A stretch of DNA of 53,037 nucleotides, taken from the UHGV virus genome UHGV-0150124. One strand, given 5' to 3'. The notes beneath the pieces are model-generated. The model made no database searches, had not been told where the DNA came from, and saw only the letters and a program-made list of their open reading frames with translations. A program made the position numbers and the translations under genes. This document shows, one piece after another, positions 1 to 53,037 of this stretch; position 1 is the first letter of the stretch, and the number at the start of each line of letters is the position of its first letter. Origin of the DNA: a virus.

Positions 1-196
1 GAATTATCTGATCATATGACGTGGCTTTTTTGCGATCGGATAGCAACAAAAATTGATAAAAATAACGGGATCTCAATGATTACGCACAACTTCAATACCC
101 TGGACTTACTCACCAGTCCTGTCTGGAATGATTAGCGCAACGAATAATCATTTATGAAACAGAATGTTATGTTGTTTTTGATTTTGGTTTTTGATA

Positions 197-218
197 TTTG
201 GTCACTATTTGGTACACA
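197..218. repeat. Candidate attL core: TTTGGTCACTATTTGGTACACA, 20/22 identical to 52499..52520
   Basis: Direct repeat found by eye at both ends of the phage gene block; right copy lies 15 bp outside the integrase start codon. Confidence 0.45.
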
Positions 219-245
219 AAAAGAAACGAGGCGTTAGCCTCGTTT
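216..245 (-). terminator. Rho-independent terminator closing the minus-strand tail operon
   Basis: GC-rich hairpin AAACGAGGC-GTTA-GCCTCGTTT followed on the minus strand by CTTTTTGTG. Confidence 0.55.
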
Positions 246-289
246 CGCGGCGATGTCTTTAACATCACCATGCTGTTACTATTGCACCA

Positions 290-574
290 TCAAGCCCACG
301 CGCGGACGCCGGGATCTGGAATGATGATTTTTTCCAGCGGCGACAAATCAACATCGTCACCAGTAATGCGCATGTTGACGTAATAGCCTTTTTTCTCAAT
401 CAGTACAGGCGTGTCGCTTTCTGGATCATCGAATACAAGAACAAAACCAATGTCATTAATAAACACGGTTTGCTGATTGGTGTCCAGCCAGCCGCTGTTA
501 ATCACGATGTCGTTGTATTGCTGTTTATCAGTAAATTGCAAGCTAACGTCTTTCATGTTAACCACCTTAAACAA
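290..574 (-). CDS. Hypothetical protein downstream of the tail fibre gene (possible fibre assembly factor)
   Basis: 94-aa ORF whose start overlaps the tail fibre stop; no recognisable motif. Confidence 0.35.
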   Translation of the reverse strand: MFKVVNMKDVSLQFTDKQQYNDIVINSGWLDTNQQTVFINDIGFVLVFDDPESDTPVLIEKKGYYVNMRITGDDVDLSPLEKIIIPDPGVRAWA

Positions 575-2354
575 TTTCGCTTAATTGAGAATCAGTTAAT
601 GCTTTGTGCCAAATACGAAAATTTCTGATATGTCCGAACAAGTGGCGCGTTCCATCGGATGTCTGACCACCAAAGCGGATGTTTTTGTCCTGTGTCACAC
701 CACCGTAGATACAAGTCGCATCACTAGCAGGTGCACCGTTCATGATCACATGGAATGTTCCATCGCCTTTAACCACCGCGCCAATAGTGGCGTTATCAGT
801 TAACTTAACACCAGCGGCAGAATTGATGTAAGCACCGTCGCTTTTGGATAGAGACATGTAATACTGATTGCTACCACGGTTAACCGCAGCGATAACTGAC
901 TGCCCATTCTTAGCGTTGGCAATATCCCAAACACGCGGCGCGGAGTTAGGCGCTCTGAACCAGTCCTTGTGAAGTTCGAGCAGGAAACTGAACGGAGGAC
1001 GCGCAAGGTTGTTTTTAGTCGTAATACTTACCAGATCGCTCGCACGGGTAGAAGGAGTTGAACCTGAGCTAATATACGATGATGCATTCGTACCAAGTTC
1101 GACTTGAGGAGTTGCCAGTTCCATGTAGTCGCCGGACACGAACGCGCTAACCGGAGCAAACTGAATTTGCGCGGTAACCAGCGTTACGGTTGATTTATAC
1201 GTCACCACTGCGCGATTCCATCCGGTGATGCTGTCCGTTGTTACGCTAACAGTGAGTTTGTCTGCATCGCCGCCTGTCTTCGTTACAGACATGTCGCTTA
1301 GTTTGATATACGCATCACACAGGAATGCCAGACTGGAAGTGTCTTCACCACCAGCAAAACGGATACGCAACCGGACGTCGTTTGACGAACGAAAACGACA
1401 AGAAGCGGTGACGTACTGTTCATCGTGCTGAGTAGTGTCGATAACGTTAGCAGTGATCACTGACGCCATGTTGCAACCACCAGTGCCGCCAACTGCACTG
1501 TCGTCGATCACGAATTTTCCGTACAGGAAACCGTAGCTGTCAGTTTCTGCTGTAGCGGTGACATTAGTTGATCGGCCCCAATTTGCAGGGACGCTACCGT
1601 TGATAAGGAAGTTTGTGCGAGCACCTTCGATTAATAATCCTTCGCGTTCGAAACGTGGCTCGTTAATATCAGCTACGGTTAAAACTCCTGATTTGTTAAT
1701 GTAAGTAGCTGTACTTGCGCGGGAGAAAGAAACAACCTTATCTGATGATATTGTTTTTTCTTCACCATCAATGGTTACTTTTTTCGTGCCTGGGCCGTAG
1801 CCAGTGATTATATCCAGAGAATCGTTAAACGGTATCCATACGTCCGGCAGCGGCTGCAAAACATACGCGTAAGGCTGTGCCGTCTGATTGGCGTATTCGT
1901 GGGCCTCGTCTCTGTATGTCTTAGCTGAATCGGCGGCGGTTGTCGCTGTTGTTGCCGCGTTGGTTGCAGTGGTAGCTGATTCTGATGCTAATTTCGAGGC
2001 TGAAATAACATCTTTGTTGTCGCTAAAAAATTCAACGGCGTCAGCTATTTCTGATTCTTTGCCCTGATAGTAACGCAGTGTTTCGGCAACATCCTGAGCA
2101 AGGCCATCCACAGAGATCGAATCTGAAAGCAGGATGCTATATTTAGTTCCAGCCGGAATTGCCGGGCTTGCCGCCGGAGTTACTGACAAACTTGTCGCGC
2201 TTTTTACCTCTGTGATTGAGAAAATCTGCACCGGATTGCTAATGGCAATAAGGGTGCAACCCACTCTAATCATAGATAATGCGGCATTGAATTCAGTGCC
2301 AGCTCCAGTAACTGTTTTTCCGCTAACGGCTATCGTGCCTGTTGTGTAAATCAT
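567..2354 (-). CDS. Tail fibre protein
   Basis: 595-aa ORF directly downstream of the J-like gene; Ser/Thr/Ala-rich shaft-like region; C-terminal region reminiscent of a lectin-like jelly-roll (by eye). Confidence 0.6.
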   Translation of the reverse strand: MIYTTGTIAVSGKTVTGAGTEFNAALSMIRVGCTLIAISNPVQIFSITEVKSATSLSVTPAASPAIPAGTKYSILLSDSISVDGLAQDVAETLRYYQGKESEIADAVEFFSDNKDVISASKLASESATTATNAATTATTAADSAKTYRDEAHEYANQTAQPYAYVLQPLPDVWIPFNDSLDIITGYGPGTKKVTIDGEEKTISSDKVVSFSRASTATYINKSGVLTVADINEPRFEREGLLIEGARTNFLINGSVPANWGRSTNVTATAETDSYGFLYGKFVIDDSAVGGTGGCNMASVITANVIDTTQHDEQYVTASCRFRSSNDVRLRIRFAGGEDTSSLAFLCDAYIKLSDMSVTKTGGDADKLTVSVTTDSITGWNRAVVTYKSTVTLVTAQIQFAPVSAFVSGDYMELATPQVELGTNASSYISSGSTPSTRASDLVSITTKNNLARPPFSFLLELHKDWFRAPNSAPRVWDIANAKNGQSVIAAVNRGSNQYYMSLSKSDGAYINSAAGVKLTDNATIGAVVKGDGTFHVIMNGAPASDATCIYGGVTQDKNIRFGGQTSDGTRHLFGHIRNFRIWHKALTDSQLSEIV

Positions 2355-2551
2355 TGCAATAACTCCATTATGTTAATTAACGGAATAATTCTACCATTTT
2401 GTAATCCGCGTTACACTTTGAGCTTATACATAATGTATTTTTTGATCTATGTCAACATACTAAATGATAGCTTCTGCGGTGATTTGCTCATCGGATGGGT
2501 GGATCATCACGAACAACAAATGACAGTAAAACAAACAGTAAGGTGAATACA

Positions 2552-2812
2552 ATGAAAAAACTAATTGTTGCTTGCATCTTATCGGCTCTGTCTTTTGGTG
2601 CTTTTGCTTCTGTAAATTCGACAGATAAGAGTGATGCTGGCACTGCTCAATATGGTGATACTAGCCTTGATAACCAACGTTCGAGTTATTTCAATACTGA
2701 CTCATGGAAAGAAAAACAACTACAAGGTAAAATTATTGACAGTGAATGTAATTTACCTATCCATTTTTCTGGTGTAAATGATGGGTGTGAAAAAAATAAA
2801 AACAATGCATAA
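2552..2812 (+). CDS. Small secreted protein, opposite-strand moron
   Basis: ATG at 2552 after AAGGTGA; N-terminal signal peptide MKKLIVACILSALSFGAFA; AT-rich; followed by terminator. Confidence 0.5.
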   Translation: MKKLIVACILSALSFGAFASVNSTDKSDAGTAQYGDTSLDNQRSSYFNTDSWKEKQLQGKIIDSECNLPIHFSGVNDGCEKNKNNA

Positions 2813-2840
2813 AAAAACGGGGCTTATGCCCCGTTTTTTA
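2811..2840. terminator. Bidirectional intrinsic terminator
   Basis: A-run, hairpin AACGGGGC-TTAT-GCCCCGTT, T-run; sits between convergent genes. Confidence 0.6.
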
Positions 2841-5800
2841 TGCTGTCGTTGATGTTATAAATGATCCGGTGCCTCTTGCTACTATCATTGTTGGAGAATA
2901 CAACGCGGTACAATATGCGTATCCTTCAGATGATGATGTTTGAGGACAATATATTTTCCCGATAATATCTGATGCTTTTAAACCAGAAAAAGCGCATTGC
3001 ACTGTTAATGTGCATCCACCATAAGGCACGTAATATGAAATTGTTTTGTTTTTATCTCCGCAACTAAACGTTACGTTATAAGTGGATCTATATTCACCAG
3101 ACATTAATGAAATAGTCGCCATAAGCATAACTGATTTCGTCAATGCATTATCCGTGCTGTCTTTATATGTGATGGTTGCGCTATAACTTCCGTTATGCCC
3201 AAGTACTCGATCTGGACCAACCCCCATGTTAGCAACGTCACCGATAAATGACTTTGCCTCTACTGTACCTTTAAACTTCCCGCTTGTGGCCTGAATCTCA
3301 CCAGTGAATTTACCAGATGTTGCGTACACCGTACCGCGTACAGTGACGTTGTTGAACTCCGCATTGCCGTTTTTATTTAGCATCCAGCCAGCCGAACCAG
3401 CTTTATAGTTGGTTGACTGAATTTGCTGCGCAATCTTCGCGGTAGTGATTGATGCGTCTCTGATCCACGCATCACGGATGTAGCAAGCACCGTTAGTAAC
3501 ATAGAACGGGGTCTGATAGGAGCCACCTGCCGCAGTCATAAGCACGAAACGGTCAACGAGGAAAATACACTGCGATTGAACGTTAGTCCCGCTACCAGTA
3601 AGGCCGAGCGACATTCCTGTAGCGTATTTCATACCGTTTTTATCAGTGGCAATCTTAATTGAATATGACGCATCAACGTTACCTTTGAAGTCAGTCAGTG
3701 CTTTTGATGTCGTTTCTATCGCCGTTGTGTTTCCGTTAATAGTTACTTTCAACTGGTCGATTCTGGTTGACAATGCCTCGTCTGCCGTTGCCATAGCCTG
3801 TGACCATTCCGTGATGCTTGAGTTTACATCGTCGAAAGATGCCGAGATCTGGCCAAATTTTTCCGCGCTTGATGTTTCATGCGTAGAAAGTGCAGTTGAC
3901 ACTTCGGATACTTTCGAATTAATCGTACTGGTAAGCGATGAGTTAAGGCTGCTGATTGCGTCAGTGCGTGCATTCTTCTCATCTGCGATCGCTTTATCCA
4001 TCCTGGTTACGTTGCTTGTCACCTTGCTATCGAGCGTGGAAATTGACGCATTAACCCCGCTAATAGCTTCTGCGCGTGCGCTTGATTCATCGGCGATAGC
4101 CTGATCCAGGCGCTTAACACTGGCGTCAGTTTTGCTTTCAAGGGTACTGATATTGGCGTTAACGTTGCTAATGGCTTCAGCGCGTGCGCTTGATTCATCG
4201 GCTATCGCTGTATCTACCCTTGCTATTTCCGCTTTTGTTTTTGTTTGCCCTTTCCTGTATTTCGCCTCAATAATAGTGCTCATCTTGCTTTGTGCCATTG
4301 AGTTATTAATAAGAGCAAGTGAGGCGTTTTGCAGACTTGCTTTCGCCTGATCTATCTCGTCGCTGTTTTTATCAACCTCACTTTTAACGCCGTCAAGCGA
4401 CGCGCTGATACCTGATATCGCCTGAGCACGTGCGCTTGATTCATCGGCGATAGCCTGATCCAGGCGCTTAACACTGGCATTTGTGTTATTTTCAAGCGTT
4501 GTTAAATCAGCTTTAACCACTGTTATTGCGTCGCTTCTTGCCTGCGTTTCATCTGATATTGCTTTATCAAGGCGGGAAACGCTGGCGTCAGTTTTCTTGT
4601 CAAGCGTTGAGATACTTGCGTTCACGTCGCTGATAGCCTGAGTACGCGCACTTGTTTCGTCTGCAATTGCCCGGTCAAGACGGTTTACGCTGGCGTCAGT
4701 TTTCTTGTCAAGATTGCTTATTGAAGCGTTCACGCCGTTAATGGCTTCAGCGCGTGCGCTGGCCTCGTCAGCCACTGCGCGTTCCACACTGGAGATCTGA
4801 CCTTTAAGGTTAGAATCCATCGTGTTCATTTCTGCCGTGATGGTTTCCAGTGATTCCGCTGTCGCTTTTTTCTCTTCAGCGATAACGTTGTCAATACGGT
4901 CAATTTCAGCCTTCGTCTCTGTCCTACCTTTCTTGTACTGAGCGGTAAGAGTTACGCGAGTGTTAGTCTGTGCAAGCGAGTTATTGATAAGCGCCAATGA
5001 CGCGTTTTGCAGGCTTGCTTTTGCTTGCGCCAGTTCGCTGCCAACTTTTTCGCTGGATACTTCAAGGGAGTCTATTCTTGACTCATGCTGCCCAATATCA
5101 TCGGCGTTTTCCTTAACTTTTTTATAAAGATCTTCCGTTTCTTTTTTAAGTGTATCCGTGTCAGCTTTTATCGATCCTGTTTCTGTGATTAGGTTGTCAG
5201 TTTCAGTCCTTAAATCGTCAGTTATTTCGGTCAGATTGTCAGTTGCAGTTTTAAGGTCATTCGTAGCGCTTTCGATAAGATCAGTGCGGTCGCCTAGATC
5301 TTTAATGTCATCAACCATTTCTTTAAACTGTTTTGAATTCATCACGTCTTTGGTGACGTAATCGGTGATTTCATCAAAGTTTTCTGTTGGCTTACCTGAT
5401 GCTTCAACGAAATCTGACACGCCGAAAGCGTTACGTGTGCGCACATAAACGTAATATGTGTGACCTGTATTCATGCCGCCAAACGTCCACTGATGACCAC
5501 GACCTGTATATTGTGCTTTAGTGGTTACTGATGCCGGGTCGGTGATCTGTGTTTCACCTGAGTAATAAAACTCATAACTGGTATCAGTGGTGAGCGTTGT
5601 TCTGCTGATCGGGTAAACGGTAGCCTGGAATACACCAGGAACCCAATTAACGCCGACGGGGGCCGCTGGTGCACCAATAACCAGATCCACAATACTTTCC
5701 GCGCCCTTCATGCCAGTATCATTACGCCCGCGAATACCTAATGAATAGATTCCTGAGTCAATGCCATAAAAATCATAACTGTAATTCGTAGTTTCGTAGC

Positions 5801-7787
5801 TTTTGACTACAGCGCCAGTGGTGTTATATACGCGGATTTCAAAGGTCAGGCGACGGGTTGTCGTCTGTGTTTCCCACGTTGCGCGACACTGGACCGTTTC
5901 GGATCCAATGTTTATCACCTTCAGATTTTCAATGTTCGGCACGCGGAAGTGATTAAGCGTGTCGTTATTGATCTCGAAGATTGCACCATTATCAACTACA
6001 GCCTGTTTGTGTGGGTCGTGCTGTGCTGCCTCGATGGTGTATACGCTGTTATTTTCTGTTTCTGCTACGCTGGTGATTCGACATAAAACGGGTTTTGCTG
6101 CGTTGGTTGATACAGCAAAAACAGTGCCGTTACGAATCCATGCCGGGGCGTGTGCAAGGGTGATATTGTTCCCGTTAACTCCGGTGATCTGGTGTTTTTT
6201 AAATTTACCATCGCTATCGAGTAAGCTGATGGTGTCACCAGGGGCGATGTATTCAGAATCAACCTTATCGACAGTTATTACTCTTCCATTGTTGGCCACG
6301 ATACGACCGCCTAAACGAGCGCCTGCGCGGTTATTGTCGAGTATCTCGATAATATCACCTGGCGTAAAGTGAATCGCGTCACGGGCCATTTTAAACGTGA
6401 ATTTTGATGGTTCGCGTTTTGCTGTTTCTATCAGCCATTTTCCAGCGCGGTGCGCTTGCCCGCGTGAAGTGCAACCGAACGCCTCCAACGTGGTTTCGTT
6501 ATAACCATCACGGGCGATTAGTTTATCATCTGCGACATATTCTTTTGATTGCTCCCAGCCGTTTTCAGGGTCAGTCCAGGATACGATCACGGCGTTGTAG
6601 CATTCTGCGCGTGCGATACTTGAACGAGTAAATGCGCCATCAACGACGTTTGCATTTGTGATGGTGGCGATTGGATCTTGTGGCGCATCAATCATCACGG
6701 TAAGGCGTTGTCCATCCCATAACGCGATACCACGGAACATACCTGCGATGTTATCCAGTAGGTCGCGGGCGCTCATTTGCTCCGTAATGTAAGCGTTAAG
6801 CGTCATGCGAGGCTCAAGGCCACCATAGCCATCATCAACCAACTGATCGCAGTATTGAGAAAGCACGTACAAAGCGCCATCATCAACATCAATGTAACCA
6901 GCATGTCGAGCAAGCCCAAAGCGCTCGTTTTTAACCAGATACCGGAAAAGCCATGCAGGGTTATTGGTATACGCCTTTTTAAATCCACCAAGCCATAAAC
7001 CTGAATATGTGCGCGTTTCAGGATTGTAGTTGTCAGGCACATCAACAATCAGGCCACGAAGGTGATAGGTGCGGGTAGGCGTATCAGTATATTGATCGTG
7101 GTCAATTACTGCGCCAGCTACAGCGGTATGAGGATAAGACAGGTTATCGTCGATTATCTCGCTGTAACTGCTCCACCGCGTATCGTTCCGCAATAGATCG
7201 CTGTTGCTGTCTGCTGTCACGCGACGAACGCGAATATCAAACGGTTTTTCATCCGGTGCTTTAATGATGTGGGCTTCCAGATACTCACCGCTTTGTTTGC
7301 CGGGGCCAATTTGTATATCCTTAATCAGCGACCACGTAGAAGATGATGACGGTTTAACATCAACCATCAACATGACGGATGTATTATATTGATTGCCCTT
7401 TTCATCTGACTGAACGAGAGCATCAACGCCAAGATTCAACCTGACGCGGGTAACGTTTGGATCTGAAACAGTCCTGATTATTGGTGTGTCGTGAGTTACC
7501 TTTGCGTTGACAATAACGGTTGACTCAATGGCGTTAAAACCATTAATCGGCGATTGGTCAGTCGTGCCGTTGCGCCAGGCTATACTAATCCCCGGAATTG
7601 ATGTATTCCCGTTTGCGTCAGTAACAGGAGTGTCATTAAGCATCACGTCATTCAATGGCGCTTTCTGGTTTGCCGGACCGTATATCGGCCCTTCGCTGAG
7701 AATATCTAAAACACGATAAAACTGTTTGTGATACAGGTTATCGTTCAATAATGTTGGTGTTTTGGCTTTGCCGCCGCCGCTACTCAT
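2838..7787 (-). CDS. J: Host specificity / central tail fibre protein (lambda J-like) with a long repetitive coiled-coil insertion
   Basis: 1649 aa; N-terminal ~700 aa align by eye with lambda gpJ (e.g. WSSYSEIID...RTYHLRGLIVDVPDNYNPETRTYSGLW vs WSSYTEIID...RNYHLRGRILQVPSNYNPQTRQYSGIW); central ~36-aa repeats. Confidence 0.85.
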   Translation of the reverse strand: MSSGGGKAKTPTLLNDNLYHKQFYRVLDILSEGPIYGPANQKAPLNDVMLNDTPVTDANGNTSIPGISIAWRNGTTDQSPINGFNAIESTVIVNAKVTHDTPIIRTVSDPNVTRVRLNLGVDALVQSDEKGNQYNTSVMLMVDVKPSSSSTWSLIKDIQIGPGKQSGEYLEAHIIKAPDEKPFDIRVRRVTADSNSDLLRNDTRWSSYSEIIDDNLSYPHTAVAGAVIDHDQYTDTPTRTYHLRGLIVDVPDNYNPETRTYSGLWLGGFKKAYTNNPAWLFRYLVKNERFGLARHAGYIDVDDGALYVLSQYCDQLVDDGYGGLEPRMTLNAYITEQMSARDLLDNIAGMFRGIALWDGQRLTVMIDAPQDPIATITNANVVDGAFTRSSIARAECYNAVIVSWTDPENGWEQSKEYVADDKLIARDGYNETTLEAFGCTSRGQAHRAGKWLIETAKREPSKFTFKMARDAIHFTPGDIIEILDNNRAGARLGGRIVANNGRVITVDKVDSEYIAPGDTISLLDSDGKFKKHQITGVNGNNITLAHAPAWIRNGTVFAVSTNAAKPVLCRITSVAETENNSVYTIEAAQHDPHKQAVVDNGAIFEINNDTLNHFRVPNIENLKVINIGSETVQCRATWETQTTTRRLTFEIRVYNTTGAVVKSYETTNYSYDFYGIDSGIYSLGIRGRNDTGMKGAESIVDLVIGAPAAPVGVNWVPGVFQATVYPISRTTLTTDTSYEFYYSGETQITDPASVTTKAQYTGRGHQWTFGGMNTGHTYYVYVRTRNAFGVSDFVEASGKPTENFDEITDYVTKDVMNSKQFKEMVDDIKDLGDRTDLIESATNDLKTATDNLTEITDDLRTETDNLITETGSIKADTDTLKKETEDLYKKVKENADDIGQHESRIDSLEVSSEKVGSELAQAKASLQNASLALINNSLAQTNTRVTLTAQYKKGRTETKAEIDRIDNVIAEEKKATAESLETITAEMNTMDSNLKGQISSVERAVADEASARAEAINGVNASISNLDKKTDASVNRLDRAIADETSARTQAISDVNASISTLDKKTDASVSRLDKAISDETQARSDAITVVKADLTTLENNTNASVKRLDQAIADESSARAQAISGISASLDGVKSEVDKNSDEIDQAKASLQNASLALINNSMAQSKMSTIIEAKYRKGQTKTKAEIARVDTAIADESSARAEAISNVNANISTLESKTDASVKRLDQAIADESSARAEAISGVNASISTLDSKVTSNVTRMDKAIADEKNARTDAISSLNSSLTSTINSKVSEVSTALSTHETSSAEKFGQISASFDDVNSSITEWSQAMATADEALSTRIDQLKVTINGNTTAIETTSKALTDFKGNVDASYSIKIATDKNGMKYATGMSLGLTGSGTNVQSQCIFLVDRFVLMTAAGGSYQTPFYVTNGACYIRDAWIRDASITTAKIAQQIQSTNYKAGSAGWMLNKNGNAEFNNVTVRGTVYATSGKFTGEIQATSGKFKGTVEAKSFIGDVANMGVGPDRVLGHNGSYSATITYKDSTDNALTKSVMLMATISLMSGEYRSTYNVTFSCGDKNKTISYYVPYGGCTLTVQCAFSGLKASDIIGKIYCPQTSSSEGYAYCTALYSPTMIVARGTGSFITSTTA
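3900..5100 (-). repeat. Intragenic near-tandem ~108-bp repeats inside the J-like gene
   Basis: Near-identical DNA blocks, e.g. GCGCGTGCGCTTGATTCATCGGCGATAGCCTGATCCAGGCGCTTAACACTGGC at ~4071 and ~4435; encode repeated RLDxAIADE(S/T)SARAxAIS units. Confidence 0.6.
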
Positions 7788-7801
7788 GGCTTTTTCTCCT
7801 G

Positions 7802-8332
7802 TTAACTTACAACGTCTAAGGCGTCTCTATTGTTGCTTGTGTCTATGCCTAACGATCCGACGTTTGAACCTATTTTCATTTCACCTAATAGTATTGGCAC
7901 TGGTCTACCCTGGCCCACCTTGTTTTCAATGCTGGTGTAGGTGTTGTTCGTTATGGTGTTATCTTGTGCGCTTTCTGCCGATGTTTTTATCTTCATGTTG
8001 CGGGACATAAAGATTGAGAACGCAACGCTAACCACCGAAACACCAATCAGGATCCAGCCTACAACACCAATCCCAGCAATACCGCCTTCAACTACTGGCG
8101 CAATAATGACGGTAGTTCCGTCAGGGTATTTACTATTAACCGCTGCCGGGGCCGTCTTTTCGTTATAATCTTTCCCGGCAATCCGTAACCGCAAAGGTGT
8201 ATTTAAAAAAGCCTTCTTGAATTCCTGATTCTGCGCGGTCAATAAGCGAAGCCCTTGCGCTGGCGTTTCAACGTTTAAACACACTTTGCTGTAATATCTT
8301 CGAAGATTGCCCGTAAATCTAAATTTGAGCAT
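7802..8332 (-). CDS. Tail assembly protein (lambda I-like)
   Basis: 176-aa ORF between K-like and J-like genes; hydrophobic central segment; assignment by position. Confidence 0.5.
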   Translation of the reverse strand: MLKFRFTGNLRRYYSKVCLNVETPAQGLRLLTAQNQEFKKAFLNTPLRLRIAGKDYNEKTAPAAVNSKYPDGTTVIIAPVVEGGIAGIGVVGWILIGVSVVSVAFSIFMSRNMKIKTSAESAQDNTITNNTYTSIENKVGQGRPVPILLGEMKIGSNVGSLGIDTSNNRDALDVVS

Positions 8333-9006
8333 TTATCAGATCTCCATATTGAATGCGTTTGTCGAACATAAGCAGGCCGCATTTGCTCGCGGCGGCTTAA
8401 TAATCCGGCATGGTCATGATGCAAAACCGTGTTATCACCCAGGTAAATCATTGCGTGACACGGGTCAGCGCCTTTGAATGGCTGGCGAATGATCACATCA
8501 CCAGGCTGTATGCTTTGCGCATCAACCTGATAAAACCCGTTCAATGGCAGGTTTTTTAAATACAGGTTTTCACCGCGAAGCCACCAGCCATCAAGGCGCT
8601 CGAAGTCAGGCAGATCTACACCGCAAAGGTGATATGCGTCGCGGAAAAGCGCGTAACAGTCTGTCGTTCCGTGTACGAATTTACGGCCTAGCAGGTGCGC
8701 AACCGGACGGAATTTCCTGATCTTGCCGCCGGAATATAAAAACCAGGGTAGCCCGGAAATAACCTGTTGCTGTCGATCCCGCGCTGACAATACAGGAATA
8801 TCACCAACGTGGGAGTGGAAAACGGCGGTTATAACGCCCAATTCGTCCGCTTTGATGTAATCGTCCGGCGAAATCTTGAAGCTGTTGTAAGGTGTTTCAG
8901 ACACGTTAGCGCACGGGTAAAAATACTCGTTATCTATTACAAGTCCGCAAACTTCCTCAAACGGATGCGCGGCGGCATAACGCGACATTTTGTCTTCCAT
9001 CCCCAT
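8275..9006 (-). CDS. Tail tip assembly protein K-like
   Basis: JAB/MPN-like AVFHSHVGD motif and Cys-containing peptidase-like region; position between L and I; track ORF extends to 9081, internal start at 9006 preferred. Confidence 0.65.
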   Translation of the reverse strand: MGMEDKMSRYAAAHPFEEVCGLVIDNEYFYPCANVSETPYNSFKISPDDYIKADELGVITAVFHSHVGDIPVLSARDRQQQVISGLPWFLYSGGKIRKFRPVAHLLGRKFVHGTTDCYALFRDAYHLCGVDLPDFERLDGWWLRGENLYLKNLPLNGFYQVDAQSIQPGDVIIRQPFKGADPCHAMIYLGDNTVLHHDHAGLLSRREQMRPAYVRQTHSIWRSDKCSNLDLRAIFEDITAKCV

Positions 9007-9008
9007 GA

Positions 9009-9713
9009 TTAACCTACCTTGCTGGAACCAGGAAAACAGGAGATCGGCAGTGCTGCCGGACGCGGAAAACGCAAACGGCAACCGCTAAGGCGGTGGCTGC
9101 ATTTGTCTAACGTTGGGTCACTTGTTGGTGTATCTTTATCAGTTGCGACCGGGCCGCCAGAATACATGCACCCGTCGCCTCTGTATTGCCACTGACAAAC
9201 GTCAGCAAGGATGGTGCGCCCTGGGATAACGGCTTTATCTGCATCAATTGGCGTTGACAATTCATATTGCACCTGATCCGCTGTTTCTTCGCTCATTGCT
9301 TCAACGACGTAAAAAGATACAGCCTCAATAGATGGATCTGCGTCTGGATTGCCGTTAGGGAAGTTAACGGCGTCCAGGTATTTAACCTCCACCTGGCGGC
9401 GCGTAACCTTCATTCCTCGCAGGTCGTTGAAATCGTTATTCATCCCTGTGATTAGCCCGCCGATATTGGCTACAACCATTTGAGGCCGCGAATAAACGCC
9501 CTCGTTTTTCATTTCGAAGCCCGTCGTCTCGATCGGGTAGCTGTTGTAAGCTACTCCCTTCCAGATAACCTGGCCGTAATAGCCGTTCGCGCCGGAATGG
9601 AAGCGGATAACCTCGCCTCCCAGGGGAGTAAGGTCCAGTTCAAATAAGTCAATGACCGCGCCAACTCCGGCATCGACGGAATCAATAATCATCTCTCTCG
9701 GAATATTGCGCAT
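9009..9713 (-). CDS. Minor tail protein L-like
   Basis: 234 aa; alignment by eye with lambda gpL (LDAVNF...GN..ADP, C-terminal Cys cluster). Confidence 0.8.
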   Translation of the reverse strand: MRNIPREMIIDSVDAGVGAVIDLFELDLTPLGGEVIRFHSGANGYYGQVIWKGVAYNSYPIETTGFEMKNEGVYSRPQMVVANIGGLITGMNNDFNDLRGMKVTRRQVEVKYLDAVNFPNGNPDADPSIEAVSFYVVEAMSEETADQVQYELSTPIDADKAVIPGRTILADVCQWQYRGDGCMYSGGPVATDKDTPTSDPTLDKCSHRLSGCRLRFPRPAALPISCFPGSSKVG

Positions 9714-9731
9714 TTTCTCACCTTGTCATTT

Positions 9732-9747
9732 TGTGATATGCGTCACA
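9732..9747. promoter_or_regulatory. CRP-consensus palindrome TGTGATATGCGTCACA
   Basis: Perfect TGTGA-N6-TCACA half-sites, ~62 bp upstream of a candidate promoter start. Confidence 0.4.
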
Positions 9748-9767
9748 CTAAATCACACCAAAATGGA

Positions 9768-9796
9768 TTGATCATGGTTTTTACAATATGTATATT
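9768..9796 (+). promoter_or_regulatory. Candidate sigma70 promoter for the plus-strand moron cassette
   Basis: -35 TTGATC (9768..9773), 17-bp spacer, -10 TATATT (9791..9796). Confidence 0.35.
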
Positions 9797-9824
9797 TTAC
9801 TCAAACGAAGGGGAAGTTAACAAA

Positions 9825-10031
9825 ATGGCGCGGAGGTGCGTTATGACTGAAAAGCCATGGAAGTTGACGGTATTCATGACAGACGGTAGGGAAAAGGTTA
9901 TCGCCCTGTATGACGACGAGGGGGAAGCATTGGTTGACGCGCTTTTACTTGCTGAGGATGACCGCCTTTTGGGATACCAGATCGAACCTGTCAAATATGA
10001 GGCTAACAAAAATGAAAAAATACAGTCTTGA
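9825..10031 (+). CDS. Hypothetical protein, moron cassette gene 1
   Basis: ATG at 9825 after GAAGGGGAAG; opposite strand to surrounding tail genes. Confidence 0.4.
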   Translation: MARRCVMTEKPWKLTVFMTDGREKVIALYDDEGEALVDALLLAEDDRLLGYQIEPVKYEANKNEKIQS

Positions 10032-10362
10032 TGTGTGGTTAAGTGGTAGCAAGGAGTGTTTCGGATTATTTGATAGCGAAGAAGTAGCCCTGGAAGAAGG
10101 CAGGATTCTTGAATGTAGTTTAGGCCATCCAGTGAAATATGCTGCTAATCCGGTACAGATAGTTGATGAGGTGGAAGATATGAACCCGAAAGATATTAAT
10201 GTTAACTTCAATGTTAATTTTGCAGACTCTATGGATCAGTCTTGCCCTGGTGAAATACACGCAAAAGGTTTCCCGGCTGACGATCCAGAAGCAAAACGCG
10301 AATACGAAAAAGCTGCGAAAGACTTCTGCATCGATAACCTAAGCTGTTTTAATGGCAAATAA
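10012..10362 (+). CDS. Hypothetical acidic protein, moron cassette gene 2
   Basis: 116-aa ORF, ATG at 10012. Confidence 0.4.
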   Translation: MKKYSLDVWLSGSKECFGLFDSEEVALEEGRILECSLGHPVKYAANPVQIVDEVEDMNPKDINVNFNVNFADSMDQSCPGEIHAKGFPADDPEAKREYEKAAKDFCIDNLSCFNGK

Positions 10363-10377
10363 AGAGTGAGCCAATAT

Positions 10378-10611
10378 ATGAAGATGATAGGTATTATCAA
10401 ACTCGTTGTTACATCTAACAAAAAGAAGGATTTTAATATAAAAGATAAATACCCATTATTCAAAACATCTTCTGGTACTTATTTCACTGTTGGCAACTGT
10501 TTAAACTTTGTTCCGCTGACAGTGCTTGATGTTTCTGGAGGCATGGTGAAATGGTATGGAACTGTTTACGGCGATGATTTTATGCCTGATATGCTATTTT
10601 TTGATGCGTAG
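10378..10611 (+). CDS. Hypothetical protein, moron cassette gene 3
   Basis: ATG at 10378 after AAAGAGTGAG. Confidence 0.4.
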   Translation: MKMIGIIKLVVTSNKKKDFNIKDKYPLFKTSSGTYFTVGNCLNFVPLTVLDVSGGMVKWYGTVYGDDFMPDMLFFDA

Positions 10612-10621
10612 GAGTAAAATC

Positions 10622-10870
10622 ATGGGGCGGCGCAATCACGGTGATTATGTGTACACGTTGAAACAGGCCGCCCGCCTCGTCGGTTATCATGAGCACGAAT
10701 TTATTGATTTGCTGATTGAGCGCGGGATTCTGTACCAGGTATGTTTAACGCTGTACCCGAAAGCGAAATACCTACAGGAAAAGTTATTTATCATCATGAC
10801 GGATGAAAACCAGGTAAATCATTCATTCGTCACCGATAAGGGATTGACATATTTGAAGGGAGTGTTATGA
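10622..10870 (+). CDS. Putative HTH DNA-binding protein, moron cassette gene 4
   Basis: ATG at 10622 after AGGAG; segment YTLKQAARLVGYHEHEFIDLLIERGIL looks like an excisionase/MerR-type HTH. Confidence 0.4.
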   Translation: MGRRNHGDYVYTLKQAARLVGYHEHEFIDLLIERGILYQVCLTLYPKAKYLQEKLFIIMTDENQVNHSFVTDKGLTYLKGVL

Positions 10871-10947
10871 GGTGTGTGAACATTACATTCTCGAAGTGAT
10901 TATTATTGCGGTAGCTGTAATGCTGGTATTATCACCAATATTATAAA

Positions 10948-10972
10948 CCCCGCTCCGGCGGGGTGTTTTTTT
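10948..10972 (+). terminator. Intrinsic terminator ending the plus-strand cassette
   Basis: Hairpin CCCCGC-TCCG-GCGGGG followed by TGTTTTTTTT. Confidence 0.6.
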
Positions 10973-11184
10973 TAATCGTAGGATAGAAATGCCACCTCTT
11001 TGCCATCATATGTCGTACAGCCGACATACCCATCACCCATATCATGAAGATACCAGGTCTCACCGTCATCAGCCTTTACAGTGAGATCATTAATTTCATA
11101 ATCGGCAAATAATGTAAAAGCTCCAGTGCGCTCCACTACACAAAAATAAGGCATATAACCACCTCTAATTAATAACTTGCTCAA
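10972..11184 (-). CDS. Hypothetical small protein
   Basis: 70-aa ORF between the M-like gene and the moron cassette. Confidence 0.3.
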   Translation of the reverse strand: MSKLLIRGGYMPYFCVVERTGAFTLFADYEINDLTVKADDGETWYLHDMGDGYVGCTTYDGKEVAFLSYD

Positions 11185-11518
11185 ACGTTGCGTTTAGCGT
11201 GTACAAAGGCCCGTCTTTAGTCATGCTCCATTGCCGACAGACAAAAAGCCTTTGCACGTTATCCATTGACGGCGACCAGTAAAAAGCCTCGACCGCGCCG
11301 CGCGCCCTCAAGAATGCTTCCGCCTGGATTGCTACGTTTCCACCATCACCACATCCGGCGCTACTGCCTTTAAACACCAGGGTGTAGCTATCAAGCAATG
11401 GATTGATACCTTTTACCTGTCTTTGCTCATAACCATCGCCCAACTTAACAACAGATACGTCTGGCTTCCTGGTCACGCTGTAGCTTCTTTGCGGCGTCCA
11501 TCTGAACACTTCCGGCAT
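11165..11518 (-). CDS. Minor tail protein M-like
   Basis: 117 aa; matches lambda gpM by eye (FRW...GDGY.QR...FEQV.N). Confidence 0.8.
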   Translation of the reverse strand: MPEVFRWTPQRSYSVTRKPDVSVVKLGDGYEQRQVKGINPLLDSYTLVFKGSSAGCGDGGNVAIQAEAFLRARGAVEAFYWSPSMDNVQRLFVCRQWSMTKDGPLYTLNATFEQVIN

Positions 11519-11685
11519 AAAACCCCCACAAGTTACATTTTGTATATATCTTTACGCGCTTCTACGCGAAAAATAAGATCATTGTCACAATGATTATAGC
11601 TAGTTTACAAAATGGCTTCACATAGCACGCAACAAGATGTATATAGAAAGCAAGAAGAAAGTAGTACCAACGAAGGAGGCCCAAA

Positions 11686-11841
11686 ATGAAACGCTATGTA
11701 GTAGTAATGCTAAATAACGCATTCGAACAAGTGGAAATAGCAATCGTTAAGGGTTTCGACGACGCATTCAAATACGGTCAATTCATGATGAATGCGAAAG
11801 AAGATGAATACCGGGACTTCTTCCTGAAGGCACTTAACTAA
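11686..11841 (+). CDS. Small ORF (51 aa), first gene of opposite-strand mini-cassette A
   Basis: ATG at 11686 after AAGGAGG; preceded by motif GTTTACAAAATGGCTTCA. Confidence 0.3.
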   Translation: MKRYVVVMLNNAFEQVEIAIVKGFDDAFKYGQFMMNAKEDEYRDFFLKALN

Positions 11842-11858
11842 GGATGATGGGGTGAGTT

Positions 11859-12113
11859 ATGAAACTGGTAGCGATTGACAGAAATCTGAAAGCACAGAAA
11901 AACGCACAGGACCGGATCATCAAGAAAGGTAAGGAATTACTTAAAGCCTTTCTGAGAAAAGAAGTTTACCCCAAAAAGTTACGCGACGGTTACGGATACA
12001 AAATGGATATCAATCTTGATTGGAGGCTGTTTAGCGAAGATTTGAAGGTTTGGTTAATTGTTGAGCACCATGCCTATAACAAGTTATGTGGCGTGAAAGG
12101 CACTCATAAGTGA
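11859..12113 (+). CDS. Hypothetical basic protein (84 aa), mini-cassette A
   Basis: ATG at 11859 after GGGGTGAG; followed by terminator. Confidence 0.4.
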   Translation: MKLVAIDRNLKAQKNAQDRIIKKGKELLKAFLRKEVYPKKLRDGYGYKMDINLDWRLFSEDLKVWLIVEHHAYNKLCGVKGTHK

Positions 12114-12174
12114 GTCGAGATATTCGAAAGGGGATATATCGCGCGGAATGGTCGTTTATAAATACGAAAAATAA

Positions 12175-12205
12175 CCCCGGCATTGCACCGGGGTTTAGTT
12201 TATTT
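12175..12205 (+). terminator. Intrinsic terminator after mini-cassette A
   Basis: Hairpin CCCCGG-CATTGCA-CCGGGG followed by TTTAGTTTATTT. Confidence 0.5.
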
Positions 12206-14545
12206 GCGGCGAGGTTGCAACATTCCGCCTGGTCTTTGAGATTCCCTTGTTATCATTTTCATGGCTACACGTTCCATTGTTAATTCAAGTCTGCGGCTGT
12301 CTTCGTCGCTGAATCCGTTCGTGGTCTGAATGCTGATACTGACAGGCATACTAATACCGCCACCGCCGCCAATATCACGGCCCGGAATAACTCTGCCGTT
12401 CTCGCCAGGGATCATATATTGATTGCCGTTAGATGTCTGGAATAGCTCCGGCCTGTTGTGTTCCCCTACGCGGTACATATTACCACCAATGACGCTACCA
12501 CCATTAAAGCGACCGCCGCCGAAAATTGACGTAGCCAGCGACATGATCGCAGTGAGCGCCGCCGAACCAGCCGCCGCCCAGCTACCGCCAGTTGACGCCG
12601 CAGTTGCCGCCGCTGCTGGGGCCGCCGCCGCAGCAATGCTTCCCTGAGCTGCTACCGCGCTTGCTGTTGTACTTGTTTGCGTGGCCTTGCTTTGTGTCTC
12701 CATCATGATCTGATCTGCTATCCAGTTTGCAGCTATGTCTGAGAGTCTGTTACCGATATTGCCGAGTATATTGCTTCCTAAGTTAGCAAAAACATCACTC
12801 AATGATTGAGTGCCGTTTAACAGGCCAACAAGCGCATTACTCATTCCGCCTTTAAGGCCATTAACACAATCACCGATAAGGCCGTTTGTGTCGCTTTGCG
12901 CCTGCCATTGTTCCCATTTCAGATCGCGGATCTGTTGCTCATAGGCTAACAATTCCTGTTTCTGTTGCGCTTCAGTAGCGCCCAGGTCTATAAGCATTTG
13001 CTTACGGATGGCCCATTCATTTTGCGCCTGCTGGATGGGGTCAACTTCGCCTTTTAGCTGATCCATCGGGCTTACTATTTGTGACCATTTATCACGCAAT
13101 TCATCTACCGGAATTTGTGCTAATTCTTCTTTCAGTTCCTTACCGATCCCTTTTTGCGCGGCGCGGTACTCAAGGAGTGTGATTTTACCCTGGGCGAATG
13201 CAGCATCAATGGCCTTTCCGTTCTCTAATGCTTTGCGCATAGCTGCGGCGTCTTTATTGTACTGGTCAGAAACGCTTATGCCCTTGTCACCAAGCGTATC
13301 CTCTTTGCTTTTCTTGCTGCCAGTTTTCTTACCCTTTTTAGGTTTATCAACTGGTTTATCGAATCCGGTAATGGCTCCGTCTTTTGGTGCTGTTAACGCC
13401 TCTTTCGCTTCTTCGCCTTTTTTCCTGACCGCATCAAGATCACTCTTAAGCGTCATAACCTGGCCTACGACCGGGCCGAACATTTTTGTCGGATTGCTGT
13501 TTAGTTCTTCCTTGCGCTCGTCTACAATTTCCTTCATCCACTTATATGCATCCATCAGCGCCTTGATTGGCGTCACCATTGCAATGATCTTCTCTGCTAC
13601 CTCGCCAGCCTTCACAGCCACATCATCAAACATGTCGATGAATTCGCCACCAGCCGTTTTGAGTGTATCGAAGCAGGTTTTAGCGAATTTAGCGCCCTCG
13701 CCAAGCCCTTTAACGCCCTTCGTGATTAAGTCGATAGCTGAAACAACGCCATCTGATACGCCGAAAAGATCATCAAGCTGCTCAACAAGGCCCATGATTT
13801 CGACTTTAAGCTCATTCAGGGCCGTGCCGGATGTGCGCGGCAACTGCGCAAACTTCTCGTTTGTTTCCTGCGTAGCCGCCTGGATTGCGTTAACCATCCT
13901 TTCTGCCGTGATCTTACCGTCCAGCATTTCGGCGCGGAACTGGCCCATTGATAATCCCATATGGCGGGCCATTGTTTGTACGATGGTCGGGGTGTTTTCA
14001 AGTAGGCTGTTAAATTCTTCAGCACGCAGCACGCCGCCGTCTATAGACTGGCGGAACTGGCGCATAGAGTTTGACATTTGCTCTGCTGACGCACCGCCTA
14101 ACGCCCCCATTTTCTGAATAGTGCCGACAAGGTTAAGTAATTGACCTTCGGTAGCTGACGTGTTCTTCAGTGAGATAGCCAGGCCTTGCCATAGTTCGCC
14201 AGTATCCTTCAGGCTCTGACCCGTCTCCCTGGATATTGCTTTCAGGCCGTCAAAAACCCGTCCGGCGGACTCTGCATCGCCCGTAAGCATTTTGATTTTT
14301 ACGCGAAGCATTTTTGCTTGCTCCGCCATATCCATAAATTGGCGCACAGCCTCGGCAGCAATTAGCAAATGGATAACCCTGGTCAGTGCCTTGATGGATG
14401 TTTTCAGGGTGTTTACCTGGCGGTCAGCCTGTTTTGCGCCGCGCTCTATACGATCAAAGGCCTGGTCTGCCTGTCGTTGTGCAACGAGAAGTTGACCAGT
14501 TTTCGCATCAACTTCGTAATAAATTGTACCTACACTGGTAGCCAT
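12200..14545 (-). CDS. Tail tape measure protein
   Basis: 781 aa, long helical/coiled-coil body, Gly/Ala-rich C-terminal region; sits between tail chaperone and tail tip genes. Confidence 0.85.
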   Translation of the reverse strand: MATSVGTIYYEVDAKTGQLLVAQRQADQAFDRIERGAKQADRQVNTLKTSIKALTRVIHLLIAAEAVRQFMDMAEQAKMLRVKIKMLTGDAESAGRVFDGLKAISRETGQSLKDTGELWQGLAISLKNTSATEGQLLNLVGTIQKMGALGGASAEQMSNSMRQFRQSIDGGVLRAEEFNSLLENTPTIVQTMARHMGLSMGQFRAEMLDGKITAERMVNAIQAATQETNEKFAQLPRTSGTALNELKVEIMGLVEQLDDLFGVSDGVVSAIDLITKGVKGLGEGAKFAKTCFDTLKTAGGEFIDMFDDVAVKAGEVAEKIIAMVTPIKALMDAYKWMKEIVDERKEELNSNPTKMFGPVVGQVMTLKSDLDAVRKKGEEAKEALTAPKDGAITGFDKPVDKPKKGKKTGSKKSKEDTLGDKGISVSDQYNKDAAAMRKALENGKAIDAAFAQGKITLLEYRAAQKGIGKELKEELAQIPVDELRDKWSQIVSPMDQLKGEVDPIQQAQNEWAIRKQMLIDLGATEAQQKQELLAYEQQIRDLKWEQWQAQSDTNGLIGDCVNGLKGGMSNALVGLLNGTQSLSDVFANLGSNILGNIGNRLSDIAANWIADQIMMETQSKATQTSTTASAVAAQGSIAAAAAPAAAATAASTGGSWAAAGSAALTAIMSLATSIFGGGRFNGGSVIGGNMYRVGEHNRPELFQTSNGNQYMIPGENGRVIPGRDIGGGGGISMPVSISIQTTNGFSDEDSRRLELTMERVAMKMITRESQRPGGMLQPRRK

Positions 14546-14702
14546 GATTTAACCTCATGCAGAATGTGATGTATGTCTCTATTTTATACAAAATGGCTTC
14601 ATTTCAACGAATACATTTTGTATAAAGAAGCTAAAGGGAAGGGATAGAGCAAATGGATTTAAAAGGCCGGATTAACCGGAGGAAGCAAAAGGGGACAAGA
14701 AA

Positions 14703-14786
14703 ATGAAAAACGCAAACTACCGCCCCAACGAACATGAACGCTATGCGGATTTCATCGAAGAAATGTTAAAAGCACTTAAAAAATAA
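14703..14786 (+). CDS. Small ORF (27 aa), first gene of opposite-strand mini-cassette C
   Basis: ATG at 14703 after GGGGACAAG; preceded by motif TATACAAAATGGCTTCA shared with cassette A. Confidence 0.25.
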   Translation: MKNANYRPNEHERYADFIEEMLKALKK

Positions 14787-14854
14787 ACAATATGCGTGTA
14801 TAAATAAGTTAAAGGAAGAATTTAGCAAATCATAATAAGCGGTAGGAGTTGATT

Positions 14855-15268
14855 ATGAAACGGTTAGCAAAAATGGCACTTACTGTGATTGCCGCACTCG
14901 CATTTAACGCGAACGCTAACGAGGCCATAAGCATTAACTGTGAAGAAGTGGCAAACCATGTAGCAGCATATCACGACATGATCAAAAAAGAACCAGCCGC
15001 GCCAGCAATTCTTTTTAAGGCAATTGATAAAAAATTTGAAGGTAAACCAGTTTATGCTCGCTGGTTTAATTATGGCCTTGTAAACGAGGCTGCTGTAGGC
15101 GTAGTCTTTGAAAATAATAGCGAAATAAAAAACAGGATAGCAAACGAGTGCAAGGCAAATAAAGTTGCTTTCGCGGAAAGAATTTTTAATGAAGGCGGCG
15201 CGGGCGCAAAAAATTACGCAATTGTAGATTTGGGTAACGGGTTTATTGATATTATTAGAATCAAATAA
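14855..15268 (+). CDS. Secreted protein with signal peptide (moron)
   Basis: ATG at 14855 after GGTAGGAG; signal peptide MKRLAKMALTVIAALAFNANA; followed by terminator. Confidence 0.5.
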   Translation: MKRLAKMALTVIAALAFNANANEAISINCEEVANHVAAYHDMIKKEPAAPAILFKAIDKKFEGKPVYARWFNYGLVNEAAVGVVFENNSEIKNRIANECKANKVAFAERIFNEGGAGAKNYAIVDLGNGFIDIIRIK

Positions 15269-15275
15269 GATGAAC

Positions 15276-15300
15276 GCCCGGATCTACCGGGCTTTTTCTT
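15276..15300 (+). terminator. Intrinsic terminator after mini-cassette C
   Basis: Hairpin GCCCGG-ATCTA-CCGGGC followed by TTTTTCTT. Confidence 0.55.
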
Positions 15301-15970
15301 GCTTGCTATTTTTCATTCTTTCCAGTGCCTTTTTAGCGGCCTCCATTTGCTCGTCATAAGCACGTTTATTTATGTGAATGTTTGGCTTGCTTCTCTCGTT
15401 TCTTTCGTCTGGCGGCGTTTTAGCGCGTACAACGGCCCTATATCCGGTCATTGTCATATTCCATGCTTCTGATTCTGATAACCCCAGGTGAGCTACGGCA
15501 GAATAAACGAATTCCAGCACGTTAAAAGTCGGCTTATATTCCCCTTCCCGGCTCTCTCCGGCGTCTTCTTCTGGCCCGTCACCGATTAAACCGTGGTACA
15601 TGCAATGTTGTGCCAGCGTGATAACGTCACTGGTCGGCATCAGTCCGGGTTTTAGTCGTAACTTGCCGGAAGAAGTTAACCTACATTCACCCAATAACGG
15701 GGCTATTTCGTCGTCTGAGCAACATTTCAGGATGCGCATTGACGTTTGTACTATCTCACCATAACACCGCGCCATAATGCGATTGCGGAGGTCTGGATCT
15801 GTAGGCAATCGTGATGGGTATTTGCTGCCGTGGATAAGTGCGAAATATTCGACAAGCTCACTATCGTTGCCGATTTTAGCCATCGCAGCAAAGCAAGGAT
15901 TAAACTCATAGCGCTTACCGTTCACCACAGCAGCAAATTGTCCTGTACGAACATGGATCATAGTATTCAC
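15284..15970 (-). CDS. Putative tail assembly chaperone
   Basis: 228-aa ORF immediately upstream (in operon order) of the tape measure gene; assignment by position only. Confidence 0.35.
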   Translation of the reverse strand: MNTMIHVRTGQFAAVVNGKRYEFNPCFAAMAKIGNDSELVEYFALIHGSKYPSRLPTDPDLRNRIMARCYGEIVQTSMRILKCCSDDEIAPLLGECRLTSSGKLRLKPGLMPTSDVITLAQHCMYHGLIGDGPEEDAGESREGEYKPTFNVLEFVYSAVAHLGLSESEAWNMTMTGYRAVVRAKTPPDERNERSKPNIHINKRAYDEQMEAAKKALERMKNSKQEKAR

Positions 15971-16016
15971 CTTAAAAGAAAAGGGGCCAAATGGCCCCGA
16001 TTGTTAATATTGGCTG

Positions 16017-16493
16017 TTATGCTGGCGGAACGTCGCCTACCGTTACCTTGCCAGCGCTTTCGCACTCAATAGACCAGGTGGAAACATCATCATGCGGATC
16101 TTCTTCTTTAAAGGAAGTGCAAAGGAATGGGCCTTCAGTTACGTCTACAGGAGAAACGATCTTCAGCCATACATAAGGTTGTGATCCGGTGGTTTCACCT
16201 GGCGTAATTACGTGGCGTTTCAGCGCTTTCTGATTATGGATTTCTTCAGTGCGGGACACACCGTCGCCGGAGAAAGAAACGGATTTGTAAGTAACCATTG
16301 ATTCTTTCGTGTAATCGGCTGATTTATCGGCGGTGGCGTCAGCGGTTTCCCATTCAACGGAAAGTGTTTTACCACGCATCATGCCTAACGCTTTGTACGC
16401 TCCAGCTTCCGGCTTCGCATTTGGACAAGCGATAGCGAAGAATACAGCAACGTCACGGCCTGTAAACGTGCCTTTTTCGCAAGTCTGAGACAT
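16017..16493 (-). CDS. Putative major tail protein
   Basis: 158-aa ORF upstream of the chaperone/tape-measure pair; position and size. Confidence 0.4.
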   Translation of the reverse strand: MSQTCEKGTFTGRDVAVFFAIACPNAKPEAGAYKALGMMRGKTLSVEWETADATADKSADYTKESMVTYKSVSFSGDGVSRTEEIHNQKALKRHVITPGETTGSQPYVWLKIVSPVDVTEGPFLCTSFKEEDPHDDVSTWSIECESAGKVTVGDVPPA

Positions 16494-16506
16494 GTTAATT
16501 TACCTC

Positions 16507-16893
16507 TTATCTTGATATGATGGTTTGAAAGGCTACGGTAAAAATAAAGCGCCCTTCTCTTGTCTGTATTGCAGGAATAGCGCCAACTGGCTTCATGTGT
16601 GTAATTTTATCAGTTTTATATTCTGTTAACATACTTTGACGGATGGCATCGGCAAGGTCTTCCACCTCACTGATATTTGCATCATTACGCGCTGAAATAA
16701 CCAGGATGCGGAAATAATCACGGGTTATTGCTTCCTCACCAGCCGCGCCGCCGTTTTGCTGGATCACGATGTATCTGTCATTATTCGAATTACTTCGCTC
16801 ATTCCAGAAACGGGCCTGCAAAATATAGCCTTCATCGTATCCGTGGGATTGAATCCAATCCCTTATTTCGTCGTAAACTTCGCTGCGTTTCAT
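16507..16893 (-). CDS. Putative tail completion / head-tail joining protein
   Basis: ORF in structural operon between capsid and tail tube genes. Confidence 0.35.
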   Translation of the reverse strand: MKRSEVYDEIRDWIQSHGYDEGYILQARFWNERSNSNNDRYIVIQQNGGAAGEEAITRDYFRILVISARNDANISEVEDLADAIRQSMLTEYKTDKITHMKPVGAIPAIQTREGRFIFTVAFQTIISR

Positions 16894-17354
16894 ACTTTGT
16901 AACCTTCTACAATTTCTTTATAAATATCATCGGCGTGGTTAGGATCTTCGAATGCCTTACGCAAGAATCCAGGCTCCGCATTTGGATCCCAATAATTACC
17001 CTTTCCAGTACCACCACCAAAACTAATTACCTGTTTCGGTCCGAAATCTGAAAGGTTATTCGTTTTGCCGAAATCTTCGCGCGGCTGGCCTTTTAATGTA
17101 CCCGGCATATTGTGCACCCATTCAGCGTAGCGGGCCGTATATCCCAGGCGTAATTGCATACCGTCCGCCGTGTTCCCTATGTACTGGAACTGACTGTTAA
17201 TTAAGAAGCCCGTATCGACTGGCGTCATATTAGCCGCGAAGCCACCAGCCAGCATACCGACGCGCCATAAAACTTCGTGCGTCTTTTTATCGGTGATTTC
17301 CTTTAGTTCCTGCTTTAATCTCTCACGGACGCGTTTAACCCCCTTGATAGGCAT
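16890..17354 (-). CDS. Putative head-tail joining protein
   Basis: ORF in structural operon; overlapping stop-start with neighbours. Confidence 0.35.
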   Translation of the reverse strand: MPIKGVKRVRERLKQELKEITDKKTHEVLWRVGMLAGGFAANMTPVDTGFLINSQFQYIGNTADGMQLRLGYTARYAEWVHNMPGTLKGQPREDFGKTNNLSDFGPKQVISFGGGTGKGNYWDPNAEPGFLRKAFEDPNHADDIYKEIVEGYKV

Positions 17355-17356
17355 GA

Positions 17357-17725
17357 TTAACCCCCTGTCACGATCTTATAATCCGGCGTGTCGTTAAACA
17401 TGCTCATATCCCATTCAACGATCCCGGTAATAACGTTGGCCCCAGCCACCAGCGGGTCGGAAATATTAGTGGTGTCGCCAGTGGCAATCATCCAGCCGTT
17501 TTTCGGGCGCTGCACTGGCTGCATATTATGAAGCAGTTCGGTAAATACGGTTATTGTATTGCTAACCTCATTACCGTTTGTGTCTGTTGCAGTGCCGTCG
17601 GTGCGCTCCCATGCGCAGTTAATCAGGTATGGTGCGCCGTATACGTCGGCGTTTGTCCAGTCGTCATGCGTTACGGGGTAGATGGTGGCTAATGCCTTGT
17701 AACTGAATCGCGCAATCTTACTCAT
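17357..17725 (-). CDS. Putative head-tail adaptor
   Basis: ORF in structural operon. Confidence 0.35.
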   Translation of the reverse strand: MSKIARFSYKALATIYPVTHDDWTNADVYGAPYLINCAWERTDGTATDTNGNEVSNTITVFTELLHNMQPVQRPKNGWMIATGDTTNISDPLVAGANVITGIVEWDMSMFNDTPDYKIVTGG

Positions 17726-17903
17726 AGCCGTAACTCCAGCTAATGACCTTTGGATGAGTTTTCGCCACGCGCGGGCAAAGAATTACCCATAAGCCAGCAT
17801 CATTGAGGTAGGCCGCCACCTGGTGTCCGCTATCCGTTTTAACCCACACGCGGGTAAATGGTTTCGGCAATACTGGATCCGGTAATGTCAGGTCGTTCCA
17901 CAT
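17718..17903 (-). CDS. Hypothetical small structural-module protein
   Basis: 61-aa ORF, overlapping neighbours. Confidence 0.3.
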   Translation of the reverse strand: MWNDLTLPDPVLPKPFTRVWVKTDSGHQVAAYLNDAGLWVILCPRVAKTHPKVISWSYGYE

Positions 17904-17905
17904 TG

Positions 17906-18307
17906 TTACATCCTCCCACTTTTACCTATCCAAAGCCCTGCGCGCGCGGTGTTTTCTGGATCTGGTGGAATCAGTTCGGCTGTACAGTGATGTTTATCAA
18001 GGGAGTAAAGCAACGAGTAGGCTGCCTTCCATTTTTTATTGAAATCGACATAGCGGTATGACTGGCTTGCACCGTTCGTACCAGTATGCGAGGAAACGTA
18101 TTTGTTAGCCTGGGTGAGTCCTAACAGGCCAATCAGGTAAAGTTGAATCAATGTTGCAGTGGAGGCCGGATAGTTGGCATCAAGGCATTCGTTAACGCTG
18201 TTTGCCTGCTCCACCAGCAAAGATAAGATAACGTCTGGCAGGTCAATACCCTGGCTTTCAAGATATTCCCGCGCCTGTTCTGTAGTGACCATTTGTTTGC
18301 TCCACAT
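17906..18307 (-). CDS. Putative head-tail connector / head completion protein
   Basis: 133-aa ORF immediately downstream of the capsid gene. Confidence 0.35.
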   Translation of the reverse strand: MWSKQMVTTEQAREYLESQGIDLPDVILSLLVEQANSVNECLDANYPASTATLIQLYLIGLLGLTQANKYVSSHTGTNGASQSYRYVDFNKKWKAAYSLLYSLDKHHCTAELIPPDPENTARAGLWIGKSGRM

Positions 18308-18357
18308 ACAAAAAAAATCCCCGGCATCGCGCCGGGGAGTTACAGAGAAGATGCTAA

Positions 18358-19419
18358 TTACTCACCGCTACCAAAGACAACACCTGAACGACCAGCCATG
18401 TCAGCAGTGATCTGTAGACCCTCGGCAGACATGATGCGGAAGTTGTAGTTATCAGTCGGCATCTGGCGCGGCAGCGGAACAACACCAGTGGTCATACCGA
18501 TCAGCGGGCTAATTACTGATTTCTGGCGCTGGTAGGCAATAAATTCGTTACCTGTCAGCGCGAAGGTCTGGCGAACTTCACCAACCGGGAGGTATGGCTT
18601 GATAACATCCAGAACACGACCAACAACAGCGCCATTAACGATGTGAGGCGCAGCCAGGTTAGCCATGATTTCAGGGGATACCCACATGACATCGTACTTA
18701 GCTACGAAGTTAGCGCGGGCCAGAGCACCGAAAGCACCAGTAGTGAAGAATTTAATCAGCACGTCAAAGGTGGCGGTAGTCAGGTCGATTTTCGCGGTTT
18801 TCAGGCTCAATTTCTGTGTATTCTTGTGGGTTTTCAGGCCCATCGCCTTATGACCATCAACGACCATCGCGTCATTCCCTTCAAGGTAGAATTTAACGCG
18901 GCGTTTGTTGAACTGGCGCAATTTAAGGCGCTGGCTATCCAGGGCGAGGTCAATACCAACGGTATTTAACCCAGCAGCGTGACGCCAGTTAACACCGTAA
19001 CCTGCGGTGAACATTGGAATCGGGTCGCCATCGCTACCGTATTCGGTGTGATCAAAGCCGTGTGGCGCTTGACCATCCATAGACATAACGACTTCATCGT
19101 TGATATCGCCTGCTACGCTGTACATTTTCAGCGTTTTACCGATAGGCAGTACGGTTTGCACAGCCATCAGGTCGTTGACGATCTCAATACCGATTTCTTC
19201 CTGGCTCAGTTCGATAATCTGATTATCGATTTCTTTCCAGAATTCTTTTTCGAAGCCGCCAACAGCGTTACAGGCCAGCATTTCAGCGGTCATATTCGCG
19301 CGGTTAGCTGCAATCATCGCGTTATGCTGCGCATTAAAGATATTGCGCTGCGCCCACAGTTCGCTCCAGTGCGCTTGCATACGGGCGTTTGTGGCTAAAT
19401 TTTCTCTAGTAAAATACAT
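18358..19419 (-). CDS. Major capsid protein
   Basis: 353-aa ORF with strong RBS, downstream of scaffold-like gene; assigned by position and size (not lambda gpE-like). Confidence 0.55.
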   Translation of the reverse strand: MYFTRENLATNARMQAHWSELWAQRNIFNAQHNAMIAANRANMTAEMLACNAVGGFEKEFWKEIDNQIIELSQEEIGIEIVNDLMAVQTVLPIGKTLKMYSVAGDINDEVVMSMDGQAPHGFDHTEYGSDGDPIPMFTAGYGVNWRHAAGLNTVGIDLALDSQRLKLRQFNKRRVKFYLEGNDAMVVDGHKAMGLKTHKNTQKLSLKTAKIDLTTATFDVLIKFFTTGAFGALARANFVAKYDVMWVSPEIMANLAAPHIVNGAVVGRVLDVIKPYLPVGEVRQTFALTGNEFIAYQRQKSVISPLIGMTTGVVPLPRQMPTDNYNFRIMSAEGLQITADMAGRSGVVFGSGE

Positions 19420-19434
19420 TATGTATACCTCTTT

Positions 19435-19848
19435 TTATGCGACGCGAACACGGACGAAATCAACCGCTTCCAGGGTTACGTCTTCCTGGCAATAAGCGAC
19501 AGTGACCTCACCAAGTTTAATGGCCTGGTCTTTTTTATATGCACCAGTATTAAGGCGCATGGCGAACTCTCGGCCCTGCTCTACATAATCTGCAACTACT
19601 GTGTTACCTACTGCGATGGCATCACCAATACCTTTACCTTCATGATAAGCAGGATTAACGATATACAAGCGAGCACCAGCGGTATAATCACTGGCAGCAG
19701 TGGCACTCTCGCCAGCCTCACCATCGACAGCGTTCACAAACTTACCGTCTTTCAACACCACCAGCGTCCCCGGTTTTAATTCAGCACCTGCTGCGCGTGT
19801 TTCGGTAATGGATTTACCATCAATATTTACACGACGAAAACGAAACAT
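19435..19848 (-). CDS. Putative head decoration or accessory head protein
   Basis: 137-aa ORF between scaffold-like and capsid genes. Confidence 0.3.
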   Translation of the reverse strand: MFRFRRVNIDGKSITETRAAGAELKPGTLVVLKDGKFVNAVDGEAGESATAASDYTAGARLYIVNPAYHEGKGIGDAIAVGNTVVADYVEQGREFAMRLNTGAYKKDQAIKLGEVTVAYCQEDVTLEAVDFVRVRVA

Positions 19849-19864
19849 TGTGATCCCCTTTTAA

Positions 19865-21148
19865 TTAGAAATAAGTGTTAAAGTCTGGTACTTCGCCTTT
19901 TTTACCTTCGCTTGCTGCGTTGGTTGCCATCGGCGTTGCGTTGCCCAGGGATTTAAACATTGCTTCTAACGCTTCCCCATTTAATGCGTTAGCAACAATT
20001 TCGCCGTGCACTTTTGCTACTGCGGCGCGTTTTTCTGCTACTTCTTTATTTGCGTTTGCTGCGATCTCTTCTTTAATCGCTTTCTGGTTGATCTGTAATT
20101 CTTCAACGCTTGCCTGTACTGGTTTAAGTGCTTCAGCGATTGCATTAGCCATATTTGCAGTGATGCTTTCGTTAATTTCTTTTACCAGTTCGGCGCGTTC
20201 TTCTTTGGTCAAAGGCATGGGATCGTCCTCCGATTTATTGGCCTTAATTTTTTCATTCAGGGAGAAAAGATTAGACAGGTGTTCAGCGAACTGAGCGAAC
20301 CATGATTTACTTTCCTCATTGGTTGCAAGTTCGCCATTATTGAGAATAATTTTATCAGCCTGTTTTTCATATGCGCAAACTTGAGCACTTTCGGTATTAG
20401 TGGCAATCGTCACTTCTTTATCAGTGAAGTCCACAACATACACGTAATCGGCATCAGGAAATAATTCACGCGCCGCGTCGGTTAATTGTTTCTCAAGCGT
20501 ACGGTAACTGTTTTCTTTCATTGCCACCGCCATTAACGGTTTCGCCTGGTCAGTATTAACCATCAACCCTACACCCTGTTCAGGTGATGCGGCTGGCGGC
20601 TCATGCAGCAAAATAGCGTCATGGTCGATCGACATAATTTTTACTACATGGTCAGCGCCCTGGGCTTTCATCTCTTCAGTAGCTGGCATACGCTGACGAT
20701 ATACAGCGACGGACGACCAGATAGGATCTTTGCTTTCTCCTTTCTCCAGTGCTTCCAGTCGGGTTAATAATTCGCGCCCCTGTTCTGAATGGCTGGCTGT
20801 TTCAATATCCACCCATTTTTCCACATAAACACGATTGCCGCGTAATTCAACGTTTCTGTTCCACGCTCCACAAAACCCGGTGTTCAATCCTTCCGGGCTA
20901 AATGCGGAAACAAATTTACCGTCAACGGTAGGATGGCCTAACGGTGCAAGCGTCCCCTCCAGTGACTGGTAATTAGCGATAATTTCAGCTTCTGGGTAAT
21001 ACTCACGATTCATAACGATATTGAATGGCAGCGTATATGATGGCACAACAATGTGCTCGCGTCCGTTATAAGTTTCCCGGCGTATGGTATTAGCGGTTAA
21101 TTTGGTATTAACCTGAATTAATTCTTTACTCACGGTTTTTACTCCCAA
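19865..21148 (-). CDS. Putative scaffolding / prohead maturation protein
   Basis: 427 aa; C-terminal half Ala/Glu/Lys-rich and coiled-coil-like; position upstream of capsid. Confidence 0.4.
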   Translation of the reverse strand: MGVKTVSKELIQVNTKLTANTIRRETYNGREHIVVPSYTLPFNIVMNREYYPEAEIIANYQSLEGTLAPLGHPTVDGKFVSAFSPEGLNTGFCGAWNRNVELRGNRVYVEKWVDIETASHSEQGRELLTRLEALEKGESKDPIWSSVAVYRQRMPATEEMKAQGADHVVKIMSIDHDAILLHEPPAASPEQGVGLMVNTDQAKPLMAVAMKENSYRTLEKQLTDAARELFPDADYVYVVDFTDKEVTIATNTESAQVCAYEKQADKIILNNGELATNEESKSWFAQFAEHLSNLFSLNEKIKANKSEDDPMPLTKEERAELVKEINESITANMANAIAEALKPVQASVEELQINQKAIKEEIAANANKEVAEKRAAVAKVHGEIVANALNGEALEAMFKSLGNATPMATNAASEGKKGEVPDFNTYF

Positions 21149-22089
21149 TCTTCGCCATATTTAGCGTGCGCAACTTTATAGTTTTCTTGCGCCCGATCTA
21201 ATATTCTTTCGTTTAATATGTTACCGTCTTCGTCAACTAATACGGTAATCGTGCTACATTTGCAGTTAATTGAATTAGGGGATCTACTCCACCATTCGCG
21301 CTGCTCATCTATGGTGTATGTTTTCCCGTGCCGCTGCGCGTGCGATAGCCTGGTAGTCGGTGACAATGCCGAAATGTGCATTTGCATAGTGCGCAGATTA
21401 AATTCTTCTGTCGCCGCTTCTGCCTCATCCATACGCGCTGTGCGTAACGCTGTGCATATTTCAGTTCGAGCAATACGTTTGCATCTGTATAGCGGTAATT
21501 GCGTCTCCTGATTCAATGTGCGCGCTATTTCCAGTGGGTTTAAACCACGGGCCATGCCTTCAGTTAGTCGGCGGGCCATATCCTTTTTGATCTGTGCTGT
21601 CAGCCCGCGCATTTCCTCAAATACACGGGTACGGACCAGGGCAAGGCGCGTGCGGTAGGTTGTGCTTGATAGTACGGCAGATACATCGGGATAAACGCTT
21701 GAGTACGTGACAGACTGGTTAGCAAGGTTGGCGTATTCCTGTGCCGTGCCTCGCTGATACGCGACCTTCACGTATTCCTGCCAGAACCAAAAACTTTCCG
21801 GGTCGGTTAGCTCGAATATCTCATCAATCATGTCGCTGGCGTCCTCCAGCATGTCATGTAATTCATCCATGTAAATCTGGAAGGTGTATTTCTTATTAAC
21901 AGCCAGGCTATATTGGATTCTGTCCAGTATGGCGATATATGGATCGGCTACTTTTTTCAGGCAGGATTTGAAACGCTTAACAGCACCAGAACGTAACTTC
22001 CCTGTCATGGTCGGATCTTCGGTGTTAGATGGCATTATCGCGGCTGGAGGTATTCGCCTGATTATTTTCTTCACCTTCATCATCGTCAT
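21139..22089 (-). CDS. Head morphogenesis protein (Mu F / SPP1 gp7-like minor head protein)
   Basis: 316-aa ORF directly downstream of portal; conserved IARTE...HG segment typical of this family (by eye). Confidence 0.55.
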   Translation of the reverse strand: MTMMKVKKIIRRIPPAAIMPSNTEDPTMTGKLRSGAVKRFKSCLKKVADPYIAILDRIQYSLAVNKKYTFQIYMDELHDMLEDASDMIDEIFELTDPESFWFWQEYVKVAYQRGTAQEYANLANQSVTYSSVYPDVSAVLSSTTYRTRLALVRTRVFEEMRGLTAQIKKDMARRLTEGMARGLNPLEIARTLNQETQLPLYRCKRIARTEICTALRTARMDEAEAATEEFNLRTMQMHISALSPTTRLSHAQRHGKTYTIDEQREWWSRSPNSINCKCSTITVLVDEDGNILNERILDRAQENYKVAHAKYGEDWE

Positions 22090-23395
22090 CCTCTTCCGTT
22101 TCTACTTCACTGGCTGGGCCATCGTATCCGGCAGCCTCGCGGATCTCATCGCCGCTAAATATTTCTTCACCAGTAGCCAAACAAGCCTGATTGATTTGCG
22201 CCATCTTGTCTGCGGCTTCCAGTAGCTCTGCTTTGGTCATGGCGTTAAGGTCGTCCCATAGCACTGATACATCTACTGGCATACTGATAAGGCGTAGATC
22301 TGCCATCTTGCGGAACAGATCTTCAATCTCGCCACCGATTTCCTCCCTGCGGGTCATGCAGCGGCTGTTGAAGTAACGCAGGTCTTCGGTTGATGCGCGT
22401 TCTCCCTGCTGGTTCCCAACCAGGATGCGGGTTGGAATATCAACACCAGCGGCGGCGGTTTGCAGGTTTACGTCATAGGTTGATGACGGGTCGGATACGG
22501 CAGTAACCAGCGGGCTTACTGTTGCACCCTGTAACGCCATCATTACGTCATTACCCTTATTCATTTCAGCAGTAGCCTCATTGAATCTTTCGCGTAACTC
22601 TGTAACGTCGCAATCGTATGTTGCAGCCAGGGAACGGAAGTCAATATCTTTATCGAACGAAATGGCAAGCTGACGCGCTGCGTTTTTCAGGAATGATTCA
22701 CCACTACCGCCTTCCACTTTTTCCAGTGATACGAATGCGTTGTAGGAAGGTTCAAGGAAAGCGATGACATCATCAGAATAGTCGCCAAAGATGAATATGC
22801 GGTCAGGGTGGATCTTTCTAGCAATGGTCTTACTGTTAATGCGTTCTTTGTATTCCCACCACGTTGGCAGGCCATAGTTTTCATTATCCGGGTTTTCTTC
22901 GAAGTCCTTCGGTGTAAGAGCGCCAGCCCACACAGGGGTAAATTTTGCAATGCCTACGCCTTTTGTCACTGGCTGATCCCACGGCTTGTTATCTCTGATA
23001 TGAATTAACAGACCAGAGTAACGACCAATGAGGCGGCGGCGATCACATTCAGCAACAGTGCGCCAAAATCTGTTGTTAAATTTCTTCTTGATTTCTCTCT
23101 CCCACGGTGTTTCCTTTTTCGCTTTCTCGTCTTCAGTTCCTTCAATCATCTTTGGCTTGGTGCGCCAGCAAGTAGTAACAATCTTTTCTACAGCACCGTG
23201 AGCGATGCCGCCGCGTCTGTACAGTTTGTATAGATCGTGATACGTGATCTCTTCTTTAAATCCGTATTCACTCCACGCAGCATCACGTTTGGCATCTATC
23301 CCCATAGTGAACGGATGTGCCGCTGCATAGCGGGCAAAGGCCGCCTGGCGTTGAGACAAGGCAGCATTAACCGCCAATTCTAAATTGGATGGCAT
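22025..23395 (-). CDS. Portal protein
   Basis: ~456 aa, immediately downstream of large terminase; acidic C-terminal tail; ATG at 23395 preceded by AGGAG (track ORF starts at 23416). Confidence 0.7.
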   Translation of the reverse strand: MPSNLELAVNAALSQRQAAFARYAAAHPFTMGIDAKRDAAWSEYGFKEEITYHDLYKLYRRGGIAHGAVEKIVTTCWRTKPKMIEGTEDEKAKKETPWEREIKKKFNNRFWRTVAECDRRRLIGRYSGLLIHIRDNKPWDQPVTKGVGIAKFTPVWAGALTPKDFEENPDNENYGLPTWWEYKERINSKTIARKIHPDRIFIFGDYSDDVIAFLEPSYNAFVSLEKVEGGSGESFLKNAARQLAISFDKDIDFRSLAATYDCDVTELRERFNEATAEMNKGNDVMMALQGATVSPLVTAVSDPSSTYDVNLQTAAAGVDIPTRILVGNQQGERASTEDLRYFNSRCMTRREEIGGEIEDLFRKMADLRLISMPVDVSVLWDDLNAMTKAELLEAADKMAQINQACLATGEEIFSGDEIREAAGYDGPASEVETEEDDDDEGEENNQANTSSRDNAI

Positions 23396-23491
23396 AATGT
23401 TTACTCCTGAATACATGTTTACGCGTTGCTACGCGAAAAATAGAAAAATTCGTGAGGGATTGTGAGGCAGATTTTGTGTAGCTAATTGAGA

Positions 23492-23538
23492 ATTATTATT
23501 GTTCATCTTCGAAAATTTTTCGAAGTTGATAATAATCA
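23492..23538. other. Long imperfect hairpin in the terL-portal intergenic gap
   Basis: Core palindrome CTTCGAAAATTTTTCGAAG (23507..23525) flanked by ATTATTATTG / TGATAATAAT arms. Confidence 0.4.
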
Positions 23539-23543
23539 ATAAC

Positions 23544-25028
23544 TTAAAACCCTCGCAGGCGCTTAGGTAACATGAGGCCCATCGCCTGTGGCTGGCTTAG
23601 TTCAGTGATACCCCATACCATAGCATCCATACGGTCAGGGGATTTTTTAGCGGTGGCTGGCACGTATTCCATCATTTGATTTTCCAGCGTGTACAGCTCA
23701 CCAGTGTGTGCCACCCTTCCTTGTGCATACAGTGCCGATATTGGCTCGGCGCGGGCGAACTTACCTTTACTTGCATGCACCTTAACAATACGGCCTTTGA
23801 ATCCGGCATTACGCAACGTGGCCTCTGCCATTTCGCCGCCCTGGTTAGTTTCGATAACCATCGCGTCAGCTTCATGGATGTTGTAGGCGTTCATTGATGC
23901 CTGCGCCCAGTCGTTAGGAGACATGCGGCCTGAGTAGTCGCCATCAACAGAATACTGAGCATTCTTACCGCCACCATAGGCGGAACATGCCACGATCCCT
24001 GTTTCGTCAGACTCATCAGATGATGTTGTCGCCGGGTCAATAGCTATTACAGTGCGTATTTTCTCCTGCGTTATCTGCATCCGGTGCGCTGCGGTTATCA
24101 TTGCTTCAGTCCACAATGCACCCTCTTCGTCGAATTTACGCGGGCGCTGCATGTACTGGGCCTCAAATGACCGTCTGTGTGCCTTCAGTCCTGCTTCATG
24201 GCTGTCATTGTGCTTTTTAGGCCATAGCCAGCCATCTGGCAGATTGTGAGGAATGGGGATAGCGAACTCGTTTTCAGGGTACAAATCCCGATAGTCAACG
24301 CTATTGTCGATCTTCACTGGCAGGTTCAGGTGATGCCATTTCTCCCCGCTCCCACCGCGTAGCAGGTAGCCTGACAAATCATCGTAGTGGATGCGTTGCA
24401 TGATGACGATAACAGGCGTTGTTTGCACTGCCAGACGTGAAGCAAGCGTGTCGTTATAGTTAGTGTTAACCTGCTTTCTCACCACGTCAGAGTAAGCGTC
24501 AGCGGGTTTTAATGGGTCATCGATGATTAACGCGCCGTTAAATCCCGGTTCCATATACCCTGCACGGAACCCAGTAACCTGACCAAGCGATGACGTTGCA
24601 TACACGCCGCCGCCGTATTCAGTCCACCACATCGATTTACTGTTGGCATCGTTGCGGATCTTCATGGTCCACATTGCCTGATATTCAGGCGTACAGATCA
24701 TGTTTCTTACTGTCGAGGAATTGAGTAGCGCCAGGTTGTTGGAATAGGAAACGTGAAGGAAGCGTGTGCGGGGATTTATTGCGAGGGACCGCGCCATCAT
24801 ATTGATAGTGGCGATCATGGTTTTGCCGTACCCTGGGGGAATATTGATGATGAGTCGGGTTATCTCACCATTGATAACGCGTTGCAGTGCATCACGGATG
24901 GCTAAATGATGGCCTGAGATTAACATCTTCGTTCCGTTTGCTTGCTTATAGAAGTAGCGATTGAAAAACAGGCCATCGTTTTCACATTTTGACTGAATAA
25001 CCCTTTCTTTGATGGACAACATAATCAC
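23544..25028 (-). CDS. terL: Terminase large subunit
   Basis: 494 aa, Walker-A-like PPGYGKT, acidic nuclease-type C-terminal half; follows terS with overlapping stop-start. Confidence 0.85.
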   Translation of the reverse strand: MIMLSIKERVIQSKCENDGLFFNRYFYKQANGTKMLISGHHLAIRDALQRVINGEITRLIINIPPGYGKTMIATINMMARSLAINPRTRFLHVSYSNNLALLNSSTVRNMICTPEYQAMWTMKIRNDANSKSMWWTEYGGGVYATSSLGQVTGFRAGYMEPGFNGALIIDDPLKPADAYSDVVRKQVNTNYNDTLASRLAVQTTPVIVIMQRIHYDDLSGYLLRGGSGEKWHHLNLPVKIDNSVDYRDLYPENEFAIPIPHNLPDGWLWPKKHNDSHEAGLKAHRRSFEAQYMQRPRKFDEEGALWTEAMITAAHRMQITQEKIRTVIAIDPATTSSDESDETGIVACSAYGGGKNAQYSVDGDYSGRMSPNDWAQASMNAYNIHEADAMVIETNQGGEMAEATLRNAGFKGRIVKVHASKGKFARAEPISALYAQGRVAHTGELYTLENQMMEYVPATAKKSPDRMDAMVWGITELSQPQAMGLMLPKRLRGF

Positions 25029-25510
25029 ACCTCGTCTTCTACTTCCTGGACGATGCTGGCGATCTCTTCTTTCGTGACTTCAACCTGGACGGGCGCTTCT
25101 TCCTTATTGCCAACAATCTCCTGTGTGACACGTTCGCCGTATTTACGCGGTTGCAGTTTTGCCAATAGCCATTTACGCGTTTCAATCATTAATTGGTGGC
25201 GGCGTAGTTGGTCTTTATCAACGTTCTTAGCATCATCAGCTATATCGAGGATCTCATCAGCTAATACCTCGAAGCCGATTTCCTTCGCGCGCATGTACAT
25301 GTCCGAGAATTCCGGCACGTCTCTAAACCATTTCAGGATTGTTGAACGGGTAGGCATACCAGGCATCTTCGAAATTTTGTTAACGCTCTGACCGTCCGCC
25401 ACCAGTTCACAGATTTCTAACGCCTTTTCTTCTGTATAACCATGCGGACGACCCACCCTTTTTGCGGCTGGCTTTTTATCGTCAGCATTTGCCTTTTTAG
25501 TGCGGGCCAT
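25025..25510 (-). CDS. terS: Terminase small subunit
   Basis: 161 aa, N-terminal HTH-like segment, acidic C-terminus, overlaps terL start. Confidence 0.7.
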   Translation of the reverse strand: MARTKKANADDKKPAAKRVGRPHGYTEEKALEICELVADGQSVNKISKMPGMPTRSTILKWFRDVPEFSDMYMRAKEIGFEVLADEILDIADDAKNVDKDQLRRHQLMIETRKWLLAKLQPRKYGERVTQEIVGNKEEAPVQVEVTKEEIASIVQEVEDEV

Positions 25511-25520
25511 AATTCACCTC

Positions 25521-25604
25521 TCAATATTTATTGATGATATATACGCAAGCTACAAAACTTGCGCAGTATGTTAAAACTTCCAACCAGTCGAACAGCTCTT
25601 TCAT
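25521..25604 (-). CDS. Tiny ORF 27 aa (MKELFDWLEVLTYCASFVACVYIINKY)
   Basis: Hand-translated; stop overlaps the terS ribosome-binding site. Confidence 0.25.
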   Translation of the reverse strand: MKELFDWLEVLTYCASFVACVYIINKY

Positions 25605-25674
25605 TGTTTACATTTATGCGAAGAAAACGATAACGACTAACAACGTGCATATAGCCATAATTAAGAAGTCACTG

Positions 25675-25749
25675 TCAGACGTTGATAATCACCCCAATAA
25701 TAATTAACGCAACGGTACACACGATCAACATAATATCAATAGCATTCAT
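25675..25749 (-). CDS. Tiny hydrophobic peptide 24 aa (MNAIDIMLIVCTVALIIIGVIINV)
   Basis: Hand-translated; AGGTGA 4 nt upstream of ATG; single predicted TM helix. Confidence 0.3.
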   Translation of the reverse strand: MNAIDIMLIVCTVALIIIGVIINV

Positions 25750-25757
25750 GCGTTCAC

Positions 25758-25826
25758 CTATTGAGTTAACGCGATCATGGTAAAAACAATCGCAACGATC
25801 AGGAAAAAGAAATCAAGCCATTTCAT
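25758..25826 (-). CDS. Tiny hydrophobic peptide 22 aa (MKWLDFFFLIVAIVFTMIALTQ)
   Basis: Hand-translated; GGGAG upstream. Confidence 0.3.
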   Translation of the reverse strand: MKWLDFFFLIVAIVFTMIALTQ

Positions 25827-25889
25827 TTTTTCATCTCCCGGTATACGTCCACAGCAATAACCACAACTACAGCCACCAGCAATAGCATC

Positions 25890-25997
25890 TCATATGCGTT
25901 CATTGACACTACCTATAACCAGACCAATGATGATAATTACGGCTACTACGCAAAACATCATCCCGCACATAATCGCCAGTAATTCGAATATATCCAT
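25890..25997 (-). CDS. Tiny hydrophobic peptide 35 aa (MDIFELLAIMCGMMFCVVAVIIIIGLVIGSVNERI)
   Basis: Hand-translated; AGGTGA upstream; C-terminal part of a track ORF. Confidence 0.3.
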   Translation of the reverse strand: MDIFELLAIMCGMMFCVVAVIIIIGLVIGSVNERI

Positions 25998-26005
25998 GCC
26001 GTCAC

Positions 26006-26080
26006 CTATACAACATTCTTCCACCAGAAACAGATAATGACGGCGACCAACGACCACCAGATGAGATCGTAAATATTCAT
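26006..26080 (-). CDS. Tiny hydrophobic peptide 24 aa (MNIYDLIWWSLVAVIICFWWKNVV)
   Basis: Hand-translated; GAAGG upstream. Confidence 0.3.
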   Translation of the reverse strand: MNIYDLIWWSLVAVIICFWWKNVV

Positions 26081-26091
26081 GGTGAATACCT

Positions 26092-26166
26092 TCAGCTTTC
26101 AATGAGTATCATGATCGCCAGCCATACAGCGACGCAGACAGAAAGGATAATTAGCGGGTCAATCAT
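26092..26166 (-). CDS. Tiny hydrophobic peptide 24 aa (MIDPLIILSVCVAVWLAIMILIES)
   Basis: Hand-translated; GGGGTG upstream. Confidence 0.3.
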   Translation of the reverse strand: MIDPLIILSVCVAVWLAIMILIES

Positions 26167-26171
26167 ATTTT

Positions 26172-26276
26172 TCACCCCACCAAATACTTGATATATACGT
26201 TTATCAGCGCAACTATAATAGAACCCACAAGAAACACAGAAACGCCGATTAATCCGGCGATGATGTAAGCATCCAT
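26172..26276 (-). CDS. Tiny hydrophobic peptide 34 aa (MDAYIIAGLIGVSVFLVGSIIVALINVYIKYLVG)
   Basis: Hand-translated; weak RBS. Confidence 0.3.
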   Translation of the reverse strand: MDAYIIAGLIGVSVFLVGSIIVALINVYIKYLVG

Positions 26277-26282
26277 AATATC

Positions 26283-26349
26283 AATGTCCGTATATCAAGA
26301 TCACAGCGGCAGCTATGCCAACAAATACGCCTAACAGAAAAGTAAACAT
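26283..26349 (-). CDS. Tiny hydrophobic peptide 22 aa (MFTFLLGVFVGIAAAVILIYGH)
   Basis: Hand-translated; GAGGG 6 nt upstream, 2 nt after stop of preceding gene. Confidence 0.3.
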
Positions 26350-26351
26350 AA

Positions 26352-26924
26352 TTACCCTCTCTTAAAGCTCATAACGCGCGGTACAAGCGCCTCTTTTGCT
26401 TTCGGCTTACGTTTGCCTTTCTTAGCTGGTTTTTTCTCTTCTTTCGGCTCCTCTGCCTGTTCTGCTGCATCAGTCGCCTGCTCTGCCTTTTCTAACGCCT
26501 GCTCAACGACTTCAGCCGCCTGCATCGCTGTGATCTGTGCTTCGTTTGATTCTGCTAGGATAGGGAAAAACGCATCGAAGATACGGCCTACCATGTAAGC
26601 GTAAGTCTCATTCGCCGGATGGGTAGGATCCGTGGTAGCCACGACGCCTACATCACTTAAAACGTGGAATGTAGTGTGGGCGCATTCATGGACCAGCGTT
26701 CCCAACTCATTGTTGAATACTGCGATCACGTAGAAGTTACCACCATTCTCGCCAGTGCAAGTAAGCGTTAATCCTCCAGCCAACTCGAAATCAGGTTCAA
26801 TCGGAATTCCTGCCTTTTCGCAAAATTCATAGAACATCTCGCGGGTCGGGCAAAAGAAAACGGTTGTATGCTCAAAGAGTGGGATCTTAAATTGAGGCAA
26901 TTTAATGCCTTTAGCCTTAGCCAT
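26352..26924 (-). CDS. Hypothetical protein with HExxH motif and Lys-rich acidic/basic tail
   Basis: 190 aa; LVHECAHTTFH contains HExxH; C-terminal AEQAEEPKEEKKPAKKGKRKPKAKE tail. Confidence 0.4.
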   Translation of the reverse strand: MAKAKGIKLPQFKIPLFEHTTVFFCPTREMFYEFCEKAGIPIEPDFELAGGLTLTCTGENGGNFYVIAVFNNELGTLVHECAHTTFHVLSDVGVVATTDPTHPANETYAYMVGRIFDAFFPILAESNEAQITAMQAAEVVEQALEKAEQATDAAEQAEEPKEEKKPAKKGKRKPKAKEALVPRVMSFKRG

Positions 26925-27203
26925 CAGAATAATCTCCTATTCTGAAAAATATAACCCCCGCAAAACTCGACACCGCAGGGAGTGAAAACAGTTATAAAAC
27001 ACTGAAAACGGCGCTTCATCAGTACCGTTTCCAGAATTTTATAAAATTGGTGAATGGCGCTTTCTTCTACCCAGGTAGCGCCTGACCTGTTAATGGGACT
27101 GTTGATCCGGTATTACGTGTTTTTGACTATTCCGCCGTCGCTCGCGGGAAGGATTGGCCCGGTTATGGCTGGCTGACAGAAACGGCGACACGTCAACGCG
27201 CTG

Positions 27204-27692
27204 CTATTCTTTGCGTAAACACTGAGTTTTGATGTAGTCCTGTAGGCCAGTGATCTGTGCGTCTTTCTCTTTTAGTTGTTCTCTGAGGGATAGATAAGAT
27301 TGTCTAGCAGTGGCATCAAGCTCGCAGGTGGCTCCATCAATGCGGCTGGCGGTCGCGGCGGGGTCGGACACTCGCACGGGTATTGCGTTGACGCGCAACC
27401 GGATAGTACCGTTATCAATGCCAGTGCGCAGATCGGCAATGTCAGATCTGATAGCTTTAATCTCATCGTGATACCTCTTATCAAGTTTTGACAGTTCGGC
27501 GTTTCGCTCCTTCATCTGCTGAATAGTGTTACTTGCCGTTTTCAGTGCGCCTTTCGTTACCGTGACTTCTTCCTGTAACCTTGCCGCCTCACCCTGGTAA
27601 TAACATGTTACGGCGGTCAGTCCGGCAATAATGCAAACAACAGCGGCGATAATTAACGCCTTCACCTTGTCCACGTTTCCCCCCATTCGCAA
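27204..27692 (-). CDS. Rz: Rz-like i-spanin
   Basis: N-terminal TM helix, coiled-coil body, C-terminus resembles lambda Rz ([22 protein letters not shown]...CL). Confidence 0.8.
27272..27466 (-). CDS. Rz1: Rz1-like o-spanin embedded in Rz in another frame
   Basis: Lipobox LSGC after a signal sequence, then Pro-rich [14 protein letters not shown]; fully nested within Rz. Confidence 0.75.
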   Translation of the reverse strand: MRLKLSDLTLPICALALITVLSGCASTQYPCECPTPPRPPAALMEPPASLMPLLDNLIYPSENN

Positions 27693-28153
27693 ACGGCATA
27701 TTCAACCTCGCGGCGGTTTACCAGGCCTTGCCACTTCTTACCGCCAGCGTATACCCAGCGTTTAAGCTGTGCGCACGCTTCTGATTTCTTGCCGTCATTG
27801 AGTAGTTTTAGTAAGGTTGATGTTTTGAAGTTGGTAGCGCCTACGTTATAGGCGAATGAATAAAGTGCTGCGCGGGTAAAATCTGATATTTCGACTTTGA
27901 TATATGGGTCAATCGCTTTTGCGGTCTTGTGTAGATCTTTATTTAACAAAGCATCGCATTCTGATTGCGTGTAAGTCTTACCAAGCATGATGTCTTTTCC
28001 GACGTGTCCATAACATATCGTGTAAACACCGATGACATCTCTGTATGGCTTATACTCAACGCCTTCAAGATCTTTTATCATCACCGCCGCAATAGCGATC
28101 GCCCCACCAGCCGCCGCCGCAACAATCTTGTTTTTCAGCGATTGGCTAATCAT
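27662..28153 (-). CDS. SAR endolysin (T4-lysozyme-type muramidase)
   Basis: Start at MISQSLKNK; Gly/Ala-rich N-terminal signal-anchor [17 protein letters not shown]; catalytic E-x8-D-x5-T spacing in [17 protein letters not shown]. Confidence 0.85.
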
Positions 28154-28154
28154 G

Positions 28155-28355
28155 TTACTTATTCCCCATTCGCGCGTCGTGTTCCTCTTGCGCTCGCTTG
28201 TTCTCCTGTGATTTGAAGTAATAGTTAACGGCAAATGTGCCTATGGTTGATAAGATACCCACAAAGACAGCAATATCATTAATGGTTATCGCGCCGAAAA
28301 AAGCAGTTACGGCCCCGGTCACATACGCGCACGCCTCCCGTATTCTGTCGAACAT
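28155..28355 (-). CDS. Holin (class II / pinholin-like)
   Basis: 66 aa, two hydrophobic segments, charged C-terminus [19 protein letters not shown]; stop overlaps SAR endolysin start. Confidence 0.65.
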
Positions 28356-28370
28356 AGATTTTCCTCCAAC

Positions 28371-28397
28371 AAAGCAAAAACCCGGCTCGTGGCCGGG
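28371..28397 (-). terminator. tR'-like intrinsic terminator just upstream of the holin RBS
   Basis: On minus strand: hairpin CCCGGC-CACGA-GCCGGG followed by TTTTTGCTTTG, then GGAGGA and the holin ATG. Confidence 0.55.
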
Positions 28398-28460
28398 TAA
28401 TTACAATTTCGCATTGTTAGGAAATATTTTAATCTATTTGTTTTTTATGCGCGATTATGG

Positions 28461-28643
28461 CTACAAATCACTAACTTTCACCAAATCGCCATTATCAAGC
28501 CAGATTTTAATTGTTTCTCGCGTCGTCTTGATGATTGGCGCTACCCACTCACCATCGCTAACGCAAACGCGAATATCACCACCCTCTACGCGATAAAACA
28601 TCTTGTCGATTAGTGTTACGGCGTATATACCATCTTCAATCAT
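28461..28643 (-). CDS. Hypothetical small protein
   Basis: 60-aa ORF with AGGAG RBS. Confidence 0.4.
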   Translation of the reverse strand: MIEDGIYAVTLIDKMFYRVEGGDIRVCVSDGEWVAPIIKTTRETIKIWLDNGDLVKVSDL

Positions 28644-28646
28644 TTC

Positions 28647-28823
28647 TTGCGCTCCTTAATAACCCTTTTGATCTGCGCGCGCGGCATCTACGAGAGCAAT
28701 AAACACCGCTACAGGCCAGAAAGGAATCTCAAGACCACCACGATCGAGATCATTAGATTTGATAAAACAAGACATCAGGATAGCGCCAGCAATATAAAGG
28801 AGAAACACAGCAATGATAAGACA
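28647..28823 (-). CDS. Small membrane protein (~58 aa)
   Basis: Hand-translated MIECLIIAVFLLYIAGAILMSCFIK...; below the track length cut-off. Confidence 0.3.
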
Positions 28824-28956
28824 TTCAATCATCCTCTTTCTCCCCGCCTAAATATTGATATATTTCTTCAGCATTTTCCCCGCGCTCAAAACAATAATGT
28901 TCAAACATGCGCCAATTTTCACTAAGAAACATAACAATAAAATTGTTAACGTATTC
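28816..28956 (-). CDS. Small ORF (~46 aa)
   Basis: Hand-translated MDDEYVNNFIVMFLSENWRMFEHY...; start follows stop of upstream gene. Confidence 0.25.
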
Positions 28957-28967
28957 GTCATCCATAG

Positions 28968-29219
28968 TTAATCATCCTCTTCATCATCTTCTTGTTCAGC
29001 CAGGAAATCATCTACGGCACGGTAAGTAACTGGAGGGATATATTCGAAGTCATCCGTATCAAGATCGAGCGTCCTGCTGTCGCCGTCGTCGTCAATCGTA
29101 TTCATTCCCAACTCACCGAAAGGGCCGTACCCAATGTGGCCCAGGTATTCGCAACCAATCGTAAACCCAGGGTATTCGCCTTTACACCGGATTTTGTAAG
29201 GTTTATTTGATGCGCTCAA
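28968..29219 (-). CDS. Hypothetical protein with acidic C-terminus
   Basis: 83-aa ORF ending EQEDDEEDD. Confidence 0.4.
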   Translation of the reverse strand: MSASNKPYKIRCKGEYPGFTIGCEYLGHIGYGPFGELGMNTIDDDGDSRTLDLDTDDFEYIPPVTYRAVDDFLAEQEDDEEDD

Positions 29220-29320
29220 TTTTAGAATCTCCGTCTTTCAGTGGCTTATATATAACAAAACGGCACTGCCGGAACAATGCCATTTCGTAAACATTGTGAT
29301 AAAGATCACATTTTGTTCAT

Positions 29321-29605
29321 TTAACTTGCATTTTCATCTACCTTTAAATAATTTTTCGTGTCAATATCTGCCGGATACCTTGAAAATTGCGCTAACCATT
29401 GTCCGGTAATGTTTTTCACCAGTGCATAATCAAGATCGCCGCAGTAGAATACCTGGTACATCGCCCCTTCGTTATCACTCATAACGAACACCATTGGATC
29501 AGTAGTCGCATTGCGCAGCCTGTGAATCGTGTAAGCATGGCCCGTAGTGAATTTGTACTCGTTACACGTTGTGCGGCAAAACATCCGGTCAAAATAGCTT
29601 TCCAT
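29321..29605 (-). CDS. Hypothetical protein
   Basis: 94-aa ORF, same strand as neighbours. Confidence 0.4.
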   Translation of the reverse strand: MESYFDRMFCRTTCNEYKFTTGHAYTIHRLRNATTDPMVFVMSDNEGAMYQVFYCGDLDYALVKNITGQWLAQFSRYPADIDTKNYLKVDENAS

Positions 29606-29856
29606 CAGAAAACCCCTTTATAATCGACCGTGTATTTTGCTACTAATTTCCATTCACAATAGTTTTCCATGTCGCGAGGTTGCCAGCCTTTCATGCCTAC
29701 AGCACCCCGCACACCGTGACGCCGATAATCATCGTTATAGTCAGCTATGCACCACGGCTGAAGTACAAACATATAATTGGCCTCGTTAACCAGGATCGCC
29801 ATCTGCTTTCCTGTTGCCTTATCTTTCGCCCGGAAATAACTTACCCTGATTTTCAT
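29605..29856 (-). CDS. Hypothetical protein
   Basis: 83-aa ORF, stop-start overlap with downstream ORF. Confidence 0.4.
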   Translation of the reverse strand: MKIRVSYFRAKDKATGKQMAILVNEANYMFVLQPWCIADYNDDYRRHGVRGAVGMKGWQPRDMENYCEWKLVAKYTVDYKGVF

Positions 29857-30067
29857 TTTGAATTACCTCAATCAACATTTCTTCTTCCAGGTTAGCCGGA
29901 CGCCTACGAAATATTCCGGCAAAAACCAAATCGTCGAGTAGGTCTTTACGCTTAAATAACCACTCCTTCATTATTACCCCGTCGTCGCTGCGATATACGA
30001 CGCCGTTTTTCAGAAAATAAAAAGTGTGGGTATTTGTCTGAAGGTATAGATCTTCGTAAACATCCAT
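29819..30067 (-). CDS. Hypothetical protein
   Basis: 82-aa ORF. Confidence 0.35.
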   Translation of the reverse strand: MDVYEDLYLQTNTHTFYFLKNGVVYRSDDGVIMKEWLFKRKDLLDDLVFAGIFRRRPANLEEEMLIEVIQNENQGKLFPGER

Positions 30068-30071
30068 GATG

Positions 30072-30299
30072 TTAACCCTCGACTACTTCCAGCCCGCGCC
30101 CCTTGTCGCCAACGAAGTCGCCCAAGCTGAACGTATACGACCATGCCGGATTTATGTAATGATCATCAGCGCCAGCGGCAATTAGGTCAGCACCGTTAAT
30201 CATGCAAGTGACACCATCGCTATGAACGACATTAACAACCTTACCAACAACCTGTTTCAGTGACGGATAACCGTGATCGTGCAAGAATTTAACTTTCAT
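30072..30299 (-). CDS. Hypothetical protein
   Basis: 75-aa ORF. Confidence 0.4.
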   Translation of the reverse strand: MKVKFLHDHGYPSLKQVVGKVVNVVHSDGVTCMINGADLIAAGADDHYINPAWSYTFSLGDFVGDKGRGLEVVEG

Positions 30300-30529
30300 T
30301 CCTCTGTCTCCCAGCGGTCTATGCTGATTAAAAAGTCCCGGATAGCGTGTCGCTCGTCGCGCGTTGGCTTGCGCTTCCGGTAAATCTTAAAGTCAAACCA
30401 TTCTTTTTCTTGTTCGAAATCCATGTCGTAAGCAAGCGCCTCAATATATCCGCAGTCGTGATACTGGTACGCCAGGCCAGCACGAACAAAAAAGCGGGTT
30501 TTATCCCGCTTGTGTTCATAGATACGCAT
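30296..30529 (-). CDS. Hypothetical protein
   Basis: 77-aa ORF, overlapping stop-start. Confidence 0.4.
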   Translation of the reverse strand: MRIYEHKRDKTRFFVRAGLAYQYHDCGYIEALAYDMDFEQEKEWFDFKIYRKRKPTRDERHAIRDFLISIDRWETEE

Positions 30530-30539
30530 ATTTACCCCG

Positions 30540-30770
30540 CTATGCAGTTGTGTAGCTGTCTACCAGCTTTTCATCCTTCATTCTGGCAAGCTGTGCGATG
30601 TTCATCGTGTAGCCGCCATCAGAGAAAAACCACTCCGCAGCCTTGCGACGAAAAACAATATCATCATGGTTGTGCGTCCATGTAGCGATAACCACTCGCT
30701 TTCCGTCAGTGGCAAACATTGTTAATTCATTATCAACTACGTCGATAGCCTGCCAGATTTTTATCTCCAT
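30540..30770 (-). CDS. Hypothetical protein
   Basis: 76-aa ORF. Confidence 0.4.
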   Translation of the reverse strand: MEIKIWQAIDVVDNELTMFATDGKRVVIATWTHNHDDIVFRRKAAEWFFSDGGYTMNIAQLARMKDEKLVDSYTTA

Positions 30771-31126
30771 GATTTACCCCCGTAAATTTTGAATAATTCA
30801 CGTGCTTCCTTGTCTTCAAAGAGATTCATATGCAGGTTATGCAGACGGCGCATTGTGCGGAAACGCGGTCGGAATTCCTGGCTGTTTTTAATAAACTTAC
30901 CGCCAATTGAATAAATATGACCGTATGAATACCATCTATTACCCACCCAAATTAGATATTCTTCACCCTCATAATTAAATCTTATTGTAAGCCCGTCAAC
31001 CTCCATTATTAATCCTTTATCGAGGATGTCGTTTAACATCGAATCCCATTCTTTGAGGAATGGTTGTTGATAAAAACCAAAAAGCGTATTTGCAGCATGG
31101 CAAAGATAATCAATTATTATTTGCAT
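30761..31126 (-). CDS. Hypothetical protein
   Basis: 121-aa ORF. Confidence 0.4.
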   Translation of the reverse strand: MQIIIDYLCHAANTLFGFYQQPFLKEWDSMLNDILDKGLIMEVDGLTIRFNYEGEEYLIWVGNRWYSYGHIYSIGGKFIKNSQEFRPRFRTMRRLHNLHMNLFEDKEARELFKIYGGKSWR

Positions 31127-31130
31127 ATTA

Positions 31131-31337
31131 TCACCACATCATATAGTAAACGTTATCATTGGCTATCTCGTCAGCCTCATCCTGGCAATCGAAAGGCACC
31201 AATTTATCTGGATCGTGAAAGTCAAAAGCGAGAAACCTTGCTATCCTACGCCTCATTCTTTTGTTGTGCTCAAGATCATCAAAAGCCTTTAATGCTTTGT
31301 CGTATGCCCTTACAAGGCGCTTACGGTTACTTTTCAT
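31131..31337 (-). CDS. Hypothetical small basic protein, tandem paralog 1
   Basis: 68 aa MKSNRKRLVRAYDKAL...DNVYYMMW; paralog of the adjacent gene. Confidence 0.45.
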   Translation of the reverse strand: MKSNRKRLVRAYDKALKAFDDLEHNKRMRRRIARFLAFDFHDPDKLVPFDCQDEADEIANDNVYYMMW

Positions 31338-31341
31338 ATTG

Positions 31342-31542
31342 TCACCACATCATATAGTAAACGTTATCATCTGCTAATTCGTCTGCGTCTCTTTGGCAGT
31401 CGATTGTCGCATCATCTTCGTGCCATTCTTTAGCAAATAAACGCGCCCATTTACGACGCTCACGTTTATTGTGCCGCAGGTCACTAAAAACCATTAAAGC
31501 CTTGTCGTAAGCTCTTACCAAGCGTTTCATTCTACTTTTCAT
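31342..31542 (-). CDS. Hypothetical small basic protein, tandem paralog 2
   Basis: 66 aa MKSRMKRLVRAYDKAL...DNVYYMMW; shares 5' DNA block with paralog 1. Confidence 0.45.
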   Translation of the reverse strand: MKSRMKRLVRAYDKALMVFSDLRHNKRERRKWARLFAKEWHEDDATIDCQRDADELADDNVYYMMW

Positions 31543-31748
31543 TTTTCACCATTCCTTAATTCCTTAATTTCAATATTGCGTAACCGGACGTCGCACGGCG
31601 TTTCAGATTTACCAGTAAGCGCCAGCGTCAGGTTTTCAGGTGTCGTGTAAAGAGTTATCTCTTTACCAGTGCTAAATTTAATTTCTATGCGGATCTCGTT
31701 TTCATCACCGCACAATACGCGGCTAATTGACAGGCCAGCTTTTTTCAT
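31539..31748 (-). CDS. Hypothetical protein
   Basis: 69-aa ORF. Confidence 0.4.
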   Translation of the reverse strand: MKKAGLSISRVLCGDENEIRIEIKFSTGKEITLYTTPENLTLALTGKSETPCDVRLRNIEIKELRNGEK

Positions 31749-31761
31749 TGCTCAACAAACC

Positions 31762-32061
31762 TTAAAATCTGTATTGCCAGTAAATATCACACTTTATTGC
31801 GAATACCTTCACCGGATCAGGGCCGAATAGTGGATGTTGAATCAACTTGATTTCGTACCCCATGTAAGGCAATACGATAATCCGGTCTTTCTCATCATCC
31901 GATGGATAACCCCATTTAATGATTAATCTTGTGTACTCCCGCCCCTCCAGGCGTTTACGCCAGTATTCATTGTAAAGCCGGTATTCTTCCACCTTCTTTC
32001 CCGCCCGGATGGCGTGGAAGTATTCACCTTTTAAATTCAAATGTAAGTGTTTATTTGCCAT
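31762..32061 (-). CDS. Putative ASCH/PUA-like domain protein
   Basis: 99 aa; N-terminus LHLNLKGEYFHAIRAGKKVEEYR resembles ASCH domain openings (by eye). Confidence 0.4.
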   Translation of the reverse strand: MANKHLHLNLKGEYFHAIRAGKKVEEYRLYNEYWRKRLEGREYTRLIIKWGYPSDDEKDRIIVLPYMGYEIKLIQHPLFGPDPVKVFAIKCDIYWQYRF

Positions 32062-32320
32062 CGCTATGATCCTGTAAACAGTCGTTATAGCCTTCGATGT
32101 ATCCGGTTAATCCTGTGTTACTTACTGACCAATCAGCCGAACGGCGCTTGATGGCCTTGTCCATAGTCATCTCGTCACCTGGCCCGCCTGGCTCGATGTA
32201 TTTTCTTAAATCCCTTGCTATCCACGTCCCTAATTGTTGCGTATCACTGCACACACGCGCCGTTAATGTCAGATTATTAACCAGCTTTGCGAATAGATGT
32301 TCTTTTAATTTAGGCTTCAT
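32051..32320 (-). CDS. Hypothetical protein
   Basis: 89-aa ORF. Confidence 0.4.
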   Translation of the reverse strand: MKPKLKEHLFAKLVNNLTLTARVCSDTQQLGTWIARDLRKYIEPGGPGDEMTMDKAIKRRSADWSVSNTGLTGYIEGYNDCLQDHSDGK

Positions 32321-32510
32321 CCTTCACCTCGCGACGATAGATTTCTACTGGCTTAACCGGAATAGCGTTAAAATCCCCTTCATCCAGTGCGGCAATAAAC
32401 GTTAGCGCCAACCGTGCTTCAACACCGCTTAAATACTTGCACCATGCCTCACCGTTATAATCTTCAAAAAGAATAACCGCTTTTTTCATGTTTATCTCTT
32501 GTTGTTTCAT
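32310..32510 (-). CDS. Hypothetical protein
   Basis: 66-aa ORF starting at the Q stop codon. Confidence 0.4.
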   Translation of the reverse strand: MKQQEINMKKAVILFEDYNGEAWCKYLSGVEARLALTFIAALDEGDFNAIPVKPVEIYRREVKDEA

Positions 32511-33232
32511 TATTCACCCCGTGTCACTCGTTTAATTTCGTTATCAGCCCGCGCCTCTTCTTTGAACAATTCAGTAATGGCGTCTTCATAGAAAGCACGG
32601 TATTTCTTCCACCACGTTGATCGGCTTACCGGAAATACAAGCTGATTAACCGCACGCCGGACAAGATCTACAGGGAAACGCGAGTACCCGCGCCCGCCGC
32701 AATGCTGGCACGTTTTGAACACTGGCATTTCCGCTGCTTCACTGGCTGCTTTATCCGGTATCTCGCCGCGCCCTTTGCATCGTTTACAATGATTACGAAC
32801 TTTTCCATGCCCCTTGCATTTTTTGCAAAGGTGTTTTTCTCCGTAGTCGTCAAACGTAAATTTATATCCGCCGCAATCCATACAAGTTTTTTCTGTCGCG
32901 GCACTCTGGCAGTAATCCCGAAACGCGAAAACGGCAACAAGAATAATAAGATCATTGCGTTTGTCCTCGTCCAGCTCTATGACGTATTCGTAATCTTTTG
33001 CCATAGCTCTTAAACGCTCTGTAAGCAAAACTACGGCCCTGTGTTTTTCGGCTTGCGATAGTTCCATCTTTCCCAAAAAAGCGCTATAGCCAAGCTCTAC
33101 GCGCGATTGCGCCATACCCGCAGCGGTTAGCGCATCCGTCGTATTAAGAGCGTCCGGGGACGTGCCCCGGCTTTCGTCAGATAATCGCGGTGATTTAGGA
33201 AAGTGGAATTTTAGAATGGATTCTAAATTCAT
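32510..33232 (-). CDS. Q: Late-gene antiterminator Q (lambda type)
   Basis: 240 aa; N-terminus MNLESILKFHFPKSP vs lambda Q MRLESVAKFHSPKSP; Cys-rich zinc-binding segment CMDCGG...CKRCKGRGE...CQHCGGRGYSRF. Confidence 0.85.
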   Translation of the reverse strand: MNLESILKFHFPKSPRLSDESRGTSPDALNTTDALTAAGMAQSRVELGYSAFLGKMELSQAEKHRAVVLLTERLRAMAKDYEYVIELDEDKRNDLIILVAVFAFRDYCQSAATEKTCMDCGGYKFTFDDYGEKHLCKKCKGHGKVRNHCKRCKGRGEIPDKAASEAAEMPVFKTCQHCGGRGYSRFPVDLVRRAVNQLVFPVSRSTWWKKYRAFYEDAITELFKEEARADNEIKRVTRGE

Positions 33233-33414
33233 TATTTGCCCTCATAACGTGCCGCCAGCCGTTTACGATCAGAAATGGATTGCACCAGCTTTCTTTCGAA
33301 CTCTTTCAGCGCAAGTAATTCGCGCATGTGGAAAGCCTGGATTTGTCGGACCGTCTCTAAATCACGCTCGTCGCGCTGAATATCTATTTGCAGATCTTTA
33401 ACTTCGTTTTTCAT
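33232..33414 (-). CDS. Hypothetical coiled-coil protein
   Basis: 60-aa ORF between RusA and Q. Confidence 0.35.
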   Translation of the reverse strand: MKNEVKDLQIDIQRDERDLETVRQIQAFHMRELLALKEFERKLVQSISDRKRLAARYEGK

Positions 33415-33818
33415 TGCTCACCCCACATATTAGTCGCGTATTCGTCAATATCCGGTAGTAGGTCGCCGCGTTCGCGGATCTTAATAAACAAGCGTCCGCC
33501 TTTTACCTTCCGGCAGCGAACAATTTTTATTGCGTCGATTTGTCCGTCATCCTTCCAGAACTCTGCATAAGTAAGACTATCAAAAAGGCATTTGGGGATA
33601 TTATCCAGATCTCTGATCCGGTTATCCGGCGGCGCGGCGTAAATGGCAATTGCCAGTCGGCAAGGTAGGTTAATATTTAAATTTAATAGCTCGATGATGT
33701 CTCTTACTTGTTCCCTGTATTCCTTCCCCACTTTGCTGATATAGTGAAAACCGCGCGAATGTCGGTAATAGCGATTATTCGATGGCGGGTAAGGCAGGCT
33801 AAAAGAATATTCATTCAT
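33411..33818 (-). CDS. rusA: Holliday junction resolvase RusA
   Basis: 135 aa; MNEYSFSLPYPPSNNRYYRH...RDLDN...GGRLFIKI matches RusA by eye. Confidence 0.85.
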   Translation of the reverse strand: MNEYSFSLPYPPSNNRYYRHSRGFHYISKVGKEYREQVRDIIELLNLNINLPCRLAIAIYAAPPDNRIRDLDNIPKCLFDSLTYAEFWKDDGQIDAIKIVRCRKVKGGRLFIKIRERGDLLPDIDEYATNMWGEQ

Positions 33819-34420
33819 GCTGCCTTTCTCCTTAAGGCGTCCAATTTAGCCTGATAGATGTTTATTAGCTCCTTACATTCTGCGATCGTCCATTTATGCG
33901 TATCATTGTTGTTTTCCAGCGCTACCACCCTGGCGAGGCCAATTTTTCGAATCAGTGCCGGGCGATACCCTCCTATGTTCCCGTCTAATGTCTGGTTGCA
34001 GTGCCTGCATTGTTTATGGCAATTATCTTCGTTAAAGCGAAGATGTCCGGCGGCGGCTACCGTCCTGTAATGACCTGCATCCCACCCGCATTGCTCACCG
34101 TAGTAAGTCCCGCAAGATATACACGGCAAGCGCGCGTCACGTTCGCGAATATAGGCGTTAAATACATTTTGAACTTGTTTGATCCAATAACTACGCGGAT
34201 TTAACTGTTTACGCTTCCGGTTGCGTTCTTCCCTCTGGCTATCACGGCGTTTCTTCCGCTCCATAGCCTTCATAGCCTTCTCACGGTCGCGGCATAACTG
34301 GTCAAACTTCAGTTCTTCCAGACATTCATCGCTGCACCACGTTTGATTATGATATTTAGGCTCAAAAAAAACGCCGCAGCACTTGCAACGGCGTCTTATG
34401 GGTTTTTTAGGGTTTTGCAT
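33815..34420 (-). CDS. ninG: NinG (Rap)-like recombination-associated protein
   Basis: Cys clusters and SYWIKQ...AYIRERDARLPCISCG...WDAGHYRTVAAA...HKWTIAECK align with lambda NinG; track ORF extends to 34510. Confidence 0.8.
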   Translation of the reverse strand: MQNPKKPIRRRCKCCGVFFEPKYHNQTWCSDECLEELKFDQLCRDREKAMKAMERKKRRDSQREERNRKRKQLNPRSYWIKQVQNVFNAYIRERDARLPCISCGTYYGEQCGWDAGHYRTVAAAGHLRFNEDNCHKQCRHCNQTLDGNIGGYRPALIRKIGLARVVALENNNDTHKWTIAECKELINIYQAKLDALRRKAA

Positions 34421-34732
34421 AAAAACCACCCCGATTATTTTTGATTCTCTGTTTCGTTCAGCCTTTCGGCGTGTCCGGCCCTTAGCCAATGTTCTAAGCA
34501 TTCGTTGCACTCGTTACAGCCTCCTTTCTTCGTGCTGCATACATTGCACATTGCACGCATAACGCTTTCTCGTTCATAGTCGTCATGCCATTGGTAATCA
34601 TCAAAAGACATAATGCTCTCTCCTTTTCAGGTGATTTCTACGCATTTCAGCGCTGCCGGATTTTTAAAGAGCATTTTGTTTGCTTGAAGTATACAAAATG
34701 GATATGCCATAACAAGGTGAAAAGCGCCATTA

Positions 34733-34748
34733 TGTGATACGTATCACA
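34733..34748. promoter_or_regulatory. CRP-consensus palindrome TGTGATACGTATCACA
   Basis: Perfect TGTGA-N6-TCACA within a fully symmetric 14-bp palindrome, in the gap between methylase and ninG. Confidence 0.4.
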
Positions 34749-34770
34749 CAGTGACGCCATTTTGTAAACT

Positions 34771-35535
34771 TCAGTCCGGCAAAACACGGTTAAGCGTAGT
34801 CCGCGTGATGGCCCTGTCGTTAGCCAGGAATACAGCTCGTGCGAAGCCGCGCGGCGTTAGTGAGCGGATCATCTTAGTGCGCTTCGACTTTCCGCCTAAC
34901 TTCGCGTGCTGCTTACTGTCTTCCCATTCATCCGGCATTGGTACAGGCCGGAATAGCGGCTGCTTAAATCCATTACCACACCAAATACATGTTTTCTTCG
35001 TGTAGGCATCGCGGTCGGCAATGTATTCCGGGAAAGCAGGATGTTTGTCATCTTCAGGCAGGTAGCCACCGTAAACGCAAGGATTGAAGATAAAATCCGG
35101 TTTACGCCATAACGTTGACAGTGCGCCAACTGGATTTTCCACCATCCACGGCACGTTATACATATTCGCCAGTTTTTCTACAATTTTTGCGTTATACGCC
35201 GCCTTTACCTGGAAGCTAGGATCTTTTTTCCGTTTATCAGCGAACCAACGAGCGCCTGATACGGCAAGATCATCACACGGAGGAAAGCCCAAGATAATGT
35301 CAGGCTCTGGATAAACAGACAATTCAGGGGAGAACATTACCAGGAAATGGCTGTCAATCCATACGTTAACATATTCAATATTTGGATGAATTATTTTTAC
35401 CCCGTCATAATCCCCGTGATTAGCGCCGTCATAGTTGAAGCAATAGCATTTATAACCAGCTTCCGCCCAATCTTTAACGGCGTACCCGCTTCCGTCGTAC
35501 AGCGACCAGATAACCCAATTTCTAAGCCCGCTCAT
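34771..35535 (-). CDS. Putative DNA cytosine methyltransferase-like protein
   Basis: 254 aa; GFPPC (Pro-Cys) and MVENPVG (ENV-like) motifs; unusually short for a C5-MTase. Confidence 0.45.
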   Translation of the reverse strand: MSGLRNWVIWSLYDGSGYAVKDWAEAGYKCYCFNYDGANHGDYDGVKIIHPNIEYVNVWIDSHFLVMFSPELSVYPEPDIILGFPPCDDLAVSGARWFADKRKKDPSFQVKAAYNAKIVEKLANMYNVPWMVENPVGALSTLWRKPDFIFNPCVYGGYLPEDDKHPAFPEYIADRDAYTKKTCIWCGNGFKQPLFRPVPMPDEWEDSKQHAKLGGKSKRTKMIRSLTPRGFARAVFLANDRAITRTTLNRVLPD

Positions 35536-36035
35536 TTTCTACCCTCAAACGTGAAATAGCGGCGCATGATGATAGTAATCACCGTTACAGCCGCCATTTT
35601 TGAGATGAATTGCATAGCTGATATTTCCGGCATGAATGCCATAAACGATAGCGTCGGAAAAATTAACGCATCACCAATGGCGGACGCTATATTTGCAGGC
35701 CATCGTTTAGAATCAAAGTCACCAGGTAAAACCCGGTAAACGCAGCCAGAAATAAGCGCACCGGAAACAACCGCAACGAATGACGCGATCGCCACCATTC
35801 CGGCGTCGTAATTTATCAGCACCGTGATTGCGCCAGCGGCGGCGCATGTTGTAGCCGACCATTTAAGGCCGCCGTCATATAACAGAAAATCACGAATCAT
35901 CATATTGACACACACGGCGGCTACCGTGGTGATCGGAATTACCCACGGGCCACAGTGGTTAACAATAAGATTGATGATCACGAAAACGGCGACATAAATG
36001 CAGGCTAATAACCTGTCAATTGCCACCCTCTTCAT
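35532..36035 (-). CDS. Integral membrane protein (several TM helices)
   Basis: 167 aa, hydrophobic throughout. Confidence 0.35.
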   Translation of the reverse strand: MKRVAIDRLLACIYVAVFVIINLIVNHCGPWVIPITTVAAVCVNMMIRDFLLYDGGLKWSATTCAAAGAITVLINYDAGMVAIASFVAVVSGALISGCVYRVLPGDFDSKRWPANIASAIGDALIFPTLSFMAFMPEISAMQFISKMAAVTVITIIMRRYFTFEGRK

Positions 36036-36354
36036 TTAGCTCTCCCTCCCGATCCGCTAATATCTGTTCGGCCTTAAGCGCGTTATAAGCAATAAGGTCT
36101 ATAAGAGTGTCGAGCGGATCAGTTCCATTAGCGAGAATAGCCCCTAAGCGCGCTTCCTTGAGGCAAATCATTAGATCCCATACATCAAGTGGGGTTAAAT
36201 TCGCATTCATCTTAGCGTTGAAAATAGCCGCTATTTTTGGCGCTGATTTTTCTTCTTTTCGATCGTATCCGTTTGTTTCCCCTCTCGCCTCAATAGTTTC
36301 AGCCGCAAGTCTTAGCAATTCAGCCGCTTTACTCATTTTCTGCACCTCTTGCAT
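36016..36354 (-). CDS. Hypothetical protein
   Basis: 112-aa ORF between the two methylase genes. Confidence 0.4.
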   Translation of the reverse strand: MQEVQKMSKAAELLRLAAETIEARGETNGYDRKEEKSAPKIAAIFNAKMNANLTPLDVWDLMICLKEARLGAILANGTDPLDTLIDLIAYNALKAEQILADREGELNEEGGN

Positions 36355-36868
36355 ATAGCTCTTTACGTGTTATCTGCGTGAAAATACATTCATGTCTGCA
36401 TCGTGGATGCCAGATCAAGAACAAGCTCCCCTTATTGTTCCCGCTTACTGGTTTCCCTGTTGCAGCATTGATAAACGCCAGCCGCCCGCCCGTGATTAAT
36501 CGGCATTCGTTTGCCGTCTCCACGCCGTTCATAAACCAGCTAACAGAAATGTCAGCGGGCAATAGCATTACACAGCCAATGTGATTTCGTTGATGTTCAA
36601 GCGCCGCCTTATCAACGAATGGCCCCGGATTAGAATATGGCGGATTCATCCAGACATACTCACCAGGCATCGCCACCGCACCCCACGGATAATGAAGCGT
36701 GTCCATTTCTTCGGTTATATATCGCGGGATTAATGCGTTTGCCTTGTTTGCCGCCACATCCGCGACGAATTCGAATTCCCGATCCATTCCTCTAAAAACT
36801 GGTTTTGGCGTTTGCCATAAGTCTTTTATTTCTTTCGGCGTATGGCTGCCGCCGTAATCATTTTTCAT
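36329..36868 (-). CDS. DNA N6-adenine methyltransferase (phage Dam-like)
   Basis: 179 aa; catalytic NPPY motif in VWMNPPYSNPGPF. Confidence 0.7.
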   Translation of the reverse strand: MKNDYGGSHTPKEIKDLWQTPKPVFRGMDREFEFVADVAANKANALIPRYITEEMDTLHYPWGAVAMPGEYVWMNPPYSNPGPFVDKAALEHQRNHIGCVMLLPADISVSWFMNGVETANECRLITGGRLAFINAATGKPVSGNNKGSLFLIWHPRCRHECIFTQITRKELYARGAENE

Positions 36869-36877
36869 TACGCCCCC

Positions 36878-37159
36878 TTAGAAATAATCCTGTTCCGTTC
36901 CCCAGCGGTTATTCAGATACCCCACCAACCACACAAAACGCTCAATACTGATTAGCGGGGCGACCTTGCGATAATGCTTATCTAATATCAGCCGCGTGGC
37001 TTTATCGCTGTATCCGTTCTTTTCTACCTCCGCCTTGCAGGCCGAAAGCGCGGCGCGGGCGGCAGTCTTTACGGCGTTAAATTGCGGCTCTGACAGGTTA
37101 AATAAAGCCATTTTATAAATCATCAGTAGAATCAGCGAAAAAGAACCCAACAAATACAC
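36878..37159 (-). CDS. Hypothetical protein
   Basis: 93-aa ORF. Confidence 0.35.
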   Translation of the reverse strand: MYLLGSFSLILLMIYKMALFNLSEPQFNAVKTAARAALSACKAEVEKNGYSDKATRLILDKHYRKVAPLISIERFVWLVGYLNNRWGTEQDYF

Positions 37160-37355
37160 TAACAGTAATAATAACCATTAATATATAAAGCGCATCATCA
37201 GGTGATGGAATTTCTGGTGGCTCCCATGTAACAAACGACACACCACATAAAATTCCAATAAAAACCGTAGCTATACATGAGAATACGAAAAAAGAACAAA
37301 ATAACCATCCAATAATGAAGTCAATAATTGCACGCATTATTTTAAACGTCCTCAA
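37113..37355 (-). CDS. Small membrane protein
   Basis: 80 aa, two hydrophobic segments. Confidence 0.35.
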   Translation of the reverse strand: MRTFKIMRAIIDFIIGWLFCSFFVFSCIATVFIGILCGVSFVTWEPPEIPSPDDALYILMVIITVSVFVGFFFADSTDDL

Positions 37356-37545
37356 TTACCCCGCCTTTCACGCGCTCTTTAATATCCCATACGTGAGGCT
37401 TGCATATTTCTTGATAGTAGTGATCCAGCCTGCTGCCGAAATACCATTTGCCATCCATATAAAAATAAACGCCAGAAAAATTTCCTGGCGCTGCCTTTGT
37501 TGCTGCTTCTGGAATTTTCCATTCCATGTAATGTTTAAATTTCAT
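37342..37545 (-). CDS. Hypothetical protein
   Basis: 67-aa ORF. Confidence 0.35.
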   Translation of the reverse strand: MKFKHYMEWKIPEAATKAAPGNFSGVYFYMDGKWYFGSRLDHYYQEICKPHVWDIKERVKGGVIEDV

Positions 37546-37729
37546 GAGTTTTTAAATAACCTCTTCTGAATGCTTTGATGTAAATTCCTAATCTCCTTAT
37601 ATGTTGAACGCCATCAATAAGACGTATTAAATAAATCGCTCCTTTTGCGTCAGATACAAATCTACACCCGAAACCAATGCCAACTAATTTTAGGCTATCA
37701 GGTATTCGATAATCAGTTTCTTGTTCCAT
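37535..37729 (-). CDS. Hypothetical protein
   Basis: 64-aa ORF. Confidence 0.35.
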   Translation of the reverse strand: MEQETDYRIPDSLKLVGIGFGCRFVSDAKGAIYLIRLIDGVQHIRRLGIYIKAFRRGYLKTHEI

Positions 37730-37827
37730 ACATTACCTCATATGGTATTCAATAAACCACCTGATAAACAGGCATAAGGCAATAAAACCCCAGAAACAGC
37801 ACATATAAAACAATGTATCGTCCATAA

Positions 37828-38103
37828 TTAAGCCTCAATAACACCGTAATCAAACGTGCCTAAATACCGTTCGATACTTACAACCTCAATACCATCAATA
37901 CACCGTTTCCACACAGACACCTGGCTTTCATTTTCTCTGAAGTGCATATTAGAAAGCACTTCATCGGCTGGATAGTCTTTCCCGGCGACGTAGGCATCGT
38001 GACCTACGCCACCTTCTACGCAATAAAGCATCAATTCGCGTTCCATTTTTGCTTCCTCCGCACCGTAAACCTTTTGATTTCGGCTTACAAAACGGATATG
38101 CAA
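37828..38103 (-). CDS. Hypothetical protein
   Basis: 91-aa ORF. Confidence 0.4.
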   Translation of the reverse strand: MHIRFVSRNQKVYGAEEAKMERELMLYCVEGGVGHDAYVAGKDYPADEVLSNMHFRENESQVSVWKRCIDGIEVVSIERYLGTFDYGVIEA

Positions 38104-38145
38104 TCACAATACAAAATGTATATTTATGTGATCGGAATTACTCTG

Positions 38146-38766
38146 TTAATGCAGTACACGTTTTCCCTGTTCAGGCGTCGGCTGTGCGTTTTTCCGTGCG
38201 TCATTAAGCACAGCGATAGCCGCCTGTACGCCGAAATCATTTGCACGCATATCATTGCCAACCATTTCACCGTAAAACAATGGCATGAGCGCTTTTACTT
38301 CTTCCTCTTTGTGGCCTTCCTCAATGCATTTCTGCAACATCTTAACCTCAAAGATATTTTTCATCAGGCCGCGCATAGAATGCAGTGAAACACTACCAAG
38401 CTGATCCTTGTTCAACGGGAAAATAACAGCACTTCCGAACGCGAGCGGATCAACCTCTTCCGGCACTGGTACGCGTCCGAATTCTTCCTCCATGCGCTTC
38501 ACAAAAGTAAGAGAGAATACATAACGCGCTACCGATGTTTTTTCTTCCATACTTAAAGACACGTAATCGCGGATTGACGCACCCATCACAATATCAACAA
38601 CCTGTAGCGCCAGATTCAAATCAGCGTCATACGCGCCAGCTTCCATATCTTTCAATACTTCGTGATAATCTTTAATTTCCACTTCGTGAAAGTTTGCATC
38701 ATCTGTATAGCGAGTGATCAACATACCTTCATTACCGAGAGAGTAAGCTGTTTTGATGTCGTTCAT
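38146..38766 (-). CDS. Hypothetical protein
   Basis: 206-aa ORF in the early-left block. Confidence 0.45.
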   Translation of the reverse strand: MNDIKTAYSLGNEGMLITRYTDDANFHEVEIKDYHEVLKDMEAGAYDADLNLALQVVDIVMGASIRDYVSLSMEEKTSVARYVFSLTFVKRMEEEFGRVPVPEEVDPLAFGSAVIFPLNKDQLGSVSLHSMRGLMKNIFEVKMLQKCIEEGHKEEEVKALMPLFYGEMVGNDMRANDFGVQAAIAVLNDARKNAQPTPEQGKRVLH

Positions 38767-38779
38767 GATATTTATCCTT

Positions 38780-39112
38780 TTATAGTGGGTGATGCCATTT
38801 CATTTCAGTTTCTGAATTAAACGGGTTTCCTTCGCTTGAAAGGAATAAATCACGCTCCCGTTTCAGTTCTTCCGGGCTTATTTCTATTTCATCAATCTGA
38901 CCGAACGATCCCGGCATCATTCGTTTTAAATCAGATAGCGGACGCATAAGGCCGCAGCCGCGTAACAGCATATCGACCGCGAATTGTCTACGTCCGCCAG
39001 CGTCATTGAAGCGCCGCGCCCAGGGCACAACCACGATCCGGCGTTCGAATTCGATAAATAGTGATAGCTTGTTTGTTTCGCTATCATATGCTTTATGGAA
39101 TTTAATTTTCAT
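38780..39112 (-). CDS. Hypothetical protein
   Basis: 110-aa ORF. Confidence 0.4.
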   Translation of the reverse strand: MKIKFHKAYDSETNKLSLFIEFERRIVVVPWARRFNDAGGRRQFAVDMLLRGCGLMRPLSDLKRMMPGSFGQIDEIEISPEELKRERDLFLSSEGNPFNSETEMKWHHPL

Positions 39113-39293
39113 TTAACACCTCAACATATTGTTCAAGATGCCATTGACCCACCTCATCATCTTCCTCGTCAAATAATGTTACCTGACCACCAGGCCCAAA
39201 AGAAAAGGCAGCTATGATAAATTTATACCCATACCACGTACGGATCTTTTCGCCGCCTTTTAAATCTTTAACTTTTACCAATTTTATAGCCAT
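39102..39293 (-). CDS. Hypothetical protein
   Basis: 63-aa ORF. Confidence 0.35.
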   Translation of the reverse strand: MAIKLVKVKDLKGGEKIRTWYGYKFIIAAFSFGPGGQVTLFDEEDDEVGQWHLEQYVEVLNEN

Positions 39294-39559
39294 ACGCCGA
39301 ACATCCCATTCAGTCCGGCGAACAATTTCCGCCAGTGGTCTTCAACATAAGCCCGGAACGGCTTAACGCGAACATTACGGGCCTTCAGTTCGATCTTGTC
39401 AAAGAAGCGCGGCTCTATAATTGTTCCGTCCAGATATTTAACCAGGATCGGACGCTCAAGATCGTTATATGTCTTATTCAGCACAACCAGACCAGGGTCT
39501 TTACGGTATTCCGGGAGCACGACCAGATCACCCGTTTTGATATTCATGAATGGCATCAC
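39284..39559 (-). CDS. Hypothetical protein
   Basis: 91-aa ORF. Confidence 0.4.
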   Translation of the reverse strand: MMPFMNIKTGDLVVLPEYRKDPGLVVLNKTYNDLERPILVKYLDGTIIEPRFFDKIELKARNVRVKPFRAYVEDHWRKLFAGLNGMFGVWL

Positions 39560-39672
39560 ATCACCCCGCCGATATAGCTAATAATTGCCGCAGTCGCGCC
39601 AGCTATTACCACCATGAAGACGAAAGCGACCACACAGAAAACAGCCTTGACAGTATTTTTGTCGACTCGCAT
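39556..39672 (-). CDS. Small hydrophobic peptide (~38 aa)
   Basis: Hand-translated MRVDKNTVKAVFCVVAFVFMVVIAGATAAIISYIGGVM. Confidence 0.3.
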   Translation of the reverse strand: MRVDKNTVKAVFCVVAFVFMVVIAGATAAIISYIGGVM

Positions 39673-39679
39673 ATAAACC

Positions 39680-39787
39680 TCACATGTCAGTAATCAGCTT
39701 AACAATCGCCACAGTGATATAGAGTGACGCACTAAGGTAAACAGCCGCCACAGCAACGGCGGCGGATAACATTGCAATCTTTTTCAT
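39680..39787 (-). CDS. Small hydrophobic peptide (~35 aa)
   Basis: Hand-translated MKKIAMLSAAVAVAAVYLSASLYITVAIVKLITDM; start overlaps stop of upstream gene. Confidence 0.3.
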   Translation of the reverse strand: MKKIAMLSAAVAVAAVYLSASLYITVAIVKLITDM

Positions 39788-40035
39788 TTGCCACCCTCCG
39801 CAATGAACTTATCAAGCCATTTGTTATTAGCCAGCCGTTCGGCATCTTCGCCAAATGATTTACGTTCGCTTAATTCCTTGCGCGTCGGGAAAGGCCATTT
39901 ATCGTGCCAGCCCGCCGACGTTTCGAATTCATAGTTACCGCCACCGAATTCGACAAATACATCACCATCGTCTGAGGTTTCCGCAGTCCCCTGAAAACCG
40001 CGCCCGTTATTTTCGCTTAATGTTGTAGCTGTCAT
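39784..40035 (-). CDS. Hypothetical protein
   Basis: 83-aa ORF. Confidence 0.4.
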   Translation of the reverse strand: MTATTLSENNGRGFQGTAETSDDGDVFVEFGGGNYEFETSAGWHDKWPFPTRKELSERKSFGEDAERLANNKWLDKFIAEGGK

Positions 40036-40047
40036 GGTAATACCTCA

Positions 40048-40326
40048 TTAATCGTTAATAACCTTGCCCATACGCCCGCGATATTTGCGCATTCGTGGAT
40101 CAACATATTCAGGCCACTGCATATCATCAGTTTTCTGTAGCGGGTAAGAACTCGCTCGCCAGTTGTCAAACCAGATTTGCTTCGCGTACAGGTCACTAAA
40201 TCTTTTCGCCATTCGATCCGCTGCCGTGCCGCATAAAAAAAGCCCGCGATCGATTTGATCGCGGGCTTCTTTTAATACTTGCTCTTTTGTTCGTGGTTGC
40301 GGTGGCGGTTTTAGATAATCACTCAT
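40048..40326 (-). CDS. Hypothetical protein
   Basis: Start taken at MSDYLK (track ORF extends into ssb). Confidence 0.4.
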   Translation of the reverse strand: MSDYLKPPPQPRTKEQVLKEARDQIDRGLFLCGTAADRMAKRFSDLYAKQIWFDNWRASSYPLQKTDDMQWPEYVDPRMRKYRGRMGKVIND

Positions 40327-40342
40327 CGCTAACACATTGATT

Positions 40343-40762
40343 CTAAAAAGGAATATCGTCGTCGAAGTCCATCGGAGGCGGATTATTCCCGTTATTATTC
40401 TGCTGCTGCGGCGGCGCTTTCTGCTGCTGTCCTTGCTGCTGGCCTTGTTGGTTAACATTCATGAATTCAAATTCATTAACCGCCACTTCTACCGCAGTCC
40501 CCTTCGTGCCGTCGTTCCGGTCATATTGCCGAACATCCAGGCGACCGCTTACCACTATTTTTCCACCCTTGCGGATATGTGGCGCTAATTTTTCCGCACG
40601 CTCACCAAATACCAGGCAAGTGATCCACATTGTCCGCTTGTTATCACCGTAGCCATTCGTTACAGCTAACGGAAAACTACCAATCGCTTTACCGTTTTGC
40701 GTGTAGCGAACTTCCATGTCGTTTCCGATATTCCCGCCCAGCGTAATTGAATTCAAACTCAT
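40343..40762 (-). CDS. ssb: Single-stranded DNA-binding protein
   Basis: 139 aa, OB-fold-like N-terminal region, Gln/Pro-rich linker, C-terminal acidic tip DFDDDIPF. Confidence 0.9.
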   Translation of the reverse strand: MSLNSITLGGNIGNDMEVRYTQNGKAIGSFPLAVTNGYGDNKRTMWITCLVFGERAEKLAPHIRKGGKIVVSGRLDVRQYDRNDGTKGTAVEVAVNEFEFMNVNQQGQQQGQQQKAPPQQQNNNGNNPPPMDFDDDIPF

Positions 40763-41406
40763 TAACCCATCTCCCCGTTAAGCTCTGCGACCCGGATGTC
40801 ATAAACATCTTTTGCCTTGATTCGATGTTCCGATCCTTCCGGTAGTAATTTCCAGCATTTGCCAAATATTTCACGCAGCTTGTTAGCGTCCTGCGCTTTC
40901 GCTGCTGCATCACAGAAACGTGCTAATACTTCATCAGGATTTGGCGGCGCTTTCTTCTGCTGCGGTTGTTGTTTTGGTGGGTTTTTCTGTTGTCGCGGCT
41001 GCTGGCCTGTCTGCTTCGCGTAAGCATCAGTATCAGGATCGCGAGCATCATCTATACAGAATAAACCGTTCAAAGCATATTTACGCGCGTAACTTGATGT
41101 TGCTCCTGTTAGCTGGCTGGCGTCCATACCCTTCTTGTTTTCTTCCTCCCTGGCATAAGCAGTTACCGCTATTACGTCTTCACCGTCGCTTAGCGTCGCC
41201 GTTGCTTTCACATAATAGCGATTGCCGATCAGGACAATTTCATCACTAACAGTCAGCGTGATATTTTGAAGCAGTGGTTTAACCGCCTCTAAAATATCCT
41301 CCGCCGACCTGTAATTATATCCACCAAAATTATTACGCTGATTTTTCGGCGCGTTCAGCGTTTGCTGAATCGTCCATAGCTTTTTATGTAACTCTGTTTT
41401 CACCAT
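40762..41406 (-). CDS. erf: Erf-family single-strand annealing protein
   Basis: LNAPKNQRNNFGGYNYRSAEDILEAVKPLL...DEIVLIGNRYYVKATATLSDGE...AREEENKKGMDASQLTGATSSYARKYALNGLF matches P22 Erf by eye. Confidence 0.85.
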   Translation of the reverse strand: MVKTELHKKLWTIQQTLNAPKNQRNNFGGYNYRSAEDILEAVKPLLQNITLTVSDEIVLIGNRYYVKATATLSDGEDVIAVTAYAREEENKKGMDASQLTGATSSYARKYALNGLFCIDDARDPDTDAYAKQTGQQPRQQKNPPKQQPQQKKAPPNPDEVLARFCDAAAKAQDANKLREIFGKCWKLLPEGSEHRIKAKDVYDIRVAELNGEMG

Positions 41407-41552
41407 TTAATCTCCCGTGCTGTTAACACTATGTATAAGGCTTTATTCGCGGCGCTCCACATTTCGGCATCGTGAAGCATTTCCGCTACTGCCAGTTTGA
41501 ATTGAAGCGCCTGAATAACCATAATGTCACCTCCGGATGTTTACATTTTGTA

Positions 41553-41843
41553 TTAATGGTAGCGGACTTTATCCAGGGGTTTTTCCCCTAAATGGCGTGG
41601 TTGCGTTGCGTGGTAGTAGCTGCCGCTTTCATTTTCCGTATACCATTTTACTGATCCTTTGCGACGTTCTTTAATGCTATTTGGTTTGCATCTTTCCTCG
41701 TTTGCAAATCGAATAGCTTTATCCACATTGTCTGTTTTATTGATTGCAGGTGATGATTTTCTTTCGTTTTCTCTTTTTATCCTTCTGCGTTCCCTGGCAT
41801 TCATTTTGCTATCACATTTACCATATATAATTGTAACGCTCAT
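41553..41843 (-). CDS. N-like transcription antiterminator
   Basis: N-terminus MSVTIIYGK...NARERRRIKRENER is an arginine-rich motif resembling P22 gp24 / lambda N; first gene leftward of the repressor. Confidence 0.65.
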   Translation of the reverse strand: MSVTIIYGKCDSKMNARERRRIKRENERKSSPAINKTDNVDKAIRFANEERCKPNSIKERRKGSVKWYTENESGSYYHATQPRHLGEKPLDKVRYH

Positions 41844-41898
41844 AATCTGATCTCCGTATATCCTTGATGATACTTAATAAAAAATCATCTTCGTTAAT

Positions 41899-41938
41899 TG
41901 CCGCACTTCCAGCGGCTGACCAGATTGTTAATGAGCGG
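41899..41938 (-). promoter_or_regulatory. Candidate nutL (boxA CGCTCATTA plus boxB hairpin GCCGC-UGGAAGU-GCGGC)
   Basis: Read on minus strand 56-95 nt upstream of the N-like start. Confidence 0.4.
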
Positions 41939-42310
41939 CTTAACATCTTTCAACTAATCCCGCAATCATCGCCGTTCCCGGCGTGACCTTGCTCACTCCA
42001 AGCAAGCTGACTCGTCGCCTTGCGTGCGGTTTCGTGGGGGATGTAACGCTTTAAACACCCCATGCGCCTTGTTATCAGTGCCGCTTTCGGTCCCCCATCG
42101 GGGAGTTACTCCACGGTTGACAAGGTGTTAAGCCTGATTTTTAAAGTGCCAGGAAGTTGCTTTTGTTACCTGCGCCCTTCCTTTGACTCGCAATATACGC
42201 CCCGTAAAACATCGAGTCAATCCATTTTGTATACTTTTTTAAAATATTTTATATGCCATTGATATTTAAATAATAAATAACGTTTTCTGTTTACGTTTTG
42301 GTGTTTTCCA

Positions 42311-42337
42311 GGCAAAGAAAAGCCGCCATTCGGCGGC
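42311..42337 (-). terminator. Intrinsic terminator downstream of the repressor gene
   Basis: On minus strand: hairpin GCCGCC-GAAT-GGCGGC followed by TTTTCTTTG. Confidence 0.55.
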
Positions 42338-42343
42338 TAATGT

Positions 42344-42991
42344 TTATGGCAGGTTTACGATCTTCGCATCAACCACCACGCCTATAATTTTTGATTCTGG
42401 ATTCATAGGGATTGGCGGATACAGCGGATTGAGCGAACGTAAAAGCCTTTGACCTCCATCAATAATCAACTGTTTAAACGTCGGTATCTGCCCTTCCTCA
42501 AGCTGGGCTATAACCAGTTTGCCGTCAATAGCTGGCGCGTGCGGGTCCACAAGTATCATCGTCCCCGCCGGGATGCTCAACCCCTGCGGCGCGTTCATTG
42601 ATTCACCTTTGGCAACCAGCCAGTAACTGTCATCTGAACAAATAACGCTAGTCGTAACGTGTCGTAATGCTGAACGCCTTGCGTCATCCATATTGTTTAC
42701 TGTGTCCTTCCAGTCAATAACCGGGTAACTACCTAAATCACGCGGCGGCACGGCCTGAAGTGTATTAGAAACAGAATCATCAATGACCATGCCATCATGT
42801 GTAACAGTAAACTGCCGACGACCAAGCTCGCGCATAATCCGCGCAATATCTTCAAGATTTGGCTCTCGGCGACCGTTCAGCCAGTGTGACAGGCCGCCTT
42901 TAGTTATCCCCATACGATCCGCGAGCGAATCCTGGCTCATGCCCTGCGCCCGCATGAGCTGCTTTGCTAAGTCATACCATTTTGTTTTCAT
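42344..42991 (-). CDS. cI: cI-type repressor (HTH plus LexA/S24 autopeptidase domain)
   Basis: 215 aa; N-terminal HTH (QDSLADRMGITKGGLSHWLNG); C-terminal S24-like domain with GESM serine and downstream Lys. Confidence 0.85.
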   Translation of the reverse strand: MKTKWYDLAKQLMRAQGMSQDSLADRMGITKGGLSHWLNGRREPNLEDIARIMRELGRRQFTVTHDGMVIDDSVSNTLQAVPPRDLGSYPVIDWKDTVNNMDDARRSALRHVTTSVICSDDSYWLVAKGESMNAPQGLSIPAGTMILVDPHAPAIDGKLVIAQLEEGQIPTFKQLIIDGGQRLLRSLNPLYPPIPMNPESKIIGVVVDAKIVNLP

Positions 42992-43296
42992 GTCGCTACC
43001 CTATAACCTCAAAAAGTTTGATGCAAGTCACAAAACGTGTATTTTAAGCCTTGATCTTAAAATTCCATTTTGTAAACTTGCAGACAAGGTAAGGCCATAC
43101 TTGCAAAGACGCAAGGAAAAAGATAACGGAAGGCACAAAAAGGCACTTACCTTATGCTCTTTAAAAATCCGGTGTCGCTGCGAAGCGAAAAACAAATATC
43201 ACGCAACGGCGGGATCTGTTGAGCGGTCAGTCACTGCTATCTAATGCTAATGGGATGCCCGCCCGCGCGTTCACTCTAACCATAGGAGAAAATGCG
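42992..43296. promoter_or_regulatory. Immunity-region intergenic control region (candidate operators and rightward promoter)
   Basis: 305-bp gap with repeated CTTGCA / TGCAAG half-sites and palindrome CTTGCAAAGACGCAAG; no Cro-like ORF found. Confidence 0.4.
43153..43190 (+). promoter_or_regulatory. Candidate nutR (boxA-like TGCTCTTTAA plus boxB-like CGCU-GCGA-AGCG)
   Basis: Resembles the nutL candidate (CGCUG.GAAG core). Confidence 0.35.
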
Positions 43297-43554
43297 ATGA
43301 GTATAAACATGATTAGTAAAGCATGGAACGTAAAACTTAATAGCCCGACTCAAAAACTTGTCTTAATGGCTCTGGCTGAAAAGGCAGATAACAAAGGACG
43401 GGTACATGATGCATCACGCAAAGAAGTAGCCGCAATGTGTGAACTTCCTGTTCATACGGTACATGATGCCTTCGCCGCGTTAATGGATAAAGGATTTGTT
43501 TGTCGTCTTGATGCATTCAGTGATGTCTATGTAGTGATGTTGCCGGAGGGATGA
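43297..43554 (+). CDS. Winged-helix DNA-binding protein, first gene of the rightward operon
   Basis: Start at MSINMISKAWN after AGGAG; KLVLMALAEKADNKGRV...EVAAMCELPVHTVHDAFAALMDKGFV. Confidence 0.45.
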   Translation: MSINMISKAWNVKLNSPTQKLVLMALAEKADNKGRVHDASRKEVAAMCELPVHTVHDAFAALMDKGFVCRLDAFSDVYVVMLPEG

Positions 43555-43557
43555 TCT

Positions 43558-44604
43558 ATGAAGTGGTTTAAGCATGACAGCGATGCGAACCGCGATGAAA
43601 AACTTCAAAACGTTTTGTTAGATTATGGCCTGGAAGGGTACGGGCTTTATTGGTATTGCCTCGAACTAATAACTTATGACGTAGATCAGCACAATCTGAC
43701 TTTTGACCTACGACATGACGCGAGAATCATTGCTCGAAACGTCGGATCTACTGAAAAACGTATAGAAGAAATGATGAAATACTTCATCGAAATTGGTTTG
43801 TTTGAATGTTCTCAAGGCCACATAACTTGTTTAAAGTTATTGAAAAGGCTGGACCAATCAATGACTTCTAAAAGCGCTTACAGGGCCGCCATAAACACAG
43901 CGAAGGAACAATTAAAATTAGAAAAGTTAATCAATCCAACACAAAAAGGTCATGATAGGGTCATGACCGGGTCAGGAAAGGGTCATGAATTAGAAGTAGA
44001 AAAAGAAAGAGAAAAAGATATATACACTTCGTGTATTGTCGAAAATGAACAAAAAATGGTCAATCAGGATGGCGTAAACGAAGCGGCATTGCGTTGCCTT
44101 GCCTTCTACAACGACAAGGCAGGATGCAAATGTCGTGATGCTAAGCCATTCGTAGAACTACTGACAGAAACAAAAACATGTAAAGCGTATACGGAGAATG
44201 AGATCACGTTAGTAATTGAGTGGGCTTTAACCCAATGGCGTAGCCGTGGTGGAGTACCTAAGCCTATCAACATTTGCCGGGTAACTAGGTTTGATGGGTA
44301 TTTGGCTGATGCTGAACAATGGCGCAAGCTATCAGCCACTGTAAACGCTGCCGACGTGGTGGAAGCATTTAACAGCACGTTTGACGGCCTGTTACCACCT
44401 GCCGAACTGGATCGGGATCTTGAACGCAAGATCTATGCGTTCACTGACTACCTGAAAGACAAAAGCATTAACGGCTTTGTCGCCTACTTCGAAAAGTTCA
44501 AAAACACGGCTTCAGATTTTTACTTTGGCAATGGCTTCACTGCGACACTTGATTTTCTGCTTAAACCAAAAACGCTACGTGATACGCGCGCTGGCGTTCT
44601 TTGA
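43558..44604 (+). CDS. Phage replication initiation / replisome organiser protein
   Basis: 348 aa; N-terminus MKWFKHDSDANRDEKLQNVLLDYGLEGYGLYWYCLELI resembles the Lin1244-type replisome organiser N-domain (by eye). Confidence 0.55.
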   Translation: MKWFKHDSDANRDEKLQNVLLDYGLEGYGLYWYCLELITYDVDQHNLTFDLRHDARIIARNVGSTEKRIEEMMKYFIEIGLFECSQGHITCLKLLKRLDQSMTSKSAYRAAINTAKEQLKLEKLINPTQKGHDRVMTGSGKGHELEVEKEREKDIYTSCIVENEQKMVNQDGVNEAALRCLAFYNDKAGCKCRDAKPFVELLTETKTCKAYTENEITLVIEWALTQWRSRGGVPKPINICRVTRFDGYLADAEQWRKLSATVNAADVVEAFNSTFDGLLPPAELDRDLERKIYAFTDYLKDKSINGFVAYFEKFKNTASDFYFGNGFTATLDFLLKPKTLRDTRAGVL

Positions 44605-44989
44605 CCAATCACGATCCGCAAAAATCCAAAATTACCCACAAAACAACCTCACCAGCGAGCTAAATAGCATGTGGTGCTAACTTGCTTGCCTTTTTGCGAT
44701 TAGCTCGTTAGAGAGCGTTACAGAGAGGATTTTAAAATGGACGGTAAACGCATGTTCGCCCTGGCTTTCGCGATCGCGATGGCTATCGCTGTTAACGTCG
44801 CCTTGTTCGGCGGTTTGTATCTGCTAGTTAATCCATAACCTACCTACCAGTCTGTAAATCGAAAATTAGCCACCTGATAGCGCCTCTAGCGCAATAAGAC
44901 ACTGCAACCTGTAAACGGGTTACGCGGTGGGATTTTTGCGTTGTAGCTCGTCTGAGGCGTTATATAGAAAATTAATAAAGGAGGTATAT

Positions 44990-46045
44990 ATGATTGCTAC
45001 TTATCATATGAAACTCAATTGTAAGGACACGCAATTACTGTCTGTTAATAATCTGGTTTCTGAACTTGAAATTGATAGACTTAAATCATTTGTTAAATAC
45101 TCTGATCTTTACGGATTTGAGGAATACAAGGATTTTATTGTTGATGGCGATGATGTGTATATCACACCCATAACGTTTATTAGATTCGTTACACCTGGTA
45201 AATATAGACATTATGAATATAATGAAAAATGGGTTAAGCCAGTTATTGAATCTTGTGGATTAGTTGACTTGCAAGATATCTTTAATAAATATTCAAATAA
45301 CACCAAAAAAGATAGTCCTTATGCTTATAATTATATTTTATGGTGTAATAATTATGTTGAAACGAGTGATACTCCTGGGCGATGTTCTGTGTATGTGTCA
45401 AAAGAAGATGCTGAAAAGTACAAAAAATGGTTGTTCGTCACTCGCGGAGTATCAATAGAAAAACTATGGGTAAGGTTGTTCCATTCAAGCGATATTGCAG
45501 ATCCAGATGCGTTTTTAACTGAACACCTCAATAATGATGAGTTTACCATTGATTTAAATATTGAATATTTTATAGTTAAAACAAATTATGGGTATGAAAG
45601 ATATATTAGCGATAAGATGGCAGAAAAGTATCATGCATGGGGTGAAAATAAAGGTCTTAATAATAATTTTGAATGCGGGAATTATAACGACATAGAAAAC
45701 TTTATTGAATTAAAAAGCGATAAAAATGTAATTGAAGAAATAAAAAAGGAGTGCGACTCGAAATTATCAGAAATGAGAGATAATTGTAAAAATATGATTA
45801 GGAAGCGTTATGAACATGCTGGCTTAACTATGTATGAAAAACTAAAAGGAGTTAAATTAATAAGGCAATATCCTGTTGATGTTGCTGGCAATAAGTATTT
45901 TATTGATGGCTACGATCCTGTGAATAACGTTGCTGTAGAAATTGATGAGTCACATCACAAACGGCAAGTAAAAAGCGATGCGATAAGACAAAAACGCATT
46001 GAAGATTATTTGGGGTGCAAGTTTTTCCGTTGTGCTATATCCTAA
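44990..46045 (+). CDS. AT-rich moron: protein with C-terminal DUF559 / Vsr-like PD-(D/E)xK nuclease-type domain
   Basis: ATG at 44990 after AAGGAGG; visibly AT-rich; C-terminus LIRQYPVDVAGNKYFIDGYDPVNNVAVEIDESHHKRQVKSDAIRQKRIEDYLGCKFFRC fits the DUF559 pattern. Confidence 0.5.
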   Translation: MIATYHMKLNCKDTQLLSVNNLVSELEIDRLKSFVKYSDLYGFEEYKDFIVDGDDVYITPITFIRFVTPGKYRHYEYNEKWVKPVIESCGLVDLQDIFNKYSNNTKKDSPYAYNYILWCNNYVETSDTPGRCSVYVSKEDAEKYKKWLFVTRGVSIEKLWVRLFHSSDIADPDAFLTEHLNNDEFTIDLNIEYFIVKTNYGYERYISDKMAEKYHAWGENKGLNNNFECGNYNDIENFIELKSDKNVIEEIKKECDSKLSEMRDNCKNMIRKRYEHAGLTMYEKLKGVKLIRQYPVDVAGNKYFIDGYDPVNNVAVEIDESHHKRQVKSDAIRQKRIEDYLGCKFFRCAIS

Positions 46046-46222
46046 TGTATACAAATTGTAAACCGTAATGTATACGATTAGTTATTCATTAAGTGGTTAT
46101 TTCAATTTGCATAAGTTGTTGATTAACCCTACTGGCATTTTTTGACACCGTGAAATCCATGTTAATAAAAATTAGTTATTTATGAATAAATACTCATTCC
46201 GCGAACCGGGGGTAATAACGTT

Positions 46223-47341
46223 ATGTCACAAAGAAAGATCAGCGATGAGGAACTGATCGCCGAGTACAACAAGGGGAAAACTTACAAGCAAATAGCAGAA
46301 GAATATGGAATGGCAAAACGCAACGTCGAACGCCTGGGCGCACGGTTGGCGAAACGCGGTTTAATATCCACGCGTCGCGCGCCGGGCTTTGGCGTCAATG
46401 GTGAGTCATTGCTCGTCGATAAGGATGGCAATGTGATTATGCGCTGGATTAAAACAGCCCGTGATCGCGATGAAATGGAAAGGCTAATGCAAGCGGCTTG
46501 CGATGCTTTCACGGAAGACATGCCACGCGCGGAGGCCGTGCCAGTGCCGGAAATTGATTTCCAAAAAAGCCTGGCCCTTTATCCGGTATTCGATCTGCAT
46601 ATCGGGGCGCTTGCTCATAAAGCTGAATGCGGTGAGAGCTACGACACCGGGATCGCTGAGCGCGTGCTAAATGATTTCTTTGACTACGCGGTAGGCGCAG
46701 CGCCGATGTCTGAAAAAGCTGTATTGCTTCTCGGTGGGGATGTTCTTCACACTGATGGGCTGTTGCCAGTGACGCCATCAAGCAATCACGTTCTTGATTG
46801 CGATTCACGCTACGCAAAACTTGTTTATGTGGCGATCCGGTCAGTCCGCCGTGCTGTAGGAAAGATGTTGTTAAACCACAAAGAAATCGAAATCCAGGTA
46901 TTATCAGGTAATCACGATCAGTCGGGGATGATTTGGCTACGTGCTGCGCTGGCGGCTTTTTACGAAGATGAACCGCGCGTAACGGTTGACGTGTCACCTG
47001 CTATCGTACACCACACACAGTACGGCAAAACATTCCTTGCTTACCACCACGGACACACCATCAAAAAACCAGAAAATTTGTTGTCTGCCTGCGTCTCTGA
47101 CTGGCGGGAAGATTTCGGTAAGTCTGCGGCGGTTTATGCTCATTGCGGGCACTGGCACCACCAACGGTTGATTGAATCATCGTTAGGCGTTGTTGAGTAT
47201 CACGGCACGTTAGCGGGCAAAGACGCTTATTCAACGAATGGCGGCTGGCGGTCGCGGCGTCTGGCGGCGGTAATAATTTACAGTCCTGATCACGGGGAAA
47301 TCGGGCGCTTTGTTTATTACCCTGAATATTCCATTTTGTAA
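46223..47341 (+). CDS. HTH domain fused to a calcineurin-like metallophosphoesterase
   Basis: Ordered MPE motifs DLH, GGDVLHTDG, GNHD, HHGH, GHWHH; N-terminal HTH-like YKQIAEEYGMAKRNVERL. Confidence 0.6.
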   Translation: MSQRKISDEELIAEYNKGKTYKQIAEEYGMAKRNVERLGARLAKRGLISTRRAPGFGVNGESLLVDKDGNVIMRWIKTARDRDEMERLMQAACDAFTEDMPRAEAVPVPEIDFQKSLALYPVFDLHIGALAHKAECGESYDTGIAERVLNDFFDYAVGAAPMSEKAVLLLGGDVLHTDGLLPVTPSSNHVLDCDSRYAKLVYVAIRSVRRAVGKMLLNHKEIEIQVLSGNHDQSGMIWLRAALAAFYEDEPRVTVDVSPAIVHHTQYGKTFLAYHHGHTIKKPENLLSACVSDWREDFGKSAAVYAHCGHWHHQRLIESSLGVVEYHGTLAGKDAYSTNGGWRSRRLAAVIIYSPDHGEIGRFVYYPEYSIL

Positions 47342-47359
47342 ACCGGAGGTAATGCCATA

Positions 47360-48775
47360 ATGGATTCTGTTAACTCACTGCGACAAGAACGAGAGTCTGC
47401 TGTGATAGGCGGACTCCTGTTAGGCGGGCTTACACCTAACGCGCAAGACGTTCTTGCTACGCTCGATCCTGAAGTGTTCACGATCCCGCTTTATAAACGT
47501 GCGTTTGAAGTTATCCGGGCGCAAGCCAGAAACAGAAATCTTATCGACGCGTTATTGGTTGGCGATGAGATTGGCAATGAAAACTTTGTACCGCTAATGC
47601 AAACGGCACGATCGTGCCCTTCTGCTGCCAACCTGAAAGGATATGCGCAACTACTACAGGAAGAACACCAGCGTCGGCAAATGCTGGAACTAATGGAAGA
47701 CATTCGCTACAAGCTGGAAACAGGGACGCTTGAAGTCGTCAGGGAGACGATGAAAGATTTTGATTCCCGGTATTCAAAATTAAAGGTAACAAAAGATCAA
47801 ATTATCCCGGTGCTGTTGCGCGATGCGGTCCAGGAATACACGGAAGTGTTAAGTAAACGCATGGAGTGTGGCGTGAACTCTGACAACATCAAAACAGGGA
47901 TTGACCCACTCGACGAAATGTTAGGCGGCATTAACGCTACTGATCTGGTGCTTATCGCCGGACGCCCAGGGTCTGGTAAATCGGCGTTGGCGTTGGCAAT
48001 TGCCCGCGCGGCGGCTGAACGCCCATACCCTGGAGGCGAAGGTCAGCGGGTCGGCGTTTTGCTGTTCACGCTTGAAATGTCGCTCGATCAGATGACTGAA
48101 CGTGCTATCGCTGGCGCTGGGAACTTATCAACGGATTGCCTGCGTAATCCGGTAAAACTGGATGACGAAGGTTGGGCGCACGTCACCCAGGGAATGAGTG
48201 CCCTTGCCGATCTCGATGTGTGGATTGTTGACACATCGCAGTTAACGGTCGAGGAAATACGCGCCACCGTCGAACGGATGAAACAGGACCATCCTAACCT
48301 GGGGATGGTAATGATTGACTACATCGGGTTAATGAAGCTGGCTAAGGCCGAACGTCATGATCTCGCCGTAGGGCAATTGTCGTGGTCATTGAAAATGATG
48401 GCGAAAGAGTTGCGCGTGCCAGTGGCGGCGCTGGCGCAATTATCCCGCCGCGTTGAGGAACGACCGAACAAGCGCCCGAACAATTCTGATCTGCGTGATT
48501 CCGGTAATCTTGAGCAGGACGCAGACCGGATCATCATGGTCTACCGCGACGGCTACTACAACGAACAATCGGTTGCCCGCGAATATATGGAGATCATCGT
48601 TTCAAAAAACCGTCACGGGAAAACGGGGACTGTTTACCAGCGGTTTGACGATAACGGCAACATCATCCCATGCGACCAGGCCCGCGCGGCGTCCGCTTGC
48701 ATTCAGTCAATGCAACAACGTCCGGCGGCAAGTCGATTCTCCCCACGAAACAGCCAGAACAACGCATCTTTTTAA
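47360..48775 (+). CDS. DnaB-family replicative DNA helicase
   Basis: 471 aa; Walker A GRPGSGKS; DnaB-like LAQLSRRVE...RDSGNLEQDADRIIMVYRD. Confidence 0.85.
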   Translation: MDSVNSLRQERESAVIGGLLLGGLTPNAQDVLATLDPEVFTIPLYKRAFEVIRAQARNRNLIDALLVGDEIGNENFVPLMQTARSCPSAANLKGYAQLLQEEHQRRQMLELMEDIRYKLETGTLEVVRETMKDFDSRYSKLKVTKDQIIPVLLRDAVQEYTEVLSKRMECGVNSDNIKTGIDPLDEMLGGINATDLVLIAGRPGSGKSALALAIARAAAERPYPGGEGQRVGVLLFTLEMSLDQMTERAIAGAGNLSTDCLRNPVKLDDEGWAHVTQGMSALADLDVWIVDTSQLTVEEIRATVERMKQDHPNLGMVMIDYIGLMKLAKAERHDLAVGQLSWSLKMMAKELRVPVAALAQLSRRVEERPNKRPNNSDLRDSGNLEQDADRIIMVYRDGYYNEQSVAREYMEIIVSKNRHGKTGTVYQRFDDNGNIIPCDQARAASACIQSMQQRPAASRFSPRNSQNNASF

Positions 48776-48854
48776 TTAACTTGAGCAAACGGCTTACCGG
48801 AAAGTTGACCGCTTTCTGGTGGCTGTTTTCGCGCTTAAAACGAGGCGAAAAACA

Positions 48855-49412
48855 ATGAGCATTGAACTTGAAGCAAAAATTATCAATATCCTTGAACTTG
48901 ATGGCATCGACACAATGCACCAGTTACGCCAGAAAACAGGATTATCAGCGGAATATGACGAAGCTGGATGTTTGCCTGAGACAATTAAACACTTAATCGA
49001 CACTGGCATTGTCGAGCGTGTATATACATATTTCGGACCTCGCCGCAGGTTGCTTGGCTATCGAATTAAATATTTGTATGCACAACGTCGCGATCGTGTG
49101 GCATCGTTATTTAGTGACTACAGCGTTAAAAAGCGTATGCGTGACATTAGCGCGGAAACTGGTATTCCGTGGAATTACCTGTCGCGCACGCTGCGTTTAA
49201 TGGTACTGGATGAAACGCTTTGCATAGACACCAATAAGCACGGCCTTAATTTTTACTCACTGTTTAAACCTGGGCGCTTCGGTCACGCTAATGATCTCGC
49301 GTTTGATTTTGACAGCCGCCTGAATGAATACCGGAAAAATAACGGCCTGCTGCCGGATAAACCAGTATTTGAGGTCGAAAAACTTAACGGTGAAACGGGG
49401 TTGGAATTATGA
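48855..49412 (+). CDS. Hypothetical protein
   Basis: Start at MSIELEAK (track ORF starts at 48819). Confidence 0.4.
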   Translation: MSIELEAKIINILELDGIDTMHQLRQKTGLSAEYDEAGCLPETIKHLIDTGIVERVYTYFGPRRRLLGYRIKYLYAQRRDRVASLFSDYSVKKRMRDISAETGIPWNYLSRTLRLMVLDETLCIDTNKHGLNFYSLFKPGRFGHANDLAFDFDSRLNEYRKNNGLLPDKPVFEVEKLNGETGLEL

Positions 49413-49615
49413 TACGGGTAATCTTTTATTCAGTTGAAACGTTTGTTGACGATACGCGCGATTATTATCCGTGGGAAGTATACGACGCAAAGGTGTATAC
49501 ACCGCCACTGATGCGGAAATATAAACACGTAAAATTTAACCGGGTTTTTGTACCAATGCGTGATGCACTGCGGGTGCTGCGCGGTGAATTACGAAACACA
49601 ATGCGTATTGTGTGA
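49409..49615 (+). CDS. Hypothetical protein
   Basis: 68-aa ORF, overlapping stop-start. Confidence 0.35.
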   Translation: MIRVIFYSVETFVDDTRDYYPWEVYDAKVYTPPLMRKYKHVKFNRVFVPMRDALRVLRGELRNTMRIV

Positions 49616-49624
49616 GGGGCGATC

Positions 49625-49822
49625 ATGAATAAGGAGTTAGATTTAACCATTGAAGACTTTAGCACTATTGCGGAATACATGCACGGTGACGATCCTGATA
49701 AACCTGTTGTGGTTGATATGAGATACTTAAAAAGCGCTTTCATGACAAGCTCACGTCTAATTTCTTTGCAGGCGATCATGTATGCGCGGGCGCAGTGGAA
49801 AAACAGTAACGGTGTATTATGA
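49625..49822 (+). CDS. Hypothetical protein
   Basis: 65-aa ORF. Confidence 0.35.
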   Translation: MNKELDLTIEDFSTIAEYMHGDDPDKPVVVDMRYLKSAFMTSSRLISLQAIMYARAQWKNSNGVL

Positions 49823-50250
49823 GGCAAATTAGATTTGAAATAGTAAACGACGCCGTAAAAGAAAACGCTATCAGGCAGATAAGAGAGATCCAGCCTGATA
49901 GCAAAAGCCCGCTGATAATTACCATCCAGGAGAAAACCCGCTCGCTAAGCCAAAATAGCCTTCTATGGGCGTTGCTAACCGACATTAGTGATCAGGTTAA
50001 TTGGTACGGTAAGAAGCTGTCGCCGGAAGACTGGAAAGCGGTATTCACCGCCGGGCTTAAAAAATATGGCGTCGTGCCTAATCTGGATAAATCCGGCTTC
50101 GTTGTATTGGGAACATCTACAAGTCGAATGAGTAAATCAGAATTCAGTGAACTAATCGAATTAATTTACTCGTTCGGTGCTGAACATGATGTTCAATGGT
50201 CGGGTGATACGAAATTAAACGAGGAATTCATAAAACGCTGGGGGCAATAA
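49819..50250 (+). CDS. ninB: NinB (Orf-family) recombination protein
   Basis: TIQEKTRSLSQNSLLWALLTDIS...GFVVLGTSTSRMSKSEFSELIELIYSFGAEH matches lambda NinB by eye. Confidence 0.8.
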   Translation: MRQIRFEIVNDAVKENAIRQIREIQPDSKSPLIITIQEKTRSLSQNSLLWALLTDISDQVNWYGKKLSPEDWKAVFTAGLKKYGVVPNLDKSGFVVLGTSTSRMSKSEFSELIELIYSFGAEHDVQWSGDTKLNEEFIKRWGQ

Positions 50251-50426
50251 TGGCTCGTTATTACATGGCTAAACCTACAGGCATTTTGTATAAGATTGAT
50301 GGCGAATACGTTTATTACTTTCACAACCAGGTGCGTGATTGGCGATTGTGTCACGCGCACTTTAAGCACGAAATAGAAAATCACCCTGAATATTTTATCA
50401 AAGTTGACAATGTAACTGTGGCGTAA
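50250..50426 (+). CDS. Small ORF (~58 aa)
   Basis: Hand-translated MARYYMAKPTGILYKIDGEYVYYFHNQ...; start overlaps ninB stop. Confidence 0.3.
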   Translation: MARYYMAKPTGILYKIDGEYVYYFHNQVRDWRLCHAHFKHEIENHPEYFIKVDNVTVA

Positions 50427-50440
50427 TTGAGGATAAGCAA

Positions 50441-51100
50441 ATGAATAAACTTAAAGCAATTGGCGTGATTAGCCATCGCACTAACCCTGAGTGTTACCCA
50501 TCGTTTGAGGTAACAACATGCCGCACAGAATATAATTTTGGATCATACTATTTATTGGGTGTTCGCGCGGATGGCGGCACTTATTCGGTTATGGCTGCAA
50601 GCTGGAAATTTGATAAATACGCTAATTTATCTAATAAGGATGATGACGGCATGAATAAAGAAAGTGAGATCATTGATGAATTAATCGAAGATGAGCGGCA
50701 TGATTGCGAAACGCAACCAGAAAAAACGGAATGGGCCGTAGGTGATAAACCTCCTGTTAATGTGTGGCTTGATTGTGTAGGTATGACCAGCGGAACGGTT
50801 CTTGATGTCGTCAAGTTTTTATATCTCGGTGATAATTGGGCTATCGCTCACAGTAAATTAATATCAGATGTGGAAACGGTAATTACATGGAAACAATACC
50901 CTTATCGCATTCACATTGACCAGAAAGAAAAGGCACTTGCTGAAATTGCTTTCGCACTGGCTACTAAGGTTATCGGTGAAGATGCGGCGAAAGAGATTAA
51001 CTTTAACCGCGACAACGAATTTTCGTGCGATTATCGCAACATGGCGCAAGCTATTATTGACGGATGTATCGGACACGTTGAATACACGGGGGATAAATAA
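50441..51100 (+). CDS. Hypothetical protein
   Basis: 219-aa ORF between ninB and the excisionase-like gene. Confidence 0.45.
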   Translation: MNKLKAIGVISHRTNPECYPSFEVTTCRTEYNFGSYYLLGVRADGGTYSVMAASWKFDKYANLSNKDDDGMNKESEIIDELIEDERHDCETQPEKTEWAVGDKPPVNVWLDCVGMTSGTVLDVVKFLYLGDNWAIAHSKLISDVETVITWKQYPYRIHIDQKEKALAEIAFALATKVIGEDAAKEINFNRDNEFSCDYRNMAQAIIDGCIGHVEYTGDK

Positions 51101-51330
51101 TGGATAAAACCGGGACAATCCTTCTTAGTCGCCCTGCCATCTGCCGGATGCTTGGGGGAATTAGCAGGGGAACGTTTTACTTATGGCGTAAAAAATGGGA
51201 ACGGAACGGAACTCCGTTCCCCGACCCGGTTGACGTACTTGGGACCGGGCGTGGCGTTATGTACCGCTATCAGGACGTAATGCAGTTCTTTGATCGGATT
51301 GGTTTAACGTCAGCCAAAGATAACACATAA
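51100..51330 (+). CDS. Excisionase / AlpA-like HTH regulator
   Basis: 76 aa; LSRPAICRMLGGISRGTFYLWRKK fits the AlpA/Xis HTH pattern; convergent with and overlapping the integrase 3' end. Confidence 0.6.
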   Translation: MDKTGTILLSRPAICRMLGGISRGTFYLWRKKWERNGTPFPDPVDVLGTGRGVMYRYQDVMQFFDRIGLTSAKDNT

Positions 51331-52484
51331 TCAGCAAACTTATTTAGTGCCTCCTTTTGTTCATCAAGATAATCATATTTGTCGTACACCGCCAGTATTC
51401 CCCTTAATGAATGGCCTAAGATCTTTTCTGCAATATGTACCGGAACACCTATAGCTGAAAGGTGTGTCCGGCACGTCCTGCGGAGGTCGTGACAGGACCA
51501 TGATTTACCGCCCATCCTTTTACGCACGAATATTGCAGCTACTTTTATCACTGATACGTTTACTGGCCTGTTGCCGCCGTTAATCACTGGCGGGAATACA
51601 TAATCATACTCATGGGAGGTTAAAACCTCCCTGAGCATTTTTATCGACAAGTCAGATAATCCCCGCCTGATTTCACTTCTTGTCTTCGCCACCGCCGCCG
51701 GAACGGTCCATACACCGTTGTCCAGATCTAGGTGTTCCCTTCTCATTTTCTGCAATTCACCAACCCTGCACCCGGTTAGCAATAATAGCTTTAAGGCTAT
51801 TTTGTTCTGCGGATAGATCTGCGAACTGTCTACCGTGCGCCAGAAGTGGCCTATCTCCTCACATGAAAGGTAACGCTCCCCCACCGCATAATGCTCGCCA
51901 ACGTCAGCTACACGGATATTGTTTATCGCCGTGTTAGTCATTAGCCCACGCCTGATTGCGCTGTTAACGATGATTTTCATTCGCTTCAATATCAAACCAG
52001 CCGTAACCGCGTGACCCGCCGCAGTGATCTCGCCAAATATATCCATCCACTGTTTTGTCGTTACGTCGTCAGCTATGTAGTCGCCGTACTTGTTGACAAC
52101 ATGGCGCATCAATGCGCTTTTGACTTCTTTATATGCCACCAGCTTAATGACGTTCGGCAGGGATAGATAGTCTTCCACTACGTCTGTTATCGATCTCTTG
52201 CTCTGCTCAAAGGCTACGGCCTGCTTTACGCACAGTGCCGGATTCTTCCCTTTCGCAAGCAACTCCCTGTATTCAGCCACCGCATAGCGTGCGTCTTTCA
52301 GGCTCATTTTCCCGTACTCGCCAACCTTCATTCGCACTGGTTTACCGTTGAATCTGTAACGGTACTGGAAAGTAATTTTCCCTTTTGGACTTATCCTGGC
52401 TGACAGGCCATCACGATCAGCTATCTCGCTTGGGCCGTCATATGGCTTGTTGGCAATAGTCCTTAACCTGGTATCCGTAAGCAT
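51270..52484 (-). CDS. int: Tyrosine integrase (P4-family)
   Basis: 404 aa; N-terminal arm-binding-type domain; catalytic residues in TGCRVGEL, HDLRRT, LGHS and terminal Tyr region. Confidence 0.9.
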   Translation of the reverse strand: MLTDTRLRTIANKPYDGPSEIADRDGLSARISPKGKITFQYRYRFNGKPVRMKVGEYGKMSLKDARYAVAEYRELLAKGKNPALCVKQAVAFEQSKRSITDVVEDYLSLPNVIKLVAYKEVKSALMRHVVNKYGDYIADDVTTKQWMDIFGEITAAGHAVTAGLILKRMKIIVNSAIRRGLMTNTAINNIRVADVGEHYAVGERYLSCEEIGHFWRTVDSSQIYPQNKIALKLLLLTGCRVGELQKMRREHLDLDNGVWTVPAAVAKTRSEIRRGLSDLSIKMLREVLTSHEYDYVFPPVINGGNRPVNVSVIKVAAIFVRKRMGGKSWSCHDLRRTCRTHLSAIGVPVHIAEKILGHSLRGILAVYDKYDYLDEQKEALNKFADYVLSLADVKPIRSKNCITS

Positions 52485-52498
52485 GTTGCCCCCCCCAT

Positions 52499-52520
52499 TT
52501 TGGTCACGTTTTGGTACACA
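52499..52520. repeat. Candidate attR core: TTTGGTCACGTTTTGGTACACA
   Basis: 20/22 identical to 197..218; 15 bp outside the integrase start. Confidence 0.45.
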
Positions 52521-52725
52521 GTTTTTGTTGTACGGATATTAACAGTATTGTACGGAATTAGAAACGTGATGCTTGGCTTTGGTTTCAACCGGATGATTTT
52601 TAAGTAATTTTAGTGTAGAGATTGAACAGAGTTAAACGCCTTTAAGCATAGTGCGCTGGTCCTGTCTGGATCGTTTCGCCCTTTGAGGAACAGTTAATTT
52701 ATGCCAACAGCGCGGCGCGACTGTT

Positions 52726-53037
52726 GATGCAAGACCTCACGTTTAGTCAGCTACGAACCGGTCCCTATTCCGTCTCCTCACAAAAAGAACTGCCGAAATA
52801 CCTCTCCGATCTGCAAAACCAACACGATATTATCGAAATCCTCACCGTTCAACGTAAAGAAGAGGAAACAGCATTAAGCTGTCGGCTTGTTTTGCGAGAG
52901 CTGACAGAAGCAGAACCGGTGATTATTTTCGAAGGTATCGAAGCGCCGGCAACGCTGGGTTTAAAAGCCAGTCGCTCGGCAAATTATCAGCGCAAAAAAC
53001 AAGGTTTTTATGCGAGCTTTTTTCTGACTAACTCTGC
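52726..53037 (+). CDS. Partial host-flank ORF of unknown identity (runs off the window)
   Basis: Open frame from ATG at 52726 to the window end (MQDLTFSQLRTGPYSVSSQKELPKYLSDLQ...); not recognised. Confidence 0.3.

Follow-up and report, generated by a model that had tools for sequence, protein, structure and literature searches.

Two short open reading frames, designated A and B, lie side by side on the minus strand of the virus genome UHGV-0150124, which was analyzed over its whole length of 53,037 nucleotides and is referred to here as the window (Table 1). Both are also called as genes by RefSeq in the locally identical prophage of E. coli FAH, and the start of B overlaps the stop of the 69-aa gene upstream by 4 nt (ATGA). 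The first-pass annotation had taken the two for paralogs, and this is correct: 43 of 68 residues are identical (63%; BLASTP E value, 8e-29), and the similarity spans the whole gene body instead of being restricted to the shared ends. No other clear paralog pair emerged from an all-against-all BLASTP comparison of the window ORFs. A weak paralogy (29% identity over 65 aa; E value, 2e-6) connects the small ORFs at 30540..30770 (-) and 38780..39112 (-), which belong to different small-gene arrays. Short internal repeats at 3646-5127 produce spurious ORFs that match one another at up to 100% identity over 16 aa; the corresponding stretch of the related FAH prophage is annotated as a tail tip fiber gene.

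Table 1. Features at and around the gene pair, in window coordinates
Feature	Position	Strand	Description
Holin gene	28155..28355	minus	
Terminator-like hairpin	28398..28380	minus	GC-rich, then a T run; in the gap at 28356-28460, just upstream of the holin gene
121-aa gene, downstream	30761..31126	minus	PHROG 16975, function unknown; start 4 nt past the A stop; 81-84% identity to L015, L012, and L056, 90.7% to L018
Junction block 2	31124..31157	minus	Last 9 codons of A, TGA stop, spacer TAAT, ATG of the 121-aa gene
Copy A	31131..31337	minus	68 aa, PHROG 8758 member, slot 2; 96.6% identity to L056
Conserved 5' end of the A cassette	31317..31337	minus	ATGAAAAGTAACCGTAAGCGC; common to C-type and other alleles (alignment A4)
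Junction block 1	31335..31368	minus	Last 9 codons of B (DNVYYMMW + TGA stop), spacer CAAT, ATG of A
Copy B	31342..31542	minus	66 aa, PHROG 8758 member, slot 1, transcribed first
orf66 through B		minus	98-100% DNA identity to L015 (B only) and L012 (B+C)
69-aa gene, upstream	31539..31748	minus	PHROG 1222, function unknown
Q-like antiterminator gene	32510..33232	minus	

The window is the genome of a temperate siphovirus related to the Escherichia phages mEp010, mEp013, mEp044, and mEp554 and is a member of the mEpimmI group, a non-lambdoid, Nus-dependent group defined in 2025 in a paper that makes no mention of the gene family discussed here (PMC11893012). Its minus strand encodes a CI-like repressor, ERF, SSB, Dam, NinG, and RusA. 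From the Q-like gene to the holin gene, small ORFs follow one another closely over about 4 kb, and the pair is among them; the only sizeable gap in the stretch is the one that holds the terminator-like hairpin. Given this location of the hairpin, the small genes are probably read within the early operon, and the arrangement points to this gap as the likely site of the late promoter and terminator region. All neighbors of the pair fall into PHROG families of unknown function, save a weak ASCH-like protein, and in mEpimmI-type phages the 121-aa gene is the constant right-hand neighbor of the PHROG 8758 gene.

The nin region of phage lambda is a set of small, nonessential early genes. Like the array in the window, it consists of tightly packed and often overlapping small ORFs in an operon with NinG-like, RusA-like, and Q-like genes. 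The two differ in their position relative to the Q-like gene, which is followed by the array in the window but preceded by the nin region in lambda. In addition, the window array is without a Pfam match to lambda Nin. The phage itself belongs to a non-lambdoid group (PMC11893012).

The FAH prophage (NZ_CP116035.1) equals the window over 30700-32100, and the sequences differ below about 29400. The FAH holin gene is found at 26106-26306 (in locus coordinates that match those of the window around the pair), an offset from the window's holin gene which implies that the FAH array is about 2 kb longer in small genes. In the same FAH locus (L003), RefSeq labels 12080-12739 (+), within the tail-gene region, as "type VI secretion system-associated protein TagO" and 19899-21269 (-), which encodes 456 aa and adjoins the head genes, as "anti-CBASS protein Acb1 family."

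The PHROG 8758 family

Both proteins match the profile hidden Markov model (HMM) of PHROG 8758 (A, E value of 5.6e-19; B, 2.3e-24), covering positions 71 to 150 of 151; the family has no assigned function. It is small, comprising 32 clusters at 90% identity in a word-indexed search, and an exhaustive profile search of 1.84 billion representative proteins returned just 12, with no annotated distant relative among them. One of the 12, P0059 (2624 aa), was rejected as a low-complexity repeat artifact. The GTDB species representatives contained no family match, and HMM searches against PDB sequences likewise gave none. At gathering score, no Pfam family matched either member of the pair, the best being MRP-S25 at a chance-level E value of 0.087. 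The stretch ...NKRQRRKWAR... was considered as an arginine-rich N-type antiterminator peptide, and no Pfam match to such peptides emerged. None of the PADLOC-DB defense or toxin-antitoxin models matched A, B, or three neighboring genes at an E value of ≤0.1.

The family is also present, as a single copy, in virulent phages of the genera Sashavirus and Kagunavirus. Gp14 of the Salmonella phage Sasha is 64.6% identical to B and has in common with both A and B the motifs MKSxxKRxVRAYDKxL...RRxxAR...QxDADExAxDN(V/I)YY, while a Kagunavirus ORF annotated phrog_8758 belongs to the same PHROG as both copies. These members differ from the pair in their unrelated neighbors, in the separate ribosome-binding site (RBS) of the gene downstream, and in their C terminus, which reads ...YYLVN or similar versus ...YYMMW. 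A conserved pairing of the PHROG 8758 gene with the 121-aa gene was considered and rejected, given the unrelated neighbors in Sashavirus.

The 90% identity cluster of B also holds ASCH proteins of 99 to 100 aa that are named "RNA-binding protein." They are unrelated to B rather than longer relatives of it, and the name is not transferable; they were probably linked into the cluster via chimeras such as P0024. In other E. coli prophages, in-frame fusions between the family gene and a neighbor (window 31131-32320) have arisen at microhomologies of 2 to 5 residues: P0024 joins an ASCH N terminus to the family gene (joint, WRKRL), P0057 the N terminus of orf89 to the family gene (joint, AR|MLV), P0032 residues 1 to 33 of the family protein to the C terminus of orf76, and P0060 a C-type N terminus to the C terminus of orf121. 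These chimeras look like deletion scars of decaying prophages.

Divergence and copy number of A and B

The pair had been read as a recent tandem duplication that suggested selection for dosage or diversification. The two genes are indeed adjacent, in the same orientation, similar in length, and clearly paralogous, and their 34-nt ends are nearly identical. However, their divergence is that of old lineages. The pairwise comparison that had been proposed as a check leaves paralogy intact but finds synonymous sites saturated (Nei-Gojobori pS, 0.70; dS, about 2.0 to 2.1), with a dN of 0.32 and an omega of ~0.17, and pS between A and every other sampled type outside the A lineage lies in the same range (0.62 to 0.87). 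Whereas A and B are only ~70% identical at the DNA level, A is 96.6, 95.2, and 92.3% identical to the single-copy A-type alleles of loci L056, L057, and L055, and for B the corresponding values are 98.5% for the single-copy allele of L015 and 99.5% for the B gene of the B+C pair in L012. The homology search places both copies in PHROG 8758, and each is closer to an allele in another genome than to its neighbor. The two fall in different sub-lineages of a neighbor-joining tree, B beside the P0005/Sasha type and A beside the t70/71/72 type. Nor do the near-identical ends, which had been taken as a sign of recency, bear on the age of the pair, since the same block is equally conserved across all single-copy alleles. 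With these data, it is extremely improbable that the gene was recently duplicated in place and that the copies then diverged rapidly because dosage or diversification was selected for. Selection for dosage is in itself unlikely given an amino acid divergence of 37%; diversification is possible as a selective reason. A and B are thus old, diverged versions of one accessory gene, PHROG 8758.

Both lineages are under purifying selection (omega, 0.06 to 0.28 overall; 0.13 to 0.28 within the A lineage and 0.06 for B versus the L018 allele), on which basis both copies are probably functional. A represents a diverged allele type, in which the near-invariant W32 is replaced by I and EWH by DFH. The exact B protein is found on 380 contigs, and the exact A protein is preceded by B every time among the contigs listed.

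Examination of copy number in related phages and prophages, as had been suggested, shows one copy in most and pairs in a minority. The span of the match fits a single copy in 34 of 35 complete E. coli genomes with a hit, matches fall in one place in 12 of 12 phage records, and 36 of 43 IMG/VR loci are single-copy. B occurs alone in L015-L020. In L055-L058, the same position, immediately ahead of the 121-aa gene, is taken by a lone A-type gene that is 92 to 97% identical in DNA to A of the window. Further pairs with the same 4-nt spacer and junction are B+C, t71+C, t72+C, and P0007-type+C; a D+t70 pair has a 12-nt spacer. The C type was seen in slot 2 only. Two C variants compared with each other give an omega of 0.71, indicative of relaxed constraint, and the C copy of L011 is shortened to 30 aa.

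Junctions, mosaic borders, and the proposed assembly of the pair

The first-pass annotation had described a near-identical stretch of about 35 bp around each start. Two near-identical copies do exist, but they sit at the 3' ends of the paralogs and run on into the ATG of whichever gene follows. The window contains exactly two copies of the 34-nt block GATAACGTTTACTATATGATGTGGTGAYAATATG, which differ by one mismatch, against 0 expected from 100 shuffles, and these copies cover the starts of A and of the 121-aa gene. The start of B is preceded by a different sequence, AAGGAATGGTGAAAAATG. In single-copy phages, the family gene and the 121-aa gene are connected by the same block (...GATAACGTTTAYTATATGATGTGGTGAYAATATGCAAATAATC), which stands before ATGCAAATAATC. 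The junction tggtgaYaatATGAAAAGTAACCGTAAGCGC is also found in the B+C and t71+C pairs.

Within the block, GGTGA (part of TGG-TGA) lies 4 nt ahead of the next ATG, positioned as an RBS for A and for the 121-aa gene. The junctions that link the 69-aa gene, B, A, and the 121-aa gene (ATGA overlap, TGA-CAAT-ATG, and TGA-TAAT-ATG) are of the kind expected of translationally coupled genes, and TGG TGA would then double as the RBS. The 34-nt block may therefore be kept for two reasons, in that it encodes the conserved C-terminal tail and that its TGG TGA would supply the RBS of the next gene. The Sashavirus and Kagunavirus members, with an RBS of the downstream gene's own and ends of the ...YYLVN kind, fit the view that TGG-TGA has been retained in mEpimmI phages for the downstream RBS.

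An alternative would be that the block is conserved as a nucleic acid element in itself, for instance because it folds as RNA, binds a protein, or acts as a promoter in the antisense direction. Promoter-like motifs can be recognized in both copies, with TTTGCA/TTTTCA-16 nt-TATAGT on the plus strand (31120-31147 and 31331-31358), the weaker TTAGCA-17-TATGAT and TAGCCA-16-TATGAT on the minus strand, and alleles with TAT instead of TAC that turn the antisense -10 into TATAAT. Synonymous codon diversity in the tail is also somewhat low, at 0.17 over only 5 codons versus 0.29 in the rest of the gene (36 distinct alleles), and a small extra nucleotide-level constraint on the tail is possible on this figure. 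Ultraconservation of the tail at the nucleotide level was considered and not upheld, since it was not clearly distinct from the remainder of the gene, in which many other codons score 0. Against such an element, the region contains 12 promoter-like sites versus 14.7 ± 3.6 in shuffled sequence, i.e., no excess, the RNA fold z scores are unremarkable (0.24 for block 1 and -0.18 for block 2), and there is no Rfam match at the junction, with one chance-level hit elsewhere. Moreover, alleles do differ at synonymous positions within the block (TAC/TAT, AAC/AAT, and GAT/GAC), and its conservation is accounted for by the synonym-free codons of Met-Met-Trp together with stop, RBS, and start. We therefore regard an element of this kind as very improbable. 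The near identity of the 35 bp is better explained by the conserved C-terminal peptide, the stop, RBS, and start signals, and recombination at the block.

Comparison with related loci reveals sharp borders. The 69-aa gene upstream and the genes up to the Q-like gene lie within the block that is 98 to 100% identical to L015 and L012; from there on, identity changes abruptly from one gene to the next, as does the nearest relative (Table 1). The 121-aa gene is a separate mosaic module. In our alignment, the window tracks L012 through TGGTGACAATATGAAAAGTAACCGTAAGCGC and L056 thereafter, and the left crossover, where L012-like sequence turns L056-like, is probably located within the conserved 5' end of the A cassette. 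Codons 2 to 4 show zero synonymous diversity over 36 alleles. At the other end, single-copy A alleles terminate in ...YYMIW, whereas A of the window ends in ...YYMMW as B does, which points to a second crossover within or beyond the tail block. An abrupt change of nearest relative and short shared sequences at the joints thus coincide at this locus, as is characteristic of mosaic modules.

According to the modular theory of lambdoid phage evolution, gene modules are exchanged by recombination. The mosaic modules of temperate phages have the same sharp borders, gene-by-gene relatives, and short conserved joints, and ERF, NinG, and RusA are encoded here. In this case, two alternative alleles of one slot have ended up adjacent to each other, and neither has displaced the other. 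Temperate phages exchange such modules through relaxed homologous recombination by Rad52-like recombinases, which, an Erf included, are efficient on short, diverged sequences (PMC3945230).

We consider it likely that the pair came together when phages with different versions of the gene recombined, rather than by recent copying. From the junctions and the distribution of alleles, we infer the following order of events. The usual state would be a single version in one slot just upstream of the 121-aa gene, with the shared ends (5', about 21 to 29 nt; 3', about 34 nt) serving as joints for homologous or short-homology exchange. A first two-copy state may have arisen by unequal exchange between the gene-end GGTGA-YAAT-ATG and the GGTGA-AAA-ATG before the gene. 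An L012-like phage with B and a C-type second copy would have been the starting point for the present pair, in which the C cassette of slot 2 would have been swapped for an A-type allele from an L056-like phage. Plausibly, the ERF of the phage itself acted as the recombinase, a role suggested by the ERF, NinG, and RusA genes that it encodes. A single origin could account for the identical junctions of the different pairs, and so could several origins.

A different history would start from an ancestral pair, slot 1 plus slot 2. Single-copy phages would then have lost one gene through deletions at the direct repeats that mark the gene ends, and alleles would have been swapped per slot. The repeated loss of one copy via direct repeats would be expected to leave the same junctions: the 34-nt repeats and shared 5' ends ease precise deletion, and the predicted products match the single-copy junctions. 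The behavior of the C type agrees with this history as well, since it is confined to slot 2, behind four slot-1 types and always with the same 4-nt junction, which suits an older dedicated second paralog over free allele capture, and the truncated C copy of L011 would represent decay of slot 2. On the other hand, a single copy is by a large majority the prevailing state, also among the homologs in virulent phages. Furthermore, A and t70 are each found both as a sole copy and in slot 2 (t70 behind D), whereas t71, a close relative of t70, is in slot 1; slot position thus does not track phylogeny. On balance, we find an ancestral pair unlikely, and recombination between phages with different versions remains our preferred explanation. 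The feature is, in this respect, ordinary phage mosaicism in a small, uncharacterized family.

Protein layout, possible function, and significance

The two proteins share a layout of three regions: a basic, conserved N terminus (MKSNRKRLVRAYDKALKAFDDLRHNKRQRRKWAR), a variable middle, in which A and B differ most, and a conserved tail, D.LADDNVYYMMW. They had been described as small and basic. While their small size is evident, their overall pI of 7.9 (A) and 8.85 (B) and net charge of about +1 to +2 make them only marginally basic, and they are instead bipolar, with a charge of about +9 in residues 1 to 36 and about -8 in the remainder. AlphaFold2 predicts three helices in both (pLDDT of the best model, 90.5 for B and 84.6 for A, with lower values for the other models), the N-terminal half being basic and the C-terminal half acidic. 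Structure searches returned nothing informative. The conserved basic residues R10, K14, K26, R29, R30, and R34 are exposed at the surface.

Possibly, the conserved basic face of this predicted three-helix protein is a binding surface for nucleic acid or for an acidic host protein; the variable middle would then set specificity, and a phage with two versions could reach more targets. This is a tentative guess, prompted by the conserved surface basic residues and the acidic third helix in the models, and we would sooner doubt than assert it. More speculative still, the slot might be a cassette position for a small, fast-diversifying phage effector whose basic face would bind a host or nucleic acid target. 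Tandem alleles (B+A or X+C) would let the phage cope with more hosts or host factors, and the shared ends with their TGG-TGA RBS would form a plug-and-play joint. This idea is drawn by analogy with arrays of counter-defense genes, and it has, in our estimate, a small chance of being correct.

To specialists in phage genomics, nothing in the history proposed here will be surprising. Still, the locus provides a clean example of apparent tandem duplicates that are alternative alleles joined at short conserved gene ends, and it cautions that adjacency and identical ends do not prove recency. The PHROG 8758 family is very narrow, yet it is under purifying selection and common to temperate and virulent enterobacterial siphoviruses. 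Together, this selection and this sharing suggest that it probably has a real function, and screening the family by knockout or expression would cost little.

Follow-up and report, generated by a model that had tools for sequence, protein, structure and literature searches.

A perfect TGTGA-N6-TCACA palindrome lies shortly upstream of a promoter-like element, here called P_nin, that precedes the antitermination site nutR2 and the genes leading to the late antiterminator Q in a mEp021-like (mEpimmI group) temperate coliphage. Our preferred but tentative reading, which may well be correct although we stop short of calling it probable, is that the palindrome is a class-I activator site, most likely for cAMP-CRP, serving P_nin as an unannotated internal promoter and overlapping a terminator hairpin. 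The window, i.e., the whole stretch of 53,037 nt that was analysed, carries the early-right operon on the minus strand, and the features discussed below are collected in Table 1.

Table 1. Features of the palindrome locus and of the related cassettes; positions are those of the window.
Feature	Position	Strand	Description
CRP-core palindrome, perfect (site 3)	34733..34748	.	TGTGATACGTATCACA
RNA hairpin, 16-bp stem/4-nt loop	34723..34758	-	GGCGUCACUGUGUGAU-ACGU-AUCACAUAAUGGCGCU, then UUUUCACCUUGUU; corresponds to predicted TERM_4 (t4) of mEp021
P_nin, promoter-like	34688..34715	-	-35 TTGTTA (34715-34710), 16-nt spacer, -10 TATACT (34693-34688)
nutR2	34640..34673	-	boxA TGCTCTTTAAAAA (34673-34661), boxB-like GAAA-loop hairpin GCGCUGAAAUGCGU (34653-34640)
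Methyltransferase-like gene	34771..35535	-	phrog_757; stop codon 22 nt upstream of the palindrome
Non-coding gap	34612-34770		159 bp, from the methyltransferase-like stop to the ninF-like start
ninF-like gene	34435..34611	-	58 aa, Cys-rich, phrog_30170
Intrinsic-terminator-like hairpin and U8	34362..34395	-	GACGCCGUUGCAAGUGCUGCGGCGU, within the 5' end (first codons) of ninG
ninG	33815..34420	-	Pfam PF05766, E = 1e-66
rusA	33411..33818	-	Pfam PF05866
Q-type late antiterminator	32510..33232	-	Pfam PF03589, phrog_127
Site 1 cassette	9732..9796	+	TGTGATATGCGTCACA (9732-9747), 20 nt, TTGATC (9768-9773), 17 nt, TATATT (9791-9796)
Site 2 cassette	29249..29310	-	TGTGATCTTTATCACA (29310-29295), 17 nt, TTGTTC (29277-29272), 17 nt, TATATA (29254-29249)
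Fourth cassette, decayed copy of the mEp021 gp25/gp26 cassette	38081..38141	-	AGTAATTCCGATCACA-17-TTGTGA-16-TAAGCC

The region is 87-95% identical to coliphages of the mEp021 group (mEpimmI) and to phage MagusPhagus, and the DNA of the mEp021 locus itself (GenBank MH706966) is 93-95% identical to that of the window. As a prophage the region was found in 35 of 5,426 complete E. coli genomes, and it also occurs in 7 phage records. Along the minus strand the locus reads palindrome/t4, P_nin, nutR2, ninF, terminator, ninG, rusA and Q, with a 60-aa ORF between rusA and Q. An N-like protein is encoded in the phage (phrog_271), and the N-like protein of this group, Gp17, works through three nut sites (PMC11893012). 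Phages of the mEpimmI group are reported to be as common in human faecal samples as lambdoid phages (PMC11893012).

The sequence-only reading had given the exact position of the palindrome correctly. It had counted this palindrome as the second perfect one; the palindrome is real, but the window holds three (at 9732, 29295 and 34733), of which that reading had named two. It had also placed the site in a 260-bp gap between the methylase-like gene and ninG. The methylase side of this description is right, but the non-coding gap measures 159 bp, and ninF and nutR2 intervene before ninG. The site does lie upstream of ninG-rusA-Q, the full order being ninF-ninG-rusA-orf-Q with all genes on the minus strand, a point that had been missed. 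Three perfect sites in the window compare with 0.04 expected from dinucleotide-preserving shuffles, none of 100 of which reached three. When one mismatch was allowed, the site at 43017 was the sole addition in the window, and in mEp021 the sites with at most one mismatch number 7, against an expectation of 1.78. All ten core positions of site 3 agree with the CRP consensus.

Of 45 homologous loci compared on the sense (minus) strand, 34 are distinct. All 45 retain the palindrome at the equivalent position, and the consensus of site 3 across these loci is YGTGAT-N4-RTCACA. Neither GTGA nor TCACA varies among the 34 distinct homologues; the first position is occupied by T or C, and the four bases at the centre vary freely. 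Read along the sense strand, a fixed TTTACAAAATGGCGTCATTG is followed by Y (T or C), a fixed GTGAT, the free centre NNNN, R (A or G) and a fixed TCACATAATGGCGCT; then come about 8 free nucleotides, a fixed TTGT, about 7 free nucleotides and a fixed ATCCATTTTGTATACTTCAA, after which boxA and boxB begin. The spacing between all of these blocks is constant in the 34 distinct homologues. Within P_nin, TTGT and ATCCATTTTGTATACT are fixed and the remaining spacer is variable. One half-site reads CGTGA in about half of the relatives, and in mEp021 itself this is the left half. The semi-constrained centre follows the CRP 16-mer consensus TGTGATCTAGATCACA, with TGTGATCT at sites 1 and 2 and with GATCACA, which likewise tends towards the CRP consensus, in most copies of site 3 and of the gp25 palindrome. 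The conserved sequence reaches past the length of a 22-bp CRP site (GGCGTCA ... TGGCGC), and this additional conservation is better explained by an RNA stem.

The Dam site GATC overlaps one half-site in most of the site-1, site-2, site-3 and gp25 palindromes of related loci (e.g., L068:17524, L070:6927, L127); in the window it is present at site 2 only. The phage has its own Dam-like methyltransferase gene (36329-36868). It is conceivable that binding is sensitive to methylation at the GATC-containing palindromes.

P_nin was found by a consensus scan; when both strands were scored with a sigma-70 matrix, it came 24th among 105,994 positions. Its predicted start lies near 34681, and boxA of nutR2 follows 9 nt later. 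Between the end of the 16-mer and the -35 element there are 17 nt, and an equally good promoter 16-21 nt downstream is found for just 0.11% of window positions and for 0.4% of the AT-rich ones. Class-I CRP sites are canonically centred near -61.5 (or -71.5, -82.5, -92.5), upstream of a weak -35 element. The centre of the palindrome falls at -59.5 from the predicted P_nin start, two bases short of the canonical -61.5, and the corresponding centres of the other cassettes range from -59.5 to -63.5. On the plus-strand (antisense) side of the palindrome there is no good promoter. The -10 hexamer TATACT (34688-34693) is one which we take to be favoured by the stationary-phase sigma factor RpoS. The 10-mer TACAAAATGG, which is part of the conserved -10 block, is itself a repeated motif; therefore, conservation of this block need not reflect a -10 element. 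A role of TACAAAATGG as a -35 element with a -10 element of its own was rejected, since no consistent -10 is present at site 3.

The motif TACRAAATGG occurs in 10 copies in the window against 0.25 expected (2394, 11606, 11997, 14587, 29280, 34692, 34757, 42222, 43065 and 47331) and in 7 copies in mEp021 against 0.37 expected. In one orientation it abuts a -35 element, namely TTGACT (42222), TTGTTC (29280), TTCACA (11606) and TTCATT (14587); in the opposite orientation it makes up the spacer and -10 block CCATTTTGTAWACT. Two inverted copies bracket the site-3 palindrome. The motif could be an UP-like element or the binding site of a regulator.

Similar cassettes, composed of a palindrome, 17-20 nt, TTGNNN, 16-17 nt and TAWAYT, are found again at three or four further positions in these phages. 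Site 1 is found in about 45 phages as TGTGAT-N4-RTCACG, 19-20 nt and TTGATC-17-TATATT; its promoter ranks 4th in the window in the sigma-70 matrix scan and faces a plus-strand accessory-gene island inserted between the tail genes M and L. Site 2 heads a module of about 75 bp, in which homology between phages starts exactly at the palindrome while five different genes are found upstream. Its -10 element TATATA scores poorly (top 7.6% only). Site 2 was considered as a Q-dependent late promoter and rejected, the module being absent from mEp021 and the palindrome degenerate in MagusPhagus. A further paralogue, located after gp25 in mEp021 (16519), is intact and reads CGTGATTGCGATCACA-17-TTGTGA-16(..ATCCGTTTTG)-TAAACT without an extended stem; its decayed counterpart in the window has lost the left half-site (AGTAAT) and carries a -10 element altered to TAAGCC. 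The gp25, site-1 and site-2 cassettes are all free of terminator features. When one genome per bacterial species was scanned for the cassette, only six chance matches were obtained, in unrelated bacteria; the cassette is restricted to E. coli phages and prophages.

The one-mismatch palindrome TTTGATGCAAGTCACA at 43017 lies 18 nt upstream of TTGATC-16-TAAACT (rank 26), ahead of nutL, and this element is likely the leftward promoter; palindrome and element together occupy 43017-43078 (plus strand). The 43017 copy is conserved across the group. It overlaps TGCAAG/CTTGCA repeats, which may be repressor operators, and because of this overlap it carries little weight here.

Within the tail-gene cluster, and on the strand opposite to it, are the accessory-gene islands at 9714-11165 and 11519-12199 (plus strand). 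Each has a promoter-like element of its own, and the product of 10556-10870 has a KilAC antirepressor-type domain (PF03374, E = 6e-6). A further perfect palindrome, ATCATTGTCACAATGAT (11578-11594), is located in the gap before the accessory genes at 11686 and has TCATTGT in common with the left flank of site 3.

The position of P_nin with respect to the antitermination system adds to the argument for an internal promoter. The boxA of nutR2 recurs identically in nutL (43155, plus strand) and as a near copy in nutR1 (42149, minus strand), and a top-ranked promoter-like element precedes each of the three nut sites (rank 1 at nutR1, rank 24 at nutR2 and rank 26 at nutL). The location of nutR2 downstream of t4 makes most sense if transcription starts between the two. 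Further downstream, the hairpin inside ninG is unchanged in about 43 homologues despite variation at synonymous sites close by, and it coincides with T8 of the mEp013 record, an ARNold prediction. If this conserved element acts as a terminator, ninG-rusA-Q would depend on antitermination. The palindrome itself was rejected as boxB of nutR2, for which a conserved, purine-rich loop beside boxA would be expected, as its loop is hypervariable and the actual boxA and boxB lie 60-108 nt downstream (34673-34640).

The best sigma-70 match of the window is TTGACT-17-TATATT (42192-42220, minus strand), which follows closely on the CI-like repressor gene and its terminator, with boxA of nutR1 43 nt further downstream. 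The inverted repeat TTGACTCG...CGAGTCAA flanks this match, which probably represents the main early rightward promoter together with its operator.

In the proposed mechanism a dimeric activator, most likely host cAMP-CRP, would bind the palindrome upstream of P_nin, and transcripts starting about 9 nt before the nutR2 boxA would run into ninF. Without the N-like antiterminator these transcripts should stop at the ninG-internal hairpin with its U8, while with the antiterminator loaded at nutR2 they would continue through ninG and rusA to Q. In this way cAMP-CRP would make the supply of Q responsive to nutrition as well. RNA polymerase that comes from upstream would transcribe the same bases into the apex of the 16-bp hairpin followed by UUUU (predicted t4), so that terminator and activator site would overlap. 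The sequence-only reading had already suggested that CRP could tie Q to the catabolite state of the host. The exact core, the conserved half-sites, the recurrence of the cassette and the class-I distance to a promoter-like element leading through nutR2 to Q lend this idea partial support. What that reading had missed is that the palindrome is also the apex of an RNA hairpin, predicted as TERM_4/t4 in mEp021, and that the conserved terminator-like element inside ninG would still leave Q dependent on the N-like antiterminator.

In the sense strand the palindrome forms the top of a 16-bp stem, the base of which is GC-rich and followed by UUUU, and the hairpin begins 13 nt past the stop codon of the methyltransferase-like gene. 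The free energy is -19.1 kcal/mol in the window and ranges from -19 to -28 kcal/mol in 33 of the 34 homologues. Pairs were counted on 28 distinct sequences: 96% of the stem cells are paired, three one-sided changes retain pairing, and the three invariant non-Watson-Crick positions of the stem are G.U, which pair only in the sense transcript. Compensatory (double) changes in the stem were absent from the 28 sequences, and covariation is uninformative; an uncompensated mid-stem C.A mismatch at one pair was present in 14 of the 28. In intrinsic terminators the stem is followed at once by a U-rich tract of about 7-9 nt. The tail UUUUCACCUUGUU consists of four U followed by mixed bases, and its columns are among the least conserved (UAUU, UUUA and CAUU variants). 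The long stem extension is specific to site 3; at the other palindromes both it and a U-tract are missing. The direct repeats AATGGCG on either side of the palindrome were rejected as a separate motif, being not enriched (19 copies against 11.9 expected); they form the base of the hairpin stem. A search of Rfam 15 gave no match above the gathering score, the closest being a chance-level ssnA hit elsewhere in ninF (15.7 bits against a threshold of 37.3). Overall, a terminator role of the site-3 hairpin is plausible.

For mEp021 the same locus has been described with nutR2 downstream of the C-methyltransferase gene and with the hairpin annotated as a terminator (Negrete-Mendez et al., 2025; PMC11893012). 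In its record TERM_4 (TransTermHP score 79) is annotated precisely on the homologous palindrome, in the gap that separates the C-methyltransferase gene from ninF. Among the terminators of this phage, t1, t2 and t5 were demonstrated experimentally, and t3 and t4 are predicted only (PMC11893012). The article neither annotates nor discusses a promoter or a CRP site for this locus, the term CRP occurring zero times, and its supplements contain no nut, promoter or terminator data (PMC11893012).

It is therefore worth asking whether the palindrome might be nothing but the upper stem of t4, stopping unmodified RNA polymerase after the methyltransferase gene in the manner of the lambda nin-region terminators ahead of Q, with an incidental likeness to a CRP site. 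We regard this as rather unlikely, although it deserves serious consideration. It accounts well for the TERM_4 and t4 predictions, for the strength of the hairpin with its GC-rich base and UUUU so close to the stop codon, and for the pairing pattern, including the G.U pairs that work in the sense strand alone; more distant relatives also have a hairpin right after the methyltransferase gene. However, it leaves unexplained why the stem contains an exact CRP core and why three or four further gaps contain the same palindrome with neither U-tract nor extended stem, and it leaves nutR2 downstream without a purpose-built promoter. The hairpin itself also speaks against it: compensatory changes are absent, half of the distinct sequences have a C.A mismatch left uncompensated, and the U-tract is short and among the least conserved columns. 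In the published description t4 is marked as predicted only.

In the loci L043-L050, the methyltransferases of which are 58-61% identical, unrelated GC-rich hairpins without the palindrome are found directly after the same gene, between TTGTTAAAA and CATAATG. Their arms differ by compensatory changes (GCCGGAT/ATCCGGC, GCCAGGT/ACCTGGC, CCCGC/GCGGG). A structured element at the position after the methyltransferase gene seems to be conserved over a wider phage diversity. Since these hairpins are unrelated and do not contain the palindrome, the loci are uninformative on the CRP question.

A second alternative accepts a dimeric regulator at the palindrome, but one other than CRP, either a phage helix-turn-helix protein (e.g., a MarR-like gp14 homologue) or another host factor, which would coordinate P_nin with the accessory promoters. 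Such a protein would fit the finding of several cassettes within one phage group, the common CGTGA...TCACA asymmetry, which has the same genomic orientation at three mEp021 loci, and the conserved flanks TCATTG / TAATGG, which are not CRP-like. The second motif TACRAAATGG, with 10 copies against 0.25 expected, accompanies these promoters as well. Nevertheless, all ten core positions and the semi-constrained centre (TGTGATCT, GATCACA) match the CRP consensus, no Crp/Fnr-family protein is annotated in mEp021, and such a palindrome is missing from the strongest early promoter (42220), the place at which one would look for a phage switch protein. We therefore consider a regulator other than CRP improbable.

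Still less probable, and in our view very much so, is a repressor-type operator, in which the palindrome would fill the spacer of a minus-strand element GCGTCA-17-CATAAT preceded by TACAAAATGG, and binding would shut this promoter off. GGCGTCA and CATAAT do belong to invariant blocks at fixed spacing, TACAAAATGG stands directly before the -35 element at the rank-1 promoter and at two accessory promoters, and cAMP-CRP is known to repress promoters of phage T1 (PMC6737242). Against this, the -35 element matches only 3 of 6 bases, the whole element falls outside the top 45 promoter scores, and the paralogous cassettes have no equivalent -10 at that position. Finally, an operator of the immunity repressor was rejected, because the rank-1 early promoter (42220) has no such palindrome, 43017 carries just a one-mismatch copy, and the perfect copies lie 8-33 kb from the repressor gene.

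The preferred reading, a class-I site for P_nin, finds its closest parallel in lac P1, where a TGTGA-N6-TCACA-type site is likewise separated by exactly 17 nt from a weak -35 element, with an A/T-rich stretch in between for the alpha C-terminal domain; the lac P1 sequence was confirmed at 100% identity in E. coli genomes. In contrast to site 3, lac P1 has a spacer of 18 nt instead of the 16 nt of P_nin and a half-site TCACT instead of the perfect core. With regard to the order of elements, the pL-nutL-N-tL1 and pR-cro-nutR-tR1 units of lambda resemble this locus in their succession of promoter, boxA/boxB nut site, short gene, intrinsic terminator and genes leading to Q. The early promoters of lambda are under the control of CI and Cro, not of an upstream CRP-type site, and to our knowledge lambda has neither a third nut site nor a known internal promoter ahead of the nin genes. 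The late promoters of P2, P4 and 186 have a TGT-N12-ACA dyad near -55 that is bound by Ogr, Delta or B for upstream activation of weak promoters; site 3 differs in having TGT-N10-ACA with full CRP pentamers, and no Ogr-like activator was identified. Sites 1 and 2 are reminiscent of lambdoid morons, i.e., short accessory-gene units between conserved genes, and the promoter module of site 2 moves between contexts. We know of no description of morons with a common upstream activator site.

A link between CRP and phage development has a precedent in phage T1, in which the pir, dam and recE promoters are under the control of cAMP-CRP, so that host nutrition influences a decision in phage development (Laganenka et al., 2019; PMC6737242). 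In T1, however, CRP acts as a repressor and does so without an antitermination cascade, and the phage is not related to the one studied here. In a 2022 review the repression of T1 pir is the sole CRP-controlled phage decision listed. A class-I CRP promoter and a nin-region terminator are both ordinary mechanisms, and it is their place here that would be new.

It is tempting to extend the proposal to the whole group. A set of weak mEpimmI promoters, one leftward before nutL, one internal before nutR2 and Q and several for accessory genes, might be wired to host cAMP-CRP through class-I sites, so that the catabolite state would gate both the N and the Q arm and site 3 would be a CRP site in DNA and t4 in RNA. 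This extended proposal goes well beyond a single site and, judged as a whole, it is more doubtful than likely. If such a set of promoters does exist, it would offer a reason why mEpimmI phages need a third nut site, which would serve the third promoter.

The promoters of mEpimmI phages are essentially unmapped, although the group is reported to be common in human faecal samples (PMC11893012). If t4 acts as a terminator and nothing else, the feature would be an ordinary nin-region terminator. If the palindrome is indeed a class-I activator site for P_nin, an internal promoter directly before nutR2 would give a concrete and testable reason for the unusual third nut site, and the element annotated as a terminator in mEp021 may double as a protein-binding site. 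The supply of Q and several accessory genes would then be linked to the cAMP level of the host.

Follow-up and report, generated by a model that had tools for sequence, protein, structure and literature searches.

Two stand-alone DNA methyltransferases and a diverged, DpdA-less VUT-family transporter as the likely content of an accessory gene block in mEp021-like temperate coliphages

The segment spanning positions 34771-36868 of the viral genome UHGV-0150124 (53,037 nt; the whole stretch analysed is referred to as the window) is a lineage-specific accessory block typical of mEp021-like (mEpimmI) temperate coliphages and prophages, and it likely combines two stand-alone DNA methylases with a diverged VUT-family transporter devoid of a DpdA partner. 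The methylases are of ordinary kinds, and public records already carry annotations for both. What is new, to a modest degree, is the transporter without DpdA, whose substrate and role are putative.

The block is filled by four minus-strand ORFs, located exactly where the preliminary description had placed them and including the 112-aa ORF between the methyltransferase genes. In the direction of transcription, they encode a phage mini-Dam N6-adenine DNA methyltransferase (36329-36868, 179 aa), a DUF6378 protein (36016-36354, 112 aa), a predicted six-helix membrane transporter homologue (35532-36035, 167 aa) and a compact DNMT3-like cytosine-C5 DNA methyltransferase of the 'phage Dcm' type (34771-35535, 254 aa). 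The DUF6378 gene overlaps the dam stop codon by 26 nt and the start of the transporter gene by 20 nt, and the last junction is a 4-nt ATGA overlap. Directly 3' of the C5 methyltransferase stop codon, a hairpin followed by a U-tract (34720-34759, minus strand) probably acts as an intrinsic terminator closing the block. It was missed by a simple consensus terminator scan; the segment 34612-34775 folded as RNA with -51.3 kcal/mol (z = -5.6 compared to shuffled sequences), and the mEp021 record contains an annotated terminator (TERM_4) at the matching relative place. Another terminator-like hairpin (37468-37492, minus strand), consisting of an 11-pair stem and a subsequent T-run, was detected by the consensus scan at the position corresponding to the annotated mEp021 terminator TERM_3, upstream of the segment in which the block is joined by two small ORFs. 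The neighbours of the block are an ipe-like small ORF, ninF, ninG and rusA. It lies within an N-antiterminated early operon with the order cI repressor gene (42344-42991), erf, block, ninG, rusA and Q, a layout that is backed by the terminators and the placement of nutR2, so that its initial assignment to the early region was correct. A promoter scan gave no evidence of a separate promoter inside the block, and no Rfam match to a riboswitch or other RNA was obtained in the window, including a preQ1 riboswitch in or near the block. As no restriction endonuclease gene adjoining the methyltransferases was found among the block genes and their neighbours, the term orphan, previously used for the two enzymes, is apt.

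The whole block was present in seven isolated phages, in 35 out of 5426 complete E. coli genomes (~0.6%) and in more than 35 IMG/VR contigs. The mEp021 genes gp30-gp33 (MH706966) constitute the same block in the same operon position, with protein identities of 84-98%, and equivalents exist in mEp010, mEp013, mEp044, mEp515, mEp554 and MagusPhagus. Records of this type already list a putative Dam, a hypothetical protein, a putative membrane protein lacking a family assignment and a putative DNA cytosine methyltransferase, and a 2025 paper on mEpimmI phages did not assign the membrane protein to a family (PMC11893012). The block was also kept in a more distant relative (L083) at 54-64% amino-acid identity. 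All four genes are under strong purifying selection, with median dN/dS values relative to their homologues of 0.065 (Dam), 0.15 (DUF6378), 0.055 (membrane protein, the lowest of the four) and 0.086 (C5 methyltransferase); they are real genes and not chance ORFs. In a natural deletion variant, most of Dam, DUF6378 and the N-terminus of the transporter were gone, with the C5 methyltransferase left intact. Tight translational coupling, together with the persistence of the four genes as a set in a relative as distant as 54% identity, could also point to a functional link between them, which is given little weight here.

The preliminary description had recognised a Dam-like N6-adenine methyltransferase by its NPPY motif, and this assignment was borne out. 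The 179-aa protein matched PF05869 (E 1.4e-51; 174.9 bits, cut-off 28.1; profile positions 1-167 of 169) and the TIGR01712 equivalog model (141.3 bits, cut-off 97.05), both far above the curated cut-offs, as well as phrog_111, and it was classified by PADLOC as an orphan methyltransferase (E 1.3e-24); PADLOC returned nothing for the other three block genes. The catalytic (D/N)PPY motif was found in its translation (WMNPPYSNPGPF). It thus matches over its full length both models of the phage mini-Dam family known from Stx-converting phages and Haemophilus phage HP1, and it shares with this family the NPPY motif, a size of ~180 aa, and the lack of both a separate target-recognition domain and a partner nuclease. 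Relatives were detected in 1758 phage records; the Stx-phage enzymes are only 42% identical. The target of the mini-Dam family is GATC, and extrapolation from these 42%-identical homologues makes the same site the most likely target of the window enzyme. GATC was not avoided in the window (244 sites observed, 258 expected), which is compatible with a Dam activity and not diagnostic of it; CCWGG was likewise not avoided, in a sequence in which many other palindromes were.

The cytosine methyltransferase-like protein, initially noted for its PC and ENP motifs, could be confirmed as such. The fold of the 254-aa protein is of the Class I methyltransferase type, with C5 DNA methyltransferases as its closest counterparts, and is followed by a low-confidence C-terminal tail. 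Motif I (DGSG, residues 14-17), the motif IV stretch FPPC with the catalytic cysteine C87 and the motif VI stretch ENP with E133 were invariant across 25 family members, and K180/K181 and an RSLTPRG stretch (residues 224-230) were conserved. The protein gave a strong match to phrog_757 (E 5.4e-88), no match to PF00145 at E <= 0.1 (the gathering score was not reached) and none in NCBIfam. Within the family, two members (P0016 and P0082) passed the PF00145 cut-off of 22 bits, at 24.7 and 28.5 bits, over motifs I-IV only. The protein had been described as atypically short; it is indeed short but not atypical, since the family norm is 227-236 aa. Only ~70 residues separate the WRKPD and RSLTP stretches. 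Searches of PDB sequences with single sequences and profiles returned nothing useful except a weak alignment of the family profile with DNMT3B over the motif I-IV stretch, and, judged by eye, RSLTPRGFARAV is similar to motif X of DNMT3. In an hhalign comparison with E. coli Dcm, motif IV alone was aligned, with a possible correspondence of Arg224 to M.HhaI Asn304 lying outside the alignment.

The best reference for the function of this enzyme is the Dcm protein of the virulent Drexlerviridae phage KarlJaspers (Bas06, MZ501090; strain K42/Hzau42), which was 61% identical to the window protein over 232 residues (E 9e-102) and itself scored only 11.1 bits with PF00145 (cut-off 22). Both proteins are compact DNMT3-like enzymes encoded by stand-alone phage genes. 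KarlJaspers residues C82, E128, K175 and K176 align with C87, E133, K180 and K181 of the window enzyme, in which all four residues altered in the inactive mutant are conserved. The window enzyme differs in being 18 aa longer, owing to its low-confidence tail, in being encoded by a temperate mEpimmI phage and in the translational coupling of its gene to a VUT-family gene. The Dcm of K42, a strain 95% identical to this phage, has an identity to the window protein of, by way of Bas06, ~61%; it was previously expressed in E. coli, where it produced 5-methylcytosine (5mC) detectable by LC-MS in a CCWGG site-dependent manner and triggered retron Ec86. By analogy, the available data support a compact DNMT3-like C5 methyltransferase that would produce 5mC from SAM via C87, with CCWGG as its most likely target.

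The 112-aa ORF, so far without a name, was assigned to the DUF6378 family, based on matches to PF19905 (E 4.5e-9; 36.9 bits, cut-off 27.1), phrog_474 and phrog_9871. Relatives were found in 204 phage records, mostly from Dhillonvirus, in which Dam and a C5 methyltransferase occur in the same neighbourhood. The mEp021 version has 165 aa and a longer C-terminal tail, the window gene being about 54 codons shorter. No match to DUF6378 was obtained among PDB sequences, and no functional literature on this family was found. DUF6378 is a conserved companion protein within the block.

Between the methyltransferases, the preliminary description had correctly placed a multi-pass membrane protein, for which it offered no explanation. 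Its structural model shows a complete bundle of six helices with an S-component-like fold (pLDDT 89.7). No match to PF02592 in Pfam or to any NCBIfam model was obtained for the protein at E <= 0.1, and a pairwise BLASTP comparison with E. coli YhhQ was not significant (E 0.25). However, among relatives collected with a full HMMER search, PF02592 was matched by 27 of 34 aligned members and by all ten longer ones, so that the protein joins this family transitively. Alignment of the family profile with YhhQ using hhalign yielded a probability of only 74.7% (E 2.6e-5), with 142 aligned columns that extend over the entire protein; moreover, relatives are annotated as 'VUT family protein', and a BFVD fold search gave only weak matches, including a 'putative vitamin uptake transporter'. 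Of the three proteins for which HMM searches had been suggested, Dam was recognised directly, the C5 enzyme by PHROG and the membrane protein via its relatives. The model and these profile comparisons place the latter in the VUT/COG1738 (YhhQ) family, as a diverged putative transporter with an ECF S-component-like fold that probably takes no part in the methylation chemistry and has a substrate presumed from the family. E. coli YhhQ itself, the preQ0/preQ1 'queuosine precursor transporter' of COG1738, shares the predicted six-helix S-component-like fold and the RD, N-x6-D and K motifs, whereas the window protein is ~55 aa shorter and has diverged beyond direct recognition by Pfam. Out of eight intramembrane polar residues conserved in the family, six are kept (N22, R48, D49, N115, D122, K146), and two membrane-embedded acidic residues were lost in the window clade (D44N and D96S/A; N44 and S96 in the window protein). 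Each of these varies in a minority of the family, but only the window clade lacks both, and both are retained in every one of the 44 distant viral relatives sampled (42 with a TGT/DpdA gene as neighbour). Because of this loss, the substrate, or even the transport activity, may have changed.

The genomic context of the transporter was also distinctive. DpdA inserts 7-deazaguanine into DNA. When 44 viral loci of distant relatives were scored within 6 kb of the transporter gene, 42 had a TGT-superfamily gene, mostly DpdA-like, next to it: a DpdA-like gene (phrog_887) abutted it on the same strand in 37 loci and lay within 450 nt in three more, and a TGT+DUF6884 fusion took this place in two others. 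The conserved partner is a ~245-aa protein without a Pfam hit, designated 'queuine tRNA-ribosyltransferase' in PHROGs. Among the sampled loci, DpdA more commonly precedes the transporter. The reverse order was found in Opt-719, PEAT2 and L089 (in the last, the two genes overlap by 4 nt), and in the window the C5 methyltransferase gene follows the transporter gene in the very slot occupied by DpdA in these three. Neither the 53-kb window nor any of 38 mEp021-like loci yielded a DpdA/TGT homologue. For the window, the best E values were 2.2 in a six-frame hmmsearch (--max) using a profile built from the DpdA-like neighbours and 2.1 in a phmmer search with a TGT-type neighbour. Scans against Pfam and PHROG, covering the block, the adjacent genes, the large early-region ORFs and part of the small ORFs, revealed no Que/TGT genes either, and the corresponding region is annotated without any 7-deazaguanine-system gene in mEp021 and MagusPhagus. 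A preQ0 synthesis cluster had been guessed to neighbour the distant transporters; Pfam instead gave recombination and replication genes (AAA_24, DUF669, a Cas4-like exonuclease, a helicase and RusA). Phage YhhQ homologues were already known (PMC6884629, PMC7544227), and the YhhQ/VUT genes of DpdA clusters, such as CAjan yhhQ and Pectobacterium phage PEAT2 gp18, are relatives of the window gene. Unlike these, the latter is flanked by methyltransferase genes, with no DpdA or preQ0-synthesis genes found. It belongs to a DpdA-less branch that also includes P0129, P0134 and P0140. In two of three sampled contexts of this branch, the transporter gene was within two genes of a DNA methyltransferase, and no shared partner gene emerged across them. 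The neighbourhood of P0134 contained two phrog_2510 genes and an N6_N4 methyltransferase. P0140 had a DNA ligase gene on one side and, directly downstream, an endolysin-like gene.

Taken as a whole, the block would work as follows. Both methyltransferases would act on the phage's own replicating DNA, with the mini-Dam (HP1/VT-2/Stx-phage type) producing N6-methyladenine, most likely at GATC, and the C5 enzyme 5mC, most likely at CCWGG, so as to mimic the two solitary host methylases. Fully methylated packaged DNA would then withstand restriction enzymes whose cleavage sites contain GATC or CCWGG in unmethylated form; such anti-restriction protection, as suggested at the outset, is a reasonable inference. 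At the same time, defences triggered by methylation, such as retron Ec86, may sense the phage as a side effect. What selective advantage is gained is not obvious, given that the host E. coli itself encodes YhhQ, Dam and, in many strains, Dcm. In other phages, relatives of the transporter are tied to DpdA and presumably import 7-deazapurine bases of the preQ0 type. Here, with DpdA absent and a cytosine methylase directly after the transporter gene, a past exchange of the DpdA module for a C5 module may be envisaged. In view of the strong selection acting on it, the transporter has most likely remained an importer of a small heterocyclic base, the leading guess being a queuosine precursor-like compound for host tRNA modification.

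The 5mC assignment was weighed against two other products. The 254-aa enzyme might use carboxy-SAM from host CmoA to make 5-carboxymethylcytosine, like phage CmoX, but this is extremely unlikely: 5mC was the product of the K42 homologue in E. coli MG1655, a host with cmoA, the family motif is FPPC rather than the SPPC defining CmoX candidates, no cmoA or ligase gene is nearby, and DNMT3 enzymes also carry an Arg in the motif X-type position yet use SAM as cofactor. A single hypermodification pathway, with the membrane protein importing a precursor that the C5-fold enzyme, possibly with DUF6378, attaches to give something other than plain 5mC, would account for the overlaps between all four genes and their inheritance as a block even at 54-64% identity, for the coupling of the transporter family to a DNA base-exchange enzyme elsewhere and for the C5 enzyme occupying the position of DpdA. 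It is nevertheless highly improbable, since the C5 family, with relatives in 1482 phage records, had no VUT gene nearby in ~60 of 62 other viral loci, the 61%-identical KarlJaspers/K42 homologue, expressed on its own in E. coli, yields 5mC, and the natural deletion variant retains the C5 gene in the absence of most of the remaining block.

As for the membrane protein, co-option as a membrane-active phage factor without transport function (in superinfection exclusion, as a holin-like protein or in membrane depolarisation) would be in line with the loss of the two acidic residues and of the DpdA partner, and with the position of P0140 next to the endolysin-like gene. The six other family-invariant polar residues, the lowest dN/dS of the four genes, the predicted complete S-component-like bundle and the location of the phage lysis genes elsewhere, downstream of Q, argue against this possibility and render it unlikely. 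A further scenario, decidedly unlikely in our estimate, holds that the DpdA-less VUT branch switched substrate and now serves another phage need, possibly the import of a base or cofactor linked to DNA methylation or nucleotide supply; in this scenario, the block would record the replacement of DpdA by a Dcm-like enzyme beside a retained, repurposed transporter. We favour two stand-alone methylases next to a diverged transporter of the YhhQ family.

This result leaves the current understanding of phage methylases unchanged. For mEp021-like elements, present in ~0.6% of the complete genomes of E. coli and frequent in gut viromes, it provides a family name for the 'putative membrane protein' and ties the 'putative cytosine methyltransferase' to an experimentally characterised phage Dcm. 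It predicts that phage DNA would carry 5mC at CCWGG and N6-methyladenine at GATC even when obtained from dam- dcm- hosts, and that these temperate phages would be sensitive to methylation-sensing defences such as retron Ec86. A 2019 survey of phage deazaguanine genes left open the role of YhhQ homologues outside the 7-deazaguanine pathway (PMC6884629), and a transporter without DpdA may offer a small, clean case for studying what phage YhhQ homologues do apart from a 7-deazaguanine DNA pathway.

The four-gene block (34771-36868, minus strand) comprises ORFs called for a Dam methyltransferase (179 aa, 36329-36868), a DUF6378 protein (112 aa, 36016-36354), a VUT-family membrane protein (167 aa, 35532-36035) and a C5 methyltransferase (254 aa, 34771-35535), all on the minus strand, with overlaps of 26, 20 and 4 nt between successive ORFs. 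The window belongs to a temperate, mEp021-like coliphage in the 'mEpimmI' group (PMC11893012), with 86-92% DNA identity to mEp021, mEp010, mEp013, mEp044, mEp515, mEp554 and MagusPhagus, and the mEp021 record lists gp30-gp33 as a putative Dam, a hypothetical protein, a putative membrane protein and a putative DNA cytosine methyltransferase. In one long operon, genes follow the order cI repressor (42344-42991), erf, ssb-like, abc2-like, the four-gene block, ninF, ninG, rusA and Q. The segment with the block is preceded by a terminator-like hairpin (37468-37492, hairpin scan), and a strong hairpin with a U-tract lies 3' of the last stop codon (about 34720-34759, z = -5.6). Between this terminator and the ninF-like ORF, a small stem-loop, GCGCUGAAAUGCG (about 34641-34656, minus strand), resembles boxB, and its position fits that of nutR2, which was placed immediately 3' of the cytosine methyltransferase gene in mEpimmI phages (PMC11893012). 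Between the two terminators, a pair of small ORFs immediately precedes Dam (within 36878-37355, minus strand) and may be part of the block's accessory unit: one encodes a hydrophobic 80-aa protein (phrog_14059), the other a 93-aa protein homologous to ipe ('inducer of pleiotropic effects', phrog_303) of mEp021.

Of 5426 complete E. coli genomes, 35 carry the block, as do more than 35 IMG/VR contigs; on one contig (L083), its order is retained with proteins only 54-64% identical. Median pairwise dN/dS values against relatives were 0.065 for Dam, 0.15 for DUF6378, 0.055 for the membrane protein and 0.086 for the C5 enzyme. In a natural deletion variant (IMGVR_UViG_3300045988_049781; L038/L090), DUF6378 is lost and the C5 methyltransferase is whole, and a 115-aa ORF (P0130, L090 5648-6001), recorded on 7 contigs, consists of the N-terminus of Dam followed by the transporter's C-terminal half.

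The 179-aa protein carries an NPPY motif, matches PF05869 over its full length (E 1.4e-51) and the NCBIfam equivalog TIGR01712 far beyond its cut-off, and is recognised by the PADLOC orphan methyltransferase model; it is an ordinary member of the PF05869/TIGR01712 family. Relatives are present in 1758 of 50,697 phage records, among them Stx-converting phages (42% identity). The Dam enzymes of HP1, VT-2 and 933W belong to the GATC-targeting mini-Dam family. GATC is likewise the expected target of the window enzyme, and the window shows no depletion of this site (244 observed, 258 expected).

The 254-aa protein gave no match in Pfam, NCBIfam or PDB sequences and was assigned to phrog_757 (E 5.4e-88), a C5 family occurring in 1482 phage records. 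DGSG (motif I), FPPC (C87) and ENP (E133) are invariant among 25 aligned members, with WR (143-144), KK (180-181) and a C-terminal RSLTPRG stretch also conserved. It falls below the Pfam threshold for PF00145 but has the fold and catalytic motifs of this family. The 'Dcm-like C5 cytosine methyltransferase' (236 aa) of Escherichia phage KarlJaspers is 61% identical to it (E 9e-102). Experiments were done on Dcm of K42, a strain 95% identical to KarlJaspers: the enzyme makes 5mC on retron Ec86 msDNA, as detected by LC-MS, requires a CCWGG site and is inactive as a C82A/E128A/K175A/K176A mutant (preprint 10.1101/2023.08.16.553469). In the window protein, the aligned counterparts of these four residues are C87, E133, K180 and K181. 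The protein is a phage Dcm-like family member with one characterised relative. The preliminary description had called the protein atypically short; short it is, but since the KarlJaspers/K42 homologue is active and the 2388 homologues in the protein database are mostly 227-236 aa long, this length is normal for an active family. The observation and interpretation in that description were sound; its motifs, its coordinates and both methyltransferase calls hold.

The 112-aa protein was identified as DUF6378, a family with relatives in 204 phage records, mainly Dhillonvirus. No solved structure of a relative was matched in a search of PDB sequences, and a literature search returned no functional paper on DUF6378. 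On four viral contigs of 44-45 kb (L130, L134-L136), the Dam, C5 and DUF6378 families lie within the same few kilobases.

The membrane protein, left unexplained in the preliminary description, had no match in Pfam. Just 12 close relatives were recovered by word-indexed search and 157 by exhaustive HMMER search. PF02592 (Vut_1) was matched by 27 of 34 aligned and all 10 longer relatives, and the family profile aligned over 142 columns (probability 74.7%, E 2.6e-5) with E. coli YhhQ, a characterised queuosine-precursor transporter. Relatives from isolated phages (30-35% identity) are annotated 'VUT family protein'. We place the protein in VUT/COG1738 as a divergent member: it shares the fold and is linked by transitive homology, but scores below the Pfam threshold in a direct search and is missing the family's usual genomic partner. 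Its clade, comprising the close relatives, P0129, P0134 and P0140, retains N22, R48, D49, N115, D122 and K146 and is the only one in which two helix-embedded acidic residues are both missing (N44, S/A96); in the 44 distant viral relatives sampled, both positions are always D.

The usual partner gene of the family is DpdA-like. Among 44 fetched viral loci encoding transporter relatives at 31-37% identity, a gene of about 245 aa belonging to phrog_887 (labelled 'queuine tRNA-ribosyltransferase' and read as DpdA-like) directly adjoins the transporter gene on the same strand in 37, mostly overlapping it, and lies within 450 nt in 3; a TGT(PF01702)+DUF6884 fusion takes its position in 2, and the other 2 loci end at contig edges. 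The fusions abut the transporter at L069 163-1440 and L070 40-906 (PF01702 25.2 bits, slightly below cut-off), suggesting that a further DpdA-type variant is coupled to this transporter family. The same pairing, transporter first and DpdA second, is found in vB_EcoD_Opt-719 (Drexlerviridae) and Pectobacterium phage PEAT2. In P0136, the closest DpdA-linked relative found (36% identity), the two ORFs overlap, the DpdA-like one beginning 4 nt ahead of the transporter stop, the same geometry as at the transporter/C5 junction of the window. Phage yhhQ genes within DpdA clusters were previously known (PMC7544227; PMC6884629), and yhhQ deletion in CAjan left preQ0 modification unaffected in rich medium (PMC7544227). 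No DpdA/TGT homologue was detected in 38 mEp021-like loci, and P0134 and P0140 likewise have no DpdA within 6 kb. A PF01555 methyltransferase gene lies two genes from P0134. P0140 (within L087 6001-6955, 128-kb Logan ERR10205929 contig) is flanked by genes for a DNA ligase and, 3' with an 11-nt overlap, an endolysin-like protein (phrog_90), an unusual setting that might hint at a role in acting on the membrane rather than in transport.

The block was rejected as a DpdA system, since six-frame searches of the window, which is approximately the whole phage genome, revealed no DpdA/TGT homologue (best E 2.2 and 2.1); no Que genes were present among the window ORFs scanned. It was also rejected as a restriction-modification system. 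We do not think that the transporter is functionally tied to the methylases, because about 60 of the 62 C5 loci outside the mEp021 group have no VUT gene nearby, the K42 enzyme is active alone in E. coli (10.1101/2023.08.16.553469) and the deletion variant IMGVR_UViG_3300045988_049781 keeps C5 intact. At three exceptional C5 loci, a VUT gene lies at least 5 kb off, with a DpdA-like gene detected beside it in two and the locus edge reached in the third. Most economically, DNA-modification genes would have been swapped at this spot in phage early regions, and the transporter, formerly a DpdA companion, would have been kept for its own sake beside a different modification enzyme; both this history and any substrate of the transporter are inferred.

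Elsewhere in the window, the replication initiator and an exonuclease-like gene flank an island of 31% GC that contains a 372-aa ORF (44927-46045, plus strand). This ORF belongs to no PHROG family; its matches are limited to the C-terminal ~60 residues (Pfam DUF559; PADLOC 'type II methyl-directed restriction enzyme', E 1.4e-8), the only domain it has in common with mEp044. The ORF may encode a defence nuclease carried by the prophage in a variable moron slot, a candidate of note given the DNA methylation genes of the same phage. Many 6-bp palindromes are near-absent from the whole window (TCCGGA, 1 observed against 22.7 expected; GGCGCC, CCGCGG, CAGCTG, AAGCTT and CTGCAG, 0 against 8-18). CTAG, GGCC and GTAC are depleted, whereas GATC, CCGG, TCGA and CCWGG are not, a pattern that fits avoidance of restriction sites uncovered by the phage's own or host methylases.

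The block genes are ordinary, already annotated phage genes; new here are the family identity of the membrane protein and the tie of the C5 enzyme to an experimentally studied Dcm.

Follow-up and report, generated by a model that had tools for sequence, protein, structure and literature searches.

A co-inherited pair of putative membrane microprotein genes in an annotation gap of the mEp021-like coliphage early operon

Does a short gap between two early genes of an mEp021-like coliphage encode protein and, if so, what might the products do? The question arises in the window, by which we mean the whole 53,037-nucleotide stretch of virus genome UHGV-0150124 that was analysed, where 236 nt without RefSeq annotation are filled by two small ORFs, here termed A and B. 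The region shares 99.9% identity with a prophage of E. coli M15 and 76–96% with seven GenBank phages, mEp021, mEp010, mEp013, mEp044, mEp515, mEp554 and MagusPhagus, and the mEp021 group has been described as Nus-dependent, non-lambdoid 'mEpimmI' coliphages (PMC11893012). A sequence-only reading of the window had noted an apparent annotation gap between two early genes at this point, and the gap is real: the PGAP annotation of the M15 prophage contains no feature between the 87-aa and 83-aa genes, and the mEp021 GenBank record shows only a predicted terminator ('TERM_2; score=85') and an RBS in the gap, with no ORFs. Among the RefSeq prophages, in each of the 20 rows listed the features under the match are too few for both ORFs to be among them. 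Both A and B are called as 'hypothetical protein' in the MagusPhagus and PP18000x records, and the PHANOTATE-type annotations of mEp044, mEp013, mEp010, mEp515, mEp554 and MagusPhagus contain the same two genes as 'hypothetical protein' entries, which in these mEp-group records carry no function, membrane nature or conservation analysis.

Coding evidence for ORFs A and B

Two adjacent minus-strand ORFs are present where the sequence-only reading had placed them, each with one hydrophobic stretch as judged by Kyte-Doolittle and GRAVY values. ORF A (39680–39787) comprises 35 codons and a stop and would specify a 35-aa single-pass membrane microprotein, MKKIAMLSAAVAVAAVYLSASLYITVAIVKLITDM, which is 35–39 aa long in relatives; ORF B (39556–39672) comprises 38 codons and a stop and would specify a 38-aa single-pass membrane microprotein, MRVDKNTVKAVFCVVAFVFMVVIAGATAAIISYIGGVM, which is 38–40 aa long in relatives. 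In the window, A has a best 19-residue Kyte-Doolittle mean of 2.19 and a GRAVY of 1.51, and B has values of 2.76 and 1.56, respectively; across variants the best 19-residue mean ranges from 2.19 to 2.56 in A and from 2.58 to 3.08 in B. A hydrophobic stretch (at least 2.19 over 19 residues) and a net positive N-terminus are found in all 20 A and all 27 B variants examined. The N-termini are short and basic, MKK.. in A and MRVDK.. or MKVGKD.. in B, and approximately 26–28 of the 35–40 residues form a single hydrophobic stretch. With fewer than 50 aa and one hydrophobic segment of sufficient length to span the membrane, both would fall into the generic class of small single-pass membrane proteins. 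As a control for chance, the same hydrophobicity cut-offs were applied to all ATG-initiated ORFs of 25–60 aa in the six frames of the window, of which 9 of 234 (∼4%) pass. Thus, the occurrence of the ORFs by themselves in one genome is not beyond chance; what is beyond chance is the conservation, purifying selection and translation signals of A and B.

Conservation was followed in loci fetched through the downstream neighbour (46 viral), through A itself (39) or from metagenomes (27). The frames are intact in 114 of 115 locus entries for A and in 116 of 116 for B, drawn from 116 fetched loci and the window, and these entries contain 24 distinct A and 34 distinct B peptides. Of the 37 distinct upstream sequences, all but one have both frames open, the exception being a metagenomic locus (L010; IMGVR_UViG_3300045988_060283, ∼2760–2790) in which A is disrupted by a 1-base deletion in an A5 run just past its start; this frameshift may reflect either a sequencing error in the homopolymer or a true pseudogene. 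Pairwise Nei-Gojobori dN/dS in frame is 0.19 for A and 0.32 for B, with 0 in-frame stops in 36–37 distinct sequences, B thus being less constrained than A, and the flanking genes yield 0.17 and 0.19. In the four unrelated frames dN/dS is 0.81–1.86 with many stops, the range for A being 0.9–1.9, and in the antisense frame sharing third codon positions it is 0.29 (A) and 0.42 (B), as expected. Diversity is greatest at the third codon position in both alignments, and purifying selection on the amino acids spans the full length of both ORFs. The reading frames, on whose conservation the sequence-only reading had staked its proposal, are therefore conserved and under purifying selection.

Translation signals are conserved as well. 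A Shine-Dalgarno sequence, GGAGG (39795–39799, minus strand), lies 7 nt upstream of the A start in every distinct upstream junction, and a second, GAGG (39678–39681, minus strand), overlaps the A stop and ends 5 nt before the B start. The spacing between A and B is 7 nt in the window and 2–9 nt in relatives. At its start A is joined to the upstream 83-aa gene by an ATGA overlap, and at its stop B is joined to the next ATG by TGATG; both overlaps are conserved across alleles. Combined, the intact frames, the low in-frame dN/dS and the conserved Shine-Dalgarno sites and start/stop overlaps argue strongly that A and B are real, translationally coupled protein-coding genes.

Operon position and an upstream hairpin

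A and B lie inside an early operon under an N-like antiterminator, downstream of erf, ssb and abc2. The order on the minus strand is the N-like gp17, erf (Erf recombinase, 40762–41406), ssb (SSB, 40343–40762), an abc2-like ORF (anti-RecBCD Abc2, 40048–40326), the gene for an 83-aa protein (phrog_28542, 39784–40035) to which A appears to be translationally coupled, A, B, the gene for a ∼90-aa protein (phrog_28396, 39284–39559) whose conserved ATG start at 39556 overlaps the B stop, and then small genes of unknown function. In mEp021, according to the published account, the operon runs on through ipe, methylases, ninG, rusA and Q to lysis and structural genes, is served by nutR1 and nutR2 and is referred to as the nutR1/gp17 operon (PMC11893012). 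In the window, holin, lysozyme and Rz are located ∼12 kb further along the operon (597001–598152 of the record, ∼26420–27571 of the window). The earlier designation of the region as 'early-left' is thus apt by analogy with the lambda pL operon only, as the nutR1/gp17 operon of mEp021 reaches Q and the late genes.

The stretch between ssb and abc2 differs between the window and the archetype. In the mEp021 record (MH706966.1) ∼540 nt at 13809–14347 are without annotation between these two genes, while the window has no such gap, ssb ending at 40343 and abc2 starting at 40326. The difference points to an insertion in the archetype or to additional ORFs there that lack annotation.

A strong hairpin is found inside the abc2-like ORF (40233–40275, minus strand), ∼450 nt upstream of A along the direction of transcription. 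The stem is 17–18 bp (−27 to −33 kcal/mol) and is followed by a T run, which is T7 in most alleles. The hairpin is kept in 14 of 14 distinct sequences, and one paired change, CGC..GCG to CGT..CAT, keeps the pairing at the cost of an Arg-to-His substitution. It falls at Abc2 residues ..KEARDQIDRGLF.. and has no annotation in mEp021. These features suggest that the abc2 hairpin is a probable intrinsic terminator embedded in the gene, one which is a much better candidate for a gate than the hairpin within ORF A (see below) and may be the real gate for the downstream early genes. With this hairpin as an upstream terminator, A and B would probably be antitermination-dependent, delayed-early genes.

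Distribution and possible function of the pair

Searches for families returned no relatives of A or B outside this phage group. Neither protein matched Pfam (E ≤ 1), PHROGs, NCBIfam (E ≤ 10) or PADLOC (E ≤ 1), the PADLOC search being equally negative at this threshold for five neighbouring proteins, and no Rfam family was detected at E ≤ 1 in 39200–40200. An exhaustive HMMER search of 1.84 billion representative proteins with a profile of 24 B sequences yielded 3 matches, all of them family members, and tblastn with B identified only the seven mEp-group phages. tblastn with A against phages gave no match, the query probably being masked by the BLAST low-complexity filter, and relatives of A were sought by pattern-based locus searches. 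A profile of A and B concatenated detected only 40-aa B variants and frameshifted fusions in a database listing that apparently has no entries below 40 aa. A pattern scan of one genome per species across 185,579 species found no relative of A and B or of the ∼90-aa neighbour. The 83-aa and ∼90-aa neighbours, used as queries for analogous cassettes elsewhere, returned the same seven phages or none. Metagenome and IMG/VR matches that were long enough to judge had contig sizes typical of this phage or prophage, and gene order was unchanged in the loci inspected. A and B are thus orphan families private to the mEp021-like (mEpimmI) coliphages, in which they form a fixed, co-inherited cassette in every phage examined.

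The relationship between the two proteins was considered at several levels. Paralogy of A and B is unconvincing, the best blastp segment covering 20 residues at 35% identity with an E of 0.027 obtained without composition correction. Several allele types exist, and the major A and B types co-occur perfectly; finer (greedy) clustering reveals A–B recombinants, and the association is no stronger than that between B and the next gene. With a spacing of only 2–9 nt, linkage renders the co-occurrence uninformative on co-evolution, and the suggestion that A and B work as a pair is based on co-inheritance and coupling. Periodicity of conservation at 95–110 degrees was not significant in either protein (p = 0.25 for A and 0.56 for B), so neither A nor B can be credited with a conserved interaction face.

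On balance, we consider it likely that A and B are co-inherited inner-membrane microproteins with an accessory, host-directed role in lytic growth. Their synthesis would be restricted to lytic growth, in which antitermination by Gp17 allows RNA polymerase to read through the upstream terminators. Insertion is predicted to be N-in/C-out, the basic N-termini being cytoplasmic by the positive-inside rule and 3–6 residues reaching the periplasm. As each protein is little more than one transmembrane helix, action would have to take place within the inner membrane, either through helix-helix contact, of A with B and/or with a host inner-membrane protein, or through perturbation of the bilayer. The membrane target modulated in this way would most likely be a host one. 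If the pair does target a host membrane machine, it would be of use as a compact probe of that machine, or as a lead towards one. Within this role, a minor share of our expectation falls on growth arrest, killing or a division block, a slightly smaller share on blocking the entry of competitor DNA, and the rest on unknown membrane targets.

A more specific version of this host-directed role, which we put forward tentatively, is that A and B together form a membrane-embedded effector of two subunits, confined to the mEpimmI phages, which acts on one particular machine of the host inner membrane. The divisome, FtsH, a sugar permease exploited for DNA entry and a defence effector bound to the membrane would be examples of such a target. 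Lambda CIII, a 54-aa membrane-associated FtsH inhibitor with an amphipathic peripheral helix, offers a partial parallel to A and B, as it too is a small early-operon product at the inner membrane and binds a host membrane protein. Unlike CIII, A and B are uniformly hydrophobic (helical hydrophobic moment 0.05–0.44, GRAVY 1.5–2.2) and are unrelated to it in sequence. If correct, a two-subunit effector of this kind would represent a new family of phage microprotein inhibitors whose mechanism lies entirely inside the bilayer.

The function originally proposed from the sequence, that A and/or B are host-killing or division-inhibitor peptides, appears unlikely to us; expressed early, such peptides would arrest growth, depolarise the membrane or block septation. 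The proposal started from the premise that, in lambdoid phages, small membrane peptides encoded at such a site are frequently host killers or division inhibitors, a premise that does not hold for the characterised examples: Kil of lambda, KilR of Rac and DicB of Qin are soluble and act on FtsZ or MinC, whereas A and B are predicted to be transmembrane and share no Pfam or PHROG homology with them. The resemblance is one of setting. Lambda kil sits near recombination genes in an N-dependent early operon, and A and B, located beside the recombination and anti-RecBCD genes of such an operon, occupy the same neighbourhood; like Kil, KilR and DicB they are tiny ORFs and would be dispensable accessory genes. 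Killing would also be in keeping with the death of cells that overexpress ipe, a gene reported to belong to the same operon in mEp021 (PMC11893012), and with the high toxicity on overexpression of some small single-TM early proteins of mycobacteriophages, such as the 58-aa Amelie gp43, but other membrane proteins in those screens were non-toxic (PMC11797047). Moreover, neither A nor B has homology to killing or division-inhibitor families in Pfam, PHROGs, NCBIfam or PADLOC, and toxicity of an overexpressed hydrophobic peptide would in any case be a weak and non-specific test.

We regard as still less probable that the pair confers superinfection exclusion in lytic growth, with A and B in the inner membrane blocking entry of competitor DNA in the manner of T4 Imm and Sp or HK97 gp15. 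Those are likewise phage-encoded small inner-membrane proteins, and the T4 pair is also early, but they are approximately twice as long as A or B, possess extramembrane parts and have no detectable homology to either protein. Exclusion would suit small inner-membrane proteins with almost no extramembrane part in a temperate gut phage that meets many competitors, and a conserved cassette with several allele types could, by inference only, reflect an arms race. Against this, dN/dS is well below 1 and does not suggest diversifying selection, and no promoter-like site for expression from the prophage was found. In addition, the exclusion proteins that PMC11893012 describes as demonstrated in this group are lipoproteins encoded elsewhere. 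The lipobox given there for the exclusion lipoproteins Cor, Llp and mEpimmI Lpp is [LVI][ASTVI][GAS]C; A has no Cys and the residue before each Cys of B is F or I, so neither protein has a lipobox and assignment to this class was rejected.

A role directed at the phage itself, in the timing of lysis with the holin or in anchoring a phage complex to the membrane, possibly with the ∼90-aa protein, is in our estimation distinctly improbable. The genes for A, B and the ∼90-aa protein appear to be translationally coupled and are always syntenic, their candidate core-gene status is consistent with a part in the phage's own cycle, and the ∼90-aa protein has a hydrophobic C-terminus that ends in a predicted helix, ...WRKLFAGLNGMFGVWL, in a low-confidence model. 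The distance of the lysis cassette argues against such a role, as does recombination, which separates B alleles from alleles of the ∼90-aa gene, and structural or homology support is lacking. A and B were also rejected as holins or antiholins, since they lie outside the lysis cassette and match no PHROG or Pfam holin.

That the gap is non-coding, an intergenic terminator accompanied by chance ORFs, or in a variant that A is a leader ORF whose translation modulates a hairpin, carries very little probability. The proposal derives from TERM_2 of mEp021 and from a scan of the window, in which a terminator-like hairpin is present within ORF A (39744–39763, minus strand; arms GCCGCCG and TGGCGGC around TTGCTG, then TGTTTACC), and it gains some plausibility from the ∼4% rate at which hydrophobic small ORFs arise by chance in the window. 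The hairpin lies ∼25–45 nt into the ORF and has a 7–8 bp stem followed by a weak T-tail, TGTTTACC, a poor tract for a terminator. TERM_2 lies in the same region of ORF A, with the mEp021-type hairpin a few nt further upstream in the ORF, and both the position and the sequence of the hairpin shift between alleles. Its stability does not exceed that of synonymous-codon permutations in any of 26 distinct sequences (26/26), the fraction of permuted nulls at least as stable being 0.10–0.97, and we therefore reject it as a selected terminator. Ribosomes translating an ORF would normally cover a hairpin at that depth. The structure most likely results from the many Ala (GCN) codons of the coding sequence, and the TERM_2 call probably arose only since the ORF lacked annotation. 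A terminator 't2' is stated to have been shown experimentally in mEp021 (PMC11893012, Fig. 7 legend) and is possibly the hairpin in ORF A, which would favour the terminator reading. Given the full-length purifying selection on both ORFs and the absence of in-frame stops, the reading of the gap as non-coding is already refuted.

The label attached to the downstream neighbour bears on one further possibility. The ∼90-aa gene is named 'toxin-antitoxin system toxin subunit' by PGAP/RefSeq and 'putative toxin-antitoxin system subunit' in the mEp021 record, PGAP placing its start at the third Met (39547) as opposed to the conserved, coupled ATG at 39556. No Pfam, NCBIfam or PADLOC model matches the protein, its homologues are confined to the mEp021 group, an AF2 model built from 19 sequences has a pLDDT of 48 and is unusable for a fold search, and a PDB profile search gave chance matches only (E about 0.6). 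The label, being without family, confident structure or PDB relative, was rejected and is not to be used in interpreting A and B. A and B do resemble the type I toxins Hok, Ldr, TisB and DinQ, reviewed among bacterial small membrane proteins (PMC12648545, PMC8309996), in having fewer than 50 aa, approximately one transmembrane helix and few terminal charges and in being of a kind often missed by annotation. Even so, the least probable reading of all, that they are type I toxins or part of a toxin-antitoxin module with the neighbour, is already largely refuted, as, unlike those toxins, they lie within an early operon of the phage and are coupled to it, with no separate transcription unit, promoter or long 5′ leader of their own, no promoter-like site lies on the plus strand across 39400–39900, no Rfam antitoxin RNA was detected, and no Pfam or NCBIfam toxin family (Hok/Gef, Ldr, TisB, Ibs, ShoB and others) was matched.

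Consequences for the gene map and further small ORFs

Microproteins of fewer than 50 aa are routinely dropped by annotation pipelines, and here this has left a gap in RefSeq and a predicted terminator in the record of the archetype. Recognition of A and B amends the gene map of a coliphage family that was described recently and is prevalent in the gut, and adds two candidate core genes to the mEp021-like phages. It also serves as a warning, as the 'TERM_2' call is probably due to the missing ORF annotation. That the early operon of a phage should carry an orphan pair of membrane microproteins is in itself unsurprising, and the gain in annotation is ordinary but real.

The hydrophobicity screen of the window also detected other small ATG-initiated ORFs, at 28656–28832, 28848–28961, 25823–25903 and 25890–25997 on the minus strand and at 44737–44838 on the plus strand. 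At least two of these, 25890–25997 and 28656–28832, are probably spurious, as they overlap longer annotated CDSs that are read in a different frame. A more promising small hydrophobic ORF, the third after A and B, has 34 aa (MDAYIIAGLIGVSVFLVGSIIVALINVYIKYLVG) and lies at 26172–26276 on the minus strand, in a PGAP gap between the Rz spanin and the next gene, where the mEp021 record has only a predicted terminator, TERM_6. In tblastn searches this ORF is 59–65% identical to sequences in mEp044 and MagusPhagus that are called hypothetical, and it is probably another missed membrane microprotein.

Follow-up and report, generated by a model that had tools for sequence, protein, structure and literature searches.

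Whether the first gene leftward of the immunity repressor encodes an N-type antiterminator, and whether the early transcripts carry the RNA sites through which such a protein would act, is the question raised by this locus of the window, that is, the whole 53,037-nucleotide stretch of viral DNA analysed here. An earlier note had proposed a P22-N-like protein with one nutL and one nutR site. The window very probably stems from a member of the mEp immunity-I group, an E. coli phage or prophage, whose ORF at 41553..41843 (-) specifies an ortholog of mEp021 Gp17, a processive antiterminator of the N type. The gene itself, its family membership, three nut sites, covariation in the boxB stems, a Q gene and synteny with mEp021 are all observed in the window. 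The region around the gene contains the following features:

41553..41843 (-): N-like antiterminator gene, 96 aa, very probable ortholog of mEp021 gp17 (ORF, PHROG 271, family alignment)
41852..41855 (-): ribosome-binding site GGAG, 8 nt 5' of the ATG, read off the sequence
42192..42220 (-): candidate promoter of the N operon, TTGACT-17-TATATT, predicted from sequence, both hexamers conserved in all relatives
42321..42338 (-): intrinsic terminator of the repressor gene, from sequence, annotated as a terminator in mEp phages
42344..42991 (-): CI-like repressor with HTH and S24 peptidase domains (Pfam PF01381 and PF00717)

No other ORF lies between the candidate promoter and the gene, which is 500 bp from the repressor stop codon and opens the early operon that adjoins the repressor; its GGAG ribosome-binding site is kept in seven of seven aligned phages. 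The product is a small basic protein beginning MSVTIIYGKCDSKMNARERRRIKRENERK, in which the arginine-rich motif spans N15–K29 (NARERRRIKRENERK) near the N-terminus. When the family is aligned with P22 gp24, N15, A16, R20 and R24 never vary, and conservation of R17 and R19 reaches 90% or more. The protein matches PHROG 271 (E=1.3e-13), which is also matched by P22 gp24 (6.9e-40) and lambda N (4.1e-23), and these sequence comparisons support its placement among the N-family antiterminators. Direct similarity to known N proteins is weak: with P22 gp24, BLASTP aligns 20 residues at E=0.017 and hhalign gives E=0.0029 with a probability of just 10.6%, and Pfam N_peptide (PF25694) scores 15.9 bits, below its cutoff of 27.9. 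A search of NCBIfam returned no match, PDB sequences yielded no N or Nun peptides, and tblastn against 50,697 phage records retrieved the mEp group only, without reaching P22, lambda or HK022. The motif had earlier been described as very like that of P22 gp24; this holds for the N-terminal half, where motifs common to both proteins and the PHROG 271 match make the resemblance weak but real, and does not extend to the C-terminal half, which is family-specific.

At the level of the whole protein, identity to mEp021 Gp17 is 92.7%, residues 15–29 are the same in both, and R17, R19, R20 and R24 are all present. The gene is 100% identical at the protein level to a MagusPhagus gene annotated "anti-termination protein N-like" and recurs unchanged in prophages of about ten complete E. 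coli genomes, while the DNA of 41400..43400 is 91–93% identical to that of six mEp phages. The mEp021 Gp17 system is reportedly the subject of Valencia-Toxqui et al. 2023 (Arch Virol 168:92), and Gp17 is said to have been named 'N-lambda-like' in published work. Gp17 is reported to be an experimentally characterized, N-like early antiterminator that uses nutR1 5' of gp17, nutL beside the repressor and nutR2 3' of a cytosine methyltransferase gene (PMC11893012). The same study describes the conservation of R17, R19, R20 and R24, reports Nus dependence for the mEp group and documents group-wide conservation of the system (PMC11893012). The window thus shares with the mEp immunity-I Gp17 orthologs the identity, the four arginines, the synteny and the positions of all three nut sites, which are as follows:

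41892..41937 (-): nut site A, published nutR1 by position (pattern, covariance model 52 bits, folding, conservation)
43155..43197 (+): nut site B, published nutL by position (pattern, covariance model 60.5 bits, folding, conservation)
34631..34673 (-): nut site C, published nutR2 by position (pattern, covariance model 53.9 bits, folding, conservation)

The correspondence of sites A, C and B with nutR1, nutR2 and nutL was drawn from where the sites lie and how PMC11893012 describes them, not from their sequence, the supplements of that paper giving no nut sequences. In site A, boxA (41928..41937 (-), CGCTCATTAA) is followed by a boxB hairpin at 41900..41916 (-), GCCGC / U-GGAAG-U / GCGGC; in site B, boxA (43155..43164 (+), TGCTCTTTAA) is followed by one at 43175..43188 (+), UCGC / U-GCGA-A / GCGA, and the distance from boxA to hairpin is 10–11 nt at both. 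Site C, which lies 3' of the methyltransferase gene, combines a boxA at 34664..34673 (-) with a hairpin at 34640..34653 (-), GCGC / U-GAAA-U / GCGU. All three are in sense orientation in early transcripts. The loops are GNRA-like (GAAA, GCGA and GGAAG), flanked by U on one side and U or A on the other, and two of them are true tetraloops, unlike the pentaloops of lambda and P22.

Several lines of evidence converge on these sites. The pattern GCTCWTTAA-N9-13-CGCTG-N3-4-WGCG occurs three times in the window as against 0 in 100 shuffles, and a covariance model, whose training alignment included the three sites, scores them at 52–60 bits compared with 11 bits for the next best; the same search found no fourth full nut site in the window. 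An exact boxA match at 37373 (+) was rejected, since the operon runs on the opposite strand and no hairpin lies 3' of the boxA. Folding of the boxB hairpins yields -5.5 to -10.1 kcal/mol, comparable to authentic P22 and lambda boxB (-6.9 to -9.4 kcal/mol). Across relatives, 97.5% of the boxB stem cells are paired, as opposed to 78.6% in shuffles and 18–61% in slid controls, and compensatory changes affect three of five stem pairs, the stems seen being GCCGC/GCGGC, GCAC/GUGC, GCUC/GAGC, UCGC/GCGA, GCUAC/GUAGC and CCGC/GCGG. Such covariation across divergent relatives is what the present analysis adds to the boxB hairpins. Conservation and covariation together support both of the sites proposed in the earlier note, which had placed boxA and boxB elements at 41899..41938 (-) and 43153..43190; the elements indeed fall within these intervals, and the two boxB hairpins resemble each other as stated, both containing CGCUG..A.GCG. 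The pair was incomplete, since a third site at 34631..34673 (-) had been missed, and its naming has to be adapted to the published mEp021 map, in which the site adjoining N is nutR1 and that on the replication side is nutL.

The layout of the transcription units in which these sites lie is outlined by four further features:

43051..43078 (+): candidate promoter of the replication-side operon, TTGATC-16-TAAACT, predicted, hexamers conserved and spacer variable in 10 relatives
34688..34715 (-): promoter-like site TTGTTA-16-TATACT directly 5' of nut site C, predicted, hexamers conserved and spacer variable
37468..37492 (-): intrinsic-terminator-like hairpin, the strongest inside the N operon, between nut sites A and C, with an 11-bp stem and a U tract after it
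32510..33232 (-): Q-family late antiterminator gene (Pfam PF03589, E=2.3e-30)

The terminator at 42321..42338 (-) insulates the N-operon promoter from the repressor transcript, and the hairpin at 37468..37492 (-) corresponds to a terminator annotated in mEp phages; which terminators are overridden is a prediction. The Q gene is oriented like the N-like gene and belongs to its operon, in which it follows about 8 kb further downstream. Two-tier antitermination by an N-like protein and Q, as already suggested in the earlier note, is therefore supported by the confirmed Q gene, in an arrangement that differs from that of lambda.

Nut site C lies about 15 nt downstream of the promoter-like site 34688..34715 (-). 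A 13-nt motif, CCATTTTGTAWAC, lies in the -10 region of this promoter-like site and also occurs in the replication-side promoter, and CCATTTTGTAWACTT is common to the promoter-like site and the promoter 5' of site B. The 13-nt motif has 11 occurrences across the phage genome, mostly just 5' of genes. Its interpretation as an extended -10 element or as a TyrR or IHF site was discarded on inspection by eye, as the spacing and half-sites do not fit.

The leader of the N operon contains an additional element:

41938..42151 (-): 214-nt GC-rich structured insert in the N leader (relatives' alignment, folding)

The insert opens with an orphan boxA-like sequence, GGCACTTTAAAAATCAGG (42133..42150), without a boxB, so that boxA is duplicated at the insert bounds. 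It folds as a closed multi-stem domain in which one hairpin shows compensatory changes, is missing from about half of the relatives (including mEp044, mEp013, mEp554, L009, L010 and L018) and carries an internal 109-nt deletion in L013. An Rfam scan of 41400..43400 at E<=1 returned two chance-level matches, none of them at the nut sites or the insert. A MITE or repeat element was dismissed, the insert being present as a single copy per genome and, among 5426 E. coli genomes, in 31. The reading as a protein gene (called 'gp16' in mEp021) was likewise rejected: the ORF is not called by RefSeq, six of 11 codons in the variant region are non-synonymous while the RNA hairpin is kept, and most of the insert is deleted in L013.

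It is tentatively conceivable that the early circuit comprises three N-modified transcription units, not two, that CCATTTTGTAWAC marks promoters or operators under one regulator throughout the phage, and that the leader insert modulates the synthesis or loading of N. The insert, the promoter-like site at nut C and the 13-nt motif are apparently unpublished, as far as checked, and each of the three is a lead on the regulatory architecture, the promoter-like site as a possible third promoter.

The insert also bears on a different assignment of the leftward site, in which the orphan boxA at 42133..42150 and the 214-nt RNA would form the true N-utilisation element, either as a large substitute for boxB or as a put-like cis-acting RNA, and site A would be secondary. 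Of its 18 positions, the orphan boxA has 14 in common with the boxA-plus-spacer sequence of sites B and C, and the closed fold with its compensatory hairpin is what such an element might display. However, the relatives without the insert (mEp044, mEp013, mEp554, L009, L010 and L018) keep site A right after the promoter, site A is conserved or covarying in every relative, the 109-nt deletion within the insert of L013 counts against it, and the insert has no Rfam match. This assignment is consequently regarded as improbable, and site A is retained as the leftward nut site.

The activity of the protein could, in turn, be that of a Nun-like exclusion factor, which arrests the transcription of a competing phage at boxB instead of helping polymerase past terminators in its own genome. 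On lambda templates Nun acts as a terminator of transcription, and in HK022 the place of nut sites is taken by put RNAs. Nun, N and the window protein share their map position, and alignments of the arginine-rich motif with Nun (BLASTP E=0.006, hhalign E=0.018) are about as good as those with gp24. Nevertheless, the protein belongs to the N PHROG 271 and not to the Nun PHROG 5632, to which it has no match at E<=0.01, and it ends in ...PLDKVRYH, lacking the Trp-containing RNAP/DNA-contact tail of Nun, which ends in ...KKWS (...NPNKKWS). In its own genome, promoters are followed by three correctly oriented cognate boxA/boxB sites, and the mEp021 ortholog Gp17 is reported to antiterminate (PMC11893012). 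A Nun-like role is therefore very improbable. Still further from the evidence is the view that the boxA/boxB matches arose by chance or belong to a functionless conserved leader, and that the ORF encodes an unrelated small basic protein. Single-hairpin z-scores are modest, and the flanking intergenic regions are about 90% conserved, so that conservation alone proves little; yet the composite pattern is confined to the window rather than its 100 shuffles, three of five stem pairs change in a compensatory manner, the three sites share one architecture in the correct transcriptional orientation, and the N-family PHROG match is joined by published experiments on the ortholog. We consider this view exceedingly improbable.

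In the mechanism we propose, lifting of the CI-like repressor would allow leftward initiation near 42192..42220 and rightward initiation near 43051..43078, both at predicted promoters. Each early transcript would soon carry a nut site, in which boxA (YGCUCWUUAA) precedes a boxB hairpin with a GC-rich stem of 4–5 bp, a closing C-G pair, a U, a GNRA-type loop (GAAA, GCGA or GGAAG) and a U or A. The arginine-rich motif would contact boxB, host Nus factors would contact boxA and the protein, and the complex would ride on RNA polymerase, leading to read-through of terminators in both early operons. Site C, 7 kb along the leftward operon and just before ninG, rusA and Q, may reload the factor or load transcripts from a local promoter, and Q would then turn on late transcription. 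That Gp17 antiterminates, acts through three nut sites and depends on Nus factors is drawn from the literature and would apply here by analogy. For the mEp group, publications already cover the antiterminator with its arginine-rich motif as well as the three nut sites, and the gene is identical to database entries already labelled N-like; the identification of these elements in the window adds little.

Among known systems, HK022 Nun occupies the same map position as the window protein and has an arginine-rich motif of similar composition, although it belongs to PHROG 5632 (9.5e-69) and the window protein to PHROG 271. Lambda N falls in the same PHROG and follows the same logic of boxA and a boxB with a GNRA-type loop, then Q. 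No significant pairwise similarity exists between lambda N and the window protein, whose sole lambda-like element in the C-terminal half is a short RK....WY motif. The window differs from lambda in its two true tetraloops, its third nut site and its operon layout, with Q in the N-like operon and not on the opposite arm. The natural use of U-flanked GNRA tetraloops as boxB by the mEp group could interest those who study recognition between arginine-rich motifs and boxB.

P22 gp24, a PHROG 271 member as is the window protein, shares with it the N-terminus M-x-V-x-I-x-Y-G-K, the arginine-rich motif NA(R/K)xRRxxxR in the same register and a D-x-V-x-K-A-I-x-x-A motif. The boxA of P22 is CGCTCTTTAA-like, as in the window, and its nutR resembles site A in its 5-bp stem, mismatch-closed pentaloop and similar boxA spacer CAATCTG. 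In contrast, overall identity to gp24 is about 28–35% and limited to the N-terminal half, the Pfam N_peptide cutoff is not reached, and the C-terminal 45 residues are unrelated, the C-terminal half of the window protein being specific to its own family. P22 has GACAA boxB loops where the window has GAAA, GCGA or GGAAG, and two nut sites where the window has three; moreover, the window has Q in the N operon and no cro between the repressor and the replication genes. The window and mEp021 agree in gene order (repressor, N-like gene, kil, erf, ssb ... methyltransferase, nut, ninG, rusA, Q) and in the boxB sequence at all three sites. The two proteins are separated by seven amino-acid substitutions, all outside the arginine-rich motif, and the boxA of site B reads AGCTC in mEp021 and TGCTC in the window; otherwise, the system is the same.

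The antiterminator system found in the window has been described before, in mEp021 and its group. Six Mexican E. coli phages (mEp021, mEp010, mEp013, mEp044, mEp515, and mEp554) show 91–93% identity to the window over 41400..43400, and the N-like ORF is 92.7% identical to mEp021_17. The same ORF is 100% identical to a MagusPhagus gene labelled "anti-termination protein N-like protein", and its DNA is 100% identical in prophages of about ten complete E. coli genomes; RefSeq labels it hypothetical there. According to PMC11893012 (citing Valencia-Toxqui et al. 2023), mEp021 Gp17 is the N-lambda-like protein behind early antitermination and targets three nut sites: nutR1 precedes gp17, nutL adjoins the repressor gene, and nutR2 follows a cytosine methyltransferase gene. 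In that paper, R17, R19, R20, and R24 are conserved across all 48 group genomes, nutR1 varies most among the group nut sites, nutL and nutR2 are most alike, and host Nus factors are required by mEp-group phages. By position and by this variability pattern, nut sites A, B, and C of the window correspond to nutR1, nutL, and nutR2, respectively.

41553..41843, minus strand: N-like ORF, 96 aa, N-terminus MSVTIIYGKCDSKMNARERRRIKRENERK; ribosome-binding site GGAG 8 nt upstream of its ATG
42344..42991, minus strand: CI-like repressor gene, HTH_3 and Peptidase_S24 domains
41892..41937, minus strand: site A, CGCUCAUUAA CAAUCUGG UCA GCCGC-U-GGAAG-U-GCGGC
43155..43197, plus strand: site B, UGCUCUUUAA AAAUCCGG UG UCGC-U-GCGA-A-GCGA
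34631..34673, minus strand: site C, UGCUCUUUAA AAAUCCGG CA GCGC-U-GAAA-U-GCGU
32510..33232, minus strand: Q-family gene, PF03589, E=2.3e-30

A 500-bp non-coding stretch separates the N-like ORF from the repressor gene on its right, and kil-like, erf, and ssb genes are its left-hand neighbours. The 40-aa ORF immediately after it (41400..41522, minus strand) is kept in all relatives and matches lambda Kil weakly (Pfam PF06301, E=2.2e-4, below cutoff). Beyond the repressor lies a 305-bp intergenic region (42992..43296) followed by rightward replication genes; no cro-like ORF was found there, and the first rightward gene encodes an HTH protein akin to replication initiators. Candidate repressor operators in this intergenic region are the palindrome CTTGCA-N4-TGCAAG (about 43103..43118) and half-sites related to it. 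Just upstream of site C is a gene (34771..35535, minus strand) in the position that the cytosine methyltransferase gene has in mEp021, with ninG, rusA, and Q downstream.

The earlier note had placed boxA/boxB candidates at 41899..41938 (minus strand) and 43153..43190, and both sit exactly there; site C is added here. The boxA consensus YGCTCWTTAA has four exact matches, three of which are sense-oriented in early transcripts with a hairpin 10–11 nt downstream. The boxA/boxB composite pattern occurs three times, against none in 100 shuffles, and a covariance model trained on 18 distinct nut sequences, the window's own three sites among them, scores sites A–C at 52–60 bits and the next best match in the window at 11 bits. 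Intrinsic-terminator-like hairpins are predicted downstream of every nut site, e.g., at 37468..37492 (minus strand). Folded in isolation, the boxB hairpins have energies of -5.5 to -10.1 kcal/mol, comparable to the -6.9 to -9.4 kcal/mol of genuine P22 and lambda boxB; the z-scores of the window hairpins in longer contexts are only -0.6 to -1.5, and folding energy by itself is weak evidence for them.

Divergent relatives (with labels such as L009) were fetched via the N-like protein and from E. coli genomes to assess covariation. The window and the mEp phages have GCCGC/GCGGC as the site A stem; it is GCUAC/GUAGC in L011–L013, L016, and L017, and GCAC/GUGC, GCUC/GAGC, and UCGC/GCGA in L009, L014, and L010, respectively; the site C stem is GCGC/GCGU or CCGC/GCGG, and the C-U-GNRA-(U/A)-G motif is constant while the stems vary. 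Compensatory changes occur in three of the five stem pairs, and 97.5% of the cells in the stem alignment are paired, versus 78.6% when shuffled and 18–61% with the 3' partner slid. In site B of mEp515, the closing A is replaced by U, yielding the U..U flank of sites A and C. This covariation is decisive evidence that the boxB hairpin is real, and together with the shuffles it excludes that the nut matches arise by chance.

The N leader carries a 214-nt GC-rich insert (41938..42151, minus strand) between the promoter and site A. It starts with a boxA-like GGCACTTTAAAAATCAGG (an orphan, 42133..42150) and stops immediately ahead of the true boxA; thus, boxA appears duplicated around it. The insert ends pair with each other, RNAalifold predicts 58 pairs for the insert, and one hairpin stays paired via three compensatory changes between two lineages. 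The orphan boxA with this structured insert might be taken for the primary nut, but it is rejected as such because about half of the relatives lack the insert: it is present in the window, mEp021, mEp515, mEp010, L011, L012, L016, and L017, and absent from mEp044, mEp013, mEp554, L009, L010, and L018. The L013 insert has an internal 109-nt deletion. There is one copy per genome, without an Rfam match or an internal terminator-like site, and the 'gp16' ORF annotated within it in mEp021 looks spurious. As for the protein, pairwise BLASTP matches it to the Nun arginine-rich motif (E=0.006) and, over the N-terminal 20 residues, to P22 gp24 (E=0.017), with no match to lambda N. A Nun-like exclusion factor is nevertheless unlikely, since the protein matches PHROG 271, "anti-termination protein N-like" (E=1.3e-13; also matched by gp24, 6.9e-40, and lambda N, 4.1e-23), and HK022 Nun matches PHROG 5632; moreover, the protein lacks the Nun C-terminus, its own genome carries cognate nut sites, and PMC11893012 reports antitermination activity for the ortholog mEp021 Gp17. 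The nut/antiterminator observation is confirmed, and its interpretation is supported with corrections.

42192..42220, minus strand: leftward-operon promoter-like site TTGACT-17-TATATT, conserved
42321..42338: the repressor's own terminator, upstream of the leftward-operon promoter-like site
43051..43078: rightward-operon promoter-like site TTGATC-16-TAAACT, hexamers conserved, spacer variable
34688..34715, minus strand: promoter-like TTGTTA-16-TATACT about 15 nt upstream of site C, hexamers conserved and spacer variable across relatives
2394, 9816, 11603, 11994, 14584, 29280, 34689, 34757, 42222, 43065, 47331: copies of CCATTTTGTAWAC

The predicted promoter just upstream of site C suggests that this site may serve its own transcription unit. 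Allowing at most one mismatch, the window contains 11 copies of the repeated motif CCATTTTGTAWAC, versus 0.23 expected, mostly in intergenic positions 17–110 nt upstream of a same-strand ORF, and some copies are paired with an inverted copy 17–55 nt upstream. It overlaps the -10 region of the site C promoter-like element and of the rightward promoter candidate; at the leftward one it is inverted and directly adjoins the -35. It could serve as a promoter element or as an operator for some regulator. PMC11893012 defines neither promoters nor operators. A palindrome GTGAT-N5-ATCAC (34724..34757, minus strand), with conserved arms, a variable centre, and flanking direct AATGGCG repeats, lies between the methyltransferase gene and site C; it is annotated in mEp021 as the predicted terminator TERM_4 but has more the look of a protein-binding site. 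The leader insert, the site C promoter-like element, and the repeated motif are modest leads.

The Q-family gene shares the orientation of the N-like gene and lies downstream, 8 kb from that gene and 1.4 kb from site C. With this gene present, the two-tier antitermination proposed earlier is supported; N and Q share one operon here, a layout unlike that of lambda. The description "P22-N-like" is fair for the N-terminal half only, to which the likeness is confined: gp24 shares the motifs M-x-V-x-I-x-Y-G-K and D-x-V-x-K-A-I-x-x-A, as well as NA(R/K)xRRxxxR, which is in register. With a 16-member family profile, the best alignment is to gp24 (46 columns, residues 3-48, 39% identity, E=0.0029, probability only 10.6%), and Pfam N_peptide gives 15.9 bits, below the 27.9 cutoff, versus 152 bits for gp24. 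The C-terminal half (KWY.ENESGNY.HATQPR.LGEKPLDKVRYH) is unrelated to gp24, resembles lambda N only in a short RK....WY motif, and is near-invariant inside its small family, whose 31 clusters (at 90% identity) include members as little as 60% identical to the window protein. At the RNA level, site A and P22 nutR (ACCGC-C-GACAA-C-GCGGU) share their geometry and the boxA spacer CAATCTG.
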